Below are positions 1 through 53,368 of a DNA stretch of 53,368 nt, one piece after another. The DNA is from an uncultured Erysipelotrichaceae bacterium (lineage in GTDB: Bacteria > Bacillota_I > Bacilli_A > RF39 > UBA660). Position 1 is the first letter of the stretch. Every line of letters starts with the position of its first letter. Below the pieces are notes generated by a model. It did no database searches. It was not told the origin of the DNA and was given only the letters and a program-made list of their open reading frames with translations. The DNA is taken from positions 1 to 53,368 of the forward strand of contig CACZQK010000067.1 of assembly GCA_902783315.1 (NCBI GenBank). Reading direction: 5' to 3'. The position numbers and the translations under genes are program-made.

Positions 1-726
1 GAAGAAAGAGTAGTTGTTTCAAACATTGCTGGCACTACTAGAGATTCTATTGACTCTGTTTTAAAATATAATAATGAAGAATATATAGTAATAGATACTG
101 CAGGAATGAGAAAAAAAGGAAAAGTGTTTGAAACAATTGAAAAATATAGTCTATTTCGTTCTTTAAAAGCAATTGACAGAAGTGATATCTGTCTAGTTTT
201 AATCAATGCTGAAGAAGGAATAAAAGAACAAGATAAACATATAGCTGGATATGCAATTGAAAGAGGAAAAGGATTAATCTTTGTAGTAAATAAATGGGAT
301 ACTGTTAATGATACAACTATTCAAGAATTTGAAAAATTAATGAGAGCAGAATTTCAGTTTGCAACCTATGCCCCAATTGTATTTTTATCTGCCCTAACAA
401 AGAAAAGAATACATACATTGATGCCTACAATTGAAAAAGTAAAAGAAAACATAAAAAAAGAAATAAAAACAAGCGTTTTAAATGAAGTAATTCAAGATGC
501 CTATCAATTAAATATACCACCATCTTATAAAGGAAAAAGATTAAAAATTTATTTTTGTTCTCAAACAGGTATTAATCCACCAAAATTTACTCTTAGAGTA
601 AATAATAAAGGATTAGTTCACTTTTCTTATGAAAGATATTTAGAAAATAAAATTAGAGAAAATTTTGATTTTACAGGAACACCTATCGTATTACAGTTTA
701 AGAATAGAAATGGAGAAGATTTATGA
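1..726 (+). CDS. der: GTPase Der/EngA, C-terminal part (5' end outside window)
   Basis: Frame 1 is open from base 1 (EERVVVSNIAGTTRDSID...IDTAGMRKKG...VVNKWD). These are the G-motifs of the second EngA GTPase domain, followed by a KH-like C-terminal domain. Stop TGA at 724-726. Confidence 0.9.
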   Translation, partial: EERVVVSNIAGTTRDSIDSVLKYNNEEYIVIDTAGMRKKGKVFETIEKYSLFRSLKAIDRSDICLVLINAEEGIKEQDKHIAGYAIERGKGLIFVVNKWDTVNDTTIQEFEKLMRAEFQFATYAPIVFLSALTKKRIHTLMPTIEKVKENIKKEIKTSVLNEVIQDAYQLNIPPSYKGKRLKIYFCSQTGINPPKFTLRVNNKGLVHFSYERYLENKIRENFDFTGTPIVLQFKNRNGEDL

Positions 727-965
727 TAATAGAAAAAGATAGCTTTCCAAGAAAAGCACCAAACTTTCAAAATCAGCAAAATTCTAATTTAAATAATAAT
801 CAAGCAAGGCATATTCCAATAAACCAATATGTTGACATTGGAAATAAAAAAGAGATGGCAGACAAAACATTTGATCTCTTACAATACAAACTAAAAAACG
901 GGCTTATTAGTTTAGATGAATTCAAAAAAAAATGTGACAAATTAAGAAAATTTAGAGAAAAGTAA
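723..965 (+). CDS. small hypothetical protein with SHOCT-like C-terminal helix
   Basis: ATGA start/stop overlap with der. 80 aa with a Q/N-rich N-half. The C-terminal LLQYKLKNGLISLDEFKKKCDKL resembles a SHOCT-type short domain. Confidence 0.45.
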   Translation: MIIEKDSFPRKAPNFQNQQNSNLNNNQARHIPINQYVDIGNKKEMADKTFDLLQYKLKNGLISLDEFKKKCDKLRKFREK

Positions 966-1007
966 AAAAAACAAAAACCTCACATATAAATACTATAGGA
1001 GGTTTTT

Positions 1008-1247
1008 ATGTTTAAAGATGCTTTATTTAACAAAATCGAAAAAAAAACAAATATCAATAAAGATACCATTCTCTCTTTAGCAAAAAAGTTACAAGAAAAT
1101 AATATGAAAGATGAAAATGCAATCTCTAGCGTTATAGACGATCTAAGTAAACTAACAGGAAGAACTGTCTCAAAAGAAAAAAAAGATAAAATAATTGATG
1201 TCATAAAAAAAGATAAAATACCAAAAAATATTGAAAACTTATTTTAA
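1008..1247 (+). CDS. stage VI sporulation protein F-like (SpoVIF/YjcC family)
   Basis: 79 aa with a GGAGG RBS 5 nt upstream. The pattern FNKIEKKTNINKDTILSLAKKLQ...NAISSVIDDLSKLTGRTVSKEKKDKI matches my memory of SpoVIF. Confidence 0.6.
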   Translation: MFKDALFNKIEKKTNINKDTILSLAKKLQENNMKDENAISSVIDDLSKLTGRTVSKEKKDKIIDVIKKDKIPKNIENLF

Positions 1248-1310
1248 AAGAACAATTATGTTCTTTTTTTTTATTAAAAATCATATTATTTATTAAATAA
1301 GGAGAAAATT

Positions 1311-2786
1311 ATGGAAAAATATGAAATTATAAAAAACATTGCCAAACGAAGTGGCGGAGATATTTATCTAGGAATTGTAGGTGCAGTCAGAACTGGAAAA
1401 TCTACTTTCATTAAAAAGATGGTAGAAACACTAATTGTACCAAATTTAACAGATGAATATGAGAAAAAAAGAGCTTTAGATGAAATACCCCAAAGTGCAG
1501 CGGGAAAAACCATTATGACAACAGAACCAAAATTTATACCAAATAATACAGCAAAAATAAAAATCGAAGATGTTAATTGCAATATAAAATTAATAGACTG
1601 CGTTGGATATATGATTAACAATGCCATTGGCGCAACAGATGAAAATGGTCCAAGAATGGTTAAAACACCATGGTATAATGATGAAATTCCTTTTACAGAA
1701 GCTGCAGAAATAGGAACAGAAAAAGTAATAAAGGAACATTCGACAATTGGCATCGTTATAACTTCAGACGGATCTTTTGGTGAATTTCAAAGAGATGATT
1801 ACATAGATGCCGAAACAAGAGTGATTAATGAATTGAAATCCATTGGAAAACCTTTTATTGTTATTTTAAACTCATCACATCCAACCTTTCCAGAAACAGA
1901 AAATATAGCTCAAGAATTAAAAGAAAAATATAATGTTCCTGTAATTCCAATTAGTATAGAAAATATGAACGAAAAAGATACCATATCAATCTTAAAAGAA
2001 GCACTATATGAATTCCCAGTATTGGAAGTAAAAATAAATATGCCAAAATGGATTTCTATTCTAAACCCAGAAAACAGAATAAAAAAATCATACATCGATG
2101 CAATAAAAGAAAGTGTTATAGAAATTGATAAAATTAAAGACGTTGAAAAAATAACTGAACATTTATTAAAAAATGAATATATTGAAAAAAGCTATTTATC
2201 AGAAATTGATACCTCAACAGGAATTATCACTGTCAATTTGACATCACCAGCAAAACTATATAATCAAACATTAAAAGAATTAATTAATATAGATATCAAA
2301 AACAAAGCTGATTTATTATCACTATTTCAAGAATTTAATACAGCAAAAAAAGAATATGACCAAATAAAATATGCCTTAAAAATGGTGAAACAAACTGGTT
2401 ATGGAATTGCTATACCATCAATTGAAGATATGAAATTAGACAAACCGGAAATAATAAAACAAGGTTCTAGATATGGAATAAAATTAAAAGCTGTAGCACC
2501 ATCAATTCATATGATTAGAGTTGATGTAGAGTCGACCTTTGAACCAATTATAGGAAGTGAATTACAAAGCAAAGAATTAATAGATTATATAACAAAAGGA
2601 AAAGATGAAGAAAATAAGGAGATTTGGAAAAGTGAAATTTTTGGACGCAGTATAGACTCTATCGTTCAAGAAGGGATCCAATCAAAAATAAATCTAATGC
2701 CGGATAACATTAGATTTAAATTACAAAATACTCTTTCTAAGGTTGTCAATAAAGGATCTAATAACATGATTGCTATTGTAATATAA
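1311..2786 (+). CDS. spoIVA: stage IV sporulation protein A (spore coat morphogenetic ATPase)
   Basis: 491 aa with an N-terminal Walker A (GIVGAVRTGKSTFIKK). Length and overall sequence are typical of SpoIVA. AGGAGA RBS. Confidence 0.92.
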   Translation: MEKYEIIKNIAKRSGGDIYLGIVGAVRTGKSTFIKKMVETLIVPNLTDEYEKKRALDEIPQSAAGKTIMTTEPKFIPNNTAKIKIEDVNCNIKLIDCVGYMINNAIGATDENGPRMVKTPWYNDEIPFTEAAEIGTEKVIKEHSTIGIVITSDGSFGEFQRDDYIDAETRVINELKSIGKPFIVILNSSHPTFPETENIAQELKEKYNVPVIPISIENMNEKDTISILKEALYEFPVLEVKINMPKWISILNPENRIKKSYIDAIKESVIEIDKIKDVEKITEHLLKNEYIEKSYLSEIDTSTGIITVNLTSPAKLYNQTLKELINIDIKNKADLLSLFQEFNTAKKEYDQIKYALKMVKQTGYGIAIPSIEDMKLDKPEIIKQGSRYGIKLKAVAPSIHMIRVDVESTFEPIIGSELQSKELIDYITKGKDEENKEIWKSEIFGRSIDSIVQEGIQSKINLMPDNIRFKLQNTLSKVVNKGSNNMIAIVI

Positions 2787-2790
2787 ATAT

Positions 2791-2826
2791 AAAAAGTAAG
2801 CACCAAAAAATTGTGTTTACTTTTTA
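2791..2826. terminator. hairpin terminator between convergent genes
   Basis: AAAAAGTAAGCAC-loop-GTGTTTACTTTTT, an imperfect inverted repeat flanked by A and T runs, located between spoIVA and the convergent minus-strand gene. Confidence 0.6.
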
Positions 2827-2857
2827 TATACCAATTTTTATAGACATATACAACCGT

Positions 2858-3553
2858 TTACTGAGACAACTTAGAAACATACAAATTATATTGATTATAC
2901 AAAGCTTCGGTTTGAAAACGAATTTCTCCTTCTTCTAATTTCCAAAAATCCTTATTTACAATCAAAAAATTCAACAACTCCCCACTAACTTCAAAAACCT
3001 CATTTGCTTCTACTTTTATTTGCGAAAGAAAAACCTTAGCATCGCTAAACTGCTTTTTCATTGAATCACTCAAAATCATATCTACATATAAATCATAATA
3101 GTGAGTATTACTAATTTTTTCTTTACCATAAGCTCGAATCACATCTTCCTCTGAATTGACTAAAAGTTGATCTATTTGAGAATTAAATTCTTCCTTGGCT
3201 GCTTGTAAATAAGTAAGGGACTCCTTAAACTCAGGTCCATCTTTTACATAATTGTTATAAGAAAATAATTGAGTAAGCTTAGAATCTCCCATAATACTTA
3301 GCATTTTTTGCAAAGAAATAGCATAATCATCTAAATAAGTCTTAACTGACTTTTCTACGATCCCATAATTACCTCTTGTCCTTACTTTTAGATTATATCG
3401 ATTCTTAGTAATATCAAGCTTTGATATTGTTTTAGCTTCTTCTTTCAAAGTGTTTGCCATAGTAGCATCCCTAACTACCAAAAATCCAATTATCAAAAAA
3501 GAATTTAATAAAATACAAATAATGATTAAAAAAAACTTTTTATGCTTACTCAT
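2858..3553 (-). CDS. membrane-anchored hypothetical protein
   Basis: The ORF track starts at 3574, but AGAGGTGA precedes the ATG at 3553 (MSKHKKFFLIIICILL...). There is one N-terminal TM helix followed by a helical extracytoplasmic part. Confidence 0.6.
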   Translation of the reverse strand: MSKHKKFFLIIICILLNSFLIIGFLVVRDATMANTLKEEAKTISKLDITKNRYNLKVRTRGNYGIVEKSVKTYLDDYAISLQKMLSIMGDSKLTQLFSYNNYVKDGPEFKESLTYLQAAKEEFNSQIDQLLVNSEEDVIRAYGKEKISNTHYYDLYVDMILSDSMKKQFSDAKVFLSQIKVEANEVFEVSGELLNFLIVNKDFWKLEEGEIRFQTEALYNQYNLYVSKLSQ

Positions 3554-3611
3554 AATTTCACCTCTATCACACAATCAAAACTCTTTTTCATAATATAAAT
3601 AATTAAGAAAA

Positions 3612-4208
3612 TCAAAGGACTTCTCTGCCTACTAAAGCTTCTATTTTGTTAAGGACTTCTTTCAAACCTAACTTCGTAACACTAGAAAAAACAACCAAAT
3701 CATCCCCAACAACTAAATCCAATGTATCCAAAATAACCTTTAAATTCTTTTGCTTTTTACTACCTCCTACTTTATCTGCCTTAGTAGCAACAACAGTAAC
3801 AGGAAGATTATAATACTTTAAAAAATTATACATTAACAAATCATCCTCTGTAGGTTTATGACGAAAATCTATTAACATAAAAACTCTTTTTAACTGTTGT
3901 CTTTTTTCTAAATACTCTTCAATCATCATCCCAAACTTTGCCTGAGTTTTCTTATCAACAGCTGCATACCCATATCCTGGAACATCAATTAGATAAAAGG
4001 AATTATTTACTCCATAAAAATTTAATGTTTGTGTCTTACCAGGTACAGCTGAAGTGTAGGCCAAATTTTTCCGTCCTAAAACGCAATTAATAAAACTACT
4101 TTTTCCAACATTACTTCTTCCAACTAATAAAAACTCTGGCTTTAAGTCATCAGGATATTGACTTCGCCTAGTAGCCATAACATTTAAATTTGCATCTTTA
4201 ATTATCAT
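3612..4208 (-). CDS. engB: ribosome biogenesis GTP-binding protein YsxC/EngB
   Basis: 198 aa with a GRSNVGKSSFIN P-loop and DVPGYGY and TKADK motifs. Confidence 0.9.
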   Translation of the reverse strand: MIIKDANLNVMATRRSQYPDDLKPEFLLVGRSNVGKSSFINCVLGRKNLAYTSAVPGKTQTLNFYGVNNSFYLIDVPGYGYAAVDKKTQAKFGMMIEEYLEKRQQLKRVFMLIDFRHKPTEDDLLMYNFLKYYNLPVTVVATKADKVGGSKKQKNLKVILDTLDLVVGDDLVVFSSVTKLGLKEVLNKIEALVGREVL

Positions 4209-5163
4209 AATTATCCCTCTCTTCTTCTCTTATATATCGTTCAAGCTCTAAATCCAAATCCTTTATAACTAGCATTGCATCTTCCAAATTCTTTGTTCTA
4301 ACTCCAGAAGCATATTTGTGACCACCACCACAATGCTTTTCAGCAATATGATTAATTTGAGGACCACGAGATCGAATAGAAATACGATACTGATTATTTT
4401 TAATATCCTCTGTTATTGTTACCCAAACAAGAACCTCTTTTATATAATTAAAGTTATTAATCATATTTCCAGCAGAAGCACTATCTACCCCAAATTGATT
4501 AATAATATTATCTGAAATAATAACATATCCAAGTCCAAAACTTGTAACTTTCATATTTAAAGAAATATACCCTTCTAATCTAACCTCACTCATTGGTCTC
4601 ATATATAATTTTTCGTAAATTACACTAAAATCAAAAGGATATTGTCTTAAAAAATCCGAAACAAGTTTAAAAGTTTGAAAATTACAACTGTTAAATAAAA
4701 AACGATTAGAATCCGACACCAAACCCATATATAATAATTCAGCAATAGAACTATTACATTGCAATTCAGTTTGTGAAATCACTTTCATTATAATCTCACA
4801 AGTAGAAGTTGTATCTTCTTCTATAATTTCTAAATCACAAATTCTTTCAATAAAAGGATGATGATCAATTTTAATAGAGAAAGCATAATCACTTGGACTT
4901 GCAGAATCAATTCTTCGTAAATCAGGAGTATCACAAACAATCAATAAAGCATTATCAACTTTTTTTAATTTATCCAATTTTCCAAATGAATGAAATCTAG
5001 AACTCCCTGTACCAATCGCCAAGACCAGTTTATCCGGATATGTCAATTGAATAGAATCCCTCAAAGCCAATTGACTACATAAGGCATCGGGATCAACACC
5101 AATATGTCTTGCAACAACAATTGTGTCAAATTTTTTTATTTTTTCTATTAATTCACTATACAT
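4198..5163 (-). CDS. nrnA: DHH/DHHA1 phosphoesterase (NrnA-type oligoribonuclease / pAp phosphatase)
   Basis: 321 aa with DHH-family motifs (ARHIGVDPDALCS, IKIDHHP) and a DHHA1 GGGH motif (HCGGGHKYASG). Confidence 0.85.
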   Translation of the reverse strand: MYSELIEKIKKFDTIVVARHIGVDPDALCSQLALRDSIQLTYPDKLVLAIGTGSSRFHSFGKLDKLKKVDNALLIVCDTPDLRRIDSASPSDYAFSIKIDHHPFIERICDLEIIEEDTTSTCEIIMKVISQTELQCNSSIAELLYMGLVSDSNRFLFNSCNFQTFKLVSDFLRQYPFDFSVIYEKLYMRPMSEVRLEGYISLNMKVTSFGLGYVIISDNIINQFGVDSASAGNMINNFNYIKEVLVWVTITEDIKNNQYRISIRSRGPQINHIAEKHCGGGHKYASGVRTKNLEDAMLVIKDLDLELERYIREEERDNYDN

Positions 5164-5174
5164 TTATCATTTTC

Positions 5175-6359
5175 CTATCCATTTAGCACTTTCCAAGTAT
5201 CCCTAGCAATTAACAAATCCTCTTTTGCAGGAATTACATAAACCAGTACAGAAGAATCCGCGGCACTGATTTTTATAGCTTTATGACAAGTATTATTCGC
5301 ATCTAAATCAATTTTTACTCCCAATGAACAAAGTTTTTCACAAATTTCACGACGCAAAGAGACTTGCTTTTCACCTATCTCACCTGTAAAAGAAATAATA
5401 TCAACGCCCCCTAACAAAACATAATATTGAGCAATGTAATCAACAATTTGACGTACATACTTATCTTTTGCTAAACTAGCATTCCTATTCCCCTCCTCAG
5501 ACAAAGACATGATGGCATCAATATCATTGGTAATCTCACTCATTCCTAACAAGCCACCATCATAATTCAAATCATCCAACACTTCTGATGCATTTTTACC
5601 CTCTTTTTCCATTATATATGGAATAATAGAGGGATCAATATCGCCACAACTTGTACCCATCATAGTACCAGAATATAAAGAAAAGCCCATAGAAGTATCA
5701 ACACATTTACAATTCTTGATAGCACTAATACTAACATCTTCGCTTCCTAAATAACAGCTAATCAAATTAAAATTATCCCTATTAAATAAATTCTTAACAT
5801 AATTAGTAATATATTGATGAGTTATGCCATAAAAACCATATTTACGGATTCCATAATCAAGATACCAACGACGAGGAACAGCATATAAAAATGCACTTTC
5901 ATCCATAAATTCATAAAAGGCCGTATCAAAAACACCAACTATAGGTATTCCAAAAAAAACATTTTGAAAAGCCTTTATTCCAGTAATATTATCTTGCATA
6001 AAGCTTGGAACAATATCCAAAAAGTCCTCCAATTGCTGAATATCAGCTTCGTTTAAAAGTGTGCTCTTGTAAAAGCAATCCTTCCCATGAAAAACAAAAT
6101 AGCCAATACCTTTAATATCTTCCATAGAAGATATAATTTCTAAAGAAAGAAGTTTATCCAACAAAACTTTAGCAACCTCAACACAATCAGTAAGAACAAT
6201 TTCCTCTCTAATTTTTTCACCGTTATAAACAATTGTGTAATAGCTATTTGGCATACCTATTCTTTCAAAAGTACCACTAGCTATAACAAATTCAGTTCCA
6301 ATATCAAACAATGTAAATACTAAAGATTTATTACTATATTTAACAGAAATAACCTTCAC
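5175..6359 (-). CDS. acetate/propionate kinase-family paralogue with degenerate active site (probable pseudoenzyme)
   Basis: 394 aa, alignable along its full length with the AckA at 7443-8642. Motif changes are VNAGSSSLKF->VKYSNKSLVF, GHRVLHGG->GYFVFHGK, LHHPGN->SFMQDN, GFHGTSH->GFYGITH and MGTRCG->MGTSCG. DTAF is retained. Confidence 0.8.
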   Translation of the reverse strand: MKVISVKYSNKSLVFTLFDIGTEFVIASGTFERIGMPNSYYTIVYNGEKIREEIVLTDCVEVAKVLLDKLLSLEIISSMEDIKGIGYFVFHGKDCFYKSTLLNEADIQQLEDFLDIVPSFMQDNITGIKAFQNVFFGIPIVGVFDTAFYEFMDESAFLYAVPRRWYLDYGIRKYGFYGITHQYITNYVKNLFNRDNFNLISCYLGSEDVSISAIKNCKCVDTSMGFSLYSGTMMGTSCGDIDPSIIPYIMEKEGKNASEVLDDLNYDGGLLGMSEITNDIDAIMSLSEEGNRNASLAKDKYVRQIVDYIAQYYVLLGGVDIISFTGEIGEKQVSLRREICEKLCSLGVKIDLDANNTCHKAIKISAADSSVLVYVIPAKEDLLIARDTWKVLNG

Positions 6360-6433
6360 AAAAATCTCTCCTTCTGAGAATTTACTATCATTATTATACT
6401 ATAAAGAGCAATGAAAAAAAAGTCTATTTAAAA

Positions 6434-7312
6434 CTAACATATTTTAAAGCCACAAGAAGTACAATAGTTACAACCATCAACATTATTTCCACAATTTGAA
6501 CAAAAGTGAACACCTTTTTTAGCAGAAATGGCATCTTTCTGTGAACTTTCATTCACTATCATATTTAAATTTTCTTCTTCAATATCATTATATAAAAATC
6601 GTTGTTCATCAGAAACTTCATCAACTATTTTAAAAGAAGTTATAAACATAAGCGATAAAAATATCAAAAATAAGAAAAGAAAAGAAAAAATACCTGTTGC
6701 AGCAAAATGTAAAATAACAGTATTATAAAACGTATGCAAAACAGTAGGAATGATAAAACTTAAAATCATATATTTTCTACATTTATTTTCTTCTTTACTA
6801 ATCTCACTCATCTTAGCTTTAGAAAAGTAATAACCCATAACAACTCCAAAACAAGTATGACCTGGAACCGAAGTAAACGCCCTTAATAAAGCATTACCCA
6901 AGCCATTTGAAAAAACATATAAAATATTTTCAACACAAGCAAAACCTAAAGATGCAAAAACAGAATAAACAATAATATCATATATCTCATCAAATTCTTT
7001 TATATCATAACCAAGCTTTTTAGTAACAATCCATTTAAATCCCTCTTCGATAAAAGCAACAGAAATAAAAATATTAATAAATAATAACCAAAAATTTTCT
7101 AACACTGTATCAAGAGAATAATACTTTTGAATAAAAACTTCCAAAAAAATAATTGGAATAGTTGTTATACAACCACACACAAATATCCTCAAAAGAGTCT
7201 TGCTAGGCTCAGGATTTACATCCTTTTTATAAATATAATAACATAAGGCTAAAACTGGTAAAACTGCAGCTAAAAAACATAATATCCAAAAAAGCAAATT
7301 CAAATTAAACAC
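6434..7312 (-). CDS. PrsW-family intramembrane protease with C-terminal zinc-ribbon
   Basis: Polytopic membrane protein with the EEGFKW and HTCFG motifs typical of PrsW. The C-terminus is FCSNCGNNVDGCNYCTSCGFKIC (two CxxC pairs). Confidence 0.7.
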   Translation of the reverse strand: MFNLNLLFWILCFLAAVLPVLALCYYIYKKDVNPEPSKTLLRIFVCGCITTIPIIFLEVFIQKYYSLDTVLENFWLLFINIFISVAFIEEGFKWIVTKKLGYDIKEFDEIYDIIVYSVFASLGFACVENILYVFSNGLGNALLRAFTSVPGHTCFGVVMGYYFSKAKMSEISKEENKCRKYMILSFIIPTVLHTFYNTVILHFAATGIFSFLFLFLIFLSLMFITSFKIVDEVSDEQRFLYNDIEEENLNMIVNESSQKDAISAKKGVHFCSNCGNNVDGCNYCTSCGFKIC

Positions 7313-7380
7313 CTACCATAAAATAACTAAATAGTTTATAGAAAAGAATATATAAAAGCTTTCCTATATAATTATAGCAC

Positions 7381-7405
7381 AAAAAAAGAGATATTTCTCT
7401 TTTCT
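7381..7405 (-). terminator. rho-independent terminator downstream of ackA
   Basis: Minus strand reads AGAGAAATATCTCT followed by TTTTTTT. Confidence 0.5.
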
Positions 7406-7442
7406 CTTATAATAAAATTATTACAGAAGGTTATTAACATCT

Positions 7443-8642
7443 CTATCCTTCCATAATAATATTATACGCATCTTTAACAATCATCAACTCTTCATTAGTA
7501 GGCACAACCCATACCGGAATTTTAGAATCAGTAGAACTAATAATACCCTCTTGCTTATCCTTGTAACTTGCAATTGAAGAATTCTCTTTTTGATCTATTT
7601 TAATTCCTAAAGGAGTTAATTTATTAAGAATAGATTCTCTGACTTCTATTCCATTCTCACCAACACCAGCAGTAAAGACAATAGCATCTACCTTTCCTTC
7701 AAGTTCTATATAATATTGTGCAATATAATTTGCTACTCGATTGTTATACATATTAAGGGCCAAAATAGCTCTCTCATCCCCACTAGCAGCAGCGTTTTCA
7801 ACATCACGACAATCACTAAAACCAGCAACGCCCAAAAGACCACTTTTCTTATTTAAAGCACTTGTAATATCTGAAATATTTTCACCAGACTCTTTACATA
7901 CATATTCCAAAATAGATGAATCAATTGCTCCACAACGTGTACCCATCATTAAACCATCAAGAGGGGTAATTCCCATTGTCGTATCAAAACACCTACCATT
8001 TTTAATAGCACTAATGCTTGCACCACTACCAATATGGCAAATGATTAGGTTAACATCATCTTTAGCCACCCTTTTCTTCATAACACCTGTAATATACTTG
8101 TGACTTGTTCCATGAAAGCCATATTTACGAACTCCATACTTTAAGTACCATTCATAAGGAACAGGATAAATATAATTTTCCTTAGGCATTGTTTGATGAA
8201 AAGCTGTATCATATACAGCAACCATAGGTACCTTAGGCAAAACTGCTCTCAAAGCCTCAATTCCTGCTAAATTGCCAGGATGATGAAGAGGTCCAAGCTT
8301 AGTTAAATCCTTAATATCTTGAATAACCTCATCTGTAATTAATACTGAATCATTGTATTTTTCACCACCATGTAGAACCCTATGGCCAACTCCTTTAATT
8401 TCATCAAGAGAATTAACAACTTTATTTTCCAATAATTCATTAAATAATACTTCAACAGCTTCATGATGATTTTTTAAATACTTTTCACCCTTAATCTTTT
8501 GTCCATTGACTTTAGTATTCCAAAAACTATCTTCCATTCCTATTTTTTCAATATAACCACTAATAAGAACCGTTTCTTTAGGCATTTCAAATAATTGAAA
8601 TTTTAAAGAACTACTACCTGCATTCACACATAAAAACTTCAT
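7443..8642 (-). CDS. ackA: acetate kinase
   Basis: 399 aa with all canonical motifs present: VNAGSSSLKF, GHRVLHGG, PLHHPGN, DTAFH, GFHGTSH, HIGSGASI, MGTRCG and PTNEE. Confidence 0.93.
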   Translation of the reverse strand: MKFLCVNAGSSSLKFQLFEMPKETVLISGYIEKIGMEDSFWNTKVNGQKIKGEKYLKNHHEAVEVLFNELLENKVVNSLDEIKGVGHRVLHGGEKYNDSVLITDEVIQDIKDLTKLGPLHHPGNLAGIEALRAVLPKVPMVAVYDTAFHQTMPKENYIYPVPYEWYLKYGVRKYGFHGTSHKYITGVMKKRVAKDDVNLIICHIGSGASISAIKNGRCFDTTMGITPLDGLMMGTRCGAIDSSILEYVCKESGENISDITSALNKKSGLLGVAGFSDCRDVENAAASGDERAILALNMYNNRVANYIAQYYIELEGKVDAIVFTAGVGENGIEVRESILNKLTPLGIKIDQKENSSIASYKDKQEGIISSTDSKIPVWVVPTNEELMIVKDAYNIIMEG

Positions 8643-8737
8643 ACATCTTCTCTCCTTTTTATAAACACTATATTATCAAACTACAAAAAAGATTTCAAGA
8701 AATAACCTAAGCAAAAAGAACAAGTTTATAAAACACA

Positions 8738-8768
8738 TCAAAAAATATGTGCTAAGGGCACATATTTC
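8738..8768 (-). terminator. rho-independent terminator downstream of SASP gene
   Basis: Minus strand reads ATATGTGCCCTTAGCACATAT followed by TTTTTT. Confidence 0.6.
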
Positions 8769-8796
8769 ATATTTTAATTTACAACTTTGCTACAAA

Positions 8797-9063
8797 TTAT
8801 TTGCTACTCTTTTTACTTCTTTTCTTATTATTCTTTTTAGCAGAATTAGATGAAGATGACAAAGTTTTAGAACGACTCATACCAGTTTCAACTAATCGTT
8901 TTGTAATTTCACCACCAACAATACCATTTTCTCTACTACTCGCATTTGCACCTAAATTTACCCCAAATTCATTTGCTATTTCATATTTCATCTTTTCAAC
9001 AGAATTTTTAGAACCGGGTACTCTTACTTTCATAGAAACATTATGGTTCCTTTTTTTTGACAT
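8797..9063 (-). CDS. small acid-soluble spore protein, alpha/beta type, with Ser/Lys-rich C-terminal tail
   Basis: [33 protein letters not shown] is the alpha/beta SASP core, including a GPR-type EIANEF site. The GTG at 9072 in the ORF track lies inside the RBS GGAGGTG, so the real ATG is at 9063 (88 aa). Confidence 0.9.
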
Positions 9064-9086
9064 ATATTTCACCTCCTATACAATTA

Positions 9087-9115
9087 TAGGATGTAACTTT
9101 TTTAGAATTTAATAC
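9087..9115 (-). promoter_or_regulatory. candidate forespore (sigma-G/F-type) promoter of SASP gene
   Basis: Minus strand reads GTATT-17 nt-CATCCTA, compared with the sigma-G consensus GHATR-17/18-CATnnTA. It ends about 24 nt upstream of the ATG. Confidence 0.4.
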
Positions 9116-9121
9116 CTAATA

Positions 9122-10309
9122 TTACAATAAATCTGAAAATTGATTGTCATTATCAAAAGTAATCTTAATTGTTTGAACAGTATCAATAGCATCTTGAATC
9201 ATAGGACTATAATCAAATTTTTTTTCCTCATCAAGAGCAACATCAATACTAGGATTAATAATAGGATGTCTAGGAACAAAAACAGTACAACAATCTTCAT
9301 ATGGAATAATACTAATATCATAAGTTTCTATTTTTCTAGAAATTTTCATAATTTCTAGTTTATCAAAACAGGCCACAGGACGAATAACAGGTATATTAGT
9401 AACACTATTGATAACAGCCATACTAGATAAAGTTTGCGAAGCAACTTGACCAATACTTTCACCATTTACAATTACATATGCTCGATATTTTTTAGAAAGA
9501 CCCTCCATAATTCGATACATCATTCTTCGCATAATTGTAATACAATAATCCTCACGACAGTTTTTATATATTTCTTCCTGTATAGGAGTAAAATTAACAA
9601 CATGTAAACGAATAGAATCAGAGTATTCTGCTAATTTCTCAGCTAGCCTAATAACTTTATTACGAGCTTGAATACTTGTATGTGGCATAGCCTCAAAATA
9701 AACAGCATCCAAAATCATTCCTCTCTTCATTGCTAAATATCCAGCAACAGGAGAATCAATCCCACCAGATAACATTAATAAACCTCGAGGCTGGGTTCCA
9801 ACAGGATATCCACCAATACCTTCATAACTGTTAAAATAAATAAAACTTTCTTTTGGCCGTATTTCTACTTTTAGCAATAAGTCAGGATTATGAACATCAA
9901 CAGAGATATGAGAAATATTTTTAAATAACAGACCTGCCAAAACCTTATTATACTCCTGGCTATGAATAGGAAAAGATTTATCACTTCGTTTTGTATCAAT
10001 CTTAAAAGTAGAAAATTTTTCATTTAAAGCAAGCTTCAAAACAGCATCTTGAATCTTCTCATCATTAGTATCAACAATAGTAGCAATATGATATGCATGA
10101 ATTCCAAATGTTTTATCGATAACCTTTTTAATAGCATCAAAATCATTTTCTAAAAATTTGATATACATTCGCGCACGATCTTTATGAATTTCAACATCAT
10201 AAATTGATAATTTAGATTTTATATTATTATATAAAGTATTGATAAAAAAATTACGGTTTCCCTTCTTTGTAGATAATTCCCCATACTTTATTAATATAAC
10301 TCTATCCAT
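9122..10309 (-). CDS. thiI: tRNA 4-thiouridine(8) synthase ThiI
   Basis: N-terminal ferredoxin-like and THUMP regions (ILIKYGELSTKKGNR) followed by a PP-loop (LLMLSGGIDSPVAGY). GGTGGTGA precedes the ATG at 10309; the track start at 10327 is less likely. Confidence 0.9.
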   Translation of the reverse strand: MDRVILIKYGELSTKKGNRNFFINTLYNNIKSKLSIYDVEIHKDRARMYIKFLENDFDAIKKVIDKTFGIHAYHIATIVDTNDEKIQDAVLKLALNEKFSTFKIDTKRSDKSFPIHSQEYNKVLAGLLFKNISHISVDVHNPDLLLKVEIRPKESFIYFNSYEGIGGYPVGTQPRGLLMLSGGIDSPVAGYLAMKRGMILDAVYFEAMPHTSIQARNKVIRLAEKLAEYSDSIRLHVVNFTPIQEEIYKNCREDYCITIMRRMMYRIMEGLSKKYRAYVIVNGESIGQVASQTLSSMAVINSVTNIPVIRPVACFDKLEIMKISRKIETYDISIIPYEDCCTVFVPRHPIINPSIDVALDEEKKFDYSPMIQDAIDTVQTIKITFDNDNQFSDLL

Positions 10310-10359
10310 AATATCACCACCCGCCATATTTTACCACAAAAAGAAAGAAAATAACAATA

Positions 10360-10968
10360 CTAAGTTACTTTCTTTTTTGTACGATAAAAAAATTTAGAAA
10401 TAACTCTGCATGAAGAAATATCATCAATAGAATAAACAGAAGTCTGATATTTTTTATTTATCTTATAAATAAAATAAGACTCATCAATATAAGAACTAAA
10501 AATTTCTTTTCCATTTTCATAACAATTATATAATAACCTTTCTTCGTAATTATCACCATTTTTATTAAAATTCCACTCAGTTACTTTATAAATATTTATC
10601 CTCTTTGAAGAAACATCAACATGATCAATTAATAAATCTCCACATTTTAAGGTTACATAAGCATTACTGTTAGAAAAAGAAACAAAAGACTCTGAAGTAG
10701 AGCAATAACCATCACCAACAGGATTTTTGATTTTATCTATAAATCCACCATCTATAACTTCCTGCAAATAAACAACATTAGAATTACTGAAACTAGAAAT
10801 ATTAGTTGAAACAATCTTGAAAAATACAACAGAACTTTTCCTCATAGTGTCAAATGTCAAATAAGATTTTGATTTAAGAATATTTAACAACAAAATAGAG
10901 GTAACCATCAACAACAAAAGAATTCCAATTATTATTTCAAAATGAAAAAATCCAAATCTATTTTTCAT
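10360..10968 (-). CDS. prepilin-type N-terminal cleavage/methylation domain protein (pseudopilin-like)
   Basis: MKNRFG|FFHFEIIIGILLLL is a class III signal: G at -1, F at +1, E at +5, then a hydrophobic helix. The start overlaps the ezrA stop by 11 nt. Confidence 0.6.
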   Translation of the reverse strand: MKNRFGFFHFEIIIGILLLLMVTSILLLNILKSKSYLTFDTMRKSSVVFFKIVSTNISSFSNSNVVYLQEVIDGGFIDKIKNPVGDGYCSTSESFVSFSNSNAYVTLKCGDLLIDHVDVSSKRINIYKVTEWNFNKNGDNYEERLLYNCYENGKEIFSSYIDESYFIYKINKKYQTSVYSIDDISSCRVISKFFYRTKKKVT

Positions 10969-12670
10969 ACATCATCATCAATTTTTTATAGATTTTTTCA
11001 TCAATAGAAGAAGTGACTTTAATAGAAATATCTAGTGATTCTTTATAATTTCCCTTATAAAAAGCTCTTTCTGCCTCAACCAAAGCCCTATCAACATCAT
11101 CATAAGTACTTCGATAACGATTAATAAAAACAATTGTCTTTTCCGCAAATTTTGCAGTTTTTATCATGTCCATAGTAGTATTATAAAGCTTCAATACCAA
11201 ATCTCTAGCTGTATCTACCCGAGTATTTAATACTTTAATGACAATAGGTTTTCTTTCCAACTCTTTAATGACCTCATAAATTGCTTCATTTGCCTCATTC
11301 AACTGAACAAAATAATTATTTGCTATTACAGGTAACTTATAACTATGAATTTCATTTTTACAAATTTTTAAAAACTCTTGAATTTCCTGTAATTGCTCCC
11401 TAGCACGAAGTTCATCATCATACATATTACCTAAAGATTTTAACGCTTCATCAAAAGATTCCTCCATTAATGCCAAACGATTTGATAAAGTCTCAATCTC
11501 CTCATTTAACACAGAATAAGGACTAGATTTAGATTCTTCTTTAGCAAGCATCTTGCGATAATCATCATTAATAACAACAAGAGTCTTATTAACCTCATGT
11601 ATTACCTCAACATCTTCATCTTTTAAATCATACATATTTTTAATATCCTCTAGCTGATCATATACCTCTTTCACTAAAGAATTAGTCTTTTCGAGCTTTT
11701 CATTAAAAGAATCTTTAATTTCACTATAAACTTTTCTAGATAATCTTTCTTTTTCAAAATCAAGAAATAAGGAATCATAATACTGAAGCATAGTCTTTAA
11801 ATCAAACATACAACCTTCTAAATTTAAAATTTTTACTTTGTCTAATATTTGATTAATATTTTTTTTAGATTCCTTAATATTATAATCTATATTCAAATAA
11901 TCAAGAACATAACCTTCATCAAGCATTTCTTTATTAAGCTGTTCCACTTCTTTCATACGGTTTGGAATAACCTGATTAGCCATTAACAACACATCTGGCA
12001 ATTCCGTTATAATAATTTCCATATGATCGATCATTGTATCTAAAGCCTTACAAATCTGAACCACTTCAGTATACTCATTAGTCTCCATAACCTTTTCAAA
12101 ATCTAAAAATCTTTTTTCAATGTTCTCCAATTGTAAACTAACAGCTTCTTGCATAAAATCATATAACTCTTTATGTTCTTGAAATTCTCTATTTAAAGTA
12201 CGATATTTCGACTTTAATTTAATAACAATAGACCTATATTTTTCCTCGCTCAAAGTAATATCTTTTATCTCATCCAACAGATGTTCTGCCGCTTCTCGAA
12301 CTTTATAAATTTCTATTTCAGCACTTGCAATTCGATAACCGCAAGATTTATAGTCTCTTTTTTCAACATAAATATCTAAATCAATAAGCATATCATCAAT
12401 AAGCGTTAATCGCTTTTCACGTATCTCATCAAATTTTTCCTGCCATTTATTATATTTTTCTTCCATTTTATCATTTTTAATAATTGGCTCTACTTTAGAC
12501 AACTCTACCAAAACCGGTGTAGATGCAACCATATTACGCTGAATTTCCAAATTTTTAACCTTACCACGATAATAGTTTATTTCAGCTTTTTTTACAAAAT
12601 GAAGTATTACAATAACAATTATAAATGCAATAACAATAGCAGACCCAATAATAAGAAACTGTCCTTGCAT
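10958..12670 (-). CDS. ezrA: septation ring formation regulator EzrA
   Basis: 570 aa with a single N-terminal TM helix followed by long spectrin-like coiled-coil repeats. The position between thiI and rpsD matches Bacillus. Confidence 0.88.
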   Translation of the reverse strand: MQGQFLIIGSAIVIAFIIVIVILHFVKKAEINYYRGKVKNLEIQRNMVASTPVLVELSKVEPIIKNDKMEEKYNKWQEKFDEIREKRLTLIDDMLIDLDIYVEKRDYKSCGYRIASAEIEIYKVREAAEHLLDEIKDITLSEEKYRSIVIKLKSKYRTLNREFQEHKELYDFMQEAVSLQLENIEKRFLDFEKVMETNEYTEVVQICKALDTMIDHMEIIITELPDVLLMANQVIPNRMKEVEQLNKEMLDEGYVLDYLNIDYNIKESKKNINQILDKVKILNLEGCMFDLKTMLQYYDSLFLDFEKERLSRKVYSEIKDSFNEKLEKTNSLVKEVYDQLEDIKNMYDLKDEDVEVIHEVNKTLVVINDDYRKMLAKEESKSSPYSVLNEEIETLSNRLALMEESFDEALKSLGNMYDDELRAREQLQEIQEFLKICKNEIHSYKLPVIANNYFVQLNEANEAIYEVIKELERKPIVIKVLNTRVDTARDLVLKLYNTTMDMIKTAKFAEKTIVFINRYRSTYDDVDRALVEAERAFYKGNYKESLDISIKVTSSIDEKIYKKLMMMYEK

Positions 12671-12771
12671 ACACTCACCTCTATCCTTATTTATTATTCT
12701 AACATATTTCGACTTCTTTTTTCTACTTTTTAAGAAAATATTATTCTTTTTAGCAATAAATAAGTTATTTC

Positions 12772-12800
12772 TTGACAGGAAAACATTTATGGAATATAAT
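12772..12800 (+). promoter_or_regulatory. sigma-A promoter of rpsD, followed by a ~150-nt leader
   Basis: Perfect TTGACA (12772-12777), a 17-nt spacer, then TATAAT (12795-12800). The long leader to the ATG at 12951 is consistent with S4 autoregulation as known in Bacillus. Confidence 0.7.
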
Positions 12801-12950
12801 TAAAAATGCAAATTCCTTGAAACAGCAAATTTAGAATATTTTAATGTGTTTTCATAAGGAAAGTAGCTATCGCTGTTGACGTGAAAGAAAAACTCCCTAA
12901 AATATGGCTAAATTTTCAAGATTTGTAACAAAAAAAGAAAGGAGATTAAT

Positions 12951-13553
12951 ATGGCAAGATATACAGGACCAAGCTATAAAAAAGCTCGTCGCGTTGGTTT
13001 TTCAATTAGCGAAACAGGAAAAGAATTAGCTCGTCGTCCATATGGGCCAGGACAACACGGACAAGATCGTAAAGGAAAAGCATCTGACTATGGAACTCAA
13101 TTAAAAGAAAAACAAAAAGTTCGTTTTATGTATGGGGTAAATGAAAGACAATTCAAAAAAACTTTTAATGAAGCTGCAAAAATGACAGGTATCCACGGTA
13201 CAAACTTTTTAAGATTACTAGAATCTAGATTAGACAATTTAGTTTTTAGAATTGGTTTTTCAACAACTCGCCGTGGAGCTAGACAATTAGTAAACCATGG
13301 GCATATTACTGTAAATGGACGCAAAGTAGACATTCCATCATACAGAGTCAAACCAGGAGATACTATTTCATTAAAAGAAGACGATAAAAACTTAAAAGTA
13401 GTTAATGATTCTTTAGCAAAAATATCAAAAAGAGTTGAATTCATCACTTTTGATGAAGGCAAAAAAGAAGCAACTTATGTTAGATTACCAGAAAGAAATG
13501 AATTAAATGCTGATATTAATGAATCACTAATTGTTGAATTCTATAATAAATAG
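12951..13553 (+). CDS. rpsD: 30S ribosomal protein S4
   Basis: [16 protein letters not shown]... 200 aa with an S4 RNA-binding domain. AGGAGA RBS. Confidence 0.97.
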
Positions 13554-13560
13554 AATATGT

Positions 13561-13593
13561 AAATACTCACTAGTAACCTAGTGAGTATTTTTT
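13561..13593 (+). terminator. rho-independent terminator of rpsD
   Basis: AATACTCACTAG-TAAC-CTAGTGAGTATT followed by TTTTT. Confidence 0.8.
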
Positions 13594-13594
13594 A

Positions 13595-14797
13595 TTAAGA
13601 TTCAACATCTAAAACTTTCAAAGCTTCACTATAACGAATAAATTTACTGAGATAAACATCATCATAAGAAGAATATCCAACAACTAAATATTCCCCGTCA
13701 TTATCAATAACATCAGTAAAAATATCATCTCTATCATGCTCATAAGTAACAACATTGATTTTCTCTAAATTCATTTTATATTTTCCAATAATACCATCAG
13801 AATGAAATCTGCTAATCTCCAGATTTGAAAAATCACTTTCATTAGAAACCATTCCAATGGCTATAAGATAATCTTGATTATCCACCATCAATTTATTATA
13901 CCGAGTTCCCCTTTCACTCTCAAAAAGAACTTCATCAAGATAAAAGCAATCCATATCATACATAACAACCATAGCAGAAAAATGATTATTTATATTCTTA
14001 GAACCACTAACATAAATTTTACCATCAAAAAAAGCAACACTACTAAACCCAAAATCATCGACATCTTCATATCGACCGCATTCAATTATATTACCACCTA
14101 TATCATATTTACACAAAATTCCAATATGATTTTCATCAACACCAACAGTATAAATATAATTATCAACTACCAACAAATCACTAAACTTCGCAAATTTGTT
14201 ACTGCCATACATTTTTGTCCACAAAAGATTTCCTTCTTTATCATATTTAGCAAGAATTGCACCACCTTCTTTTTTATCAACCGTCGTATTTTGATAAATG
14301 CTTTGTCCTGTAACTAAATATCCATCATCAACATTTTTAATATTAGTAAATTTTGAATTATCTAAAACCTGAAAATCTTTTTGAAAAATAATATTACCAT
14401 TCAGATCATATTTTACGATTAAAGCCCGCCTTCGAGAGTCTTTATGTTCTTTTATAGTTTTTTCATAACTTCCAACTGCAACGATATTATCCTGATCAAA
14501 AGATACTCCAAAAAAAGCACTATTATAGCCAATATTATAAAGAAACTCTTTTTTCTTTTCACGTTTTTTATTATATGTTGAAACCCGTGCCTTCTCATAA
14601 TGCTTAACATTACTATTGTTACTTCCAACAGTCACATAATAATTAGAGTTTTTATCAACTGCATTAATACTATCAAAATATAAATATTTTGTATTATTTA
14701 AAAACAAAGAATAAAAAATATGTCCTATTTCTATCAATATAAATAAAAAACAAACAAATTCAAAAATCTTTATTTTTTTTAATAACTTATATCCCAT
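13595..14797 (-). CDS. membrane-anchored beta-propeller-repeat protein (hypothetical)
   Basis: GGGAGG RBS precedes the ATG at 14797 (MGYKLLKK...). One TM helix is followed by a repeated motif (YDLNGNIIFQKDF, YDKEGNLLWTKMYG, YDIGGNIIECGRY) suggesting propeller blades. Confidence 0.6.
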   Translation of the reverse strand: MGYKLLKKIKIFEFVCFLFILIEIGHIFYSLFLNNTKYLYFDSINAVDKNSNYYVTVGSNNSNVKHYEKARVSTYNKKREKKKEFLYNIGYNSAFFGVSFDQDNIVAVGSYEKTIKEHKDSRRRALIVKYDLNGNIIFQKDFQVLDNSKFTNIKNVDDGYLVTGQSIYQNTTVDKKEGGAILAKYDKEGNLLWTKMYGSNKFAKFSDLLVVDNYIYTVGVDENHIGILCKYDIGGNIIECGRYEDVDDFGFSSVAFFDGKIYVSGSKNINNHFSAMVVMYDMDCFYLDEVLFESERGTRYNKLMVDNQDYLIAIGMVSNESDFSNLEISRFHSDGIIGKYKMNLEKINVVTYEHDRDDIFTDVIDNDGEYLVVGYSSYDDVYLSKFIRYSEALKVLDVES

Positions 14798-14879
14798 AAA
14801 AGACCTCCCTAAATAAATTGTAACAGAAGAGTTTTTCTTTTTCCACAAGCAAAAAGAAAATAAGAAAAATTCTTACTTT

Positions 14880-16106
14880 CTAGTTGTAAACTCCTATAAA
14901 ATATTTTTTCTTACCACGACGAATAACAACATACTTTTTATCAATACATTTATCTTTAGTAAGAACATATTCTAAATCTATAATTCTTTCCCCATTCAAA
15001 GTAATAGAACCATTATTAACAAACTCACGTGCTTCTCGTTTACTAGAACAAATATTACCATCTACTAATAAATCTACAATATTTAAATTGCGTGATATTT
15101 TAAATGGAGTAAGTCCTTTAAAAGCTATTTCAATATCTTTACTATTAAATGTGCTAATATTTCCACTAAATAAACTTTCACTAATTTTAATAGCTTCTAA
15201 ATAACTATCTTCTCCATGTAAATCTGTAATAATTTCACGTGCTAAAGCTTTATGAGCAATACGTCTTTCAGGACAAGCCAAATTATCTTTTTCAATTTTT
15301 TCTATTTCTTCACGACTTAAAAAAGTTAATTTTTTTAGATAATCAATAATCATAGAATCATCAAGATTAATTAAATATTGATATAATTCATAAGAAGATG
15401 TCTTATTCTCGTCTAACCATAAAGCATTTCCTTCCGTTTTTCCAAATTTCTTACCAGAAGCATCGACAACTAAGGGCATAACCATTCCATAAACTTCTTT
15501 ATCTAACTTTTTTCTAATTAATTCAATCCCTGATGTAATATTGCCCCATTGATCACTTCCTGCCACTTGCAATTCACAATCATATTTTTTATACAAATAA
15601 TAAAAATCCATTGCTTGCAATAACATATAAGAAAATTCAGCAAAAGTAATTCCAACATCCATCCTAGACTTTACATGATCTTTAGCAAGCATATAATTTA
15701 CATTAAAATACTTACCATAATCTCTTAAAAAATCACAAATATTAATATCTTTAGTCCAATCCCAGTTATTAACAACTTCAAATCCAAATATTTTCTTTGC
15801 TTGAGCTGTTAATCCTTTAATATTCTTTTCAACTTCTTCTTTACTAATAATAGGTCTTTCAGACGTAGGTTTTGGATCACCAATTAACCCAGTTGCCCCA
15901 CCAACAAGCAAAATAGGATGGTGCCCAGCCTTAGCTAATCTCTTAGAAATTAAAAAAGAAGAATAATGTCCAATATGCATAGAATCAGCAGTAGGATCAG
16001 TTCCTATATAAAACGTCATTCCACCTTTATTTAATTTTTCAATCAATTCTGGAGAACTAATTTCTTGTATAAGTCCTCTCCATTCTAAATCTTCAAATAA
16101 TGTCAT
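14880..16106 (-). CDS. tyrS: tyrosine--tRNA ligase
   Basis: 408 aa with a HIGH-type motif (SMHIGH), KFGKT (KMSKS-type) and a C-terminal S4-like domain. Start overlaps the upstream CYTH gene by 4 nt. Confidence 0.95.
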   Translation of the reverse strand: MTLFEDLEWRGLIQEISSPELIEKLNKGGMTFYIGTDPTADSMHIGHYSSFLISKRLAKAGHHPILLVGGATGLIGDPKPTSERPIISKEEVEKNIKGLTAQAKKIFGFEVVNNWDWTKDINICDFLRDYGKYFNVNYMLAKDHVKSRMDVGITFAEFSYMLLQAMDFYYLYKKYDCELQVAGSDQWGNITSGIELIRKKLDKEVYGMVMPLVVDASGKKFGKTEGNALWLDENKTSSYELYQYLINLDDSMIIDYLKKLTFLSREEIEKIEKDNLACPERRIAHKALAREIITDLHGEDSYLEAIKISESLFSGNISTFNSKDIEIAFKGLTPFKISRNLNIVDLLVDGNICSSKREAREFVNNGSITLNGERIIDLEYVLTKDKCIDKKYVVIRRGKKKYFIGVYN

Positions 16107-16648
16107 TTTCTTTCCTCCTCTAATTTTAGCATTCTAATTTCATCTAAATTATACCCATAATCAGCATAAATCTTATTAATATCCTTTGTAGTATAATCTT
16201 TCTTAGCAAAACCCAACTCTGCTAGCACCTTATAAACAGCAGCTTCCGTCCTTCCCTCAATTTCTAAATATGTAGGTATCATTGGCCAATAATCAATATC
16301 TAACTCAACATCTTTTAAAACATATTGAATGCGCCTATTTTCTTGATAACTTCGTGCCTCATATCCCAATTCATTTAACATCAAATTGCATTTCTCAAAA
16401 TTGTCAACTTCTACCTCTAGCTCTTGAGTCCCATCTATTTCTGAAGAAACTAAATTTTTAATAGTTAAAGTAGTTTTCTTCCCATTTGTACGTAAACGAA
16501 TCCACTTGCCATCAACTTTAGGAATAAAATCATATACATATCTTCTTTGTAGGCAATCCCATTCCTTATGTGCATTCAACTTTTCTAATTTATCAATCAA
16601 TTCTAAAACGTTTACATTCAAAACTCGAACTTCATATTCTGTATGCAT
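16103..16648 (-). CDS. CYTH-domain protein (triphosphate tunnel metalloenzyme family)
   Basis: 181 aa with an N-terminal EYEVRV (ExExK-like) motif and alternating charged beta-strands typical of CYTH/class IV adenylate cyclase-like proteins. Confidence 0.75.
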   Translation of the reverse strand: MHTEYEVRVLNVNVLELIDKLEKLNAHKEWDCLQRRYVYDFIPKVDGKWIRLRTNGKKTTLTIKNLVSSEIDGTQELEVEVDNFEKCNLMLNELGYEARSYQENRRIQYVLKDVELDIDYWPMIPTYLEIEGRTEAAVYKVLAELGFAKKDYTTKDINKIYADYGYNLDEIRMLKLEEERK

Positions 16649-16661
16649 AAAATACCTCCAA

Positions 16662-16868
16662 CAAAAAACCGCATTTCCAACCCAATAAGGACGAAAACCG
16701 CGGTACCACCTTAATTCATGTAAAACATGCTCTCTTTAACCTTAACGCGGACAAACGATTTTTTTCAAAGTATGTAATTCATAAAATATCTTCTCTGTCT
16801 TCCACCAACCAACAGCTCTCTATTTAATAACAATATTTTACTACTATGTACTCATCAACAAAAAATAT
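16662..16868 (-). promoter_or_regulatory. T-box leader, tyrosine specifier (UAC)
   Basis: Minus strand has an AGAGAG box, a specifier loop GAAUUACAU (UAC at 16774-16776, followed by A) and the T-box sequence AAUUAAGGUGGUACCGCGG (about 16694-16712). A terminator hairpin with a U6 run follows. A TTGACT-17-TAGTAT promoter lies at 16875-16903. Confidence 0.85.
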
Positions 16869-16904
16869 ACTTATATACTAATCATATTCAAACAAAAAGT
16901 CAAG

Positions 16905-17318
16905 TTATCTTTCAGTATCTTTATTTTCTAACCTCTTTAATACATCTTTAGAAACATTTATAACACTTTCTAAAACTGCCTCAGCACTTTTTCGAATAGC
17001 TGGAGTTCCCTTTTCTTTAGCTAAATCAACTAAATCTTGAGCTTTTTTCTTTAGCTTATTTCCCTTTTCTTTAGCAAATCCTGCAACTTTTTCCTTATCT
17101 AAGTCTGCCAATTCGTCCTTAATTTCTTGAATTTTTTCACTAAGATCATTCTTAATTTCCTCACTGTCAATATTCTTTAATTGATTAACAAATTCATCAA
17201 TTTTTTTCTTTAAAGCCTCTCTCGTCTCACTTCCCTTATTAGGTGCAAACAAAAGACCAAGTCCAGCTCCCAATAAAGCTCCTGCAAAAAATTTTCCCAT
17301 TCCTCTTTTTTTATTCAT
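16905..17318 (-). CDS. YtxH-domain general stress-type protein
   Basis: AGGAGGA RBS precedes the ATG at 17318. MNKKRGMGKFFAGALLGAGLGLLFAPNKGSETREALKKK is the YtxH signature, followed by a coiled coil. Confidence 0.8.
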   Translation of the reverse strand: MNKKRGMGKFFAGALLGAGLGLLFAPNKGSETREALKKKIDEFVNQLKNIDSEEIKNDLSEKIQEIKDELADLDKEKVAGFAKEKGNKLKKKAQDLVDLAKEKGTPAIRKSAEAVLESVINVSKDVLKRLENKDTER

Positions 17319-17598
17319 AATTATCCTCCTCTTTCTTTGCTTTCTTATTAAATAATTTTGACAATACAGATGAAACACTAAAAGCCATTGTATTACTTAT
17401 ATTAGCAACACCATTTACAGCTTTACTTAAAACAGAAAATGCATTATCAAAAGAACTTACTTTTTCAGACACATTATCAACAATATGATCAACTTTATCT
17501 AAAATATTAATCAGTTTAACGCCAACAACTATAAAAACAACCATTAATACTATTCCTGATATAGATAGTAAAACAGATAAAAGTGTTCCCGTTTCCAC
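17311..17598 (-). CDS. DUF948-type membrane-anchored protein
   Basis: 95 aa with an N-terminal TM helix plus a helical segment (KLINILDKVDHIVDNVSEKV). It is paired with ytxH, as ytxG/ytxH are in Bacillus. Confidence 0.65.
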   Translation of the reverse strand: METGTLLSVLLSISGIVLMVVFIVVGVKLINILDKVDHIVDNVSEKVSSFDNAFSVLSKAVNGVANISNTMAFSVSSVLSKLFNKKAKKEEDNYE

Positions 17599-17615
17599 AA
17601 TACTCTTCCTCCTTT

Positions 17616-18743
17616 TTAATCATTTTCTTGATACATAGAATCAATCAAATCAAACAAATTATCATTATCCTCAGAAGAATTATTTTCTTTAGATTGTCCA
17701 GATTCTTCTTTAACTTCTATGGTCTTTTTTTCTTTTACAACATTCTTATTTTCCTTGTCAGCTTCCATAATATCCTTTTCTAAAGGATTTGTTTCTTTAT
17801 CAAGTTTTTTTGGTTGATGAACAGAAGATTGATTCTTACTAACATCAACATAATCAACATTATACTCTAGTCCCAAATCTTGAAAATACTCTAAAGCGTC
17901 TCCCACAGTAAGTTCTTTTACTTCAGGCTTTTTATGATCACTCAAATCAACTAATAAATTGTCGTCATCTTCCACCTCAAACTTAGTGTCTTCTTCAGTA
18001 TCAACTTCATCATGTTTAACAACAACTTTACTACCATAAGCCTTATTTCGAATATCATCAACACTAACATTACTTCTAGTATAATTACTTGTAATGCGCA
18101 CTTCTTTTTTCTCTTTTACATCCTCTTTTTTATAATTCTTGTCTAAAATACCATATATAGGAGAAATTATAGGACTAGGTTTAAAGTAAACTTTTTCTTC
18201 CTTTTTTTCGTAGGTACCATATTCATGAACAGGAACGTTATAAGACTTATCTCTTCCGTAAGGTTTACTTTCATGTTGATAAGAAGAAAACTCATTAGAA
18301 GGATTAGAATATGATTGATTTGACAACTCTTCCTGATAATAGTCATCATGTTGCTCCTCATAAAGACTTCTTCGAGAAACTCTGCTCTGTTCATTAAAAC
18401 TTGTCTTTTCTTCAAAATCTCGCAATATTTCAGGTTCTTCTTGAAAATCATCCTCCACTTTAAAATCATTATCATCCATAATTTTAAAATCGTCATGCTT
18501 TTCCTCTTTTAAATATCCTGTTTTAGGTCTTATTTCAAAATCTTCATCCCTTAATTCTTCTTCCTGTAATTCTTCAACCTTTGCTTCTTTAGCTCCCGGT
18601 AAAACAATCTTTTTTGCAATCGGCTTTTCTTCCTTCTTTTCATGTTTCTCTTTTTTTGTTTTCTTTTCTTTTTTAGGAGGTTCCTCCACTTCAACATATT
18701 CAACTTCAAAAAGAGCATTTTTTATCTTATCAAACACACCCAT
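17616..18743 (-). CDS. highly acidic low-complexity protein with N-terminal amphipathic helix
   Basis: 375 aa, E/D/K-rich. N-terminus is MGVFDKIKNALFEVEYVEVEE and C-terminus is DNLFDLIDSMYQEND. No recognisable enzymatic motif. Confidence 0.55.
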   Translation of the reverse strand: MGVFDKIKNALFEVEYVEVEEPPKKEKKTKKEKHEKKEEKPIAKKIVLPGAKEAKVEELQEEELRDEDFEIRPKTGYLKEEKHDDFKIMDDNDFKVEDDFQEEPEILRDFEEKTSFNEQSRVSRRSLYEEQHDDYYQEELSNQSYSNPSNEFSSYQHESKPYGRDKSYNVPVHEYGTYEKKEEKVYFKPSPIISPIYGILDKNYKKEDVKEKKEVRITSNYTRSNVSVDDIRNKAYGSKVVVKHDEVDTEEDTKFEVEDDDNLLVDLSDHKKPEVKELTVGDALEYFQDLGLEYNVDYVDVSKNQSSVHQPKKLDKETNPLEKDIMEADKENKNVVKEKKTIEVKEESGQSKENNSSEDNDNLFDLIDSMYQEND

Positions 18744-18761
18744 GAGTTCACCTCTTTTACC

Positions 18762-19418
18762 TTAATTATCTAAATCAATTTTTTCATCTTCCAAATCTTT
18801 TTTATATAAATCTGTTTCTTCTCTTTCCACCACATCTAAAAAATCTTCTTCAGAAGAATCAGCCTTAAATAAAGTGTAATCCTCTTCTTTATAATCTAAT
18901 ATATTATCACCAATTAAACTTTCAAGAACAACATTATTAAATTGAACAGTTCGTAAAATGGAACACATATTAACAATAACATTCATTAAATCTTTTTTAT
19001 TAACATAAGCTTCTATCTTAACATAATTATAAACAAACTGAATAAAATACTTTGAATTAACCTCATCAATCTGCAAATAGCCAGTTTTTTTATTACTATC
19101 TATTCTTTTAGAAAAATAGGCATTTTTTTCTTTATCATAAACATTTTCAACTTTATGGTAATAACTGATTGCATCAACATATAAATAATAGCGATTATTC
19201 TTCTCATCTTTCAAAATAGCATTATACTCATCACGGTTTAAAAATTGAATACCCTTTGGCAAATAATACTTGTAACCCTCATAAAAAACATTATATATTT
19301 TTACTTTTTTAGACAAGAGCATATCAACATTTTTATCCACATCGTTACAATCTATTTTTTCAATACTACAACCCGTTATAAAAATAATAATAGAGAGCAA
19401 AACAATTAATTTCTTCAT
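18762..19418 (-). CDS. lipoprotein, function unknown
   Basis: Signal peptide with lipobox (IIFITGC|S). Confidence 0.65.
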   Translation of the reverse strand: MKKLIVLLSIIIFITGCSIEKIDCNDVDKNVDMLLSKKVKIYNVFYEGYKYYLPKGIQFLNRDEYNAILKDEKNNRYYLYVDAISYYHKVENVYDKEKNAYFSKRIDSNKKTGYLQIDEVNSKYFIQFVYNYVKIEAYVNKKDLMNVIVNMCSILRTVQFNNVVLESLIGDNILDYKEEDYTLFKADSSEEDFLDVVEREETDLYKKDLEDEKIDLDN

Positions 19419-19490
19419 ATTTCACCTACTCTTATAACATTATATCATTTTTTTTGGTTTTTGAAAATTATTTTATATCTATTTACTACA

Positions 19491-20129
19491 TTAGACATTC
19501 TTTTTAGTACATAGTAAATAATAAATTGGTAAACCTTCTCTTGAAAATTTATCTTCATATTCTGTTGTAATTGTAGGCTTTCTATCATGATGAAAATCAA
19601 ACGAAATATCATTTAAGATATAGCCATTTTGACTAAAAGAAATGAGTGAATACTGATATAGTTGAAGATTATCTGTTCTCATTTCAATAATCATCATATC
19701 ACAAAATACTTTTTCATACTTTTCCAAAAAAACCGTACTAGATAAACGTCTTAAATGATGTCTTTTCTTTGGCCAAGGATCGGAAAAATTTAAATAAAGA
19801 TGACTTATTTCATGATCAAAAATATCGTCAATAAAAAGCGCATCTGCTTGAATTATTTTTAAATTATCCAATTTTTCAACAATATTCTTCAAGCATTTAG
19901 CTATAATACTATCACTTTTTTCAACACCTACAAAATTAATATTAGGATACTTTTCAGCATTTTCAATAATAAATTTTCCTTTCCCCATACCAATTTCAAC
20001 AAAGATAGGATTATCATTTTTAAATAGTTTTTTCCACTTTCCACGATTTTCCTTTGCTTCAAACAAAGAAATAAAATAAGATGAAGACTGAAGAATCTCT
20101 TCCTTATTTTTAACATTTCGAAGCCGCAT
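19491..20129 (-). CDS. trmB: tRNA (guanine-N7)-methyltransferase
   Basis: 212 aa with a SAM-binding motif (VEIGMGKGKF) and NFSDPWPKKRHHLRR, which are characteristic of TrmB. Confidence 0.9.
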   Translation of the reverse strand: MRLRNVKNKEEILQSSSYFISLFEAKENRGKWKKLFKNDNPIFVEIGMGKGKFIIENAEKYPNINFVGVEKSDSIIAKCLKNIVEKLDNLKIIQADALFIDDIFDHEISHLYLNFSDPWPKKRHHLRRLSSTVFLEKYEKVFCDMMIIEMRTDNLQLYQYSLISFSQNGYILNDISFDFHHDRKPTITTEYEDKFSREGLPIYYLLCTKKNV

Positions 20130-20210
20130 AAAATCACCTATTACTTATTCTATCACATATTGCCCACTTTTGCATAAAATAAATAAGAAAGAAATAAAGT
20201 TGGTGATAAA

Positions 20211-20384
20211 ATGAATCTTTATCCATTTCAAATTCCGATAATAAATCAAAATGATTACTACTTCATTTTAAAAGAATTAGAGGAAATTAAAAAACAAATT
20301 AAAAATTTAGAAGAACAAATAGATAAAAAAAACAACACAAATAGCAATTATTTAAAAAAAGATGACAATTATTATATGATTTAA
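20211..20384 (+). CDS. small ORF (57 aa), not in the ORF track, function unknown
   Basis: GGTGAT RBS 4 nt before the ATG at 20211. Sequence is MNLYPFQIPIINQNDYYFILKELEEIKKQIKNLEEQIDKKNNTNSNYLKKDDNYYMI. It sits in an otherwise empty 320-nt gap. Confidence 0.35.
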   Translation: MNLYPFQIPIINQNDYYFILKELEEIKKQIKNLEEQIDKKNNTNSNYLKKDDNYYMI

Positions 20385-20451
20385 AAGAAAAATATGCTCA
20401 TTTTCCAAAAGCATATGATATACTAATAGATAAGGAAAGTGAGGCAACAAA

Positions 20452-21765
20452 ATGTTAGAACTAAATACTATAGACAAAGAAAAATTTGACTCATTTGTAA
20501 GAAATCATAAAACAAAATCACATTTTTTACAATCAGTTTCTTGGGGAGAATTTGCCAAAGTCAAAAAAAATTTAACCCCTTATTATCTAGGACTAACCAA
20601 TGAAAAAGGAGAAATCTTAGGAGCAACCCTCTTACTTGAAAAAAAGCTCCCACTAAATTTCTGCTACTTTTATGCACCTCGAGGCTTTGTAATAGATTAT
20701 AATAACAAGCACTTAACACAAAGTATGACAGAAAAAATAATAGAGTTTGCCAAAAAGAAAAAAGCTATCTTTGTAAAGATTGATCCAGATATTGTAAAAA
20801 CATCGATAAACTATAAAAATGAGAAGCAAGACAATAATGATTTTGATGAAATATTTACTACTTTAAAATCATGTGGCTTTAAACACTTGGGCTTCACCAA
20901 AAACTTTGAAACAATGCAGCCAAGATATACGTTTCGCATTGATTTAAATCAATCGCTAGAAGAAATAGAAAACCATTTTTCAAAAACGACCAAACAAAGA
21001 ATAGCAAAAAGCATAAAACTAGATACTGAAGTGATAATTGGTACAAAAAACGATATTCATGAATTTTACCATTTAATGACACTAACTGAAAATAGAAAAG
21101 ACTTTGTATCATATAACGAAGACTATTACGAAACTTTATATGAAATATTTAATGGAAATAAAAACAGTAAAGCCACCTTGTTCTTGGGAAAAGTACATAT
21201 AAACAAAACCATAAAAGCTCTTGAAAAAAACTTAAAAGATATTAACAATCAAATTTCTATTTTACCAATAGACAATTTAAGCAAAAGTGCTAAAACCAAA
21301 CTAGCTGAATTAACAAAACAAAAAGAAAATACGATAAATGAAATTGAAAAATACAAAGAATATAAAAAACAGTATGGCTTAGATTTAACCCTTAGTGCCC
21401 ACATGATAATTGAATATGGTGATAAAGCATGGGTTCTATATGCAGGAAACCACAATATTTTAAGTGAAACTTACGTTAACTATAACACCTATTTTGAGCA
21501 TATTAAATATTGTAAACAAAAAGGCATAAAAATTTATGATCAGTTTGGTACAATAGGCGATTTATCTAAAGAAAATCCTAGATTAGGATTACATGAATTT
21601 AAGAAAAAGTTTGGTGGAGATTATATTGAATTTATTGGAGAATGGGACTATATAATAAATTATCCTATGTATTTTATTTTTACAAAATTAGTTCCAATTT
21701 ATCGTAAAATAATAAAGCAAAAAAGCAAAAAGGAGTTAAAACATGAAATTAGTAAATCTGAATAA
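20452..21765 (+). CDS. FemAB-family peptidoglycan interpeptide-bridge aminoacyltransferase (paralogue 1)
   Basis: 437 aa with FLQSVSWGEFAK and YAPRGF motifs, a central coiled-coil insertion and a C-terminal YDQFG...GLHEFKKKFGG. Confidence 0.85.
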   Translation: MLELNTIDKEKFDSFVRNHKTKSHFLQSVSWGEFAKVKKNLTPYYLGLTNEKGEILGATLLLEKKLPLNFCYFYAPRGFVIDYNNKHLTQSMTEKIIEFAKKKKAIFVKIDPDIVKTSINYKNEKQDNNDFDEIFTTLKSCGFKHLGFTKNFETMQPRYTFRIDLNQSLEEIENHFSKTTKQRIAKSIKLDTEVIIGTKNDIHEFYHLMTLTENRKDFVSYNEDYYETLYEIFNGNKNSKATLFLGKVHINKTIKALEKNLKDINNQISILPIDNLSKSAKTKLAELTKQKENTINEIEKYKEYKKQYGLDLTLSAHMIIEYGDKAWVLYAGNHNILSETYVNYNTYFEHIKYCKQKGIKIYDQFGTIGDLSKENPRLGLHEFKKKFGGDYIEFIGEWDYIINYPMYFIFTKLVPIYRKIIKQKSKKELKHEISKSE

Positions 21766-23029
21766 AGAAGAATTTAAAAGATTTGCAGATAATCACGACC
21801 AAATTACTTTCCATCAAACAGAAGAATGGGCCAACTTAAAAAGACATACTGGATGGAAAGCCTACTATGTAGGGCTAAAAGAAAACCAAAAAATCATCGC
21901 TGCTGCCCTTCTTTTAGCAAAGGAAATACCAGTTATAAGAAAAAAAATGTTTTATTCTCCTAGAGGATTTCTAATTGATTATACTAATAAGGAAGTCTTA
22001 GAAACATTTACAAAGGAAATAAAACGATTTATAAAAAAAGAAAGAGGAATATTCATAAAAATTGACCCTTACGTAGAATATCAAGAAAGAGATAATAATG
22101 GAGATATTGTGGATAATGGCTACAATAACAAAGTAGTAATAGAAAATCTAAAAAAATTAGGATACAAGTTTTTTGGATTTAATATTATGCAAGATACACT
22201 ACAACCTAGATGGATGCACGTGATTGAAATCAATGGGAAAAGCGAAGAAGAAATCCAAAAAGAGATGGAATCAAAAACTAGACAAATATTGCGAAAAAAT
22301 GAGAAAGCCGGCATTAAAACAAGAGAAATAAAGAAAGACGAATTACCTCTATTTAAAAGTATTATGGAACATACAGGAGATAGAAGGGATTTTATTGATC
22401 GCCCACTATCCTATTATGAAGCAATGTGGGACACACTAGAACCAAGTGGAATTTTAAAAATACTGATTGCCGAAATAGATTTTAATGAATATGAAATCAA
22501 TACCAAAAATGAATTAGAAGCAACACAAAAGAATTTAGAAGACAGAATATATAAACATGACAATCAAATATTAAAAATGAATGAAAAAAAATATATATCA
22601 ACAAATAAACAAGACCAAGATTCTATTGAAAGATTAAAAAAGCAAATAAAAAAAATAAAAGCGTATAAAGAAGAATTTGGAGATAGAAAAGTTTTAGGAA
22701 CAATTTTATTTTTAATATATGGAAATGAAGTATTGTCCCTTTTTGGAGGAACAGATGATAACCTATTACAATTTCAATCAGCATATACAGTTCATTACGC
22801 AGGAATAAAATATGCAATAGAGCATGGATATAAGAGATATAATTTCTATGGAATAACAGGAGACTTTACAAGCAAAAACCCACTATATGGATTATATCTA
22901 TTTAAAAAAAGTTTTGGAGGACATGTTGTAGAATTAATAGGAGAGTATGATTTAATAGTTTCAAAATTTTGGTATAATTTATATAAATTAACCTTTAAAA
23001 TATATCACAAGCTCAAAAATAAAAAATAG
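21743..23029 (+). CDS. FemAB-family peptidoglycan interpeptide-bridge aminoacyltransferase (paralogue 2)
   Basis: 428 aa with FHQTEEWANLK, YSPRGF, a coiled-coil insertion and YNFYG...GLYLFKKSFGG. Overlaps paralogue 1 by 23 nt. Confidence 0.85.
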   Translation: MKLVNLNKEEFKRFADNHDQITFHQTEEWANLKRHTGWKAYYVGLKENQKIIAAALLLAKEIPVIRKKMFYSPRGFLIDYTNKEVLETFTKEIKRFIKKERGIFIKIDPYVEYQERDNNGDIVDNGYNNKVVIENLKKLGYKFFGFNIMQDTLQPRWMHVIEINGKSEEEIQKEMESKTRQILRKNEKAGIKTREIKKDELPLFKSIMEHTGDRRDFIDRPLSYYEAMWDTLEPSGILKILIAEIDFNEYEINTKNELEATQKNLEDRIYKHDNQILKMNEKKYISTNKQDQDSIERLKKQIKKIKAYKEEFGDRKVLGTILFLIYGNEVLSLFGGTDDNLLQFQSAYTVHYAGIKYAIEHGYKRYNFYGITGDFTSKNPLYGLYLFKKSFGGHVVELIGEYDLIVSKFWYNLYKLTFKIYHKLKNKK

Positions 23030-23051
23030 TACAGAATACTATTTTTTTTAA

Positions 23052-23951
23052 TTAAACATCATATTGAGTTAAATTATATCTATTGATTGCATTATGCAAA
23101 TTATCAGCATATTTAGCATCTTCCGCATAATGTTTTACACCTTCAATTGCCCCATCAACTGATGAACCTTTTAATTCTGGTCGATAACCAACCATCAAAC
23201 CTAAATAATCCTCAACACAATCCTCAACGCAATCATAAGCACGCATAGAATCAACTCTAGGTGCTTCAAAATAAGCCCCACCAGAGACGCTTCCAGTAGC
23301 ATGTTTGGGATTGCTAGCCCATTTTGGAATGGATACTGAATCATTTCTTGTTCCATCTTTAGCTACAACATAATCGCGAGATCCAAACATTTCAGAATTA
23401 ACATTCAAAATATTATTATTATCATTTAACCAACTACCACTCTTATCCCATCCAGATTCTTGTATAATTTGCGCTAACATAACAGACTTAGGAAAACCAT
23501 ATTTCTTACAATAAGGATCAACAACACTAGACATCTTATCAAGAAATTCCTTTTGTGCCGTCTTATCTCCATTATTAGCTCGATCTCCCAAATCATGAAG
23601 ATCAGAAGCCTGAGTATTACCAGATTTAGTAGAAGTAGTCGTACTACCTGCTGATTTAAATTCTTTCACAGCTTGATTAACAGAAGTTTTATACTCATCA
23701 CTTGCAGAAGATAAGAAACTAGCTGTATCATTAAAAGCTCCTTTCATGCTAGAAATTTTTGCTGAGATTTTACCAAACTCATCTTTACAAGAGTCAGCAA
23801 TAGGTCCCATAAAAATAGACCCACTACTTAATTGTGACTGACATGCTTTAATATCAGATTCTGCTGTATCTATCGCATTATTTGCAGTACTAACATTTTC
23901 GATTGCATTACTAAAATCTCCAAAACTTGAAAAACCATGTGCTTCACTCAT
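23052..23951 (-). CDS. signal-peptide-less protein: helical N-domain + Ser/Thr linker + GH73-type N-acetylglucosaminidase domain
   Basis: 299 aa. The N-terminal ~100 aa are predicted helical with no hydrophobic signal, followed by a GSTTTSTKSGNT linker. The C-domain has MLAQIIQESGW (Glu165) as in FlgJ/GH73 glucosaminidases. Confidence 0.7.
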   Translation of the reverse strand: MSEAHGFSSFGDFSNAIENVSTANNAIDTAESDIKACQSQLSSGSIFMGPIADSCKDEFGKISAKISSMKGAFNDTASFLSSASDEYKTSVNQAVKEFKSAGSTTTSTKSGNTQASDLHDLGDRANNGDKTAQKEFLDKMSSVVDPYCKKYGFPKSVMLAQIIQESGWDKSGSWLNDNNNILNVNSEMFGSRDYVVAKDGTRNDSVSIPKWASNPKHATGSVSGGAYFEAPRVDSMRAYDCVEDCVEDYLGLMVGYRPELKGSSVDGAIEGVKHYAEDAKYADNLHNAINRYNLTQYDV

Positions 23952-24028
23952 ATAATCACATCCTACATTATAATAATTGTACTAAAAAAATAGTAAAAAG
24001 TCCACCTAAACATTTTAAAATCTTAAAA

Positions 24029-24075
24029 CAAAAAAAATTCAACTTTGATGATAATAACACCAATTGAATTTTTTG
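24029..24075 (-). terminator. rho-independent terminator after the WXG operon
   Basis: AATTCAA (24036-24042) pairs with TTGAATT (24064-24070). It is flanked by an A-run and a T-run, so it could act in both directions. Confidence 0.6.
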
Positions 24076-24099
24076 CTTTATAAATACCAACTAATAAAA

Positions 24100-24402
24100 T
24101 TATCCAGCATTTTGAACAACAGCTGTTGCTGCATCCTCAGCTTCTTCATCAGTAGCAACAACTGAAAGAATATGGTCAGTATCTGCATTCATTCTATTAT
24201 AAAAAGCAGGATACTGTGCTTTTATTTCTCCATACATATCTTGAACTTGTCTAGAGCCCTCACCTTGCCAATCTTCAGCCAACTTATTCATTGTAGAAGT
24301 CATTTTATTAAAAATAGCATTTACTCTTTGAGCATTGTCCTTTATTTTTTTTGCCAAATCTCTTGCTGCTTCATAATCGCTTACATCAAATTCTGTTTCC
24401 AT
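24100..24402 (-). CDS. WXG100-family (EsxA-like) protein
   Basis: 100 aa from the ATG at 24402, with a GAGGAGG RBS. W45-Q46-G47 (LAEDWQGEGS) lies between two helices. The start is 1 nt downstream of the stop of the preceding gene. Confidence 0.85.
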   Translation of the reverse strand: METEFDVSDYEAARDLAKKIKDNAQRVNAIFNKMTSTMNKLAEDWQGEGSRQVQDMYGEIKAQYPAFYNRMNADTDHILSVVATDEEAEDAATAVVQNAG

Positions 24403-24403
24403 A

Positions 24404-24724
24404 TTAAACCTCCTCAACTCCTAATTTGGCAGCATTACTTTTATTAGTTCCCTCTGCATCTGAAAGAATACCAGAAGCAGTTTGCAATGCAAGTCCCTTT
24501 TCGTTTAATAATTGTTGAAAATCAGTTATCTTTTTCATTTCTACTTCAAAAACATCTGAAAAAGATATAGCTGAAGCACCATGCCAAATATCCATTAAAG
24601 CATTCTTGTTTGCTCGAAAGCTATTTAATTCTGCTAACAATTCATCAGCATATTTTACCATATAATTTCCATCAGACCTTATTTCTTCTGGACTTGCAAA
24701 CAATCCATTTGTATATTGACTCAT
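24404..24724 (-). CDS. WXG100-family (EsxB-like) protein
   Basis: 106 aa with W47-H48-G49 (DIWHGASAISF). GGAGGA RBS. Confidence 0.8.
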   Translation of the reverse strand: MSQYTNGLFASPEEIRSDGNYMVKYADELLAELNSFRANKNALMDIWHGASAISFSDVFEVEMKKITDFQQLLNEKGLALQTASGILSDAEGTNKSNAAKLGVEEV

Positions 24725-24806
24725 ACGTCTTATTCCTCCTATCTTTTATTTAATTATATAACACTCATTTAAACTTTAACAACAAAAATTACAAAACTTT
24801 ACACAT

Positions 24807-25094
24807 TTAAATACTTAAACCTGATAATTCACCCTCTAAACTTTCAATACTATCAGCTGCTGATTTTACAAACTCCCCTAAAGAATTAATATATTGTGCA
24901 TTAGCTAAAGATGCCTCGACCTGAGCAGAATTAGATCCTTGAAAAGCAACACTTGCATCACCACTCCATGATGATAGCGAACTTTCAATATCAGAAGAAT
25001 AAGTATTAATTGCTGATGAAAGCTGACTTGCTATTTGACACAACTTTTCACCATTTGCTCTTACTTGAGCAAAATCACAAACATATTTTGCCAC
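24807..25094 (-). CDS. WXG100-like protein (start ambiguous: GTG 25094 or ATG 25121)
   Basis: SSWSGDASVAF. From the GTG at 25094, which has a GGAGTGGAG RBS and sits 1 nt after the upstream stop, WSG falls at residues 43-45 of a 95-aa protein. The ORF track instead uses the ATG at 25121. Confidence 0.7.
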   Translation of the reverse strand: MAKYVCDFAQVRANGEKLCQIASQLSSAINTYSSDIESSLSSWSGDASVAFQGSNSAQVEASLANAQYINSLGEFVKSAADSIESLEGELSGLSI

Positions 25095-25095
25095 C

Positions 25096-26142
25096 TTAAA
25101 TCTCCACTCCTTCCTGTTCATTTGTCAATTCTTTAACATTTGAAACATCTTCAACCTTGTTACTAATAATAGATGAAATATTTTTAGTATCACCACTAAC
25201 ACTTTTTGCAGCTGAAGAAAGATTTCGTATATCATAGACACTACCACAGTTTTCAATAATAGAATTATTTTCAATTAATTTATCACAAATTTCAGATCTT
25301 CTCAAAGTTTTACTGTTTTGATCAACAAGGAAATAAAGCTTGTCAGCATTACTCTTCTCATGAGTACTTACTCCTATAACCCCATGAACAACAGTACCAT
25401 CTTTTTGTTTAAATTCAATGACATCTCCTACTTGTCCAACAGAAGAGTCACAAGCAATCACAAAAGAATCTCCAATTGTAGCATAGCCTTCTTTATAATC
25501 AAATTTACTATCTGTAAATAAAGCCTTAGATTCCGTAGTAAGTTCTTTATCTATAACAGCATACCCAGTAGAACTAATTTTAGTATCTACAACACCAACA
25601 CGGTTTTTAACGTCTTCTTCTTCCGCTTTTTCACTCACAGGAACCATTGGAGCAATAGCTGGAACTACACCAGTAGCTAATCCAACTGGGGGAGCATATC
25701 CACCTCCGCCACCTGAGCTACCATTTGAGCCGCCACCCGAGCTACCACGTGAACCACCACCTGAGCTACCATTTGAGCCGCTACCTGAGCTACCATTTGA
25801 ACCGCTACCTGAGCTACCATTTGAACCGCCACCTGAGCTACCATTTGAGCCACCACCTGAGCTACCATTTGAGCCACCAGGAGTAAATTTCATACTATTT
25901 TGAAGATTAGTATGAGAACTACTTACTGTCTCAAGAAGATTTGCAGTATTTTCCATTTTAACTGCACAAGCTTCAATGTTACTAGCAATAACACTTTTAG
26001 CAGAATCAAAATTAAAACCATCCTCACAACTAGTATCATAACCACTAACATTACTAGAAATAGATCTTACTTGAGAAGCTAATGACTGTACAGAACTAGA
26101 AGCCGAATCAAGAGCACTTGTTTCTAAAGAAAATAAAGACAT
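25096..26142 (-). CDS. signal-peptide-less protein: Ser-rich helical N-domain + (GGGSNGSS)x7 linker + unassigned C-terminal domain
   Basis: 348 aa. The N-terminus MSLFSLETSALDSASSSVQSLASQVRSISSNV resembles small Ser-rich T7SS effector-type helices. No TM helix or signal peptide. The ~190-aa C-domain (GYATIGDSFVIACDSSVGQVGDVIEFKQKDGTVVHGVIGV) has an unknown fold. Confidence 0.65.
   Translation of the reverse strand: MSLFSLETSALDSASSSVQSLASQVRSISSNVSGYDTSCEDGFNFDSAKSVIASNIEACAVKMENTANLLETVSSSHTNLQNSMKFTPGGSNGSSGGGSNGSSGGGSNGSSGSGSNGSSGSGSNGSSGGGSRGSSGGGSNGSSGGGGGYAPPVGLATGVVPAIAPMVPVSEKAEEEDVKNRVGVVDTKISSTGYAVIDKELTTESKALFTDSKFDYKEGYATIGDSFVIACDSSVGQVGDVIEFKQKDGTVVHGVIGVSTHEKSNADKLYFLVDQNSKTLRRSEICDKLIENNSIIENCGSVYDIRNLSSAAKSVSGDTKNISSIISNKVEDVSNVKELTNEQEGVEI
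25699..25878 (-). repeat. in-frame 24-bp tandem repeat (~7 copies) encoding a Gly/Ser linker
   Basis: The plus strand repeats ACCTGAGCTACCATTTGAGCCGCC with a few substitutions. It encodes GGGSNGSS units (residues 89-148). Confidence 0.9.
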
Positions 26143-26170
26143 ATAATAGTCCTCCTATCCAAAATATTTA

Positions 26171-27178
26171 TTATTTTGGGCTATATACCCAACCGCTTTT
26201 TGTTTGAGAAGCAACCAAATCCAAGTTCCACCAATGACAATTATCTTTATGCCCGGGATCTGCAACTAACACCTCATTTGTTTCTGAATTATATCCTCTA
26301 GCAACAATAAAATGACCATTACTTGTAAAATCCCCTGGACCCACATTAAGAATAACTAAATTCCCTTGACTTAAGGCTGTTGAAACATTTTGACTAGTAA
26401 CATTTTCCACACTTTCACAAGGAACTCCCATTGCTTCACTATAAGCAGTAAAAAATTCATGATCAGTACCAGAAGAATCATGATAGCCATTCTCAGCACT
26501 CCAGTCAGCAGCTTCATTAGGTGTAACATTTTTTCCAAAAGAAGCCATAACCATAGCCGCTGCACAAGGCCCACACCCAGATTTTCCCATAGTATTACTT
26601 CCACCAGCACTATATTTATAATCAGCCCAACCAGCGCCTTGATTATAATAAACAAAATTATTATCATCTGCCCAATTCTTAATAGCAGAATTTAGGCTAG
26701 TACCAAAAGCCGATAAATTAGAAGTAGAGATAGATGATACATCCAACTTTTCACTAGAAGCTTCCTGCAGCGAAGCTTGAATCTGAACTTTCTTTTCTTC
26801 CATTATTTTAGTATATTTATCAATTTCAGTTTTAAGACGATTCATATCACTTTTAGCTCTACTCATACCAGCAGAGTCATTACAGCTGGCAGCTCGATTA
26901 TAATAGTCAGCAGCTTTTGCATAATTGCTTTGGGCAATTTTCAAATTATCTTTTGCACTCTTATATTCCAAATACAAATCACATGCCTTAGCAAAAGAAT
27001 TCATCTGCTGAGTAATAGTAGTAGAAAAACTACTAGAAAAATCAGCTACTTGAGATTTAAAATTATTATACGAGTCTCCTTGCCAAGCAGCAGACAGTCC
27101 ACTAATAGAAGAATCAAAATTAGAGAAAGAAGACATAAAAGACATCGAATCACTATTTACCATCCCACTCGATACCAT
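26171..27178 (-). CDS. signal-peptide-less protein: WXG/LXG-like N-domain + coiled coil + papain-like (C39-like) cysteine peptidase domain
   Basis: 335 aa with an AAGGAGG RBS. W32-Q33-G34 (LSAAWQGDSYNNF) is followed by a helical region. The C-domain has GKSGC202GPCAAAMV, NGH289FIVARGY and VAD307PG, forming a Cys/His/Asp triad pattern. Confidence 0.7.
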   Translation of the reverse strand: MVSSGMVNSDSMSFMSSFSNFDSSISGLSAAWQGDSYNNFKSQVADFSSSFSTTITQQMNSFAKACDLYLEYKSAKDNLKIAQSNYAKAADYYNRAASCNDSAGMSRAKSDMNRLKTEIDKYTKIMEEKKVQIQASLQEASSEKLDVSSISTSNLSAFGTSLNSAIKNWADDNNFVYYNQGAGWADYKYSAGGSNTMGKSGCGPCAAAMVMASFGKNVTPNEAADWSAENGYHDSSGTDHEFFTAYSEAMGVPCESVENVTSQNVSTALSQGNLVILNVGPGDFTSNGHFIVARGYNSETNEVLVADPGHKDNCHWWNLDLVASQTKSGWVYSPK

Positions 27179-27208
27179 AAATACCTCCTTGCTACCATCC
27201 TATAAAAA

Positions 27209-27237
27209 ATTATATCATCAAATCACTAAATATACAA
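27209..27237 (-). promoter_or_regulatory. candidate sigma-A promoter of the WXG/hydrolase operon
   Basis: Minus strand has TTGTAT (27232-27237), a 17-nt spacer, then TATAAT (27209-27214), about 30 nt upstream of the ATG at 27178. Confidence 0.5.
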
Positions 27238-27359
27238 TTCTATTTTTTACAAAAAAGTAGTTTAGTTATGTATAATTACAGTAAAAAAGAATATAAAAAG
27301 AAAAAAAACTTTAAAAATAAAACATAAAAAGGATTACTAAGCAAAACAAATATACACAC

Positions 27360-29021
27360 TTACGATAATTTTTTAAAAAATATTTTCTTTCTTATTCTAT
27401 CTAAAACTTTTTTTCCAAAAACTTTCTCTGTAAGTCCACACAAAGTAGAAGAACCAAAATAAGCAAACATCCCTACAATTCCATATATTATAATAATCCA
27501 AACGTTATGAACCCGAACTTTAGAATAAAAAGGGAGAAAAAACTTAACAACAACTAAACAAACAACCATAAAAATAGAACAGCACATAACATCAATAAAA
27601 TTTTTTATAACGGACTCAAAAGAAATAGAGTATTTTTTTTGAAAAACAATTAAACAAATTATAAAAGATACAAAATAACCAATAATAGTAGCTGTAATAG
27701 CCCCATAATAAGCAGGAAATCTCATGTGAACAAAAGCAAGTAAAAATTTATTATTAAAAAAAACTTTTAATAAAACACCAACAGACAAACTAAAAAACAC
27801 AGCCTTAAAATCTTTTAGAGTTTGTAAGACAATAACAACAAATGAGAAAAGTCCAACAAATAATCCAATAAAAATATAATAAGATAATATATTAGGACCA
27901 TAAACACTATTCCCATAAAACAAAATCCAAATAGGTTTAGCAAGAAAACTAATTCCCAAAGTAAGCGGAATTGTTAAATATAACAAAATATTTAACCCTT
28001 GAATGATTTTTTTGTGAATTTGTTTTCTTTCTTCTTTAACCATACATTCAGTAAGATTAGGAATTAAGCTAACAATAATGCCTGATGAAATTGCCAAAAT
28101 AATCATGTTAAATTTTTGTGCCCACGTAGAAAAAATAGAATAAATTGTCTCGGCGTCCCCAGGAGAAAAAGATGCCTTTTTTACTAAAAATTTTACAAGA
28201 GTAACCATATCAGTATAACCATAAAAAGACTTAAATAAATCTATAAAAACAAAAGGAATAGCATAATAAAATATTTTTTTTATAATGACTTTATTTACAA
28301 TAATTGGTTCATTCACTGAATAATAAGACGCTTGAAACTTCTTTTCATTTTTTGATTTTTTTAAAAACAAATAAGCATACGAGCATAAAGCTCCAACGGT
28401 TGCTCCAAACAAAGCAACAGCAACACAATTGGTCAAATCAAAATGAAAGACTTTTAAAAAAAGAAAACTACCAAAGATAATCACTAAAACTCTTATAAAT
28501 TGCTCTAATACCTGTGAAAGAGATGAAGGTCCAAAAAAACGATGTCCTTCAAAATATCCTCTATAAACACTAAGTAGTGGTACAATTAAAATTGCAATGC
28601 CAATAACCCGAATAACAAAAGTAATATCTTGAACTGTATTTCCTCCAACAACATCTCCTAAAATTATCTTTGCTAAAAAGGGCGCAAAAAAGAACACAAA
28701 AGCAAAACAAGAAACACCTAATATTACAGCAACTCTTTTGCCTAAAACAAGTGTTTGAGCTTTAGCTTTTTGAAATCCTAAAGCTTTATACTCTGAAACA
28801 ACCTTGCTAACTGCCAGGGGAATTCCCGCAGTAGATAAAGATAATAACCCATTATAAATAGTATAAGCATACCCATAAAGAGCTCCACCTTTTTCACCAA
28901 TAATTGCATGAAATGGAACAACGTACAAAGCCCCTAAGACCTTAGACAAAACAATGCCAATAGTTGTAATAAAAGTGCCCGTTAAAAATGTTGATTTTTT
29001 CATAATAATATTCTTTTTCAT
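27360..29021 (-). CDS. MOP-superfamily flippase (MurJ/SpoVB/YtgP-like)
   Basis: About 553 aa with about 14 TM helices. The N-terminus FLTGTFITTIGIVLSKVLGALYVVPFHAIIGEKGGALYGYAY is typical of YtgP/SpoVB-type proteins. GGAGG precedes the ATG at 29021; the track start at 29045 lacks an RBS. Confidence 0.8.
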   Translation of the reverse strand: MKKNIIMKKSTFLTGTFITTIGIVLSKVLGALYVVPFHAIIGEKGGALYGYAYTIYNGLLSLSTAGIPLAVSKVVSEYKALGFQKAKAQTLVLGKRVAVILGVSCFAFVFFFAPFLAKIILGDVVGGNTVQDITFVIRVIGIAILIVPLLSVYRGYFEGHRFFGPSSLSQVLEQFIRVLVIIFGSFLFLKVFHFDLTNCVAVALFGATVGALCSYAYLFLKKSKNEKKFQASYYSVNEPIIVNKVIIKKIFYYAIPFVFIDLFKSFYGYTDMVTLVKFLVKKASFSPGDAETIYSIFSTWAQKFNMIILAISSGIIVSLIPNLTECMVKEERKQIHKKIIQGLNILLYLTIPLTLGISFLAKPIWILFYGNSVYGPNILSYYIFIGLFVGLFSFVVIVLQTLKDFKAVFFSLSVGVLLKVFFNNKFLLAFVHMRFPAYYGAITATIIGYFVSFIICLIVFQKKYSISFESVIKNFIDVMCCSIFMVVCLVVVKFFLPFYSKVRVHNVWIIIIYGIVGMFAYFGSSTLCGLTEKVFGKKVLDRIRKKIFFKKLS

Positions 29022-29084
29022 AGTGCCTCCAATATTATTATACAAAAAAACAATATCACATAAAAGTAATTTATAAATTTATCG

Positions 29085-29261
29085 TTACTTTTCTTCATAA
29101 ACAATCATAGCCGAAAAACAAAATATTTGTTCCTCACTAAAAATACCAACACCAACTTGATACTTTATATCAACAATTTCAATATCATTACTATCTATAA
29201 ATTGATTAATATCTTCCTCCAAATCTTTCTCATCCTCATCATCAAATATTTTTACTTTCAC
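29085..29261 (-). CDS. Cse60/YteV-like small sporulation protein (58 aa, GTG start, not in the ORF track)
   Basis: Hand translation gives VKVKIFDDEDEKDLEEDINQFIDSNDIEIVDIKYQVGVGIFSEEQIFCFSAMIVYEEK, matching my memory of the Cse60 family pattern (KVF-DEEHEKDLE...IKY...EQIYCFSA). GGTGAT lies upstream and an in-frame TAG lies 6 codons upstream of the GTG. Confidence 0.55.
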   Translation of the reverse strand: MKVKIFDDEDEKDLEEDINQFIDSNDIEIVDIKYQVGVGIFSEEQIFCFSAMIVYEEK

Positions 29262-29483
29262 ACAATCACCAAAAAAATACTAATACTTTTTGTTTAAAAA
29301 AAATGTAGAAAAAAGCTCTCTGTACTTTTCAAAAAACAGACAAAATATGATAAAACAAAAAAATATATGCCTCTGAAAGTTTTATAACAGATAATCTATC
29401 TTCCTCAGAAAATATGGTTAAAAGTTGCAGCAAACTAGAAGAATTGATAAAATAAATCAAAAAGAATGTTTTACAGAAATAGA

Positions 29484-29520
29484 ATAACAAAAAAAGGACA
29501 AATTTTCATTTACCCTTAAT
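29484..29520 (-). terminator. rho-independent terminator of leuS
   Basis: Minus strand reads AAGGGTAAAT-GAAA-ATTTGTCCTT (two G-U pairs) followed by TTTTTTT. Confidence 0.5.
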
Positions 29521-29523
29521 TTT

Positions 29524-32331
29524 TTATTTTACAACAATATTAACAATTTTACCTTTAATAATAATTATTTTAACAATTTCATGCCCCTCAATATGTTTTA
29601 AAACATTATCACATTCCATTGCCTTATCTTTAATTATTTGTTCATCATCATCGATAGAAATAGTAATTGTTCCACGTACTTTACCATTAACTTGAACTGC
29701 AATTTCTTTTGTATGTTCTACTATCTTTTCTTCATCATACTTAGGCCATTCACTTTCACAAATTGGTTTATAACCTATTGCTTCATTTAATTCTTCCGTA
29801 ATATGAGGAGCCATTGGATTTAATAAAACTAGCAACAAATGATAATCATCTTTAGTAATTGATTCTAAATCATCATAAGCATTTACTAAAATCATTAAAC
29901 TAGAAATAGCTGTATTGTATCCCATATGTGTGATATCATATTCTATCTTCATAATGGTTTTATTTTGTAAAACTTCTAAAGATTCCGTAAAACCTTTTTT
30001 ATCATTCAATTTATCTTTTAAACGAATTACTTTATCTAAAAATCTACGACATCCTCGTAAAGAATCAGTACTCCAAGGAGCATCCATCTGATAGTCACCC
30101 ATAAACATCTCATAGATTCTTAATGTATCAGCACCATATTCATGAATAATATCATCTGGATTAATAACATTACCTTTAGACTTACTCATTTTCTGATTAT
30201 CACTACCAAGAACCATACCATGACTAACTCTAGTCCAAATCATTTCTTTAGAAGGAACTAAACCAATATTATATAAAAATTGCACCCAAAATCTTGCATA
30301 TAACAAATGTCTTGCGGTATGTTCCATACCACCATTATACCAATCAACACGATTCCAATATTTCATTTTATCCATTGAAGCAAATTCCTTATCATTATGC
30401 GCATCCATAAAACGTAAAAAATACCAAGAAGATCCTGCCCAGTTAGGCATTGTATCTGTTTCTCTTTTTGCAGCACCTCCGCATTTTGGACACTTACAAT
30501 TTACCCAATCAGTAATATTTGCAAGAGGACTTTCACCATCTTCTGTTGGTTCATATTCAGCAACATCTGGAAGCAGTAATGGTAAATCCTCTTCATTCAT
30601 AGGTACCCAACCACATTTTGGGCAATTAATCATTGGAATTGGCTCTCCCCAAAATCTTTGCCTTGAAAAAACCCAATCTCTCATCCTATAATTAATTTTC
30701 TTTTTTCCACAATGATTATCTTCTAAAAATTGAATCATTTTATTAATAGCTTCTTCTTTATTCATACCATTAAGAAATCCAGAATTAATATGAATACCAT
30801 CTCCTACCATTGCACCAGGATTCATGGCATATTCATAAGTTCTATGATGTAAAGCATCTTTAACTTCATCAATTTGCTTTTTAGATACCCATTCTACATC
30901 AAATATTTCATCATCATCCAAACGTTGATCCCTACGCTTATCAGACTTTAACTTAAAATAAAAACCCGTAGACTCAGTATTATAATACTTACCCTTAGAA
31001 AATGCATAATAATGGTGAAAGATCTTTGGTAATTCACTAACAAATTCTAAATCATAATAACCAGTCTCTTCTTCTATTTCTCTTTTTGCACACTCTAGCG
31101 GATCTTCTCCATCATGAATAGTACCGCCAATAAAACATCTGCCACCTTTATCATGCCAGTTAAGCGTCAAAAATTTATCTTCTTTTTCATCGTAAACAAC
31201 AGCTACGATAGAAGTCTTATTTAACTCATTTTCATGAGGTTCACCAGAAACCTCTTCCAATACTTGAACAATTGGAATATTATATTTAATCGCAAACTCA
31301 TAATCTCTTTGATCATGTGCAGGAACTGCCATAATAGCACCAGTACCATAAGTAGCTAAAACATAATCACTAATATATATTGGAATCTTTTCCTTATTAA
31401 CAGGATTTATAGCATAAGCTCCCGTAAATACTCCCGTCTTATCTTTATTAAGCTCCGTACGTTCCATGTCGTTCTTAAAAGAACACTCTTTTTGATATGC
31501 TTCTACTTCTTTTTTATGCTCTTCTGTTGTGATTTCACTAACATAAGGATGTTCAGGAGCTAATACACAATAAGTGACACCATAAAGTGTATCACACCTC
31601 GTTGTAAATACTGTAAATTTCTTATCATGACCTTCTATTTTAAAATCGATATGTGCACCCTCAGATTTACCAATCCAATTGATCTGACCAAGTTTTACTC
31701 TCTCAGCAAAATTAGTCTCATCAAGTCCTTTTAATAAATCTTCTGCATAATCACTCATACGAAGCATCCATTGACTTTTTTCTTTCTGTTCTACTTGAGA
31801 ACCACATCTTTCACAAACTCCTCCTGCAGCATCCTCATTACTAAGAACACTCTTACATGTTGGACACCAATTGACAGGAATCGTATCTTTATAAGCCATG
31901 CCATGCTTATAAAATTGTAAAAACTGCCATTGTGTCCACTTATAATAATCGGAATCAGTAGTTGAAAATTCCCTACTCCAATCAAAAGAAAATCCTAATG
32001 ACTTCATTTGTTTTTTAAATGTTTTTATATTCTCCTTAACAGCCTCCTTAGGATGTATATGATTTTTTATAGCATATTGTTCAGCAGGCGCCCCAAAAGC
32101 ATCCCATCCCATAGGATATAGAACATTATACCCTTGTAATCTCATCATACGAGCCATAGCATCCTGAGCAGTATAACTCCTAACATGTCCAACATGTAAT
32201 CCAGAACCACTTGGATATGGAAACTCAACTAAAATATAATAAGGTTTCTTCTTATTATTTTCCTTTACTTCAAAAGTATGATGCTTATCCCAATAATTCT
32301 GCCACTTTTCCTCAATATTTCTATAATTCAT
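29524..32331 (-). CDS. leuS: leucine--tRNA ligase with an inserted Nudix hydrolase domain
   Basis: 935 aa with HVGH (HIGH motif), KMSKSKGN, the CP1 editing domain (TTRCDTLYG...AVPAHDQRDYEFA) and zinc-knuckle cysteines. Residues ~362-507 are an extra domain with a perfect Nudix box, G403-x5-E-x7-REIEEETGY. Confidence 0.93.
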   Translation of the reverse strand: MNYRNIEEKWQNYWDKHHTFEVKENNKKKPYYILVEFPYPSGSGLHVGHVRSYTAQDAMARMMRLQGYNVLYPMGWDAFGAPAEQYAIKNHIHPKEAVKENIKTFKKQMKSLGFSFDWSREFSTTDSDYYKWTQWQFLQFYKHGMAYKDTIPVNWCPTCKSVLSNEDAAGGVCERCGSQVEQKEKSQWMLRMSDYAEDLLKGLDETNFAERVKLGQINWIGKSEGAHIDFKIEGHDKKFTVFTTRCDTLYGVTYCVLAPEHPYVSEITTEEHKKEVEAYQKECSFKNDMERTELNKDKTGVFTGAYAINPVNKEKIPIYISDYVLATYGTGAIMAVPAHDQRDYEFAIKYNIPIVQVLEEVSGEPHENELNKTSIVAVVYDEKEDKFLTLNWHDKGGRCFIGGTIHDGEDPLECAKREIEEETGYYDLEFVSELPKIFHHYYAFSKGKYYNTESTGFYFKLKSDKRRDQRLDDDEIFDVEWVSKKQIDEVKDALHHRTYEYAMNPGAMVGDGIHINSGFLNGMNKEEAINKMIQFLEDNHCGKKKINYRMRDWVFSRQRFWGEPIPMINCPKCGWVPMNEEDLPLLLPDVAEYEPTEDGESPLANITDWVNCKCPKCGGAAKRETDTMPNWAGSSWYFLRFMDAHNDKEFASMDKMKYWNRVDWYNGGMEHTARHLLYARFWVQFLYNIGLVPSKEMIWTRVSHGMVLGSDNQKMSKSKGNVINPDDIIHEYGADTLRIYEMFMGDYQMDAPWSTDSLRGCRRFLDKVIRLKDKLNDKKGFTESLEVLQNKTIMKIEYDITHMGYNTAISSLMILVNAYDDLESITKDDYHLLLVLLNPMAPHITEELNEAIGYKPICESEWPKYDEEKIVEHTKEIAVQVNGKVRGTITISIDDDEQIIKDKAMECDNVLKHIEGHEIVKIIIIKGKIVNIVVK

Positions 32332-32677
32332 TTTTAATCATTCCTTTCTTTTTATAAAATAAATACACCAAATGATAACTTAGCAATATAGTAACAAATG
32401 TCAATAAAAACCCACCAATAATTTCTAAGAAAAAATTTGAAAGATTCATAACCACAGTAACAATTAATGCAATATCAAAAGAGGAGACTAATGCAATAAG
32501 TTGCAAAAGTTGATTGTATTTTATATTATCGACATCTAAATGATACTTATAAATCAAATAAGTGACCTCAATAGGCTGTCGACTCTTTTTTTTCTTTTTT
32601 GCCCTTCTAATAACAAATATTTGATATAAAACAAAAACAAAAATAAAACTCAATAAAAACAAAAATAATTCTTCCAT
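32321..32677 (-). CDS. small 3-TM membrane protein, function unknown, first gene of the leuS transcript
   Basis: 118 aa. Its stop overlaps the leuS start by 11 nt. It lies directly downstream of the Leu T-box terminator. Confidence 0.55.
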   Translation of the reverse strand: MEELFLFLLSFIFVFVLYQIFVIRRAKKKKKSRQPIEVTYLIYKYHLDVDNIKYNQLLQLIALVSSFDIALIVTVVMNLSNFFLEIIGGFLLTFVTILLSYHLVYLFYKKKGMIKNEL

Positions 32678-32688
32678 ATATTCCTTTC

Positions 32689-32890
32689 AAAAAAAAACGT
32701 CCCATCATAAGGACGAATTATTCGCGGTACCACCTTAATTTGTAATAATATTACACTCTTATTATTGATAAAGGAATTACCCTTTTTGCTCTAAAGATAA
32801 GTTCATAAAATACTCATATCTGTTTTCACCGACCACAGACTCTCTACAAAAAGTAAAATTTATTACTACTTCTCCATCAACACAAAACAT
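32689..32890 (-). promoter_or_regulatory. T-box leader, leucine specifier (CUU)
   Basis: Minus strand has a GUAGAGAG box, a specifier loop GAACUUAUC (CUU at 32799-32801, followed by A) and the T-box AAAUUAAGGUGGUACCGCGA. The terminator is CGUCC-UUAUGAUG-GGACG plus U9. An extended -10 (TGtTATAAT) lies at 32897-32905. Confidence 0.85.
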
Positions 32891-32963
32891 AAAAATATTA
32901 TAACACAAAAGAAAAAAATACCAACAAAAAGAGAAAAAAAAAGAAAAAAAAATTGCAAGTTTT

Positions 32964-33692
32964 TTAATAATTATAATTAATATCTAAAAACATCGAAACA
33001 AAATCTTGGCATTTAGAAACATCACCATTCAAAAAATTATCTGTCCGACTCTCAGAAAGATACATTTTCAGTCCTTTCTCTAATTCAAAAGAAGAAGTAT
33101 CCCCACTAATTTTAAGATTTCTTAGATAAGTACACATCTTAATTTTTTGCTTGTTACTTAAATCAGCATAAATACCATCTTCTTTAGAAATTTCAATTAA
33201 AAATCTTAGCAAAGCATTATCATCAAAAAAAGTATTTCTTAAATAATCTAAAACCGATCCAGCCTGAGACATAATGCTTTTTTGAAAATGGGAAAGTTGT
33301 TTCAAAACAATTTCTCCTCCTTCTTTAGCAACTCTTAAAAGAAAATCATAATTATCAAGCAACCTTGTACAAATTAAGTCAATATCTTGTAGAGTAACCC
33401 CCTCAACAGAGTCAATCCAACAGCGAGAATTCCCATCATAAAAAACTAAATAAGAATAATTTCTAGCCAACTGAAAAAAAACTGCCTTTTCTGATTCTTC
33501 AAAATCCATCAAAGATTCAGATAAAAAAGAATTATCAAAATCACCTCTAATAAGATGTAAAATCATAGAATCATATAAAGAAACCCTATAATTATCACCA
33601 TTTTTTGCCAAAGAAATATCATTAAAATAACGAAGAATAGTTTCTTGTTCTAACTTTTCCAGTCTTTCCAAAGAATATGTAGTCAAATTCAC
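32964..33692 (-). CDS. hypothetical cytoplasmic protein
   Basis: 242 aa with no motifs I recognise. It lies 13 nt downstream of the GH31 gene and is probably co-transcribed. Confidence 0.5.
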   Translation of the reverse strand: MNLTTYSLERLEKLEQETILRYFNDISLAKNGDNYRVSLYDSMILHLIRGDFDNSFLSESLMDFEESEKAVFFQLARNYSYLVFYDGNSRCWIDSVEGVTLQDIDLICTRLLDNYDFLLRVAKEGGEIVLKQLSHFQKSIMSQAGSVLDYLRNTFFDDNALLRFLIEISKEDGIYADLSNKQKIKMCTYLRNLKISGDTSSFELEKGLKMYLSESRTDNFLNGDVSKCQDFVSMFLDINYNY

Positions 33693-33705
33693 AAAATATC
33701 ATCTC

Positions 33706-36135
33706 CTAAAATTCATTTATATAGTCTAAAAGTTTTAAAAATAAGTTAATATGTTCTTTAGATAATCCGACTTTTCTCAATTTTCGAATACCTATACGTT
33801 TTTTACTTATAGCTAAGTTCCCAAAAATAATATTTGCAATTTCTTCTTTCAAATATGTACTAATTTGTAAATCCATTAATATGCTATCTAAATCATCATT
33901 AATTAATCTTACAGCATCTATTTCAATGTCCTTTCCTTTACAATTTATTGTTAATTGACCAATAGTAGGAACGTTTTTCACCTCAACAATAAAATCATTA
34001 CCTTCTATATAGCTTTCGGAACTAAGCTTTTCAGAATTAAAATAAATAGTAACACTATCGGCTTGTTTTGTATTTCGAAATACCATCTTATAATTACGCT
34101 TTTCAGGAACAATACCACTTTTTCCATCAATAGAACGGATAATGACTGTATAGTTATTTCGTAAATAATTATAATCAATAGAAGTCTTCAAATAATATCC
34201 CTGACGATATAAAGAAGTAATACCATCATCCTCATATAAAGTATAAGTATTACTAGCTCCTGGAAAAATCTGAATTTCCAAATCAGTAGGAAGTCCTATA
34301 TTATTATAGTCACTCTTATTTGAAAAAGGAATAATAGAACCAGAATGAGCAAAAACTGGATAATCTGCTTCCTTGAAAAAGGAAACATATTTCTTATTAC
34401 CAGGAAATTTCTTTCCTGTAACCAAATCATACCAAGTACCATCAGGAACAAAAAAGCGATGGATAGTTCGGTTCATAATAGGATCTTTAGCATCCAAAAT
34501 AGGACATACCAACAATTGCGAACCAAAATAATACTGATTTTTATATAAATCATCATCGTAAACCCACATATAATTGTAATAAAAAGGCTGAATAATAGGA
34601 GTCCCAGACCTTGTATAATTATATGCTTCTGTATACAGATAAGGAATTAAACGATGACGAAGTCTCAAATAATCAGCGGCAATATTTTCTGTTTTGGCAT
34701 CCCAAACCCAAGGTTCTTTCTTATAATACCTACCTCGAGCACCATGAAAACGTAAAATAGGTCCAAAGGTACTAAGCTGAACATACCTAAGATAAAGTTC
34801 CCCATCTTCAATTCCACCATGGTTTCCTGCAACATCATGACTCCACCAACTAACACCAATATTTGCAGCATTCAAATACAGAAAAGGCAAATTTTTCAAA
34901 CATTTCCAACTAATTTCACTACTTCCACCATACAAAACTGGATAACGATGAGGAGCAACAATTGCACCACGGGCCAATAATAAAGGTCTCTTAGTACTAG
35001 TCCGCCCTGAATCTAAATACATATAATGATTAAGAGACCATAATTTCATAATATCATCTCGACCATCATAATCATTCCAAAAAAAGTCAATTCCTAAAGA
35101 TTCTAATGGATGCAAAAACACCTTAAACAAAACATCTAACAATTTTGGATTTAAAGGATCAAATTTAATAACAGTAGGTTCTTGAAACTGTAAAAATTCA
35201 GCGGCCTGAGGATAATATTGTTCATGAGGATAAATACCATTCATTGGATTAATACAAAGGCCCACACGTATTCCACGACGATGAAATTCATTAATCATCG
35301 CCTGAGGATTAGGAAATAATTCTGGATTAAAAGTAAAGCCAGTTTTTAAATCTTTGTTATCCCCAATATTACGCAAATGCCAATCATGATCAAAAATCAT
35401 AACAGAAATAGGAATACGTTTTTTCTCAAAGTGACGTATTAAATCTTTAGCGCCTTGCTCATCATATTGAATATTTCTACTCCACCAATTTCCCAAGGCA
35501 AAACGTGGAAGTAATGCCGGTGCTCCAGTCATTTTAAAATAATCAAAAAGAACTTGTTTAAAATCCTTATCATACATAAAAACATAAATATCTAAATAAT
35601 TTGGAATAGGATCTTCAAGAGTACCATCCTCCATAATAATTTTACTAAAAGAATCATCAATAGAGACAAAACCATCCAAAGAATATAATCCCTTCTGCAT
35701 AATGATAGGGGTATCCACGTCAACGCTTATCATATTTCCAAGCATATTTCTAGCCTCAGGATGACCAACATACCAATCTTTACTTCGATCTCTATCTCTA
35801 GAAAGCAATGTTATTTTTAAATTTTTCATTGGATCAACCCTAGTTCCAATAAAAGGCTGCCCTTTTATATAATTTAAAGAAAAATACTTCGTAGTAATTT
35901 CAACAACATTAGCATCTTGGCGAACCGAAAAATCAGGCAAACCAACCTGCCTATTTTTTATTAATTGAGTGGGTTTATCATTAAATTGACCAGAAGGAGA
36001 AAACTCAAGTCGTACAACTCTTTCTGTAATAATAGAAAAACGATAGTTGTCCCCTTGAACTACAACCTTTTTATCACTAGCAGATTTTGAATAATCAACT
36101 TCAAACTGTTTCCCAAGTGGATACATACCAAACAC
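33706..36135 (-). CDS. glycoside hydrolase family 31 (alpha-glucosidase/xylosidase-like), cytoplasmic
   Basis: 809 aa with a GIDFFWNDYDG (nucleophile Asp region) and WWSHDVAGNHGG (acid/base Asp region) layout typical of GH31. No signal peptide. The C-terminus carries an extra ~70-aa helical tail. Confidence 0.8.
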   Translation of the reverse strand: MFGMYPLGKQFEVDYSKSASDKKVVVQGDNYRFSIITERVVRLEFSPSGQFNDKPTQLIKNRQVGLPDFSVRQDANVVEITTKYFSLNYIKGQPFIGTRVDPMKNLKITLLSRDRDRSKDWYVGHPEARNMLGNMISVDVDTPIIMQKGLYSLDGFVSIDDSFSKIIMEDGTLEDPIPNYLDIYVFMYDKDFKQVLFDYFKMTGAPALLPRFALGNWWSRNIQYDEQGAKDLIRHFEKKRIPISVMIFDHDWHLRNIGDNKDLKTGFTFNPELFPNPQAMINEFHRRGIRVGLCINPMNGIYPHEQYYPQAAEFLQFQEPTVIKFDPLNPKLLDVLFKVFLHPLESLGIDFFWNDYDGRDDIMKLWSLNHYMYLDSGRTSTKRPLLLARGAIVAPHRYPVLYGGSSEISWKCLKNLPFLYLNAANIGVSWWSHDVAGNHGGIEDGELYLRYVQLSTFGPILRFHGARGRYYKKEPWVWDAKTENIAADYLRLRHRLIPYLYTEAYNYTRSGTPIIQPFYYNYMWVYDDDLYKNQYYFGSQLLVCPILDAKDPIMNRTIHRFFVPDGTWYDLVTGKKFPGNKKYVSFFKEADYPVFAHSGSIIPFSNKSDYNNIGLPTDLEIQIFPGASNTYTLYEDDGITSLYRQGYYLKTSIDYNYLRNNYTVIIRSIDGKSGIVPEKRNYKMVFRNTKQADSVTIYFNSEKLSSESYIEGNDFIVEVKNVPTIGQLTINCKGKDIEIDAVRLINDDLDSILMDLQISTYLKEEIANIIFGNLAISKKRIGIRKLRKVGLSKEHINLFLKLLDYINEF

Positions 36136-36235
36136 CTTCTTATTATTCTAATAACATAATATCATATAAAATACAAAAACACCATGAAAAATAATGAAAG
36201 AAAAAAAATTTTAACAATTAACAAAAAGAAATTAA

Positions 36236-37363
36236 CTACTTATCTAAAAATAGAGCCCAATATTCTTCCAAAGTCAATTTATTTTCATAAATGTATTTTG
36301 CTGCTTTTTCACCAACATATCTTATATGCCATGGCTCATTTCTAAAACCAGTAATATTCTCACCATTTTTAGAAAAACGATAAATAAATCCAAACTCATG
36401 AGCATGCTCTTGCATCCATTTAAATTCTTTACTATTAGCAAACACAGAAACATTCTCACTACCAATATCAAAAGCAAGACCAGTCTGATGTTCTGAATAA
36501 CCAGGCTTAGCTACAAACTTATCAACATAGTTTTGACCATAAGATTCCAAATAAGTTTTTATAATATCCTCTTGATCTTGATAACTCCGATAGGCAGAAT
36601 TAATAACAATATGATAGTCCTCATCTAAAGCCTTCTGACTCATTCTTTTAAACGCTTCAAAAGCTACACGATTACATAAAAGATCATCTTCCGAAGCATA
36701 TTTTCTATCTATTTTAACTAAATTATCAGGTTCAAAATCCGAAGACAAATGATGATGTTTATTAACTAGCATAGTAAATGAAAATTCTTCTACTAAAGTA
36801 CTATCATTATAGTCTTCTTTATCCAAATCTAAATTAACAAACAGTACCGTAGTTTCTTCATCTTCTCCTGTTGCATCAGAATAAGCAATATATCTATCAT
36901 AATTATCAAGTTTAGCATAGGGAACACTAAAAAACTCTTCTAAATATTTTACTTTATCCCTTTCTATAAATCTATCAACAGAATCATCATTACCATGTGC
37001 AAGAATAATATTAATATCATTATTACTGTAACCTTTTTGTAAAAGCTGATTAATATGAGAAATCAACCTTTTATGTTTAACATAATGAATTTTACGATAA
37101 TTATCTAAATAGTTTTCATTAAAATATTTACTTTCAAAAGCTGCATTCAAAGTCTTATTTTTACCAACAGACAAAACATAATCTTTTTTAAAAGAAAATA
37201 AAATATTTTTACTTGCTTCTTTACTATACTCTAAGCTGGTAAGATCTCTTATTTGCTTACAATAAAACAAAAAAAGTCCCAAAAAAAGGCAAGCAAAAAA
37301 ACAAAACAGTTTTAGGAACCTAGAAAATTTTGGTTTTATTTTTATTTTGCTTACTTTTTTCAA
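36236..37363 (-). CDS. membrane-anchored D-alanyl-D-alanine carboxypeptidase (VanY/M15B family)
   Basis: N-terminal TM helix. The C-domain has SAYRSYQDQ, GYSEHQTGLAFD and EPWHIRYVG (Zn ligands His/Asp/His). Confidence 0.85.
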   Translation of the reverse strand: MKKVSKIKIKPKFSRFLKLFCFFACLFLGLFLFYCKQIRDLTSLEYSKEASKNILFSFKKDYVLSVGKNKTLNAAFESKYFNENYLDNYRKIHYVKHKRLISHINQLLQKGYSNNDINIILAHGNDDSVDRFIERDKVKYLEEFFSVPYAKLDNYDRYIAYSDATGEDEETTVLFVNLDLDKEDYNDSTLVEEFSFTMLVNKHHHLSSDFEPDNLVKIDRKYASEDDLLCNRVAFEAFKRMSQKALDEDYHIVINSAYRSYQDQEDIIKTYLESYGQNYVDKFVAKPGYSEHQTGLAFDIGSENVSVFANSKEFKWMQEHAHEFGFIYRFSKNGENITGFRNEPWHIRYVGEKAAKYIYENKLTLEEYWALFLDK

Positions 37364-37463
37364 TTACTACCACCCAATACAATAATAACATAAAAGATTG
37401 TAAAAAACCAGTTTGTCTGTTACAATAAATACGTTTTAATAACACAAATATAAAGAGGTTTAT

Positions 37464-38402
37464 ATGAATAAATTTAAATATTCAAATACAAATAAAAGAT
37501 ATCATACACTTGACTATTTTTATAAAAAAAAGTTTGGAGAAAAAGTTTTCAAAGTAAGTTTAAATGCCGGCTTCTCATGTCCAAACATAGATGGAACTGT
37601 AGGATATGGAGGATGCATCTACTGTTCAAAATTAGGAAGTGGAGAATTTGCTGGTAATAAAAATGATTCATTAGAAAAACAATTTATAGATATTAAAGAT
37701 AAAATGTTAAAAAAATGGCCTCACGCTAAATATATTGGCTATTTTCAAGCAAGAACAAACACATATGCACCTGTAGAAAAATTAAAAAGCATTTATGAAC
37801 CCATTCTAAGAATAGAAAATGTTGTTGGTCTAAACATTGCAACTAGACCAGATTCAATATCCGAAGAATGCTTAAGCTATTTAGAAGAATTAAATAAAAG
37901 AACATATTTAACAATCGAATTAGGATTACAAACAACAAATCCAAAAACTAGCAAAATAATTAATAGATGCCATTCTCTTAACTGCTTTGATAATATGGTT
38001 AAAAAATTAAGAGACAGAAATATCAATGTAATTGTTCATATTATAAATGGACTACCATATGAATCAAAAAAAGATATGTTAAACACAATAAAACATATAA
38101 ATAAGTTAGACATTCAAGGTATAAAAATACATATGTTAAGCGTTATAAAAAATACAAAACTTGAAAAAATATACAATAAAGAAAAATTTCACATTCTTTC
38201 AAAGGAAGAATACATTGACATTGTAATAAACCAATTAGAATTATTAAGACCAGAGATAGTAATACATAGAATTACTGGAGATCCAAAAATAGAAGAATTA
38301 ATAGAGCCTAACTGGCTTGTGAAAAAATTTTGTATTTTAAATGATATAGATAAAGAAATGGTAAAAAGAAATACCTACCAAGGAGCAAAAATAAATGAAT
38401 AA
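37464..38402 (+). CDS. TIGR01212-family radical SAM protein (YtqA-like)
   Basis: 312 aa with the cluster motif CPNIDGTVGYGGCIYCS. The overall elongator-like radical SAM layout is present. Confidence 0.8.
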   Translation: MNKFKYSNTNKRYHTLDYFYKKKFGEKVFKVSLNAGFSCPNIDGTVGYGGCIYCSKLGSGEFAGNKNDSLEKQFIDIKDKMLKKWPHAKYIGYFQARTNTYAPVEKLKSIYEPILRIENVVGLNIATRPDSISEECLSYLEELNKRTYLTIELGLQTTNPKTSKIINRCHSLNCFDNMVKKLRDRNINVIVHIINGLPYESKKDMLNTIKHINKLDIQGIKIHMLSVIKNTKLEKIYNKEKFHILSKEEYIDIVINQLELLRPEIVIHRITGDPKIEELIEPNWLVKKFCILNDIDKEMVKRNTYQGAKINE

Positions 38403-38652
38403 AATATTAATTTTAATATTAATAATAAATATACTATCTTTTTTCTTAATGGGCTTGGATAAACTTTATGCCCAAAAAAACTATTGGAGAATCGCTGAAA
38501 ACGTTTTAATTGGAATAGCAATATTAGGAGGGGCAAGCGGTTCTTTATTAGGAATGTTACTTTTCCATCACAAAACAAAAAAAAAGAAATTCCAACTTGG
38601 AATTCCCTTATGCATATTTATGAACATCTATTTCTATAGACAACTCATATAA
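38395..38652 (+). CDS. DUF1294-family small membrane protein
   Basis: 85 aa with MGLDKLYAQKNYWRIAENVL...GGASGSLLGMLLFHHKTKK. Overlaps the radical SAM gene by 8 nt. Confidence 0.7.
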   Translation: MNKILILILIINILSFFLMGLDKLYAQKNYWRIAENVLIGIAILGGASGSLLGMLLFHHKTKKKKFQLGIPLCIFMNIYFYRQLI

Positions 38653-38686
38653 AAAGTATCCGTTTAAATAACAGATACTTTTTTAT
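38651..38686 (+). terminator. hairpin terminator between convergent genes
   Basis: AAGTATCCGT-loop-ACAGATACTT followed by TTTTT. It abuts the stop codon of the SPFH gene. Confidence 0.55.
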
Positions 38687-39573
38687 TGCTCGTCTTTTTG
38701 AAATGTTTCTTTTAGAACTGTCCCCGCAGTCACTAAGCCTTGTAACTCACTTGGAACAATAATTTTAGTAGCAGATCCATTAGCAACGTTAACCATTGCT
38801 TCATAGCTCTTCAATTTTAATACAGCCTCATCCATATTAGCATCTTTTAAAAGACGTAAGCCCTGGGCAGTAGCCTCTTGAATCTTCACAATAGCTTCAG
38901 CCTCTCCTTCAGCAGCCTTAATTTTTGCTGCTTTCTCAGCATCAGCTCTTAAAATTACACTTTCTTTTTCACCTTCAGCTATTAGAATTGCTGCTTTTTT
39001 CTCACCTTCAGCCTTAAGAATTGCCTCACGACGTTCACGTTCTGCCCTCATTTGTTTTTCCATTGATTCTTGAATATCTCTAGGTGGCAAAATGTTTTTT
39101 ACCTCAACACGATTAACTTTTACACCCCAAGGATCAGTTGCCTCGTCTAAAATACTTCTCATTTTTGTATTAATAACATCACGTGAAGTAAGAGTCTCAT
39201 CTAATTCCAATTCTCCAATAATATTTCTTAATGTTGTCGCAGTCAAATTTTCAATAGCATTAACTGGATTTTCAATACCATAAGTATATAATTTTGGATC
39301 TGTTATTTGAAAATAAACAACTGTATCTATTTGCATTGTAACATTATCTTTTGTTATAACTGGTTGCGGAGCAAAATCCTTAACAATTTCCTTTAAACTT
39401 ACATTATTAGCAACTCTTTCAACAAAAGGAATTACATAATGAAGTCCTGTTTGCATAGTTCTATGGTATGCCCCTAATCTTTCAACAACATATGCTCTTG
39501 ATTGTGGAATAATTTTTATTCCTAATGCAGCAATCACTACAAGGATAATTAAAACAATTAATCCAAAGCCCAT
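38683..39573 (-). CDS. SPFH/band-7 (stomatin-like) protein
   Basis: 296 aa with an N-terminal TM helix, an SPFH core (YVVERLGAYHRTMQTGLHYVIPF) and an A/E/K-rich coiled-coil tail. Confidence 0.88.
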   Translation of the reverse strand: MGFGLIVLIILVVIAALGIKIIPQSRAYVVERLGAYHRTMQTGLHYVIPFVERVANNVSLKEIVKDFAPQPVITKDNVTMQIDTVVYFQITDPKLYTYGIENPVNAIENLTATTLRNIIGELELDETLTSRDVINTKMRSILDEATDPWGVKVNRVEVKNILPPRDIQESMEKQMRAERERREAILKAEGEKKAAILIAEGEKESVILRADAEKAAKIKAAEGEAEAIVKIQEATAQGLRLLKDANMDEAVLKLKSYEAMVNVANGSATKIIVPSELQGLVTAGTVLKETFQKDEQ

Positions 39574-39575
39574 TT

Positions 39576-39995
39576 TTATTTTTCCTCCTTCTGAACAATG
39601 AGTTTTACACCATCAATTGAAAGTATTTTTACTTTTTCACCTTCTGCAATATATTCCTTAGCTACAGCCGTCCAAACATTTCCCAAAACTTTTACCTCTC
39701 CGTACTTATCCAGCTCTATAGCTTTTGTAACTTTACCAACTTTACCAATAACTCGATCTAAATTAGTAGGAGTTACATCAAAAGATTTAAATCTTTTCAA
39801 AATTGGTTTCATAATTACCAATGCCATAATACTCGTAATTAAAAATACTGCTAACTGTATGATAACAGACTCAGTAAAAAAACTACAAACAATCGCAGCA
39901 ACTGCCCCAAAAGCAAACCAAATAGTAACCAACTCAACAGTTAGCATTTCAATAACAAGTAAAATTGCAAAAATACCAAACCAGCAAATGGCCAT
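39576..39995 (-). CDS. NfeD-family membrane protein
   Basis: 139 aa with an N-terminal TM bundle and a C-terminal OB-like segment (GKVGKVTKAIE...GEVKVLGNVWTA). It forms a canonical pair with the SPFH gene. Confidence 0.8.
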   Translation of the reverse strand: MAICWFGIFAILLVIEMLTVELVTIWFAFGAVAAIVCSFFTESVIIQLAVFLITSIMALVIMKPILKRFKSFDVTPTNLDRVIGKVGKVTKAIELDKYGEVKVLGNVWTAVAKEYIAEGEKVKILSIDGVKLIVQKEEK

Positions 39996-40061
39996 AAACT
40001 CACCTCTACTTAAATTATATGTTAAATAATTGCTATTTTCAACAAAAATAAAGTTTATTTC

Positions 40062-40090
40062 TTGTTAATATAAAAAAATTAGTTTATAAT
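40062..40090 (+). promoter_or_regulatory. candidate sigma-A promoter
   Basis: TTGTTA (40062-40067), a 17-nt spacer, then TATAAT (40085-40090), followed by a TAGGAG RBS and the ATG at 40114. Confidence 0.5.
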
Positions 40091-40113
40091 AAGATTAAGA
40101 TAGGAGTTGGCTT

Positions 40114-40893
40114 ATGAACAAAATAAGGTTCACCACAAAACAAACCCGTATACTTTCAATAACTCTAGGAATTTGGGGTGCTTTTCTAGTAATTAGTGGA
40201 ATTATAATAAATACACAAAACAAACCAATTATTCAAACCAACTATACTTTAAAAGTAGATAGAAAAAAAATTGAAATAGCTCAAGAAAAAACAAATGAAA
40301 TTAAATTAAAAGATTTAGAAATAGAAATTAATACACCAATCAGTGTAAATATAAAAGACTATTTAGAAAATGCAGACAAAATTAATGAAGAGACTTTAAA
40401 AAATTTAAAATTAGATACTTCGAGAGTTAATATTAATGAAGCAAATACTTACCAATATATAATAAATTATAAAAAGAAAAAATATATAGGAAACATAATC
40501 GTTAAACCAAAGCCTCTACCAAAAGTAACATTAACTTTAAAAGAAATTAATTTAACTATAGGAGAAGCTTTATCACTAGACAATCCAAGAGCATTTATTA
40601 AAGAAGATATTTCAGATGAAGTATATAACAATTTAATATTAGACTTTTCAAAAGTAAAGCAGAATATAGCAGGAACTTATGATTACTACATTACCTACAA
40701 TGGAATAACATATCAACAGAAAATAAATGTAAAAGAAAAAGGGCCCACAATTATTACACCAAAAGATAATAACGAATTAATTTGTCCAAATGATGCTACC
40801 AAAGAAAATGAAACTTGCGTATGCACTACAGAAGGTAAAGTATATGACAAAACAACCAACGAATGTAAAACCGAAAGTCAAAATATCTCATGA
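40114..40893 (+). CDS. membrane-anchored protein with two Ig-like repeats and a Cys-rich C-terminus
   Basis: 259 aa with one TM helix. An internal repeat is present (ANTYQYIINYKKKKYIGNIIVK versus AGTYDYYITYNGITYQQKINVK). The C-terminus is CPNDATKENETCVCTTEGKVYDKTTNECK. Confidence 0.55.
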   Translation: MNKIRFTTKQTRILSITLGIWGAFLVISGIIINTQNKPIIQTNYTLKVDRKKIEIAQEKTNEIKLKDLEIEINTPISVNIKDYLENADKINEETLKNLKLDTSRVNINEANTYQYIINYKKKKYIGNIIVKPKPLPKVTLTLKEINLTIGEALSLDNPRAFIKEDISDEVYNNLILDFSKVKQNIAGTYDYYITYNGITYQQKINVKEKGPTIITPKDNNELICPNDATKENETCVCTTEGKVYDKTTNECKTESQNIS

Positions 40894-41093
40894 AAGAGAT
40901 ATTTTTTTTGAGTAACTTTTTATAATAATAAAAATATTATAAAAAAAGTTGAAAATCTTTGAAAACTATTTTTTTAATTACTTATTTTAGTTAGATTTTA
41001 CTTTTTTTCTTTTTAAAAATTAAATATTCTATATAAAAAACAAACGTAAAAATAAAAATTATTGATTTGTAAAAGAAAATAATATTTGATAAT

Positions 41094-42539
41094 ATGAATC
41101 CCGTTAAGAAAAAAGGAGGGATTTTTATAAAAAAAATAAATATTTTCTTAATAATATTATTTACCTTTTTCATAAGTTTAAATGGAAAAGCCAAAACAGC
41201 AAATTTCTATGAAGCAGAACATATTAATGGTATTTATATGAATAAGTACAACGTTGTAGAAAAAACAATTTATTACCAAACAGCAAGATTTTTTCGCAAT
41301 AGAGAAACAAACGAATTTGCCTATTGCCTAGAGCCATTTCGCTTTTTCACAGATGGGAGCCCATATGAATCAACAATCACCCCAGATGGACTATCACCAG
41401 AACAAATTAATACCATTGCAAAAATTGCTCATTTTGGATATGGCTATAAAAATCACACAGAACCAAAATGGTATGCCATAACCCAATTGATGATCTGGAA
41501 AGTTGCCGAGCCAACCGGAGATTATTATTTTACAGACAAATTGAATGGCAATCGTATCACAGCTTATCAAGATGAAATTAATGAGATAAACAACTTAGTA
41601 CAAAATTATGCTACTTTACCAAGTTTTGCTAACAAAACCTACAATTTAGTAGAAGATAAAACTCTTATCATAGAAGATGAAAATGAAGTTTTAAGTTTAT
41701 ATACAAATGACAATTTAAAAATAGAAAACAACAAAATTAAGCTAGAAAACTTAAAAGAAGGAACTTATGAATATATATTGACTAAAAAAGAAGAATTTTA
41801 CAACAAACCTCTTATATTTTATCAATCCAATCAAAGCCAAAATCTAGTTCAAACTGGAGATATTGCAAATATAGAAACAAAATTTACAGTAAATATTCAA
41901 AAAACATACTTAGAAATTACTAAAATAGATAAAGATACATTATCAATAATTCCTAGTGGAAACGCTAGCCTTGACGGAGCAATTTATGAGCTATTTAATG
42001 AAAACAATGAAAAATTAAAAGAATTAACAATAAAAGATAATCAAAGTATTGTTGAAAACCTCGATTATGGAAACTATTACTTAAAAGAAAAAAAAGCAGG
42101 AATAGGATATAAATTAGATGAAAAAAAATATGAATTTTCAGTAACAAAAGAAAATAACAAAATCGAATTAATACTAGAAAACGAAGTAATCAAGAAAAGA
42201 ATAATTATAGAAAAAAAATATGGAGAAGACAATAATTTAAAAAATGAAAATAACATTTCCTTCATAGTTATAAATGAAAAAGAAATAATAATAGATACCA
42301 TAACAACAAATGAATTAGGTATAGCCGAAATAATATTGCCATATGGTGAATATAAAATAGTACAACAAAATACGACTGAAGGATATCAAAAAATTGATCC
42401 CATAACAATAGACGTAAAAGATGAATTAGATGAAAAAATTGAATGTAAAGATTTAAAGATTCCTGTTCCAAATACTTATACTGAAAAAGAAAAGAAATTT
42501 TGGAAATTATTAATCCAAATTTTGCTCATCATTTTATGA
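41094..42539 (+). CDS. thioester-domain (TED) surface adhesin with Cna-B-like domains and non-canonical sorting signal
   Basis: Signal peptide present. FAYC78LEP and AITQ131LMIW match the Cys and Gln thioester motifs ([YF]C[ILV][EQ] and TQxxxW). Downstream repeats are Cna-B/prealbumin-like (GTYEYILTKKE, GNYYLKEKKAGIGY, GEYKIVQQNTTEGY). The C-terminus is IPVPNTYTEKEKKFWKLLIQILLIIL. The start is uncertain: a strong AAAGGAGGG at 41113-41121 lies inside the ORF with no ATG after it. Confidence 0.7.
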   Translation: MNPVKKKGGIFIKKINIFLIILFTFFISLNGKAKTANFYEAEHINGIYMNKYNVVEKTIYYQTARFFRNRETNEFAYCLEPFRFFTDGSPYESTITPDGLSPEQINTIAKIAHFGYGYKNHTEPKWYAITQLMIWKVAEPTGDYYFTDKLNGNRITAYQDEINEINNLVQNYATLPSFANKTYNLVEDKTLIIEDENEVLSLYTNDNLKIENNKIKLENLKEGTYEYILTKKEEFYNKPLIFYQSNQSQNLVQTGDIANIETKFTVNIQKTYLEITKIDKDTLSIIPSGNASLDGAIYELFNENNEKLKELTIKDNQSIVENLDYGNYYLKEKKAGIGYKLDEKKYEFSVTKENNKIELILENEVIKKRIIIEKKYGEDNNLKNENNISFIVINEKEIIIDTITTNELGIAEIILPYGEYKIVQQNTTEGYQKIDPITIDVKDELDEKIECKDLKIPVPNTYTEKEKKFWKLLIQILLIIL

Positions 42540-43045
42540 TTAAGAAAACACTATATATTTTAACAATACTACTATTTTTACTTGTTTTTTCACTATCAAC
42601 TATAAAAATAAGCAGTGAACCAATAATAACCAATACCACAATAGTCCAAAAAGAAGAAATTGGAAAAATTATAATTAACAAAATAAATTTAAAAAGAAAT
42701 TTGTATGACATAAACAGTCCAGAAAATAATGTTGAAAAAAATATTACTATTCTAAAAGAATCTATACCGCCAACAGAAAAAGAAAGCATCATGATTTTAG
42801 CAGCACATTCTGGAACTGGGAAAATTGCTTATTTTAATGAACTAGACAAATTAGAATTAAATGATTCGATAATTCTTTTATATAAAAACAAAAAATATAT
42901 ATATATTGTAAAAAACATATGGGAAGAAGAAAAAAACGGATATATAAGTTTCAACAAAGAAAAAAGAAAACAGCTAATATTAACAACATGTAGTCCAACA
43001 AACAACAAAAAGCAACTAATAATCAGTTGCATAGAAAACATATAG
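42536..43045 (+). CDS. small sortase-family transpeptidase
   Basis: ATGA overlap with the adhesin stop. 169 aa from MIKKTLY, with a TM anchor, LAAHSG (His) and LILTTCS (TLxTC Cys). No obvious conserved Arg follows the Cys (NNKKQLIISC). Confidence 0.7.
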   Translation: MIKKTLYILTILLFLLVFSLSTIKISSEPIITNTTIVQKEEIGKIIINKINLKRNLYDINSPENNVEKNITILKESIPPTEKESIMILAAHSGTGKIAYFNELDKLELNDSIILLYKNKKYIYIVKNIWEEEKNGYISFNKEKRKQLILTTCSPTNNKKQLIISCIENI

Positions 43046-43071
43046 CAAAAAGTAGACAATGTCTACTTTTT
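43046..43071. terminator. bidirectional hairpin terminator
   Basis: AAAAAGTAGAC-AAT-GTCTACTTTTT, located between convergent genes. Confidence 0.7.
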
Positions 43072-43083
43072 CTAGTCATTACT

Positions 43084-43617
43084 TTAATTTAAAATATTCT
43101 TAATATCTTCTTCGCCTTGTCTATAATCTATTACTTTTCCATCTTGAAATCTAATCAAGGTTGGACCATTAATTAATAAATCATCCACTCCATTCGGACT
43201 TCTATTAGATTCTTCATTAGTTGAATGGTTTTTATTAAGACCATCTCCCATATCAACATAATAAATAGGAAGAGCATCTTCTTTTACTTTATAATTAGTA
43301 ACAAGTTCATTATAAATAGAAGAAGTATCTGTATTACTAGAATCATAATAAATAACATAATAATCATCGTCATTCATAGAAAAACTTCTACCTAAAAGAA
43401 TCTTATCATAAGAAATACTCTTTTCTTGACTTTCATTTACTTTATTATCTGTATTAATATTAGAATCTTTATTAACAATATAAATAGTCAACAAATAAAA
43501 AGCAACAAATAAAATAAGAACCACTAAAATAATAACAACTTTCCCTTTTACTCCTAAATTTAACGCATTATCATTATAATAATTTTCTTTTCCCTTTTGC
43601 CCTGACTTTTTTTTCAT
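43084..43617 (-). CDS. membrane-anchored hypothetical protein
   Basis: 177 aa with one TM helix. The extracytoplasmic domain has no CxxC or other motif I can assign. Confidence 0.5.
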   Translation of the reverse strand: MKKKSGQKGKENYYNDNALNLGVKGKVVIILVVLILFVAFYLLTIYIVNKDSNINTDNKVNESQEKSISYDKILLGRSFSMNDDDYYVIYYDSSNTDTSSIYNELVTNYKVKEDALPIYYVDMGDGLNKNHSTNEESNRSPNGVDDLLINGPTLIRFQDGKVIDYRQGEEDIKNILN

Positions 43618-43664
43618 CTAACTCACCCAAAAAAATTATAACACAAAATAGGAAAAGAAATCCA

Positions 43665-44657
43665 TTATTTCATTGAAACAATACCTGTTATTGATTGAGC
43701 AACTTCAATCATTTCATCTTTTGACATAACATCACTAACAATATAAAACTCTATTCCTCCACTAGACCATGAAAGTGAATTGTTAGTTATAACTCCTAAA
43801 GTATCCATTAATTGATAAGGTTCTCCTAATGTTGGTATAACAGTAAATTCTTGAAAAACATCAGCTGTCTCCTCAACTAATACAAAAGACTTTTCACCAT
43901 CATAATTCATGATAACACGCTGCCCATCATTTTTTTTAACTTTTTCCTCATTAACTAATTTGGTACCTTCAGGAACAAATAATGGATAAATAACATCCTC
44001 TAAACTAGATTTTTTGCTCATTTTATCTGAAGATTCTGTATCTATTATTTTCTCTATTTCAAACTCATCCTTAGCCATATTAGGAGAAAACTTTATTTTA
44101 TCAAATGTCATAACCATAATTTCTACACCGTTTTTGTCATAAACAATTGCTTTTCTTGGACACCCATTTTGATTAAAAATTATTTTTTGATTAACTAATT
44201 TTGAATTATTTGGATATTTTACCTTTGTTTGAAATATATATTGATTTTTACTCTTTTCAAATGTATAATCTTTATCTACTTTTAAATCATGAAAAAGAGC
44301 ATCTAATAAATATATTTGAGAGTTTTGATATGGCCAATCACTTTGAAAGCGAAAACTTTTATTCAAAGAAGGAGTAAGAACGTATACGCCATTTTTATTC
44401 TTCAATATAACTTGAGTGTGTTGATTTGCTATATTGGTAAGAATAACTTTATAAAAATTATTCTTCTTATAATACACTTCAACATCATAATTATATATTT
44501 CATCATTATTATTAATAGATAAATCCCCTTTTAAATAATAACCCGTACTATTCTCAAGTTTTTTAGAAAACTCCTTTATAATATCTTTTTGAGTACTTTT
44601 TCCACAACCACTAAACAAAATACAGCCTAAAATTAACAATAAAAATACTTTTTTCAT
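43665..44657 (-). CDS. lipoprotein, possibly LolA-fold/DUF4367-like
   Basis: Lipobox ILFSGC|G. 330 aa and beta-rich. The family assignment is tentative. Confidence 0.55.
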   Translation of the reverse strand: MKKVFLLLILGCILFSGCGKSTQKDIIKEFSKKLENSTGYYLKGDLSINNNDEIYNYDVEVYYKKNNFYKVILTNIANQHTQVILKNKNGVYVLTPSLNKSFRFQSDWPYQNSQIYLLDALFHDLKVDKDYTFEKSKNQYIFQTKVKYPNNSKLVNQKIIFNQNGCPRKAIVYDKNGVEIMVMTFDKIKFSPNMAKDEFEIEKIIDTESSDKMSKKSSLEDVIYPLFVPEGTKLVNEEKVKKNDGQRVIMNYDGEKSFVLVEETADVFQEFTVIPTLGEPYQLMDTLGVITNNSLSWSSGGIEFYIVSDVMSKDEMIEVAQSITGIVSMK

Positions 44658-44709
44658 ATTATCCCTCTATTCCAGTAAAAATTTATGCTAAAAACAAAAA
44701 TATATACCA

Positions 44710-44748
44710 AAAAAAGTAGAACACAATTACATTATTGTGTCTACTTTT
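44710..44748 (-). terminator. rho-independent terminator of cdaA-cdaR
   Basis: Minus strand reads AGTAGACACAAT-loop-ATTGTGTTCTACT followed by TTTTTT. Confidence 0.65.
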
Positions 44749-44785
44749 ACTTTATTTCAATAATAGCTTACTATCTTTTTATTTA

Positions 44786-46156
44786 CTATTTTTCAGAAAT
44801 ACGAACTTTTACCTTTTTCGTTTTAGAAGTATAAGAAAGTTTTAAATCTGATCCAGTGACCTTTACTTCAACTTCATATTCACCAACACCATAGTTTTTC
44901 AAATCAATATAAGCAGTAATATCAGATGCAGTAATATTATTAATAGCCTCCTCGCTACCTTTAACAACAACCGTAACTTGACGATCATCTTCCGACAATG
45001 CTTGGACTTTCAAATTACTATCCAAATTCTCAGAACTTACTGAAATATTTTCAAATTCCTTACTAGATGAATTATCTATAATAACTTTAACAGTCATTGT
45101 TTTAGAACTTAGTTCCGTAATACCTTTAGGTTTTTTTAAAGTTACATTAAATTCTTTATCTTTATCCAATCCTTTTACATCGATTTCCACTTCTAATTGT
45201 TGGATTTCATCAATAGCCTCTTGAGAACCATAAACAGTGACCTTTGACAGACTTGTTTCCATAGACTTTATCGATTTTCCAAAAGCTAAAGAACCATTTG
45301 GTACAACCCGAACAGGAATTTCCTTACTTGGAGATGTAATTGTTACTGTTGCTGTAACCGTCTTAGGAACAATTTCAACATCTAAAATTTTTCCGTCATT
45401 GTCATAAGCAACAAGGGGAATATCTTTCACAGTAATATCTCCAGCTGTTGGATTTGGAATATTTTGAACATCTAATAAAGCCTTCACAGAAGCAACTTGA
45501 TTTATCTTATACTGAGCACCCTTAATAATTACATCAGTACGATCAATTTCAACATTACTAATATATAGTTTACTATCTAAGCTTTCCTGGTGTAATACAT
45601 CATAAGTTAAAGATCTGTTTTCACTTACCTTCTCATAGATTGTTACTGTTACTTGAGAAGGATCTAATTTATAGTCTAAAGATTTTAATTGTTGCGTATA
45701 TTTTAAGGTAACCTTATGATTTCCTGGTTTTAATCCAGTTAAATCAACACTTACACTTTTAGAAGGAGACTGCTTTGCTAAGAATATATGTCTTCTTTGT
45801 CCAATCAACGTGATATCAACCGTCTTTGGTAACCCTTCCACAACATACAATTCTTCATTATAAACAGCAGAAACTGGTCGATCATATAAGATTTCTGCAT
45901 ATTGATCAATCATAATATTAGACTCACGATCAATTACAATAAAAGTTAAAAATGCTAATATTAAACTAACCATTAACAAAGTTGACTTTTTTCCAGAAAT
46001 CGTATCAAAAGATTTTACTAAACGTTTCCCAAACTCCATCAATTTTAATATTATTCTCGTAAGGGGAGTAATTAACCACCGATCAAAGAATAGCCCCATA
46101 CGTTTAAAATTACCTGTTATAAAATTACCTATTCTCTTCATATATCTCTTCCTCAT
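44786..46156 (-). CDS. cdaR: CdaA regulatory protein CdaR (YbbR-domain repeats)
   Basis: 456 aa with an N-terminal TM helix and four beta-rich YbbR-like repeats. It overlaps and follows cdaA. Confidence 0.8.
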   Translation of the reverse strand: MRKRYMKRIGNFITGNFKRMGLFFDRWLITPLTRIILKLMEFGKRLVKSFDTISGKKSTLLMVSLILAFLTFIVIDRESNIMIDQYAEILYDRPVSAVYNEELYVVEGLPKTVDITLIGQRRHIFLAKQSPSKSVSVDLTGLKPGNHKVTLKYTQQLKSLDYKLDPSQVTVTIYEKVSENRSLTYDVLHQESLDSKLYISNVEIDRTDVIIKGAQYKINQVASVKALLDVQNIPNPTAGDITVKDIPLVAYDNDGKILDVEIVPKTVTATVTITSPSKEIPVRVVPNGSLAFGKSIKSMETSLSKVTVYGSQEAIDEIQQLEVEIDVKGLDKDKEFNVTLKKPKGITELSSKTMTVKVIIDNSSSKEFENISVSSENLDSNLKVQALSEDDRQVTVVVKGSEEAINNITASDITAYIDLKNYGVGEYEVEVKVTGSDLKLSYTSKTKKVKVRISEK

Positions 46157-46955
46157 TTAATTCTTCTTCATAATCGATATCATTTTTAGGTTTTAACTCA
46201 TCAATTAATAACATTCTAACATCATCTAGCGTCAAATTATATAATAATTCGCCTTTTAATGCAATAGAAACACGACCAGTCTCTTCAGAAACAACAATAC
46301 AAATTGCATCAGTCTCTTCGGCCAATCCCAGAGCAGCCCTATGTCGAGTTCCTAAGCGCCTGTTAATTTTTGAACTGTTACTCGTTGGAAAAACAGCACC
46401 AGCACAAGTAATCCTATCTCCTTGAATAATGACGCCACCATCATGTAAAGGATTACCTTCATAAAAAATAGCAATTAATAAATCACTAGATAAGTCAGCA
46501 TAAATTTTCTTAGCTTTATCGATATAATTTCCAAGACTACTATCTCGTTCAATAACAATTAAAGCCCCTATTCGATCCTTACGCAAATAGTCAATTGCAT
46601 TAATCAATTCATACACCATGCGCTCTCTTTCATCAACAGTAAGGACTTTATGTCTACCCAACAACTGACTTCTACCAAGTTGCTCCAAAATAGTTCGAAT
46701 TTCTGGCTGAAAGATAATAATTAAAGCCACAGGACCCCATTGAATAATATAATCTAACAAATAACCAACAGTTATAAATCCAAGCCAATCACTAATCAAT
46801 TTCAATATAATAACAAAAGCCACACCCTTAAAGATTAATGAAAGCTTTACATTGTTCTTGATATTTTTAAGAATATAATAAAAAATAAACCATACTAATG
46901 AAATATCAACAATCTTTCTAATAACTACTAACACGTCCGCCATAGTTATTGTCAT
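46125..46955 (-). CDS. cdaA: diadenylate cyclase CdaA
   Basis: 276 aa with three N-terminal TM helices and a DAC domain (GALIVIERD, HDGGVII, GTRHRAALG). Confidence 0.92.
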   Translation of the reverse strand: MTITMADVLVVIRKIVDISLVWFIFYYILKNIKNNVKLSLIFKGVAFVIILKLISDWLGFITVGYLLDYIIQWGPVALIIIFQPEIRTILEQLGRSQLLGRHKVLTVDERERMVYELINAIDYLRKDRIGALIVIERDSSLGNYIDKAKKIYADLSSDLLIAIFYEGNPLHDGGVIIQGDRITCAGAVFPTSNSSKINRRLGTRHRAALGLAEETDAICIVVSEETGRVSIALKGELLYNLTLDDVRMLLIDELKPKNDIDYEEELNEEEIYEENR

Positions 46956-47124
46956 TCTATCATCTCCTTCTTTTTGTAGAACTCACAAAAACATCATGAA
47001 AACCTATTTATTATTAAAATATCTATTATAATAATAACATTTTATAGATTTTTTAGCAACCTAACTTCGATAGATAATCTTTTAATTTCATTTTTTTAAT
47101 AAATGCAAAAAAAAAGAAAAGAAG

Positions 47125-47331
47125 TTAATCTCTTCCATATTCTAAATGGGCCATTAATATACCAATATTTATTAATCCACAAATTCCAACTAAAGTATAA
47201 ACAGTTCTAGTAAGAAATGTGCCAGTTCCAAATAATAAAGCCACTAAGTCAATATCTAGTATACCTATTAATCCCCAATTAATTGCACCAACGATAGTTA
47301 CAACTAACAATATTTTTTGTAACATCTCCAT
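47125..47331 (-). CDS. DUF378-family small membrane protein
   Basis: GGAGG RBS precedes the ATG at 47331 (MEMLQKILLVVTIVGAINWGLIG...). 68 aa. Confidence 0.7.
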   Translation of the reverse strand: MEMLQKILLVVTIVGAINWGLIGILDIDLVALLFGTGTFLTRTVYTLVGICGLINIGILMAHLEYGRD

Positions 47332-47409
47332 ATTTTTATAACCTCCTAAAAATAGGATTACCAAAAATATAAAAATTATACAAAAAAACTATAAATATAA
47401 TATAGCTTT

Positions 47410-48444
47410 TTATTGTATTCTACGAACTGAAATAACATGAGTTCCACTACCTCTAGTCCAAGCAGCTACATCACTTGCAATAACTCCTTGCCTTGGGTTT
47501 GTAGCATGAACCATTTGTCCATTACCCACATATAATGCTGAATGGGTAGGAGACCCATCAGAATATCCCCAACTTAATATATCACCAGGTTGAGCATCAG
47601 CATAACTTACAGGAACTCCATCATAGATTTGAGTAGAAGAACTTCTACTAACATTAATTCCTACTCTAGAATATACATATTGAACAAACCCACTACAATC
47701 AAAACCATATGGACCATTTGATCCAGCTACATAAGGGGACCCAATTAACGAATAAGCAATAGAAACCAAATCTCCTCCACTAGCATTAGCAGGCAAATTT
47801 GAATAAACTGGTTGTTGTATATTCACTGGTATCTTGGGCTCAACAACTTTTGGAGCAACAACTTCTAACAAAAATGTCATAACAGACTCATTACCATTTT
47901 TATCTTTTGCTGTAACTTTAACTTCATGTTCCCCAACATCGTCAATCTCTTCCGTATTATAATCGAAATGATAGTAAAAATTACTATTTTCATCAATTTC
48001 ATTTGCATATGAAATTTCGCCATCAATTTGATCCTTGATAGAATCAATATTATTTGAAAAATCATATTCATCACCACGAGTAATAGTAACTTTTTCCTCT
48101 TTTAACTGAATAACAGGTGCAGCAGTATCTACAACAGATACAACAATTGGAACATCCTTAATAATATTATTTTTCTTTACTTTAACAATAATTTCTTGAC
48201 TTCCAACCTTATTTGTGTCTACATCTTTCTTCACAGAAACGATTTCCCCATCTACCTTTTTTATTAAATCCTGAACATTGTAATTTGCACTACCATATTC
48301 AATGACGTTGTCCTCGCCTACAAAAACCTTAATGCTATTATAAATATAAAAATTATAATAAACATAGCAACTAAACATAATAACAAGTGATATTCCTATC
48401 AAAGATAATAACTTAGTCTTCGAGGGACCACCAATTTTTTTCAT
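47410..48444 (-). CDS. membrane-anchored NlpC/P60 peptidoglycan endopeptidase with Ig-like repeats
   Basis: The C-domain has GFDCSGFVQYVY (Cys) and PTHSALYVG (His). The N-terminal TM helix is followed by two Ig-like modules. Confidence 0.85.
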   Translation of the reverse strand: MKKIGGPSKTKLLSLIGISLVIMFSCYVYYNFYIYNSIKVFVGEDNVIEYGSANYNVQDLIKKVDGEIVSVKKDVDTNKVGSQEIIVKVKKNNIIKDVPIVVSVVDTAAPVIQLKEEKVTITRGDEYDFSNNIDSIKDQIDGEISYANEIDENSNFYYHFDYNTEEIDDVGEHEVKVTAKDKNGNESVMTFLLEVVAPKVVEPKIPVNIQQPVYSNLPANASGGDLVSIAYSLIGSPYVAGSNGPYGFDCSGFVQYVYSRVGINVSRSSSTQIYDGVPVSYADAQPGDILSWGYSDGSPTHSALYVGNGQMVHATNPRQGVIASDVAAWTRGSGTHVISVRRIQ

Positions 48445-48578
48445 ATTATAAATCCTCCCTGGATGACATCAATTATAGCATAATAACAAAAAAAAGTCAA
48501 AAATCGCTATCATGCAAGATCATCAAAATCAAATATTTCAATAATATTATGATAGAATCAGAACCAATTTATGCATGT

Positions 48579-49922
48579 TTATCGCTTAGACAATTCGACA
48601 ATCTTTTGCCATAAAAGAGGACCAACTATTCCATTTACATCAAACCCAAAATCTCTTTGTATCTTTTTTACAGATTGCTCAGTGAGATCATCAAATATAC
48701 CATTTACCCGCACTCCAGGAATAGAATGATCATATCGACAAATCTCCAAAAGAAACCGCTGAAATCTTAAAACATCTTCCCCTGTTATACCTTTTTTCAA
48801 AAAATAATCAGGATATAATTCATTAATATACTCTTGATTTTCTGAAGAAATCATTTTTAAAACATTCTGATAAACTTTTCTTAAAACTTTCCAATCAGAA
48901 TAAGTAAAAACACCCGTAATAGGAAGACCATACTTTTCTTGAAATGCCTTTACCATTAAAACTGAATTATTATTATAAATAGAATTAGTTTGAAGTCTAG
49001 GAATATCCGGATCCAAAAAAGCAATAGCATCTAAAAAGTAATGAACATATTCAACTTCAATACCTGTATCACCATAATTTAATTCATCTTCATATAAAAA
49101 AGTTGCTTCATTTTGGCTTAATCCTTCCGAATATAAATCTGATAATTTTTTAACACTAGTATAAACATATTTAATCTTATACCATGTAGCTTTATCAACA
49201 ATTCCAGTTGTAGGTAAACTAAATATTTCTTGAAACTTTTTTACAGCAGCAACAGTTTCATCATCATATATTCCTAAAGTCGTACTAATATTGGGAATTG
49301 CAGGATAATTTTTTCTGATTCTCCTTAAATCTCTTTGGATTGCTAAAACAGGATTGCCTGCACTACCATAACCGACTTCATACCCTGGATATCCTTCAAC
49401 ATTATCACCAACAGGAGCATTATATTTTATAGAAATATCATTACCATAATAATATTTTAAAATATCCAAATAGCTTTTACCTTGATTTGCCAAAGACACA
49501 CTTCCCCATTGGGACAAACCATCACATTGTGTATTTCTTCCATCACAATATCTAGTAAAATATGGTTGAATTTGATTAGCTTTAACAACATAATTATTAA
49601 AGATTTCTTCAACAATATTATTAATATTTTCATACGTTGATCGATTTTCTTTAAACGCCTGATCATAAATTGGAGAAGATGTAATATCAAAATTATACCC
49701 CTTACTACGATACCATTCATTATATATTCTGTTCATTGCAAAGGAAATAATAGCATAAATATTAGCAGTTAAGGCACTAGTAGGCCATGTTGGATATAAT
49801 TCGCTAGAAGCAACATTTGAAATATAATCAGTAAAAGAAACCGTTATATTTCTAACTGACTCATCAGGCTTTCCTAAATGAACAGTAATAGTATTAGGAA
49901 CGATAGGATAACGAATTGCCAT
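48579..49922 (-). CDS. peptidoglycan-binding protein (three PG_binding_1-like repeats) with unassigned N-terminal domain
   Basis: 447 aa with no signal peptide. Three G-x-x-V-x-x-[IL]Q-type repeats are present (GSAGNPVLAIQRDLRRI, GDTGIEVEYVHYFL, GITGEDVLRFQRFLLEI). The N-domain includes SSELYPTWPTSALTANIYAIISFAMNRIY. Confidence 0.6.
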   Translation of the reverse strand: MAIRYPIVPNTITVHLGKPDESVRNITVSFTDYISNVASSELYPTWPTSALTANIYAIISFAMNRIYNEWYRSKGYNFDITSSPIYDQAFKENRSTYENINNIVEEIFNNYVVKANQIQPYFTRYCDGRNTQCDGLSQWGSVSLANQGKSYLDILKYYYGNDISIKYNAPVGDNVEGYPGYEVGYGSAGNPVLAIQRDLRRIRKNYPAIPNISTTLGIYDDETVAAVKKFQEIFSLPTTGIVDKATWYKIKYVYTSVKKLSDLYSEGLSQNEATFLYEDELNYGDTGIEVEYVHYFLDAIAFLDPDIPRLQTNSIYNNNSVLMVKAFQEKYGLPITGVFTYSDWKVLRKVYQNVLKMISSENQEYINELYPDYFLKKGITGEDVLRFQRFLLEICRYDHSIPGVRVNGIFDDLTEQSVKKIQRDFGFDVNGIVGPLLWQKIVELSKR

Positions 49923-50298
49923 TATTCATCCCCCCAGGAATATAATTTATATTTTGAACAACGCTTATACCATCATACATTCTTACTGTAAATTGTTGCT
50001 TTTCTAAAGAATCAAAAGAAGCAACAATCGAATAAACTGTGGGAACAGGTGCAATTAAATTATCAAAATCCAATTTAGCAGCAGGTAAAGAAATATTAGG
50101 AATCATTCCCGAAGCATCAGTATAACCATCAAAAAAAGGAATTATTTGATTTTCAAAAGATGTGCTAACAACCACATGCAAACCATTTATTGGTAAAGCT
50201 TCACTCGCTGCATAAGCATGTATTTTTAAGTTGCCCTTACCAGGATTTTTATCTAAAAAACGCCGATACAATTCTGAATTTAAAATATCAAGATTCAT
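49894..50298 (-). CDS. small hypothetical protein (prealbumin/CarboxypepD_reg-like?)
   Basis: 134 aa containing LKIHAYAASEALPINGLHVVVS...GYTDASGMIPNISLP. Overlaps the downstream gene by 29 nt. Confidence 0.45.
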   Translation of the reverse strand: MNLDILNSELYRRFLDKNPGKGNLKIHAYAASEALPINGLHVVVSTSFENQIIPFFDGYTDASGMIPNISLPAAKLDFDNLIAPVPTVYSIVASFDSLEKQQFTVRMYDGISVVQNINYIPGGMNNGNSLSYRS

Positions 50299-50306
50299 AA
50301 AACCTC

Positions 50307-51137
50307 CTATATAACAAGTACTTGTCCAATGGACAAAGTATTAGTTTTTAAGTTATTTTTATTCTTTATAGAATCAACCGTAGTATTAAACTTTTTAGCT
50401 ATTGAATATAAACTATCTCCCTTAGAAACAGTATAAACAGAAGAAGAATTATTTGGTATTTTAATCTTCTGCCCAACGCTTAATACATTACTAGATAATG
50501 AATTAAGTTTTAAAAGTTCACTAACACTAATATCATATTTTTTAGCTATTGAATATAAACTATCTCCCTTTTTTACTATATAAACTTCATCAGATGATAA
50601 AGAAAAAGGATTATAGCTTTCTCCAAAACATTCTAAAATCACATCATCTTTAGTTCGAATCTTTATATTCTGCCCAATAGAAATATTATGATTTACTAAA
50701 GCATTATCTTTCATAATAATATCTACTGTTGTCCCATAACTATTAGCAATTAAATACAAACTATCCCCCTTTTTTACTGTATAATTAATATACTGAGGAA
50801 TATACATATCCTCTGGTTTTGTATACATTTCAGGAATTCGTATAACCTGACCAACATAGATACTATCCCCTGTTAAATAATTTAAATTTTTAATACTATT
50901 AACACTAATATTATACTTTTTAGCTATTGAATATAAACTATCTCCCTTTTTTACTGTATACATAAACATATTATCTGGATTCGTTCCACCTTTAGATGGA
51001 ATAATTAAAGTTTGGCCTATTTGAAGAGTTTCCGCCGTAACATTATTTAAATTAGCAAGTTCGGTAACTGAAACCCCATATTGATTACTAATTCCATATA
51101 ATGTATCTCCTCTTTTAACTACATATACTTCATTCAT
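50307..51137 (-). CDS. LysM-repeat protein (5 LysM domains), no signal peptide
   Basis: Five copies of Y.VKKGDSLY.IAKKY..SV..I...N.L....L.IGQ.I.IP. The DNA contains a near-identical ~40-bp segment three times (near 50390, 50545 and 50920). Confidence 0.85.
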   Translation of the reverse strand: MNEVYVVKRGDTLYGISNQYGVSVTELANLNNVTAETLQIGQTLIIPSKGGTNPDNMFMYTVKKGDSLYSIAKKYNISVNSIKNLNYLTGDSIYVGQVIRIPEMYTKPEDMYIPQYINYTVKKGDSLYLIANSYGTTVDIIMKDNALVNHNISIGQNIKIRTKDDVILECFGESYNPFSLSSDEVYIVKKGDSLYSIAKKYDISVSELLKLNSLSSNVLSVGQKIKIPNNSSSVYTVSKGDSLYSIAKKFNTTVDSIKNKNNLKTNTLSIGQVLVI

Positions 51138-51255
51138 AGTATCACCTATACCATTATATGTAAAAAGAAAAAAAAATCACCTATTTCATTCTATAAGATG
51201 ATTTTTAGTCTTATATATATTTTTTATTATATTATCAAACTAGAATATTCAAATC

Positions 51256-52080
51256 CTAATCATCATAATGACTCAAGAAACTTTCATATTCCTTATTTCT
51301 TTTTACCCCAAGAACACAATCTAAATTAACATTATCTAAAGACTTATAAATGTTATATTCAATATTAGGATTAGTCTTTCTCATATTTTTAATAAGATTT
51401 TTTATCTCTTTTCTTTTACTAGTAGTATCATCATCTAAAGAGCATTTTTCTGTAAAACGACAAGCACAATTAATAAAAGTAAGTTCATTAAATTTTGACC
51501 AAGCAATAATATCTTCTTCCCGAACAAAATATAAAGGACGAATTAATTCCAAGCCTTCAAAATTATCACTATGAAGTTTAGGCATCATTGTTTTTACTTC
51601 TGCACCATAAAACATAGACAAAAGAGTCGTCTCAATAACATCATTAAAATGATGTCCCAAAACTATTTTATTACAACCCAATTCTTGGGCTTTATTATAA
51701 AGGCACCCTCTTCTCATCCTAGCACATAAATAACAAGGACTTTTATCAATATCCGAAACAATCTCAAAAATATTACTTTCAAACATCTCTAAATCAATAT
51801 TTAATATTTTAGCATTTTCTAAAATCATTTTGCGATTTATTTCATTATATCCGGGATTCATACATACATAATGAACTTCAAAAGGAAATTTACCATGTCT
51901 TTGCAACTCTTGAATACATTTAGCAAGTAAAAAAGAATCTTTTCCACCACTAATACAAACCATAATCCGGTCATTCTCCTTAAGAAGTTGAAATTCTGTC
52001 ACCGCTTTTATAAATTTACTCCAAATAACTTTTCGATATTTTTTTATAATACTTCTTTCTATTTCTTTATATCTTTCCAT
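51256..52080 (-). CDS. TtcA-family tRNA thiolation PP-loop ATPase
   Basis: 274 aa with a PP-loop (CISGGKDS) and Cys motifs (CYLCARMRR, NCACRF). Confidence 0.8.
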   Translation of the reverse strand: MERYKEIERSIIKKYRKVIWSKFIKAVTEFQLLKENDRIMVCISGGKDSFLLAKCIQELQRHGKFPFEVHYVCMNPGYNEINRKMILENAKILNIDLEMFESNIFEIVSDIDKSPCYLCARMRRGCLYNKAQELGCNKIVLGHHFNDVIETTLLSMFYGAEVKTMMPKLHSDNFEGLELIRPLYFVREEDIIAWSKFNELTFINCACRFTEKCSLDDDTTSKRKEIKNLIKNMRKTNPNIEYNIYKSLDNVNLDCVLGVKRNKEYESFLSHYDD

Positions 52081-52152
52081 AATTCACCACGACTATATTT
52101 ATTCAAATTAAAAAATGTGTTACATATTAATAAAAGTAATAAAGCCACAAAA

Positions 52153-53055
52153 TTATAACTTTAAACCGGCTGACTTTTTTAAAACTTTATAAGAACCAAT
52201 ACGTAACTCATCAACTATAGACAAACCTTCAAGAACTATATCCTTATCTTTACATGTTACGCCAAATTTAATATTAGGTTTTGCAATATTACCATGGAAA
52301 TCACTACCACCACTAACTAAAAAATTATATTTATTTGCAATCTCCAAATAATAGTTTATATCGCTTAGAGTATGAATAGAATGGTATACTTCTATACCCT
52401 TTAATCCACAATCCTTCATTTCTTCTAATAATCTCAAAAATTCTAATTTCTCTAACTTCAATGTTTTAGGATGAGCTAAAACTGGAATCCCACCTGCATT
52501 TAAAATAAGTTCTAAACATTCTTGAAAAGGTAATCCTTTATCAAAATTTCCTTTTGTCATCACATGAGCTTTATTTAAATATTTAGAAAATGCTTCCGAC
52601 ACTGTTTCTACTTTCCTATATTTTATCAAAAGTTTTGCTAAATCTGTTTTTCCCATACTACGTTCTGAATTTATAACTTCATTAATCTCATCATCTGAAA
52701 AACAAATGTCATATTCCGTTTTTATATAGTTATAGACATCTAACAAAGCGTTTTTTCTTTTTTGTGCTTGTAATTTCATAGCATCATTTAATTCCTTATT
52801 ATAAACATCGAATCCATAACCTAAAATGTGCACTGGACCATTTGGTATTTTACCAGTAATTTCTATACCAGGAATAATCTCCATACCAGATGGTATAAGT
52901 ATCGGATTTTTTAAAAAATATAAACTTGCACCTAACGCATCATGATCAGTAATACTTAATGTTGAAACATTCCTGTTTTTTGCTAGAAGGACAACTTTAG
53001 CGGGTGAATAATCTCCATCAGAATAATAGGAATGAGTATGCATATCTATTAACAT
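52153..53055 (-). CDS. PHP-domain phosphoesterase (TrpH/YciV-like)
   Basis: MLIDMHTHSYYSDGD..., ITDHD, LAHP and GGSDFHG metal-ligand motifs. Confidence 0.85.
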   Translation of the reverse strand: MLIDMHTHSYYSDGDYSPAKVVLLAKNRNVSTLSITDHDALGASLYFLKNPILIPSGMEIIPGIEITGKIPNGPVHILGYGFDVYNKELNDAMKLQAQKRKNALLDVYNYIKTEYDICFSDDEINEVINSERSMGKTDLAKLLIKYRKVETVSEAFSKYLNKAHVMTKGNFDKGLPFQECLELILNAGGIPVLAHPKTLKLEKLEFLRLLEEMKDCGLKGIEVYHSIHTLSDINYYLEIANKYNFLVSGGSDFHGNIAKPNIKFGVTCKDKDIVLEGLSIVDELRIGSYKVLKKSAGLKL

Positions 53056-53321
53056 ATTATCACTTCTAAAAAATATATAAGTATAGTTTTCTTCATATTC
53101 AAAATACTAATCACCGATTGTTTATTATATCACATCAACTAAGAAATATCTATGGCTTATATAACTAATTTGCTATAAGAACAAAAAAAGACCAACTTCT
53201 TTTAGAAATTGATATTTTCTATATTAAATCCAAAAACTTTAAAAGTCTGGACAAATTTCCCAATGGTGCCGAAACAATAGATATATTCGAAAATGTTTGC
53301 GATATAAACATTTACATATTT

Positions 53322-53368
53322 GGCAGAAAATATCCGGCAAAATATCCGGCAAAATATCCGGCAAAATA
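53322..53368. repeat. 12-bp tandem repeat running off the window edge
   Basis: GGCAGAAAATATCC, GGCAAAATATCC, GGCAAAATATCC, GGCAAAATA. It is locally GC-richer than its surroundings and is truncated by the window end. Confidence 0.8.

Follow-up and report, generated by a model that had tools for sequence, protein, structure and literature searches.

Esx-type N-domains on predicted cell-wall hydrolases: a conserved gene module of uncultured Bacilli with features of type VII secretion substrates

How could cell-wall hydrolases that carry no export signal be delivered to the wall? This question is raised by six consecutive ORFs on the minus strand (positions 23052-27237) of DNA from an uncultured rumen/gut Bacilli bacterium, analysed as a 53-kb window (the whole stretch of DNA under study). 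They encode three large proteins (299-348 aa) and three small (~100 aa) WXG100 proteins. As the initial annotation had stated, none of the six shows an export signal: a hydrophobic N-terminal segment or a positively charged n-region is absent from every one. The placement of the module between FemAB-type genes and a MurJ/SpoVB-type flippase gene was likewise correct. The flippase gene (27360-29045, minus strand; precomputed Pfam matches to Polysacc_synt and MurJ) is the conserved upstream neighbour and occupies the same position in six related loci (L014, L017, L021, L025, L029 and L032). Downstream, two overlapping FemAB-family genes (20452-23029, plus strand; 437 and 428 aa; Pfam FemAB) are convergent with the module and also conserved, with 77-91% identity between species irrespective of the cargo. 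EssC is absent from the 53-kb window, as claimed before, because its longest ORF does not exceed 935 aa.

The three small proteins are of the WXG100/Esx type with a W-x-G turn at residues 43-49, as first proposed. W1 (24807-25094, minus strand; 95 aa from a GTG start, in an ORF that reaches to 25121), W2 (24404-24724, minus strand; 106 aa) and W3 (24100-24402, minus strand; 100 aa, in an ORF that reaches to 24417) match Pfam WXG100 with E-values of 4.8e-6, 1.7e-8 and 1e-8, and with scores of 27.2, 35.1 and 35.7 bits (cut-off 27.3); the L024 orthologue of W1 scores 39 bits. The turns are WSG at 43-45 in W1, WHG at 47-49 in W2 and WQG at 45-47 in W3, and W3 also matches NCBIfam TIGR03930 (E 1.7e-10). 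The genes are tightly packed: W1 starts 1 nt past the class B stop codon, with its Shine-Dalgarno sequence inside the class B coding end, and W3 starts 1 nt past the W2 stop codon. W1 orthologues in 10 loci are 44-74% identical, W3 orthologues are present in related loci, and W2 is related to W1 (hhalign 95%). Because three adjacent genes match WXG100 and the module is conserved in ~10 species, chance origin is ruled out.

The large proteins carry WXG100-like helical N-domains of three distinct classes (A, B and C), each joined to a C-terminal domain. The class A protein (26171-27178, minus strand; 335 aa) opens with three helices that form a WXG-type domain (aa 1 to ~145); a disordered stretch (146-165) links this to the Peptidase_C39_2 domain at the C-terminus (Pfam E 4.6e-22). 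The papain/C39-like peptidase predicted from residues C202, H289 and D307 was thereby confirmed, and these residues are invariant in 19 homologues. The AAWQGDS motif is present as described, at residues 30-36 rather than 31-37, with WQG at 32-34. An AF2 model (pLDDT 84.6) places helices at 4-26, 35-98 and 102-141, the WXG turn lying between the first two. Foldseek matched the protein to the C39-like peptidase 3erv, the phytochelatin synthase-like Alr0975 and the pseudomurein endoisopeptidase PeiR (E 2e-5 to 2e-4); the N-domain gave generic helical matches only. The N-domain aligns with W1 (hhalign 50%), 24 of 107 representatives of its family match Pfam WXG100 at E <= 1e-3, and the L024 class A protein reaches the threshold at 27.4 bits, in agreement with the Esx-type N-domain assigned earlier. 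The C39_2 domain is a papain-like peptidase that would presumably have peptidoglycan as its substrate; in a different lineage, a homologue of this domain (P0022) has a hydrophobic anchor at its N-terminus, which fits an extracytoplasmic substrate.

The class C protein (23052-23951, minus strand; 299 aa) ends in a GH73 N-acetylglucosaminidase domain (Pfam Glucosaminidase E 2.2e-16), with E165 in QESGW as the initial annotation had read it. Its helical N-domain has an FMGP turn (aa 47-50) that is invariant in 18 homologues, and the whole of this N-domain can be aligned with W3 (hhalign 62%, E 8e-5). The class B protein (25096-26142, minus strand; 348 aa) starts with a helical hairpin that lacks WXG, continues through a Gly/Ser/Asn repeat linker and ends in an unassigned beta-rich C-domain of ~120 aa. 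Conserved motifs are a GYDTSCEDGF loop in the N-domain and C..G.VGD in the C-domain. The match to Pfam WXG100 is weak (E 0.016), profile comparison of the N-domain by hhalign gave no significant similarity to WXG100, and the hairpin (8-33/45-83) comes from a low-confidence AF2 model (pLDDT 41). Its (GGGSNGSS)n linker was recovered by Tandem Repeats Finder as 7.2 copies of a 24-nt repeat (25706-25879, minus strand), close to the seven copies noted before; the repeat length differs among strains, whose variants of this protein are 339 and 347 aa. Searches of Pfam, PDB and PHROG with the class B C-domain returned no match; in paralogues of L021 and L025 it precedes an ELLD/NlpC-P60 domain, and by this arrangement it looks like an accessory domain. 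Of the "two, possibly all three" hydrolases proposed for the module, the C39-like and GH73 proteins stand, and the third, the 348-aa protein, has a C-domain that matches nothing.

Direct reading of the sequence upstream of the class A gene gave the TTGTAT-17-TATAAT site reported before (27209-27237, minus strand), a candidate promoter with a TG extended -10; the class A ATG is preceded, at a distance of 7 nt, by an AAGGAGG ribosome-binding site. A consensus promoter scan did not list this site because its -35 hexamer matches in 3 of 6 bases only. The terminator proposed after the last Esx gene is also supported as a prediction: between W3 and the GH73 gene, an AT-rich hairpin is followed by the U-run UUUUUUUUGUUUU (24024-24080, minus strand) and folds at -16.1 kcal/mol (z = -3.9; none of 200 shuffles was as stable). 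A G+C-based terminator scan did not list it. A 148-nt gap separates the class C gene from W3, and the gap of L019 is interrupted by a transposase-like gene. The class C gene is probably a separate transcription unit.

To what extent is the family dedicated to wall hydrolases? The class A N-domain family comprises 267 representative clusters in which the domain is always N-terminal and total lengths are mostly 290-470 aa. Cargos among 107 representatives were NlpC/P60 (22), C39_2 (14), ELLD (13), CHAP (12), M23 (9), M15_4 (6), S9/esterase (~6), VanY (3), phage lysozyme (3), Amidase_5 (3), GH73 (2) and NAGPA (1); class C cargos were GH73 (7), Phage_lysozyme2 (5), C39_2 (4) and NAGPA (1). The recognisable class A cargos are thus almost all cell-wall hydrolases, and no nuclease or NADase was found among the 25 most frequent families of the class A census. 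These censuses bear out the dedication to wall hydrolases suggested for this locus and extend it.

A survey of related genomes for co-occurrence and synteny, as the initial annotation had proposed, found the module in ~10 species of uncultured Bacilli MAGs, usually between murJ and femAB, with the three WXG100 genes co-encoded in every locus. On MAG contig CAMNUE010000007.1 the order is class A (ELLD), class C (GH73), class B, W1, W2 and W3, 96 nt upstream of a gene for a 1542-aa FHA and FtsK_SpoIIIE protein, homologues of which are named 'type VII secretion protein EssC [Bacilli bacterium]' by NCBI. This adjacency (L024) was seen in one species only, and a close relative has prolyl-tRNA synthetase genes at that position. 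Separation from essC, described earlier as an 'orphan' placement, is the usual arrangement in the lineage. In essC operons, the small protein S3 is paralogous to W2 (hhalign 87%) and to W1. Membrane components of the EsaA/EssB type were not seen in the vicinity of essC in this lineage.

From these data we consider the locus to be, with fair probability, a T7SSb substrate battery with cell-wall hydrolase cargo, exported via WXG100 complexes and EssC. W1-W3 would bind the N-domains of the large proteins to form helical-bundle pre-secretion complexes (composite WXG100 complexes), these would be recognised by an EssC ATPase whose gene would lie outside the window, and the catalytic domains would cut peptidoglycan once exported. 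Points that speak against this reading are the lack of T7SS core genes in the window, the single case of essC adjacency, the missing Pfam LXG match, the class B N-domain with neither WXG nor significant profile similarity to WXG100, and the lack of EsaA/EssB-like components near essC.

LXG toxins with Lap partners (T7SSb; S. intermedius TelA-D; PMC5555719, PMC10765036) are likewise two-domain, signal-peptide-free proteins, in which a conserved N-terminal helical targeting domain, with a conserved x-G turn near residue 30, is followed by a variable C-terminal domain; they too have co-encoded small helical proteins and many loci away from the essC cluster. The module proteins differ in that their N-domains give no Pfam LXG match, in their turn (WxG in class A, FMGP in class C) and in carrying wall hydrolases rather than nucleases, NADases, lipid II phosphatase or pore formers. 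LXG toxin partners are DUF3130/DUF3958 proteins, whereas the module partners are WXG100 proteins and DUF3130/DUF3958 were matched in none of the module searches. Another difference, which counts against the substrate-battery reading, is that no immunity gene lies between the large genes in any locus examined, unlike in described T7SS, T6SS or polymorphic toxins.

LXG toxins have small helical partners, and S. aureus EsaD has three: its helical N-terminal region needs the WXG100-like EsxB, EsxC and EsxD (mBio 2023, PMC10653861), and the module also has three small proteins. EsaD is, however, a nuclease with immunity protein EsaG and chaperone EsaE inside the ess locus; the module has neither, is remote from essC, and has one set of small proteins for three large substrates that each belong to a different N-domain class. 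EatA of Mycobacterium abscessus, a cell-wall glycanase toxin secreted by ESX-4 with partners TapA1 and TapA2 (T7SSa; Nat Commun 2026, PMC13444075), is also an enzyme that degrades a wall polymer and has a helical-bundle N-domain. NlpC/P60 and alpha/beta-hydrolase payloads, both also present in the module family, are predicted in Actinomycetota (PMC13444075). Unlike the module, EatA belongs to Actinomycetota T7SSa, targets arabinogalactan and is paired with its own immunity protein, EatI. Nucleases and TNT toxins are also among the payloads of that system, while nearly all cargos of the module family are wall hydrolases.

M23, NlpC/P60 or glucosaminidase enzymes secreted against neighbours, as proposed for the module, are found among bacteriolysins and T6SS Tae/Tge, which leave the cell by Sec or T6SS and not by the T7SS route favoured for the module. 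Tae/Tge are wall-degrading effectors; the bacteriolysins lysostaphin and zoocin A have FemAB-like immunity, and lif and zif adjoin their genes, as femAB-family genes adjoin the module. Since these are 77-91% conserved whatever the cargo, they are more likely to be housekeeping genes than dedicated immunity. Tox-NlpC/P60 and Tox-Glucosaminidase have been listed only with T6SS/PVC trafficking (PMC3482391).

The same export route could instead serve the cell's own autolysins for growth, division or sporulation, bypassing Sec. This is the less probable case, although several features agree with it: the lack of immunity genes, the conserved position among the wall-synthesis genes murJ, femAB and (in L024) murD in ~8 species, the combination of a glycosidase with endopeptidases in each main locus, as in autolysin sets, and a census of essentially wall enzymes only. 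Against it, C39 is swapped for ELLD at the orthologous position in sister species, and some loci have grown to 5-9 large genes, with accessory loci in addition; these swaps and expansions look like the arsenal of an arms race rather than a set of housekeeping orthologues. LysM, SH3b and CWB, the modules by which autolysins usually bind the wall, are absent from the Pfam cargo censuses, and the M23, CHAP, Amidase_5 and phage lysozyme cargos overlap with bacteriolysins and phage lysins.

Two further explanations appear improbable. The hydrolases might be helpers of the secretion machine that open the thick wall locally for T7SS assembly or substrate passage, like EssH, a Sec-exported single accessory enzyme without WXG domain or polymorphic cargo. 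This is very unlikely, since the module mostly lies far from essC and 3-9 diverse enzymes per locus, with solitary and accessory copies, go far beyond the need of a conduit, even though the L024 module adjoins essC, the cargos include CHAP and NlpC/P60, and EssH, a CHAP peptidoglycan hydrolase tied genetically to the T7SSb locus (PMC13059805), is required for S. aureus T7SSb secretion (PMC10765036, PMC13059805). Least likely of all is that the module bypasses T7SS altogether: lytic proteins of intracellular or phage origin would then use the helical N-domains as coiled-coil or oligomerisation domains, and the essC link would be coincidental. The lack of a T7SS core in the window, the single essC adjacency, the likeness of the catalytic domains to phage endolysins and tail lysins and the generic Foldseek matches of the N-domain are consistent with this, but phage genes surround the module in no locus, three bona fide WXG100 genes always accompany it, N-domain family members reach the Pfam threshold, W1 and W2 have paralogues in the essC operon, and wall hydrolases that could not leave the cell would never meet a substrate.

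For the substrate battery that we favour, biological role is the least certain point. We lean towards a bacteriolysin-like attack on neighbouring Gram-positive cells, with remodelling of the producer's own wall as a serious alternative. In either role, wall hydrolases targeted by Esx-type domains would be type VII cargo of a sort for which no description from Firmicutes is known.

The six module genes lay in a row on the minus strand (23052-27237) as ORFs of 335, 348, 95, 106, 100, and 299 aa, as the initial annotation had described; its observations were confirmed throughout, and the few corrections were trivial and concerned residue numbering only. The ribosome-binding sites were of the GGAGG type, and the intergenic gaps were 28, 1, 82, 1, and 148 nt. 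The promoter-like sequence TTGTAT-17-TATAAT was found as claimed, and the module was flanked, as stated, by two FemAB genes and a gene of the MurJ/SpoVB type. The claimed terminator corresponded to an AT-rich hairpin with a U-run (-16.1 kcal/mol, z = -3.9) 3' of the last small gene, so that the GH73 gene could plausibly be transcribed as its own unit. In one strain, W3 and the GH73 gene are separated by an inserted transposase-like gene (HTH_38; L019, 3660-4790), which is consistent with such independence. The proteins lack Sec signals: a hydrophobic or positively charged N-terminus was absent from all six. The conserved C-terminal tail 'EGVEI' of the 348-aa protein (25096-25110) and the conserved tail 'GVEEV' of W2 (24404-24420) each overlap the Shine-Dalgarno sequence of the gene that follows. 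Together with the 1-nt gaps, this overlap indicates translational coupling from the 348-aa gene to W1 and from W2 to W3 rather than a C-terminal secretion signal; 'EGVEI' is probably not such a signal, being encoded by the Shine-Dalgarno sequence of the following gene.

The three small proteins, W1 (95 aa), W2 (106 aa), and W3 (100 aa), had been assigned to the WXG100 family from their W-x-G turn, and profile searches agreed. They matched Pfam WXG100 (PF06013) with E-values of 4.8e-6, 1.7e-8, and 1e-8, respectively. Against the cut-off of 27.3 bits, W2 (35.1) and W3 (35.7) were above and W1 (27.2) was just below, and the W1 orthologue in L024, a related locus with the module beside essC, reached 39 bits. 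All three matched NCBIfam TIGR03930 but under its stricter cut-off of 44.85. The turn (WSG at 43 in W1, WHG at 47 in W2, and WQG at 45 in W3) was kept across the orthologue alignments. The size of about 100 aa, the family score, and the central W-x-G turn identify W1-W3 as WXG100 proteins.

The N-domains of the large proteins fell into three classes, with the signatures MVSSG...SWxG...ACDLY in class A (335-aa protein, 26171-27178), MS[LIV]F...GYDTSCEDGF in class B (348-aa protein, 25096-26142), and an invariant FMGP turn in class C (299-aa protein, 23052-23951). Support for the claim that they are Esx-like came from classes A and C. The AF2 model of class A (pLDDT 84.6) had three helices, at 4-26, 35-98 (the long one), and 102-141, with the WXG turn between the first two; an alpha/beta peptidase domain came after a disordered linker. 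A WXG100 match at E <= 1e-3 was obtained for 24 of the 107 full-length representatives of the class A family, and the class A protein of L024 was at the Pfam WXG100 threshold (27.4 bits). In hhalign comparisons, class A aligned with W1 (50%, E 1.6e-4), and class C aligned over its full length with W3 (62%, E 7.7e-5). Class B was predicted to form a helical hairpin at low confidence and gave no significant profile similarity to WXG100 in hhalign; the AF2 model of the 348-aa protein, built from a 9-sequence alignment, had a pLDDT of 41 and was too poor for a fold search. Foldseek with the N-domain returned generic helical matches only. None of the three large proteins matched Pfam LXG (PF04740) at E <= 1, and LXG was not seen among the families listed in the class A and class C cargo censuses. 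The N-domains are WXG100-like, yet outside the LXG family.

As for the C-terminal domains, the papain/C39-like Cys peptidase proposed for the 335-aa protein was recovered as Peptidase_C39_2 (PF13529; 4.6e-22, 79.6 bits against a cut-off of 24), and C202, H289, and D307 were invariant among 19 homologues. Foldseek with this domain retrieved 3erv, Alr0975, PeiR, and staphopain C; a pseudomurein endoisopeptidase and a gamma-glutamyl peptidase are among its structural neighbors. A C39_2 homologue in another lineage bears a membrane anchor, which fits an extracytoplasmic peptide substrate. By its profile, Cys/His/Asp triad, and fold, the domain is predicted to be a papain-like C39_2 peptidase, the substrate of which would presumably be peptidoglycan. 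The 299-aa protein matched the GH73 family (Glucosaminidase, PF01832) at 2.2e-16 and 61 bits, the cut-off being 30.2; it has the catalytic Glu E165 in QESGW, as annotated, and is thus a putative N-acetylglucosaminidase. In another locus (L010, 18878-19900), the class C N-domain (175 aa) and the GH73 domain (161 aa) were two adjacent ORFs, the latter 79% identical to the GH73 domain of the window; this represents either a frameshift or a genuine split.

The repeat linker reported for the 348-aa protein is encoded by a 24-nt tandem repeat of 7.2 copies (25706-25879). This Gly/Ser/Asn-linker repeat differed in copy number between strains (total lengths of 339, 347, and 348 aa), and in the L003 assembly the gene call was broken at it. 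The domain behind the linker gave nothing significant in Pfam, NCBIfam, or PHROGs, and its best matches among PDB profiles, uL14 and hERG PAS, had E-values of 0.4-0.7 and were taken as chance; a 3D/RlpA-like barrel is our guess. Class B proteins bear this domain either alone or with ELLD/NlpC-P60 behind it, an arrangement suggestive of an accessory function, perhaps in wall binding, rather than of catalysis.

The class A N-domain, at 65% identity, was fused to C39_2, Peptidase_M15_4, or DUF7017, and sister species had an ELLD/NlpC-P60/Amidase_5-like domain at the position of the C39_2 domain of the window. Searched exhaustively with a profile, 1.84 billion representative proteins yielded 267 representative clusters in which the class A N-domain was present at E <= 1e-3. 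Of the best 150 of the 267, all but one had the domain starting no later than residue 15, and total lengths were mostly 290-470 aa. The 107 full-length representatives carried at least 10 cargo families: NlpC/P60 (22), C39_2 (14), ELLD (13), CHAP (12), M23 (9), M15_4 (6), S9/esterase-type alpha/beta hydrolases (~6), VanY (3), phage lysozyme (3), Amidase_5 (3), GH73 (2), and NAGPA (1). Class C cargos were GH73 (7), Phage_lysozyme2 (5), C39_2 (4), and NAGPA (1). The cargos were therefore strongly biased to cell-wall hydrolases in both censuses, which upholds the dedication to such enzymes noted from the window. No nuclease, NADase, deaminase, or pore-former was among the 25 most frequent of the 56 matched class A families, and with 25 of 56 covered, rare exceptions may occur. 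The family thus shares the architecture of polymorphic toxins, in which a conserved N-terminal trafficking domain is followed by diverse C-terminal domains. A sizeable minority in the class A census (A7, A11) had alpha/beta-hydrolase cargos (Peptidase_S9, Esterase, BD-FAE, and DLH) in place of peptidoglycan hydrolases; these enzymes could act as esterases on wall modifications or be TslA-like lipases.

The window belongs to a 118-kb metagenome scaffold with a G+C content of 29%, and near-identical copies were present in assemblies from the rumen of sheep and cattle. All relatives found when species-representative genomes were scanned with a 7-sequence N-domain alignment were uncultured MAGs; their labels were Bacilli, Bacillales, Erysipelotrichaceae, or Clostridia, and their sources were rumen, sheep gut, and human (Hadza) gut. 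A BLAST map of 13 genome loci and of metagenome loci showed that all were built from classes A, B, and C and orthologous W1, W2, and W3. Main loci contained one to three class A, one or two class B, and zero to three class C genes in addition to W1-W3, and were usually situated between murJ and femAB (the window, L014, L017, L021, L025, L029, and L032). Accessory loci (L022 and L030) had the order [A][A][A][W1][C][C], and solitary class A or class C genes occurred amid housekeeping genes. The module is thus a conserved lineage-wide system. A prophage or endolysin cassette was rejected as its origin: the flanks were without phage genes, and PHROG matches were confined to the catalytic domains. 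Elsewhere in the window (29524-32331, minus strand), a leucyl-tRNA synthetase of 935 aa contains an internal NUDIX domain according to precomputed Pfam annotation, and in sister species the enzyme is 802 aa long and without NUDIX. It is unusual for an aminoacyl-tRNA synthetase to have a Nudix hydrolase inserted.

The longest ORF of the window is 935 aa, so that EssC is not encoded there, as had been noted. In L024 (MAG contig CAMNUE010000007.1), the module is arranged as [A-ELLD][C-GH73][B][W1][W2][W3], and 96 nt downstream is a gene for a 1542-aa protein with FHA and FtsK_SpoIIIE (7e-48) domains. This protein had 181 homologues at E <= 1e-50, several of which are named 'type VII secretion protein EssC [Bacilli bacterium]' by NCBI. 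The homologue search indicated a wide occurrence of essC in the lineage. Downstream of it, all species examined had an 84-aa gene and then about six genes encoding soluble helical proteins of 96-160 aa. Among these proteins, S3 is paralogous to W2 (hhalign 87%) and W1 (67%), and S6 matches WXG100 weakly and contains an NWEG motif. Adjacency of the module to essC was confined to the species of L024, and prolyl-tRNA synthetase genes took the place of the module by essC in a close relative. The essC loci and the window shared no synteny. The 'orphan' arrangement recognized in the window is therefore the norm in the lineage. The survey of related genomes supported synteny of the module with murJ and femAB, but adjacency to essC in one species only.

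The compact essC operons (L024, 13882-20099; L033, 10001-16999; L036, 10001-17016; L041, 4001-11032; L042, 10001-17010) were flanked by housekeeping genes that differed between species. Their 84-aa gene is EsaB/YukD-like by size and position only, with no Pfam match. No genes for EsaA-, EssA-, or EssB-like membrane proteins were found within 10 kb of essC (4 kb in L041), and the system of this lineage may be a reduced or divergent T7SSb. By analogy with LXG-Lap and EsaD-EsxBCD (PMC10653861), W1-W3 would pair with the N-domains to form helical bundles recognized by EssC, and export would place the hydrolases on peptidoglycan. As W1 is the only small protein encoded in the accessory loci, it is predicted to pair with classes A and C. 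The initial interpretation was largely supported by the comparative evidence.

The biological role is the least certain step of our explanation. An antagonistic, bacteriolysin-like role is favored by cargo swapping and gene expansion. Self-directed autolysis is favored by the fixed position among wall-synthesis genes and by the total absence of interleaved immunity genes. In the window, L022, L025, L029, L030, and L032, the large genes were contiguous with gaps of 1-120 nt, no ORFs lay between them, and the immunity gene directly downstream of each toxin that marks polymorphic-toxin systems was missing. The missing genes and the fixed position could alternatively reflect self-protection by wall chemistry. 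The only candidate extracytoplasmic immunity protein seen in any locus is a small lipoprotein encoded by a convergent gene after [A][A][A][W1][C][C] in L022 (7992-8447, minus strand; 151 aa) and L030 (10437-10934, minus strand; 165 aa); neither gene product had a Pfam match.

We also considered femAB as dedicated immunity genes of the lif/zif type and rejected this, since they were 77-91% conserved whatever the cargo. A femAB gene was also present beside the essC region of L042, where the module is absent. Both observations indicate that these are probably housekeeping genes. Speculatively, and at a rather low probability, the T7SS of this uncultured Bacilli lineage could be a dedicated signal-peptide-independent exporter of wall hydrolases, in which three Esx-like N-domain classes are read by three WXG100 adaptors, and the battery would consist at least partly of the cell's own autolysins, or of bacteriolysins countered by wall chemistry (FemAB cross-bridges) and not by immunity proteins.

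The substrates known for T7SSb comprise small WXG100 proteins and LXG toxins, the latter being nucleases, NADases, a lipid II phosphatase, lipases, and membrane depolarizers. The N-domain family of the module is distinct from LXG, and the presumed partners here are WXG100 proteins. Reviews of 2023 and 2026 list no peptidoglycan hydrolase exported by T7SSb (PMC10765036, PMC13492133); EssH acts as an accessory hydrolase and is not itself a substrate (PMC10765036, PMC13492133, PMC13059805). In the 2012 catalogue of polymorphic toxins, Tox-NlpC/P60 and Tox-Glucosaminidase occur with T6SS/PVC trafficking only (PMC3482391). The nearest precedent is the actinobacterial ESX-4 substrate EatA, a cell-wall arabinanase with Tap partners, the study of which also predicts NlpC/P60 and alpha/beta-hydrolase payloads (PMC13444075). 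The wall-hydrolase cargo described here would parallel this mycobacterial toxin, but EatA has an immunity protein, whereas the module has none. The module combines a probable Firmicute T7SSb, cargo that is almost exclusively wall hydrolases, and no immunity genes.

Because no exported T7SSb peptidoglycan hydrolase appears in those reviews, a family of Esx-type targeting domains dedicated to wall hydrolases would add a new cargo class in Firmicutes. With immunity genes lacking, the question arises of how the producer achieves self-protection. The system would also make it possible to test directly how EssC selects folded enzymes with composite WXG signals, and its enzymes could supply new lysins from rumen and gut bacteria. 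If the reading of dedicated export is true, T7SSb would gain a housekeeping role in wall remodeling, without toxin-immunity pairing.

Follow-up and report, generated by a model that had tools for sequence, protein, structure and literature searches.

The leuS locus and its embedded Nudix domain

The window (the whole 53,368-nt stretch of DNA analysed here) carries on its minus strand, to which all features below belong, a leuS-Nudix open reading frame of 935 aa (29524..32331) encoding a bacterial-type leucyl-tRNA synthetase (LeuRS) with an embedded Nudix domain. The operon is headed by a T-box leader (32706..32889; 109 bits with Rfam model RF00230, whose gathering score is 93) whose specifier reads leucine, either as CUU or as the overlapping UUA, immediately 3' of GAA. 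Between the T-box and leuS the list of reading frames contains a hydrophobic ORF of 118 aa (32321..32677), the end of which overlaps the start of leuS by 11 nt. This ORF had no Pfam match and is syntenic in relatives, with the same layout in two of the loci retrieved (L001 and L084).

The encoded protein scored 956 bits against the NCBIfam equivalog TIGR00396 (leuS_bact; curated cut-off 548), and Pfam detected tRNA-synt_1, tRNA-synt_1_2, NUDIX and Anticodon_1 within it. The HIGH motif (HVGH, aa 46-49; 32185..32196), the KMSKS motif (aa 714-718; 30178..30192), the editing-site motif GTGAIMAVPAHD (aa 329-340; 31312..31347) and the T-rich editing motif TTRCDT (aa 243-248; 31588-31605) were each invariant in 38 relatives. 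At the CP1 editing site the T-rich motif, the GTG loop and the conserved Asp were all present and invariant, and both cysteine clusters associated with zinc were found. The initial annotation had described a continuous frame of 935 aa with intact HIGH, KMSKS, editing and zinc-cysteine motifs and an insert at aa 362-507 (30811-31248), and all of these were located in the ORF. The synthetase part retains all the motifs that activation, transfer and editing require. With a leucine T-box upstream and a dN/dS of 0.04-0.11 across the LeuS body, the gene most probably encodes the organism's housekeeping leucyl-tRNA synthetase under leucine T-box control, a mode of regulation shared with Firmicutes LeuRS.

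Canonical LeuRS structures (E. coli 4AQ7/4ARC, T. thermophilus 2BTE) have the same fold, HIGH and KMSKS motifs, zinc modules, CP1 motifs and C-terminal tRNA-binding domain. An AF2 model of the full-length protein, of moderate confidence only (pLDDT 76, pTM 0.59), matched T. thermophilus and E. coli LeuRS with TM scores of 0.75-0.80. The difference lies in CP1, where the canonical enzymes have a hairpin loop of ~23 aa and the window protein has a Nudix domain of ~150 aa. Among the 50 best matches listed, no solved LeuRS explains the Nudix domain, and the aligned chains are 762-876 residues long compared with 935.

Alignment to the syntenic canonical LeuS of L001 (806 aa) delimited the inserted segment (aa 362-507; 30811..31248), with the ~23-aa hairpin loop of the canonical protein expanded to ~152 aa. 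The segment had been placed between the end of CP1 and the synthetase body, a position that needs correction. The CP1 editing domain (aa 218-545; 30697..31680), as defined by PF13603 and the alignment to canonical LeuS, extends on both sides of the insert: aa 218-370 correspond to profile positions 2-152 of 185, a second stretch of PF13603 follows the insert, and the post-insert segment (GDGIHINS and a helix, aa 508-545) aligns to a part of canonical LeuS that lies within PF13603. Since the profile covers canonical LeuS in one piece (positions 2-184) and is split here, the Nudix domain is nested within CP1, inside its hairpin loop. The secondary structure of the AF2 model likewise puts the insert between strands 358-362 and 512-514. 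Its GC content resembles that of the rest of leuS.

The Nudix fold domain (aa 373-491; 30859..31215) matched Pfam PF00293 with 61.3 bits (E 1.3e-16), and the excised insert alone with 66.3 bits (E 3.7e-18), against a gathering cut-off of 21.1 bits. Excision also gave a confident AF2 model (pLDDT 90.6), for which Foldseek returned 486 PDB matches at E<=1e-3; the 50 best listed were all Nudix enzymes with TM scores up to 0.80, including 2azw, RppH and the Aquifex Ap4A hydrolase (TM 0.68-0.80). The proposal that the insert is a genuine Nudix domain is borne out by these results.

The Nudix box GTIHDGEDPLECAKREIEEETGY (aa 403-425; 31057..31125) fits GX5EX7REUXEEXGU, in the arrangement G403-TIHDG-E409-DPLECAK-R417E418I-E-E421E422-T-G424-Y425. 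Across 67 sequences G403, E409, R417, E418, E421, E422 and G424 were 100% conserved. The box had been described as free of any deviating position; it does fit the consensus, but Tyr425 at the last 'U' is its sole soft point, and this tyrosine is kept in 66 of the 67 relatives. Further family motifs are G-x-P-H-x-N-E before strand 1, W392, GGR, DDE-F-x-x-EW and a fully conserved HHYY (aa 439-442; 31006..31017) in the X-loop, 14-17 residues past the box. Column conservation of the insert (0.79) is equal to that of the LeuS core (0.78-0.82), and its dN/dS is 0.05-0.2. The Nudix domain thus seems complete, with metal-binding and catalytic glutamates, and apparently active.

Distribution and exchange of the Nudix cassette

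Searching with the full-length protein showed that all 120 of the 120 best clusters carry PF00293. Matches came from 191 species genomes (gut Bacilli/RF39-like MAGs), and ~70 of the 80 loci fetched have a fused ORF of 935-943 aa. Moreover, of the representatives at 50% identity that carry this type of Nudix domain, 96 among the best 150 are LeuS or LeuS fragments. In other LeuRS the insertion falls before CP1, after CP1a or in the catalytic body (at least three sites), with one to three Nudix copies per protein. Judging from these comparisons, the architecture is not a one-off but is clade-wide and part of a wider Nudix-LeuRS association, with purifying selection evidently acting on both the LeuS body and the Nudix domain in about 190 species.

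Outside LeuRS, this Nudix type was found once inside an IleRS (P0167), accompanied by a His_Phos_1 domain, and once inside an RNase PH. Stand-alone relatives, which have SHYY at the place of HHYY, lie directly upstream of leuS, ~1 kb downstream of leuS or upstream of valS, and in candidate-phyla-radiation (CPR) bacteria they adjoin genes for NDK and an RNase J-like protein, sometimes with CYTH. The domain represents a Nudix family of its own, for which LeuRS is the main partner in genomes, either fused at several sites or adjacent.

In four rabbit-gut MAG species (L001, L040, L053 and L084) a canonical LeuS is preceded by the module as an ORF of its own. In the pairs L001-L040 and L001-L053, the two for which values were calculated, dN/dS of the detached module was 0.26 in the Nudix part and 0.5-0.9 in the CP1 remnants, suggesting that only the Nudix part is still under purifying selection. 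Fixation in ~190 species, recurrent insertion and survival as a neighbouring gene together argue for a real functional link between the two activities.

The cassette also moves between divergent leuS genes by recombination. In L003 it shares ~90% DNA identity with the window over aa 331-510, whereas the rest of leuS is only 50-70% identical, and in L075 a second copy of the window type has been acquired beside a divergent resident copy. Such transfer illustrates how a single domain can be exchanged horizontally inside an essential gene.

The LeuS-Nudix architecture had been thought undescribed, and this holds for the literature searched, where we found no paper describing it; a 2017 review of the Nudix clan names neither tRNA nor synthetase (PMC5389931). 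LeuS-Nudix proteins are already present in public databases under generic names (the PGAP name of one relative, P0075, is just 'class I tRNA ligase family protein'), and NCBIfam has no curated model for LeuRS-Nudix. Extra catalytic domains are rare in bacterial aminoacyl-tRNA synthetases, and it is unusual for an essential enzyme to have a second, predicted active site nested in its editing domain. A parallel in NCBIfam is IleRS with a GNAT domain (NF040702), likewise a class Ia synthetase with an extra small-molecule-modifying domain; there, however, the addition is terminal and the host is IleRS, whereas here it is a nested Nudix domain and the host is LeuRS.

Candidate substrates

The nearest characterised PDB sequences to a profile of the LeuS inserts were Dcp2 from yeast and human (the best), CT771 and lupin Ap4A hydrolase. 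A profile of the stand-alone family placed lupin Ap4A hydrolase (1F3Y) at the top (E 1e-9), followed by CT771 and the Aquifex Ap4A hydrolase. The best NCBIfam neighbour was RppH, both for the insert and for 15 of 16 stand-alone relatives, yet the insert reached only 32.8 bits against NF001936 (cut-off 118) and 26 against the YtkD model TIGR02705 (cut-off 154), and none of the substrate-specific curated families in NCBIfam reached its cut-off. Ap4A hydrolases, RppH, Dcp2, NudB and ADP-ribose pyrophosphatases were all neighbours of the domain at comparable scores. In structure, RppH matched the Nudix model with TM 0.65-0.68 and rmsd ~4 A, and other small Nudix enzymes were at least as close.

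The best structural match (TM 0.77/0.80) was E. faecalis 2AZW, a MutT/nudix family protein that was also the second-best match of the stand-alone family profile, including the N-terminal FG motif and an aromatic X-loop. It is a free-standing protein from structural genomics, whereas the window domain is nested, and because its entry title names only a protein family it is no help in assigning a substrate. The Ap4A hydrolases (lupin 1F3Y, Aquifex 3I7U and Chlamydia CT771) and RppH/NudH, the closest characterised neighbours in sequence and in structure, likewise have a minimal Nudix fold of ~150 aa with a full box and an X-loop tyrosine. They share just 16-23% identity with the window domain, whose scores lie below every curated family cut-off, and are free-standing, whereas the window domain is nested in an enzyme, acidic and marked by its own family motifs. 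A tyrosine in the X-loop ~17 residues past the Nudix box is a signature of ApnA hydrolases (PMC5389931). In the insert Tyr441 and Tyr442 are invariant at +16 and +17 from the box, at the position of this residue.

Taken together, these relationships lead us to propose, with about even confidence, that LeuRS with a Nudix domain of ~140 aa in a CP1 hairpin at the surface is a bifunctional enzyme hydrolysing a nucleoside-polyphosphate-X compound near LeuRS. Hydrolysis of dinucleoside polyphosphates, or of a related nucleotide, is the most likely function suggested by the comparisons, with RNA-end pyrophosphohydrolysis as a close rival. According to this model the Nudix domain would act close to the working site of LeuRS, the likeliest substrates being dinucleoside polyphosphates (Ap4A, Ap3A) or p4A. 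Synthetases form these compounds by reaction of aminoacyl-AMP with ATP, ADP or triphosphate, and a hydrolase tethered to the producer could clear such by-products locally. A role in Ap4A hydrolysis is plausible given the tyrosine pair and the closest characterised enzymes (the Ap4A hydrolases of lupin and Aquifex, and CT771), and the acidity of the domain (pI 4.9, net charge -12) favours a small molecule over an extended RNA as the putative substrate. LeuRS is not known to be a particularly strong producer of Ap4A, and the Ap4A model leaves the strong preference for LeuRS over other synthetases unexplained.

While the same chemistry could, as in E. coli RppH, strip 5'-polyphosphate or Np4 caps from RNA, whether this is the main activity is a separate proposal. 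The domain might be an RppH/Dcp2-like pyrophosphohydrolase, tethered to LeuRS, that removes 5'-triphosphate or diphosphate or NAD/Np4A-type caps, acting either on the general RNA pool, with LeuRS a mere carrier, or on RNAs bound to LeuRS or CP1, for example precursors of tRNA-Leu. We regard this as possible, although tentative. The RppH and Dcp2 matches described above fit RNA-end hydrolysis about as well as Ap4A hydrolysis; RNA-bound E. coli RppH is among the top structural matches (TM 0.68), and the decapping effector AvrM14 is a further neighbour. The CPR gene order Nudix-NDK-(x)-RNase J-like, once with a CYTH (triphosphatase-type) gene in front, would suit RNA 5'-end processing at least as well, and RNase PH, which acts at the 3' end of tRNA, harbours one relative. 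However, all scores are far under the RppH cut-offs, and so acidic a domain (net charge -12) would be atypical for RNA binding. Since the 5' end of mature tRNAs is a monophosphate, tRNA-Leu has no evident group for the enzyme to act on. Ap4A and Ap5A are also cleaved by RppH (PDB 7sp3, one of the structural matches, is RppH with Ap4A), and likeness to RppH therefore cannot separate the two proposals.

A bolder and more doubtful version is that the LeuRS-linked Nudix domain, occasionally associated with IleRS, ValRS or RNase PH, belongs to an undescribed system of RNA-end surveillance or repair at the synthetase-held acceptor end of tRNA. It might free the 5' or 3' terminus of a nucleotide-linked cap or of a blocking pyrophosphate, as a second, chemically different proofreading step within CP1, and the cassette encoding it would be exchanged among gut bacteria and CPR lineages.

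The two substrate classes differ in their consequences. If the substrate is an Ap4A-type nucleotide, the fusion would be direct genomic evidence that cells clear synthetase by-products at source, bearing on the long debate over Ap4A as alarmone or damage product. If it is an RNA end, the fusion would point to a new kind of tRNA/RNA quality control. The LeuS-Nudix protein offers a ready-made, easily expressed test case.

Less probable explanations

Repair restricted to the tRNA 3' end appears improbable. Here CP1 would dock the CCA end so that the Nudix domain could clear a pyrophosphate or nucleotide-linked adduct from A76 and leave a chargeable tRNA, for example after 3'-pyrophosphorylation by toxic small alarmone synthetases. 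The hosts do bind the tRNA acceptor end (CP1 of LeuRS, an IleRS and RNase PH; ValRS is encoded next to some stand-alone relatives), and there are Nudix enzymes that cleave the 3'-diphosphate of ppGpp, a comparable reaction in support of this idea. The histidine phosphatase paired with the domain in IleRS could take off the phosphate that remains once pyrophosphate has been cleaved, but the same pair occurs in mycobacterial MutT1 (5GG8), a nucleotide-pool enzyme that acts also on Ap4A. MutT1 is a structural neighbour of the insert (TM 0.67) and shares the pairing of Nudix with His_Phos_1 seen in P0167; it is a free two-domain protein, whereas the window protein is without a phosphatase domain. 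One study describes MutT1 as acting on 8-oxo-GTP (PMC11784022). The repair scheme is moreover purely inferential, and homology to tRNA-repair enzymes already known was not found. Damage of this kind would affect every tRNA, leaving the preference for LeuRS unexplained, and since the CP1 remnant decays in stand-alone versions (dN/dS 0.5-0.9), docking through CP1 is not required.

It is similarly improbable that the Nudix fold is a non-catalytic module, a ligand sensor or structural spacer modulating CP1 movement or LeuRS regulation. LeuRS with several copies often include one that lacks the box (the middle copy of P0130/P0131, and P0142, P0149, P0151 and P0168), so such copies are tolerated and may only bind, and non-enzymatic members of the Nudix clan exist (PMC5389931). 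Nevertheless, the catalytic box residues show no substitution in the 67 sequences of the window's clade, in nearly all full-length LeuRS variants one copy or more retains an intact box, and purifying selection on the Nudix part persists after its detachment from LeuRS.

Even less likely is a selfish or neutral passenger, harmless but not useful, that propagates from one leuS gene to another by homologous recombination in the conserved CP1 flanks. The exchanges in L003 and L075 and the several insertion sites and copies are as such an element would predict. Against it stand the strong purifying selection on catalytic residues, the match in GC content to the rest of the gene, and the retention of the Nudix part alone as a separate gene where the CP1 of LeuRS was replaced. 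The Pfam search found no Hint/intein, homing-endonuclease or transposase features in the insert, whose sole other match was a sub-threshold hit to SAICAR_synt (E 0.085). An intein was rejected, in agreement with the initial annotation, because matches across the LeuS ORF were limited to tRNA-synthetase families, NUDIX and weak sub-threshold families, none of them intein-related.

Finally, a chimeric assembly or a decaying gene, the latter also dismissed in the initial annotation, is refuted: proteins identical to that of the window come from several independent NCBI and ENA contigs, and identical or nearly identical ones from many, the continuous fused ORF recurs in more than 120 clusters and about 190 species, and all motifs are intact, with invariant catalytic residues and dN/dS far under 1 (0.05-0.2 in the insert). 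The one sequence pointing the other way is a related LeuS-Nudix/ClpB chimera (P0005), probably misassembled, that lies 563 nt from the end of its contig.

The insert and its place in leucyl-tRNA synthetase

The leuS-Nudix gene (29524-32331, minus strand) encodes a 935-aa protein that scores 956 bits against the NCBIfam equivalog for bacterial LeuRS (cut-off 548) and contains the class I catalytic, LeuRS editing, anticodon-binding and NUDIX domains of Pfam. The NUDIX match spans aa 373-491 (E 1.3e-16; E 3.7e-18 for the excised insert alone) and includes a Nudix box, GTIHDGEDPLECAKREIEEETGY, at aa 403-425 (31057-31125, minus strand). The motifs HIGH (aa 46-49) and KMSKS (aa 714-718) are present, together with the T-rich and GTG...AHD editing motifs and both cysteine clusters, and all of these are invariant in 38 relatives. 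The initial annotation had described the insert (aa 362-507, 30811-31248) and the intact motifs correctly; its placement of the insert after the end of the CP1 editing domain was wrong. In the window protein the editing-domain profile (185 positions) is matched up to position 152 ahead of the insert, and alignment to a canonical 806-aa LeuS with an unbroken match to the profile locates the remainder at aa 508-545, 3′ of the insert. Because the profile is split in this way, the Nudix domain must be nested within CP1, where it stands in place of a hairpin loop of ~23 aa in the same alignment. A full-length AlphaFold model of modest confidence puts the insert between strands 358-362 and 512-514.

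Upstream of leuS-Nudix lies a T-box leader (32706-32889; 109 bits) whose specifier loop carries CUU right after GAA, with UUA overlapping; both are leucine codons. The gene is real and probably encodes the housekeeping LeuRS. Between the T-box and leuS, an ORF for a hydrophobic protein of 118 aa (32321-32677, minus strand) runs 11 nt into the start of leuS; a Pfam search with this protein gave no match, and the ORF keeps its position in the relatives at loci L001 and L084. No further Nudix gene was found in a search across the window.

Spread, selection and mobility among gut Bacilli

Full-length protein searching recovered proteins identical to the window's LeuS-Nudix on several independent contigs, and PF00293 was present in all of the best 120 clusters (90% identity level; 74-100% identity to the window). 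Genomes were also scanned, one per species, and 191 of them encode the window-type Nudix. An uninterrupted LeuS-Nudix ORF of 935-943 aa is present in ~70 of the 80 loci examined among these, with most of the others cut by contig ends. The host MAGs come from uncultured gut and rumen bacteria and bear the labels Bacilli, Tenericutes or Erysipelotrichaceae; Clostridium sp. CAG:433 and Ca. Onthocola are among them, and GTDB places family CAG-433 within order RF39 (PMC8035907). Thus LeuS plus Nudix, an architecture whose spread had been left to domain searches, occurs in ~190 species and in further lineages. A word-index search using the insert and its flanks had returned seven matches, but the rarity this implied was rejected, as the full-length, genome and exhaustive representative searches all show the architecture to be common.

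The many independent contigs, the >120 clusters, the intact motifs and the low dN/dS lead us to reject both a pseudogene and an assembly artefact, the latter having been named initially as a possible source of the fusion. An intein or mobile-element insertion is likewise rejected, since no such domains were detected with Pfam and the GC content of the insert is about that of the remaining gene. The initial view that this is neither pseudogene nor intein therefore holds.

Among 67 full-length sequences, mean column conservation of the insert (0.79) is comparable with that of the catalytic core (0.78-0.82). The invariant positions comprise Nudix-box residues G403, E409, R417, E418, E421, E422 and G424, and also family-specific ones: K372, SIVA374-377, W392, GGR396-398, HHYY439-442, D474-E475, E480-W481, H495 and Y501. 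Pairwise dN/dS is 0.05-0.2 for the insert and 0.04-0.11 for the rest of LeuS. Taken together, these sequence comparisons establish a predicted bifunctional architecture in which selection upholds both active sites.

The insert has also moved between leuS genes. The gene at L003 (4918-7746) is a mosaic: its LeuRS body, with 40-55% protein identity to the window, is of a different type, without the zinc cysteines and with HAGH for HVGH and KMGKR for KMSKS, whereas codons 331-510 (the CP1 end and Nudix) share ~90% DNA identity with the window. Such a stretch within a divergent body indicates cassette transfer, with recombination via the conserved CP1 flanks. At L075 (4390-7716), in a mouse-gut MAG, the CP1 of a 1108-aa LeuS holds a pair of Nudix domains: the resident copy, which is divergent, precedes GDGVHINS, and a second, window-type copy comes just after it.

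Moreover, in four species known from rabbit-gut MAGs the module is a separate ORF of 276-302 aa, made up of the remains of a decayed CP1, the Nudix domain and the helix that follows the insert (module plus LeuS: L001, 6001-9268; L040, 5650-8990; L053, 5704-8990; L084, 5001-8290). It occupies the same place, 3′ of the small membrane ORF, with a canonical 806-aa LeuS directly next. The catalytic halves of this LeuS each share 88% identity with the window enzyme, but its CP1 shares just 52% and 33%, so the CP1 has been swapped. When L001 was compared with L040 and with L053, purifying selection was evident on the Nudix part only of the detached ORF (dN/dS 0.26, against 0.5-0.9 for the CP1 remnant and tail), a contrast indicating that the putative Nudix activity is selected in its own right. 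The detached domain is kept in the leuS operon, and an active CP1 around it appears to be dispensable.

The Nudix family beyond the gut Bacilli

When 1.84 billion representative proteins were searched exhaustively with a profile, 749 matched, 136 of them with E<=1e-10. LeuRS or LeuRS fragments account for 96 of the 150 best of these matches, as confirmed with Pfam on samples. Insertion after CP1a, the site used in the window, is found in 20 of 28 full-length LeuRS cases. Elsewhere the Nudix domain lies ahead of CP1 (P0259), on both sides of it (P0142, P0146) or within the catalytic body (P0168, P0198), and it may be present in tandem (P0151, P0251) or in three copies (P0130, P0131). Most LeuRS-inserted copies keep the full Nudix box, while extra copies often lack it. 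The family is also found with a histidine-phosphatase domain in a 1345-aa IleRS (P0167) and inside a 519-aa RNase PH (P0185; a cluster of 6 member sequences).

Stand-alone relatives are proteins of 150-190 aa with the motifs FG-x-PH (at the N-terminus), SHYY and LEEDE-F-x-x-W, some carrying CPR labels. At L086 (711-3462) one of 154 aa (P0141) is encoded between tsaD, upstream, and the gene for a short 760-aa ValRS, with a gap of 5 nt to this downstream valS. At one locus paired Nudix genes lie immediately 5′ of a canonical leuS, and at another a stand-alone Nudix gene is ~1 kb 3′ of leuS. On Paceibacterota-type contigs the order Nudix-NDK-(x)-RNase J-like is kept, and a CYTH gene is present once. 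Taken together, these cases show a recurrent link between this Nudix family and LeuRS.

Several further arrangements were observed. Four neighbourhoods (L082, L087, L088 and L091, about 5001-8300 in each) read DUF8128/TrwB-like ATPase, Nudix, NDK, (DUF2238 or HD) and RNase J-like beta-CASP nuclease, and lie near the IF3-L35-L20 operon. P0183 is a GNAT-Nudix-GNAT-peptidase M17 protein with a Nudix domain of the same family. In P0005 (L093, 564-1526) LeuS CP1 and half of the Nudix domain are joined to a ClpB C-terminal domain; its start is 563 nt from the contig end, and the protein probably arose through misassembly or deletion.

Candidate substrates of the Nudix domain

The excised domain was modelled alone with a pLDDT of 90.6, and its best structural matches are Nudix proteins, contrary to the possibility, raised initially, of a LeuS-specific segment without that fold. 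The top match is an E. faecalis Nudix protein (2azw; TM 0.77/0.80), whose entry title gives only the family name. Aquifex Ap4A hydrolase (TM 0.71/0.81) and E. coli RppH (TM 0.68, RNA and Ap4A complexes included) also align, and ADP-ribose pyrophosphatases align more poorly (TM ~0.5). The sequence profile of the insert is nearest to the Dcp2 Nudix domain, Chlamydia CT771 and lupin Ap4A hydrolase, while that of the stand-alone relatives finds lupin Ap4A hydrolase first (E 1e-9), then 2azw, CT771 and Aquifex Ap4A hydrolase. No curated subfamily claims the domain: every NCBIfam Nudix equivalog is far under its cut-off, including the best match, RppH. The invariant Tyr441/Tyr442 lie 16-17 residues past the Nudix box, in the 'X-loop', where a tyrosine correlates with diadenosine polyphosphate activity in Nudix enzymes (PMC5389931). 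The domain is acidic clade-wide (pI 4.9, net charge -12). Its structural and profile neighbours, X-loop tyrosines and acidity thus assign it to the Ap4A-hydrolase/RppH/Dcp2 part of the superfamily, and, as judged from sequence and model, lean slightly towards a small-molecule NpnN substrate.

We propose that the domain would hydrolyse a nucleoside-polyphosphate compound close to LeuRS. Synthetases form dinucleoside polyphosphates and p4A from aminoacyl-AMP. This chemistry, the tyrosine signature, the acidic surface and the similarity to Ap4A hydrolases lead us to favour these compounds as the substrate, with about an even chance of being right; the preference of the family for LeuRS is a feature that this reading leaves unexplained. 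Alternatively, the domain could act on RNA 5′ ends, by pyrophosphohydrolysis or decapping. The similarity to RppH and Dcp2, the RNase J and CYTH neighbourhoods of the stand-alone relatives and the RNase PH fusion argue for this activity, which we nevertheless consider rather unlikely. Repair of tRNA 3′ ends and a non-catalytic role are both improbable, and carriage of the domain as a neutral passenger is the least probable of all.

LeuRS and Nudix are both well-known families. The initial annotation was not aware of a described LeuS-Nudix protein, and indeed no description of the architecture was found in a full-text literature search or in a 2017 review of the Nudix clan (PMC5389931); database entries carry generic names only. 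The architecture is robust, widespread and tractable by experiment.

A related arrangement was noted elsewhere in the window (14880-16867, minus strand), where a second T-box (16684-16867; likely specifier UAC (Tyr), one base past GAA) is followed by an ORF for a 181-aa CYTH (triphosphate-tunnel) protein (16103-16648) whose end overlaps tyrS (14880-16106). A second synthetase in this genome therefore appears to be co-transcribed with a polyphosphate-type hydrolase. At L087 and at the P0313 locus, too, a CYTH gene is found close to a stand-alone relative of the LeuS Nudix.
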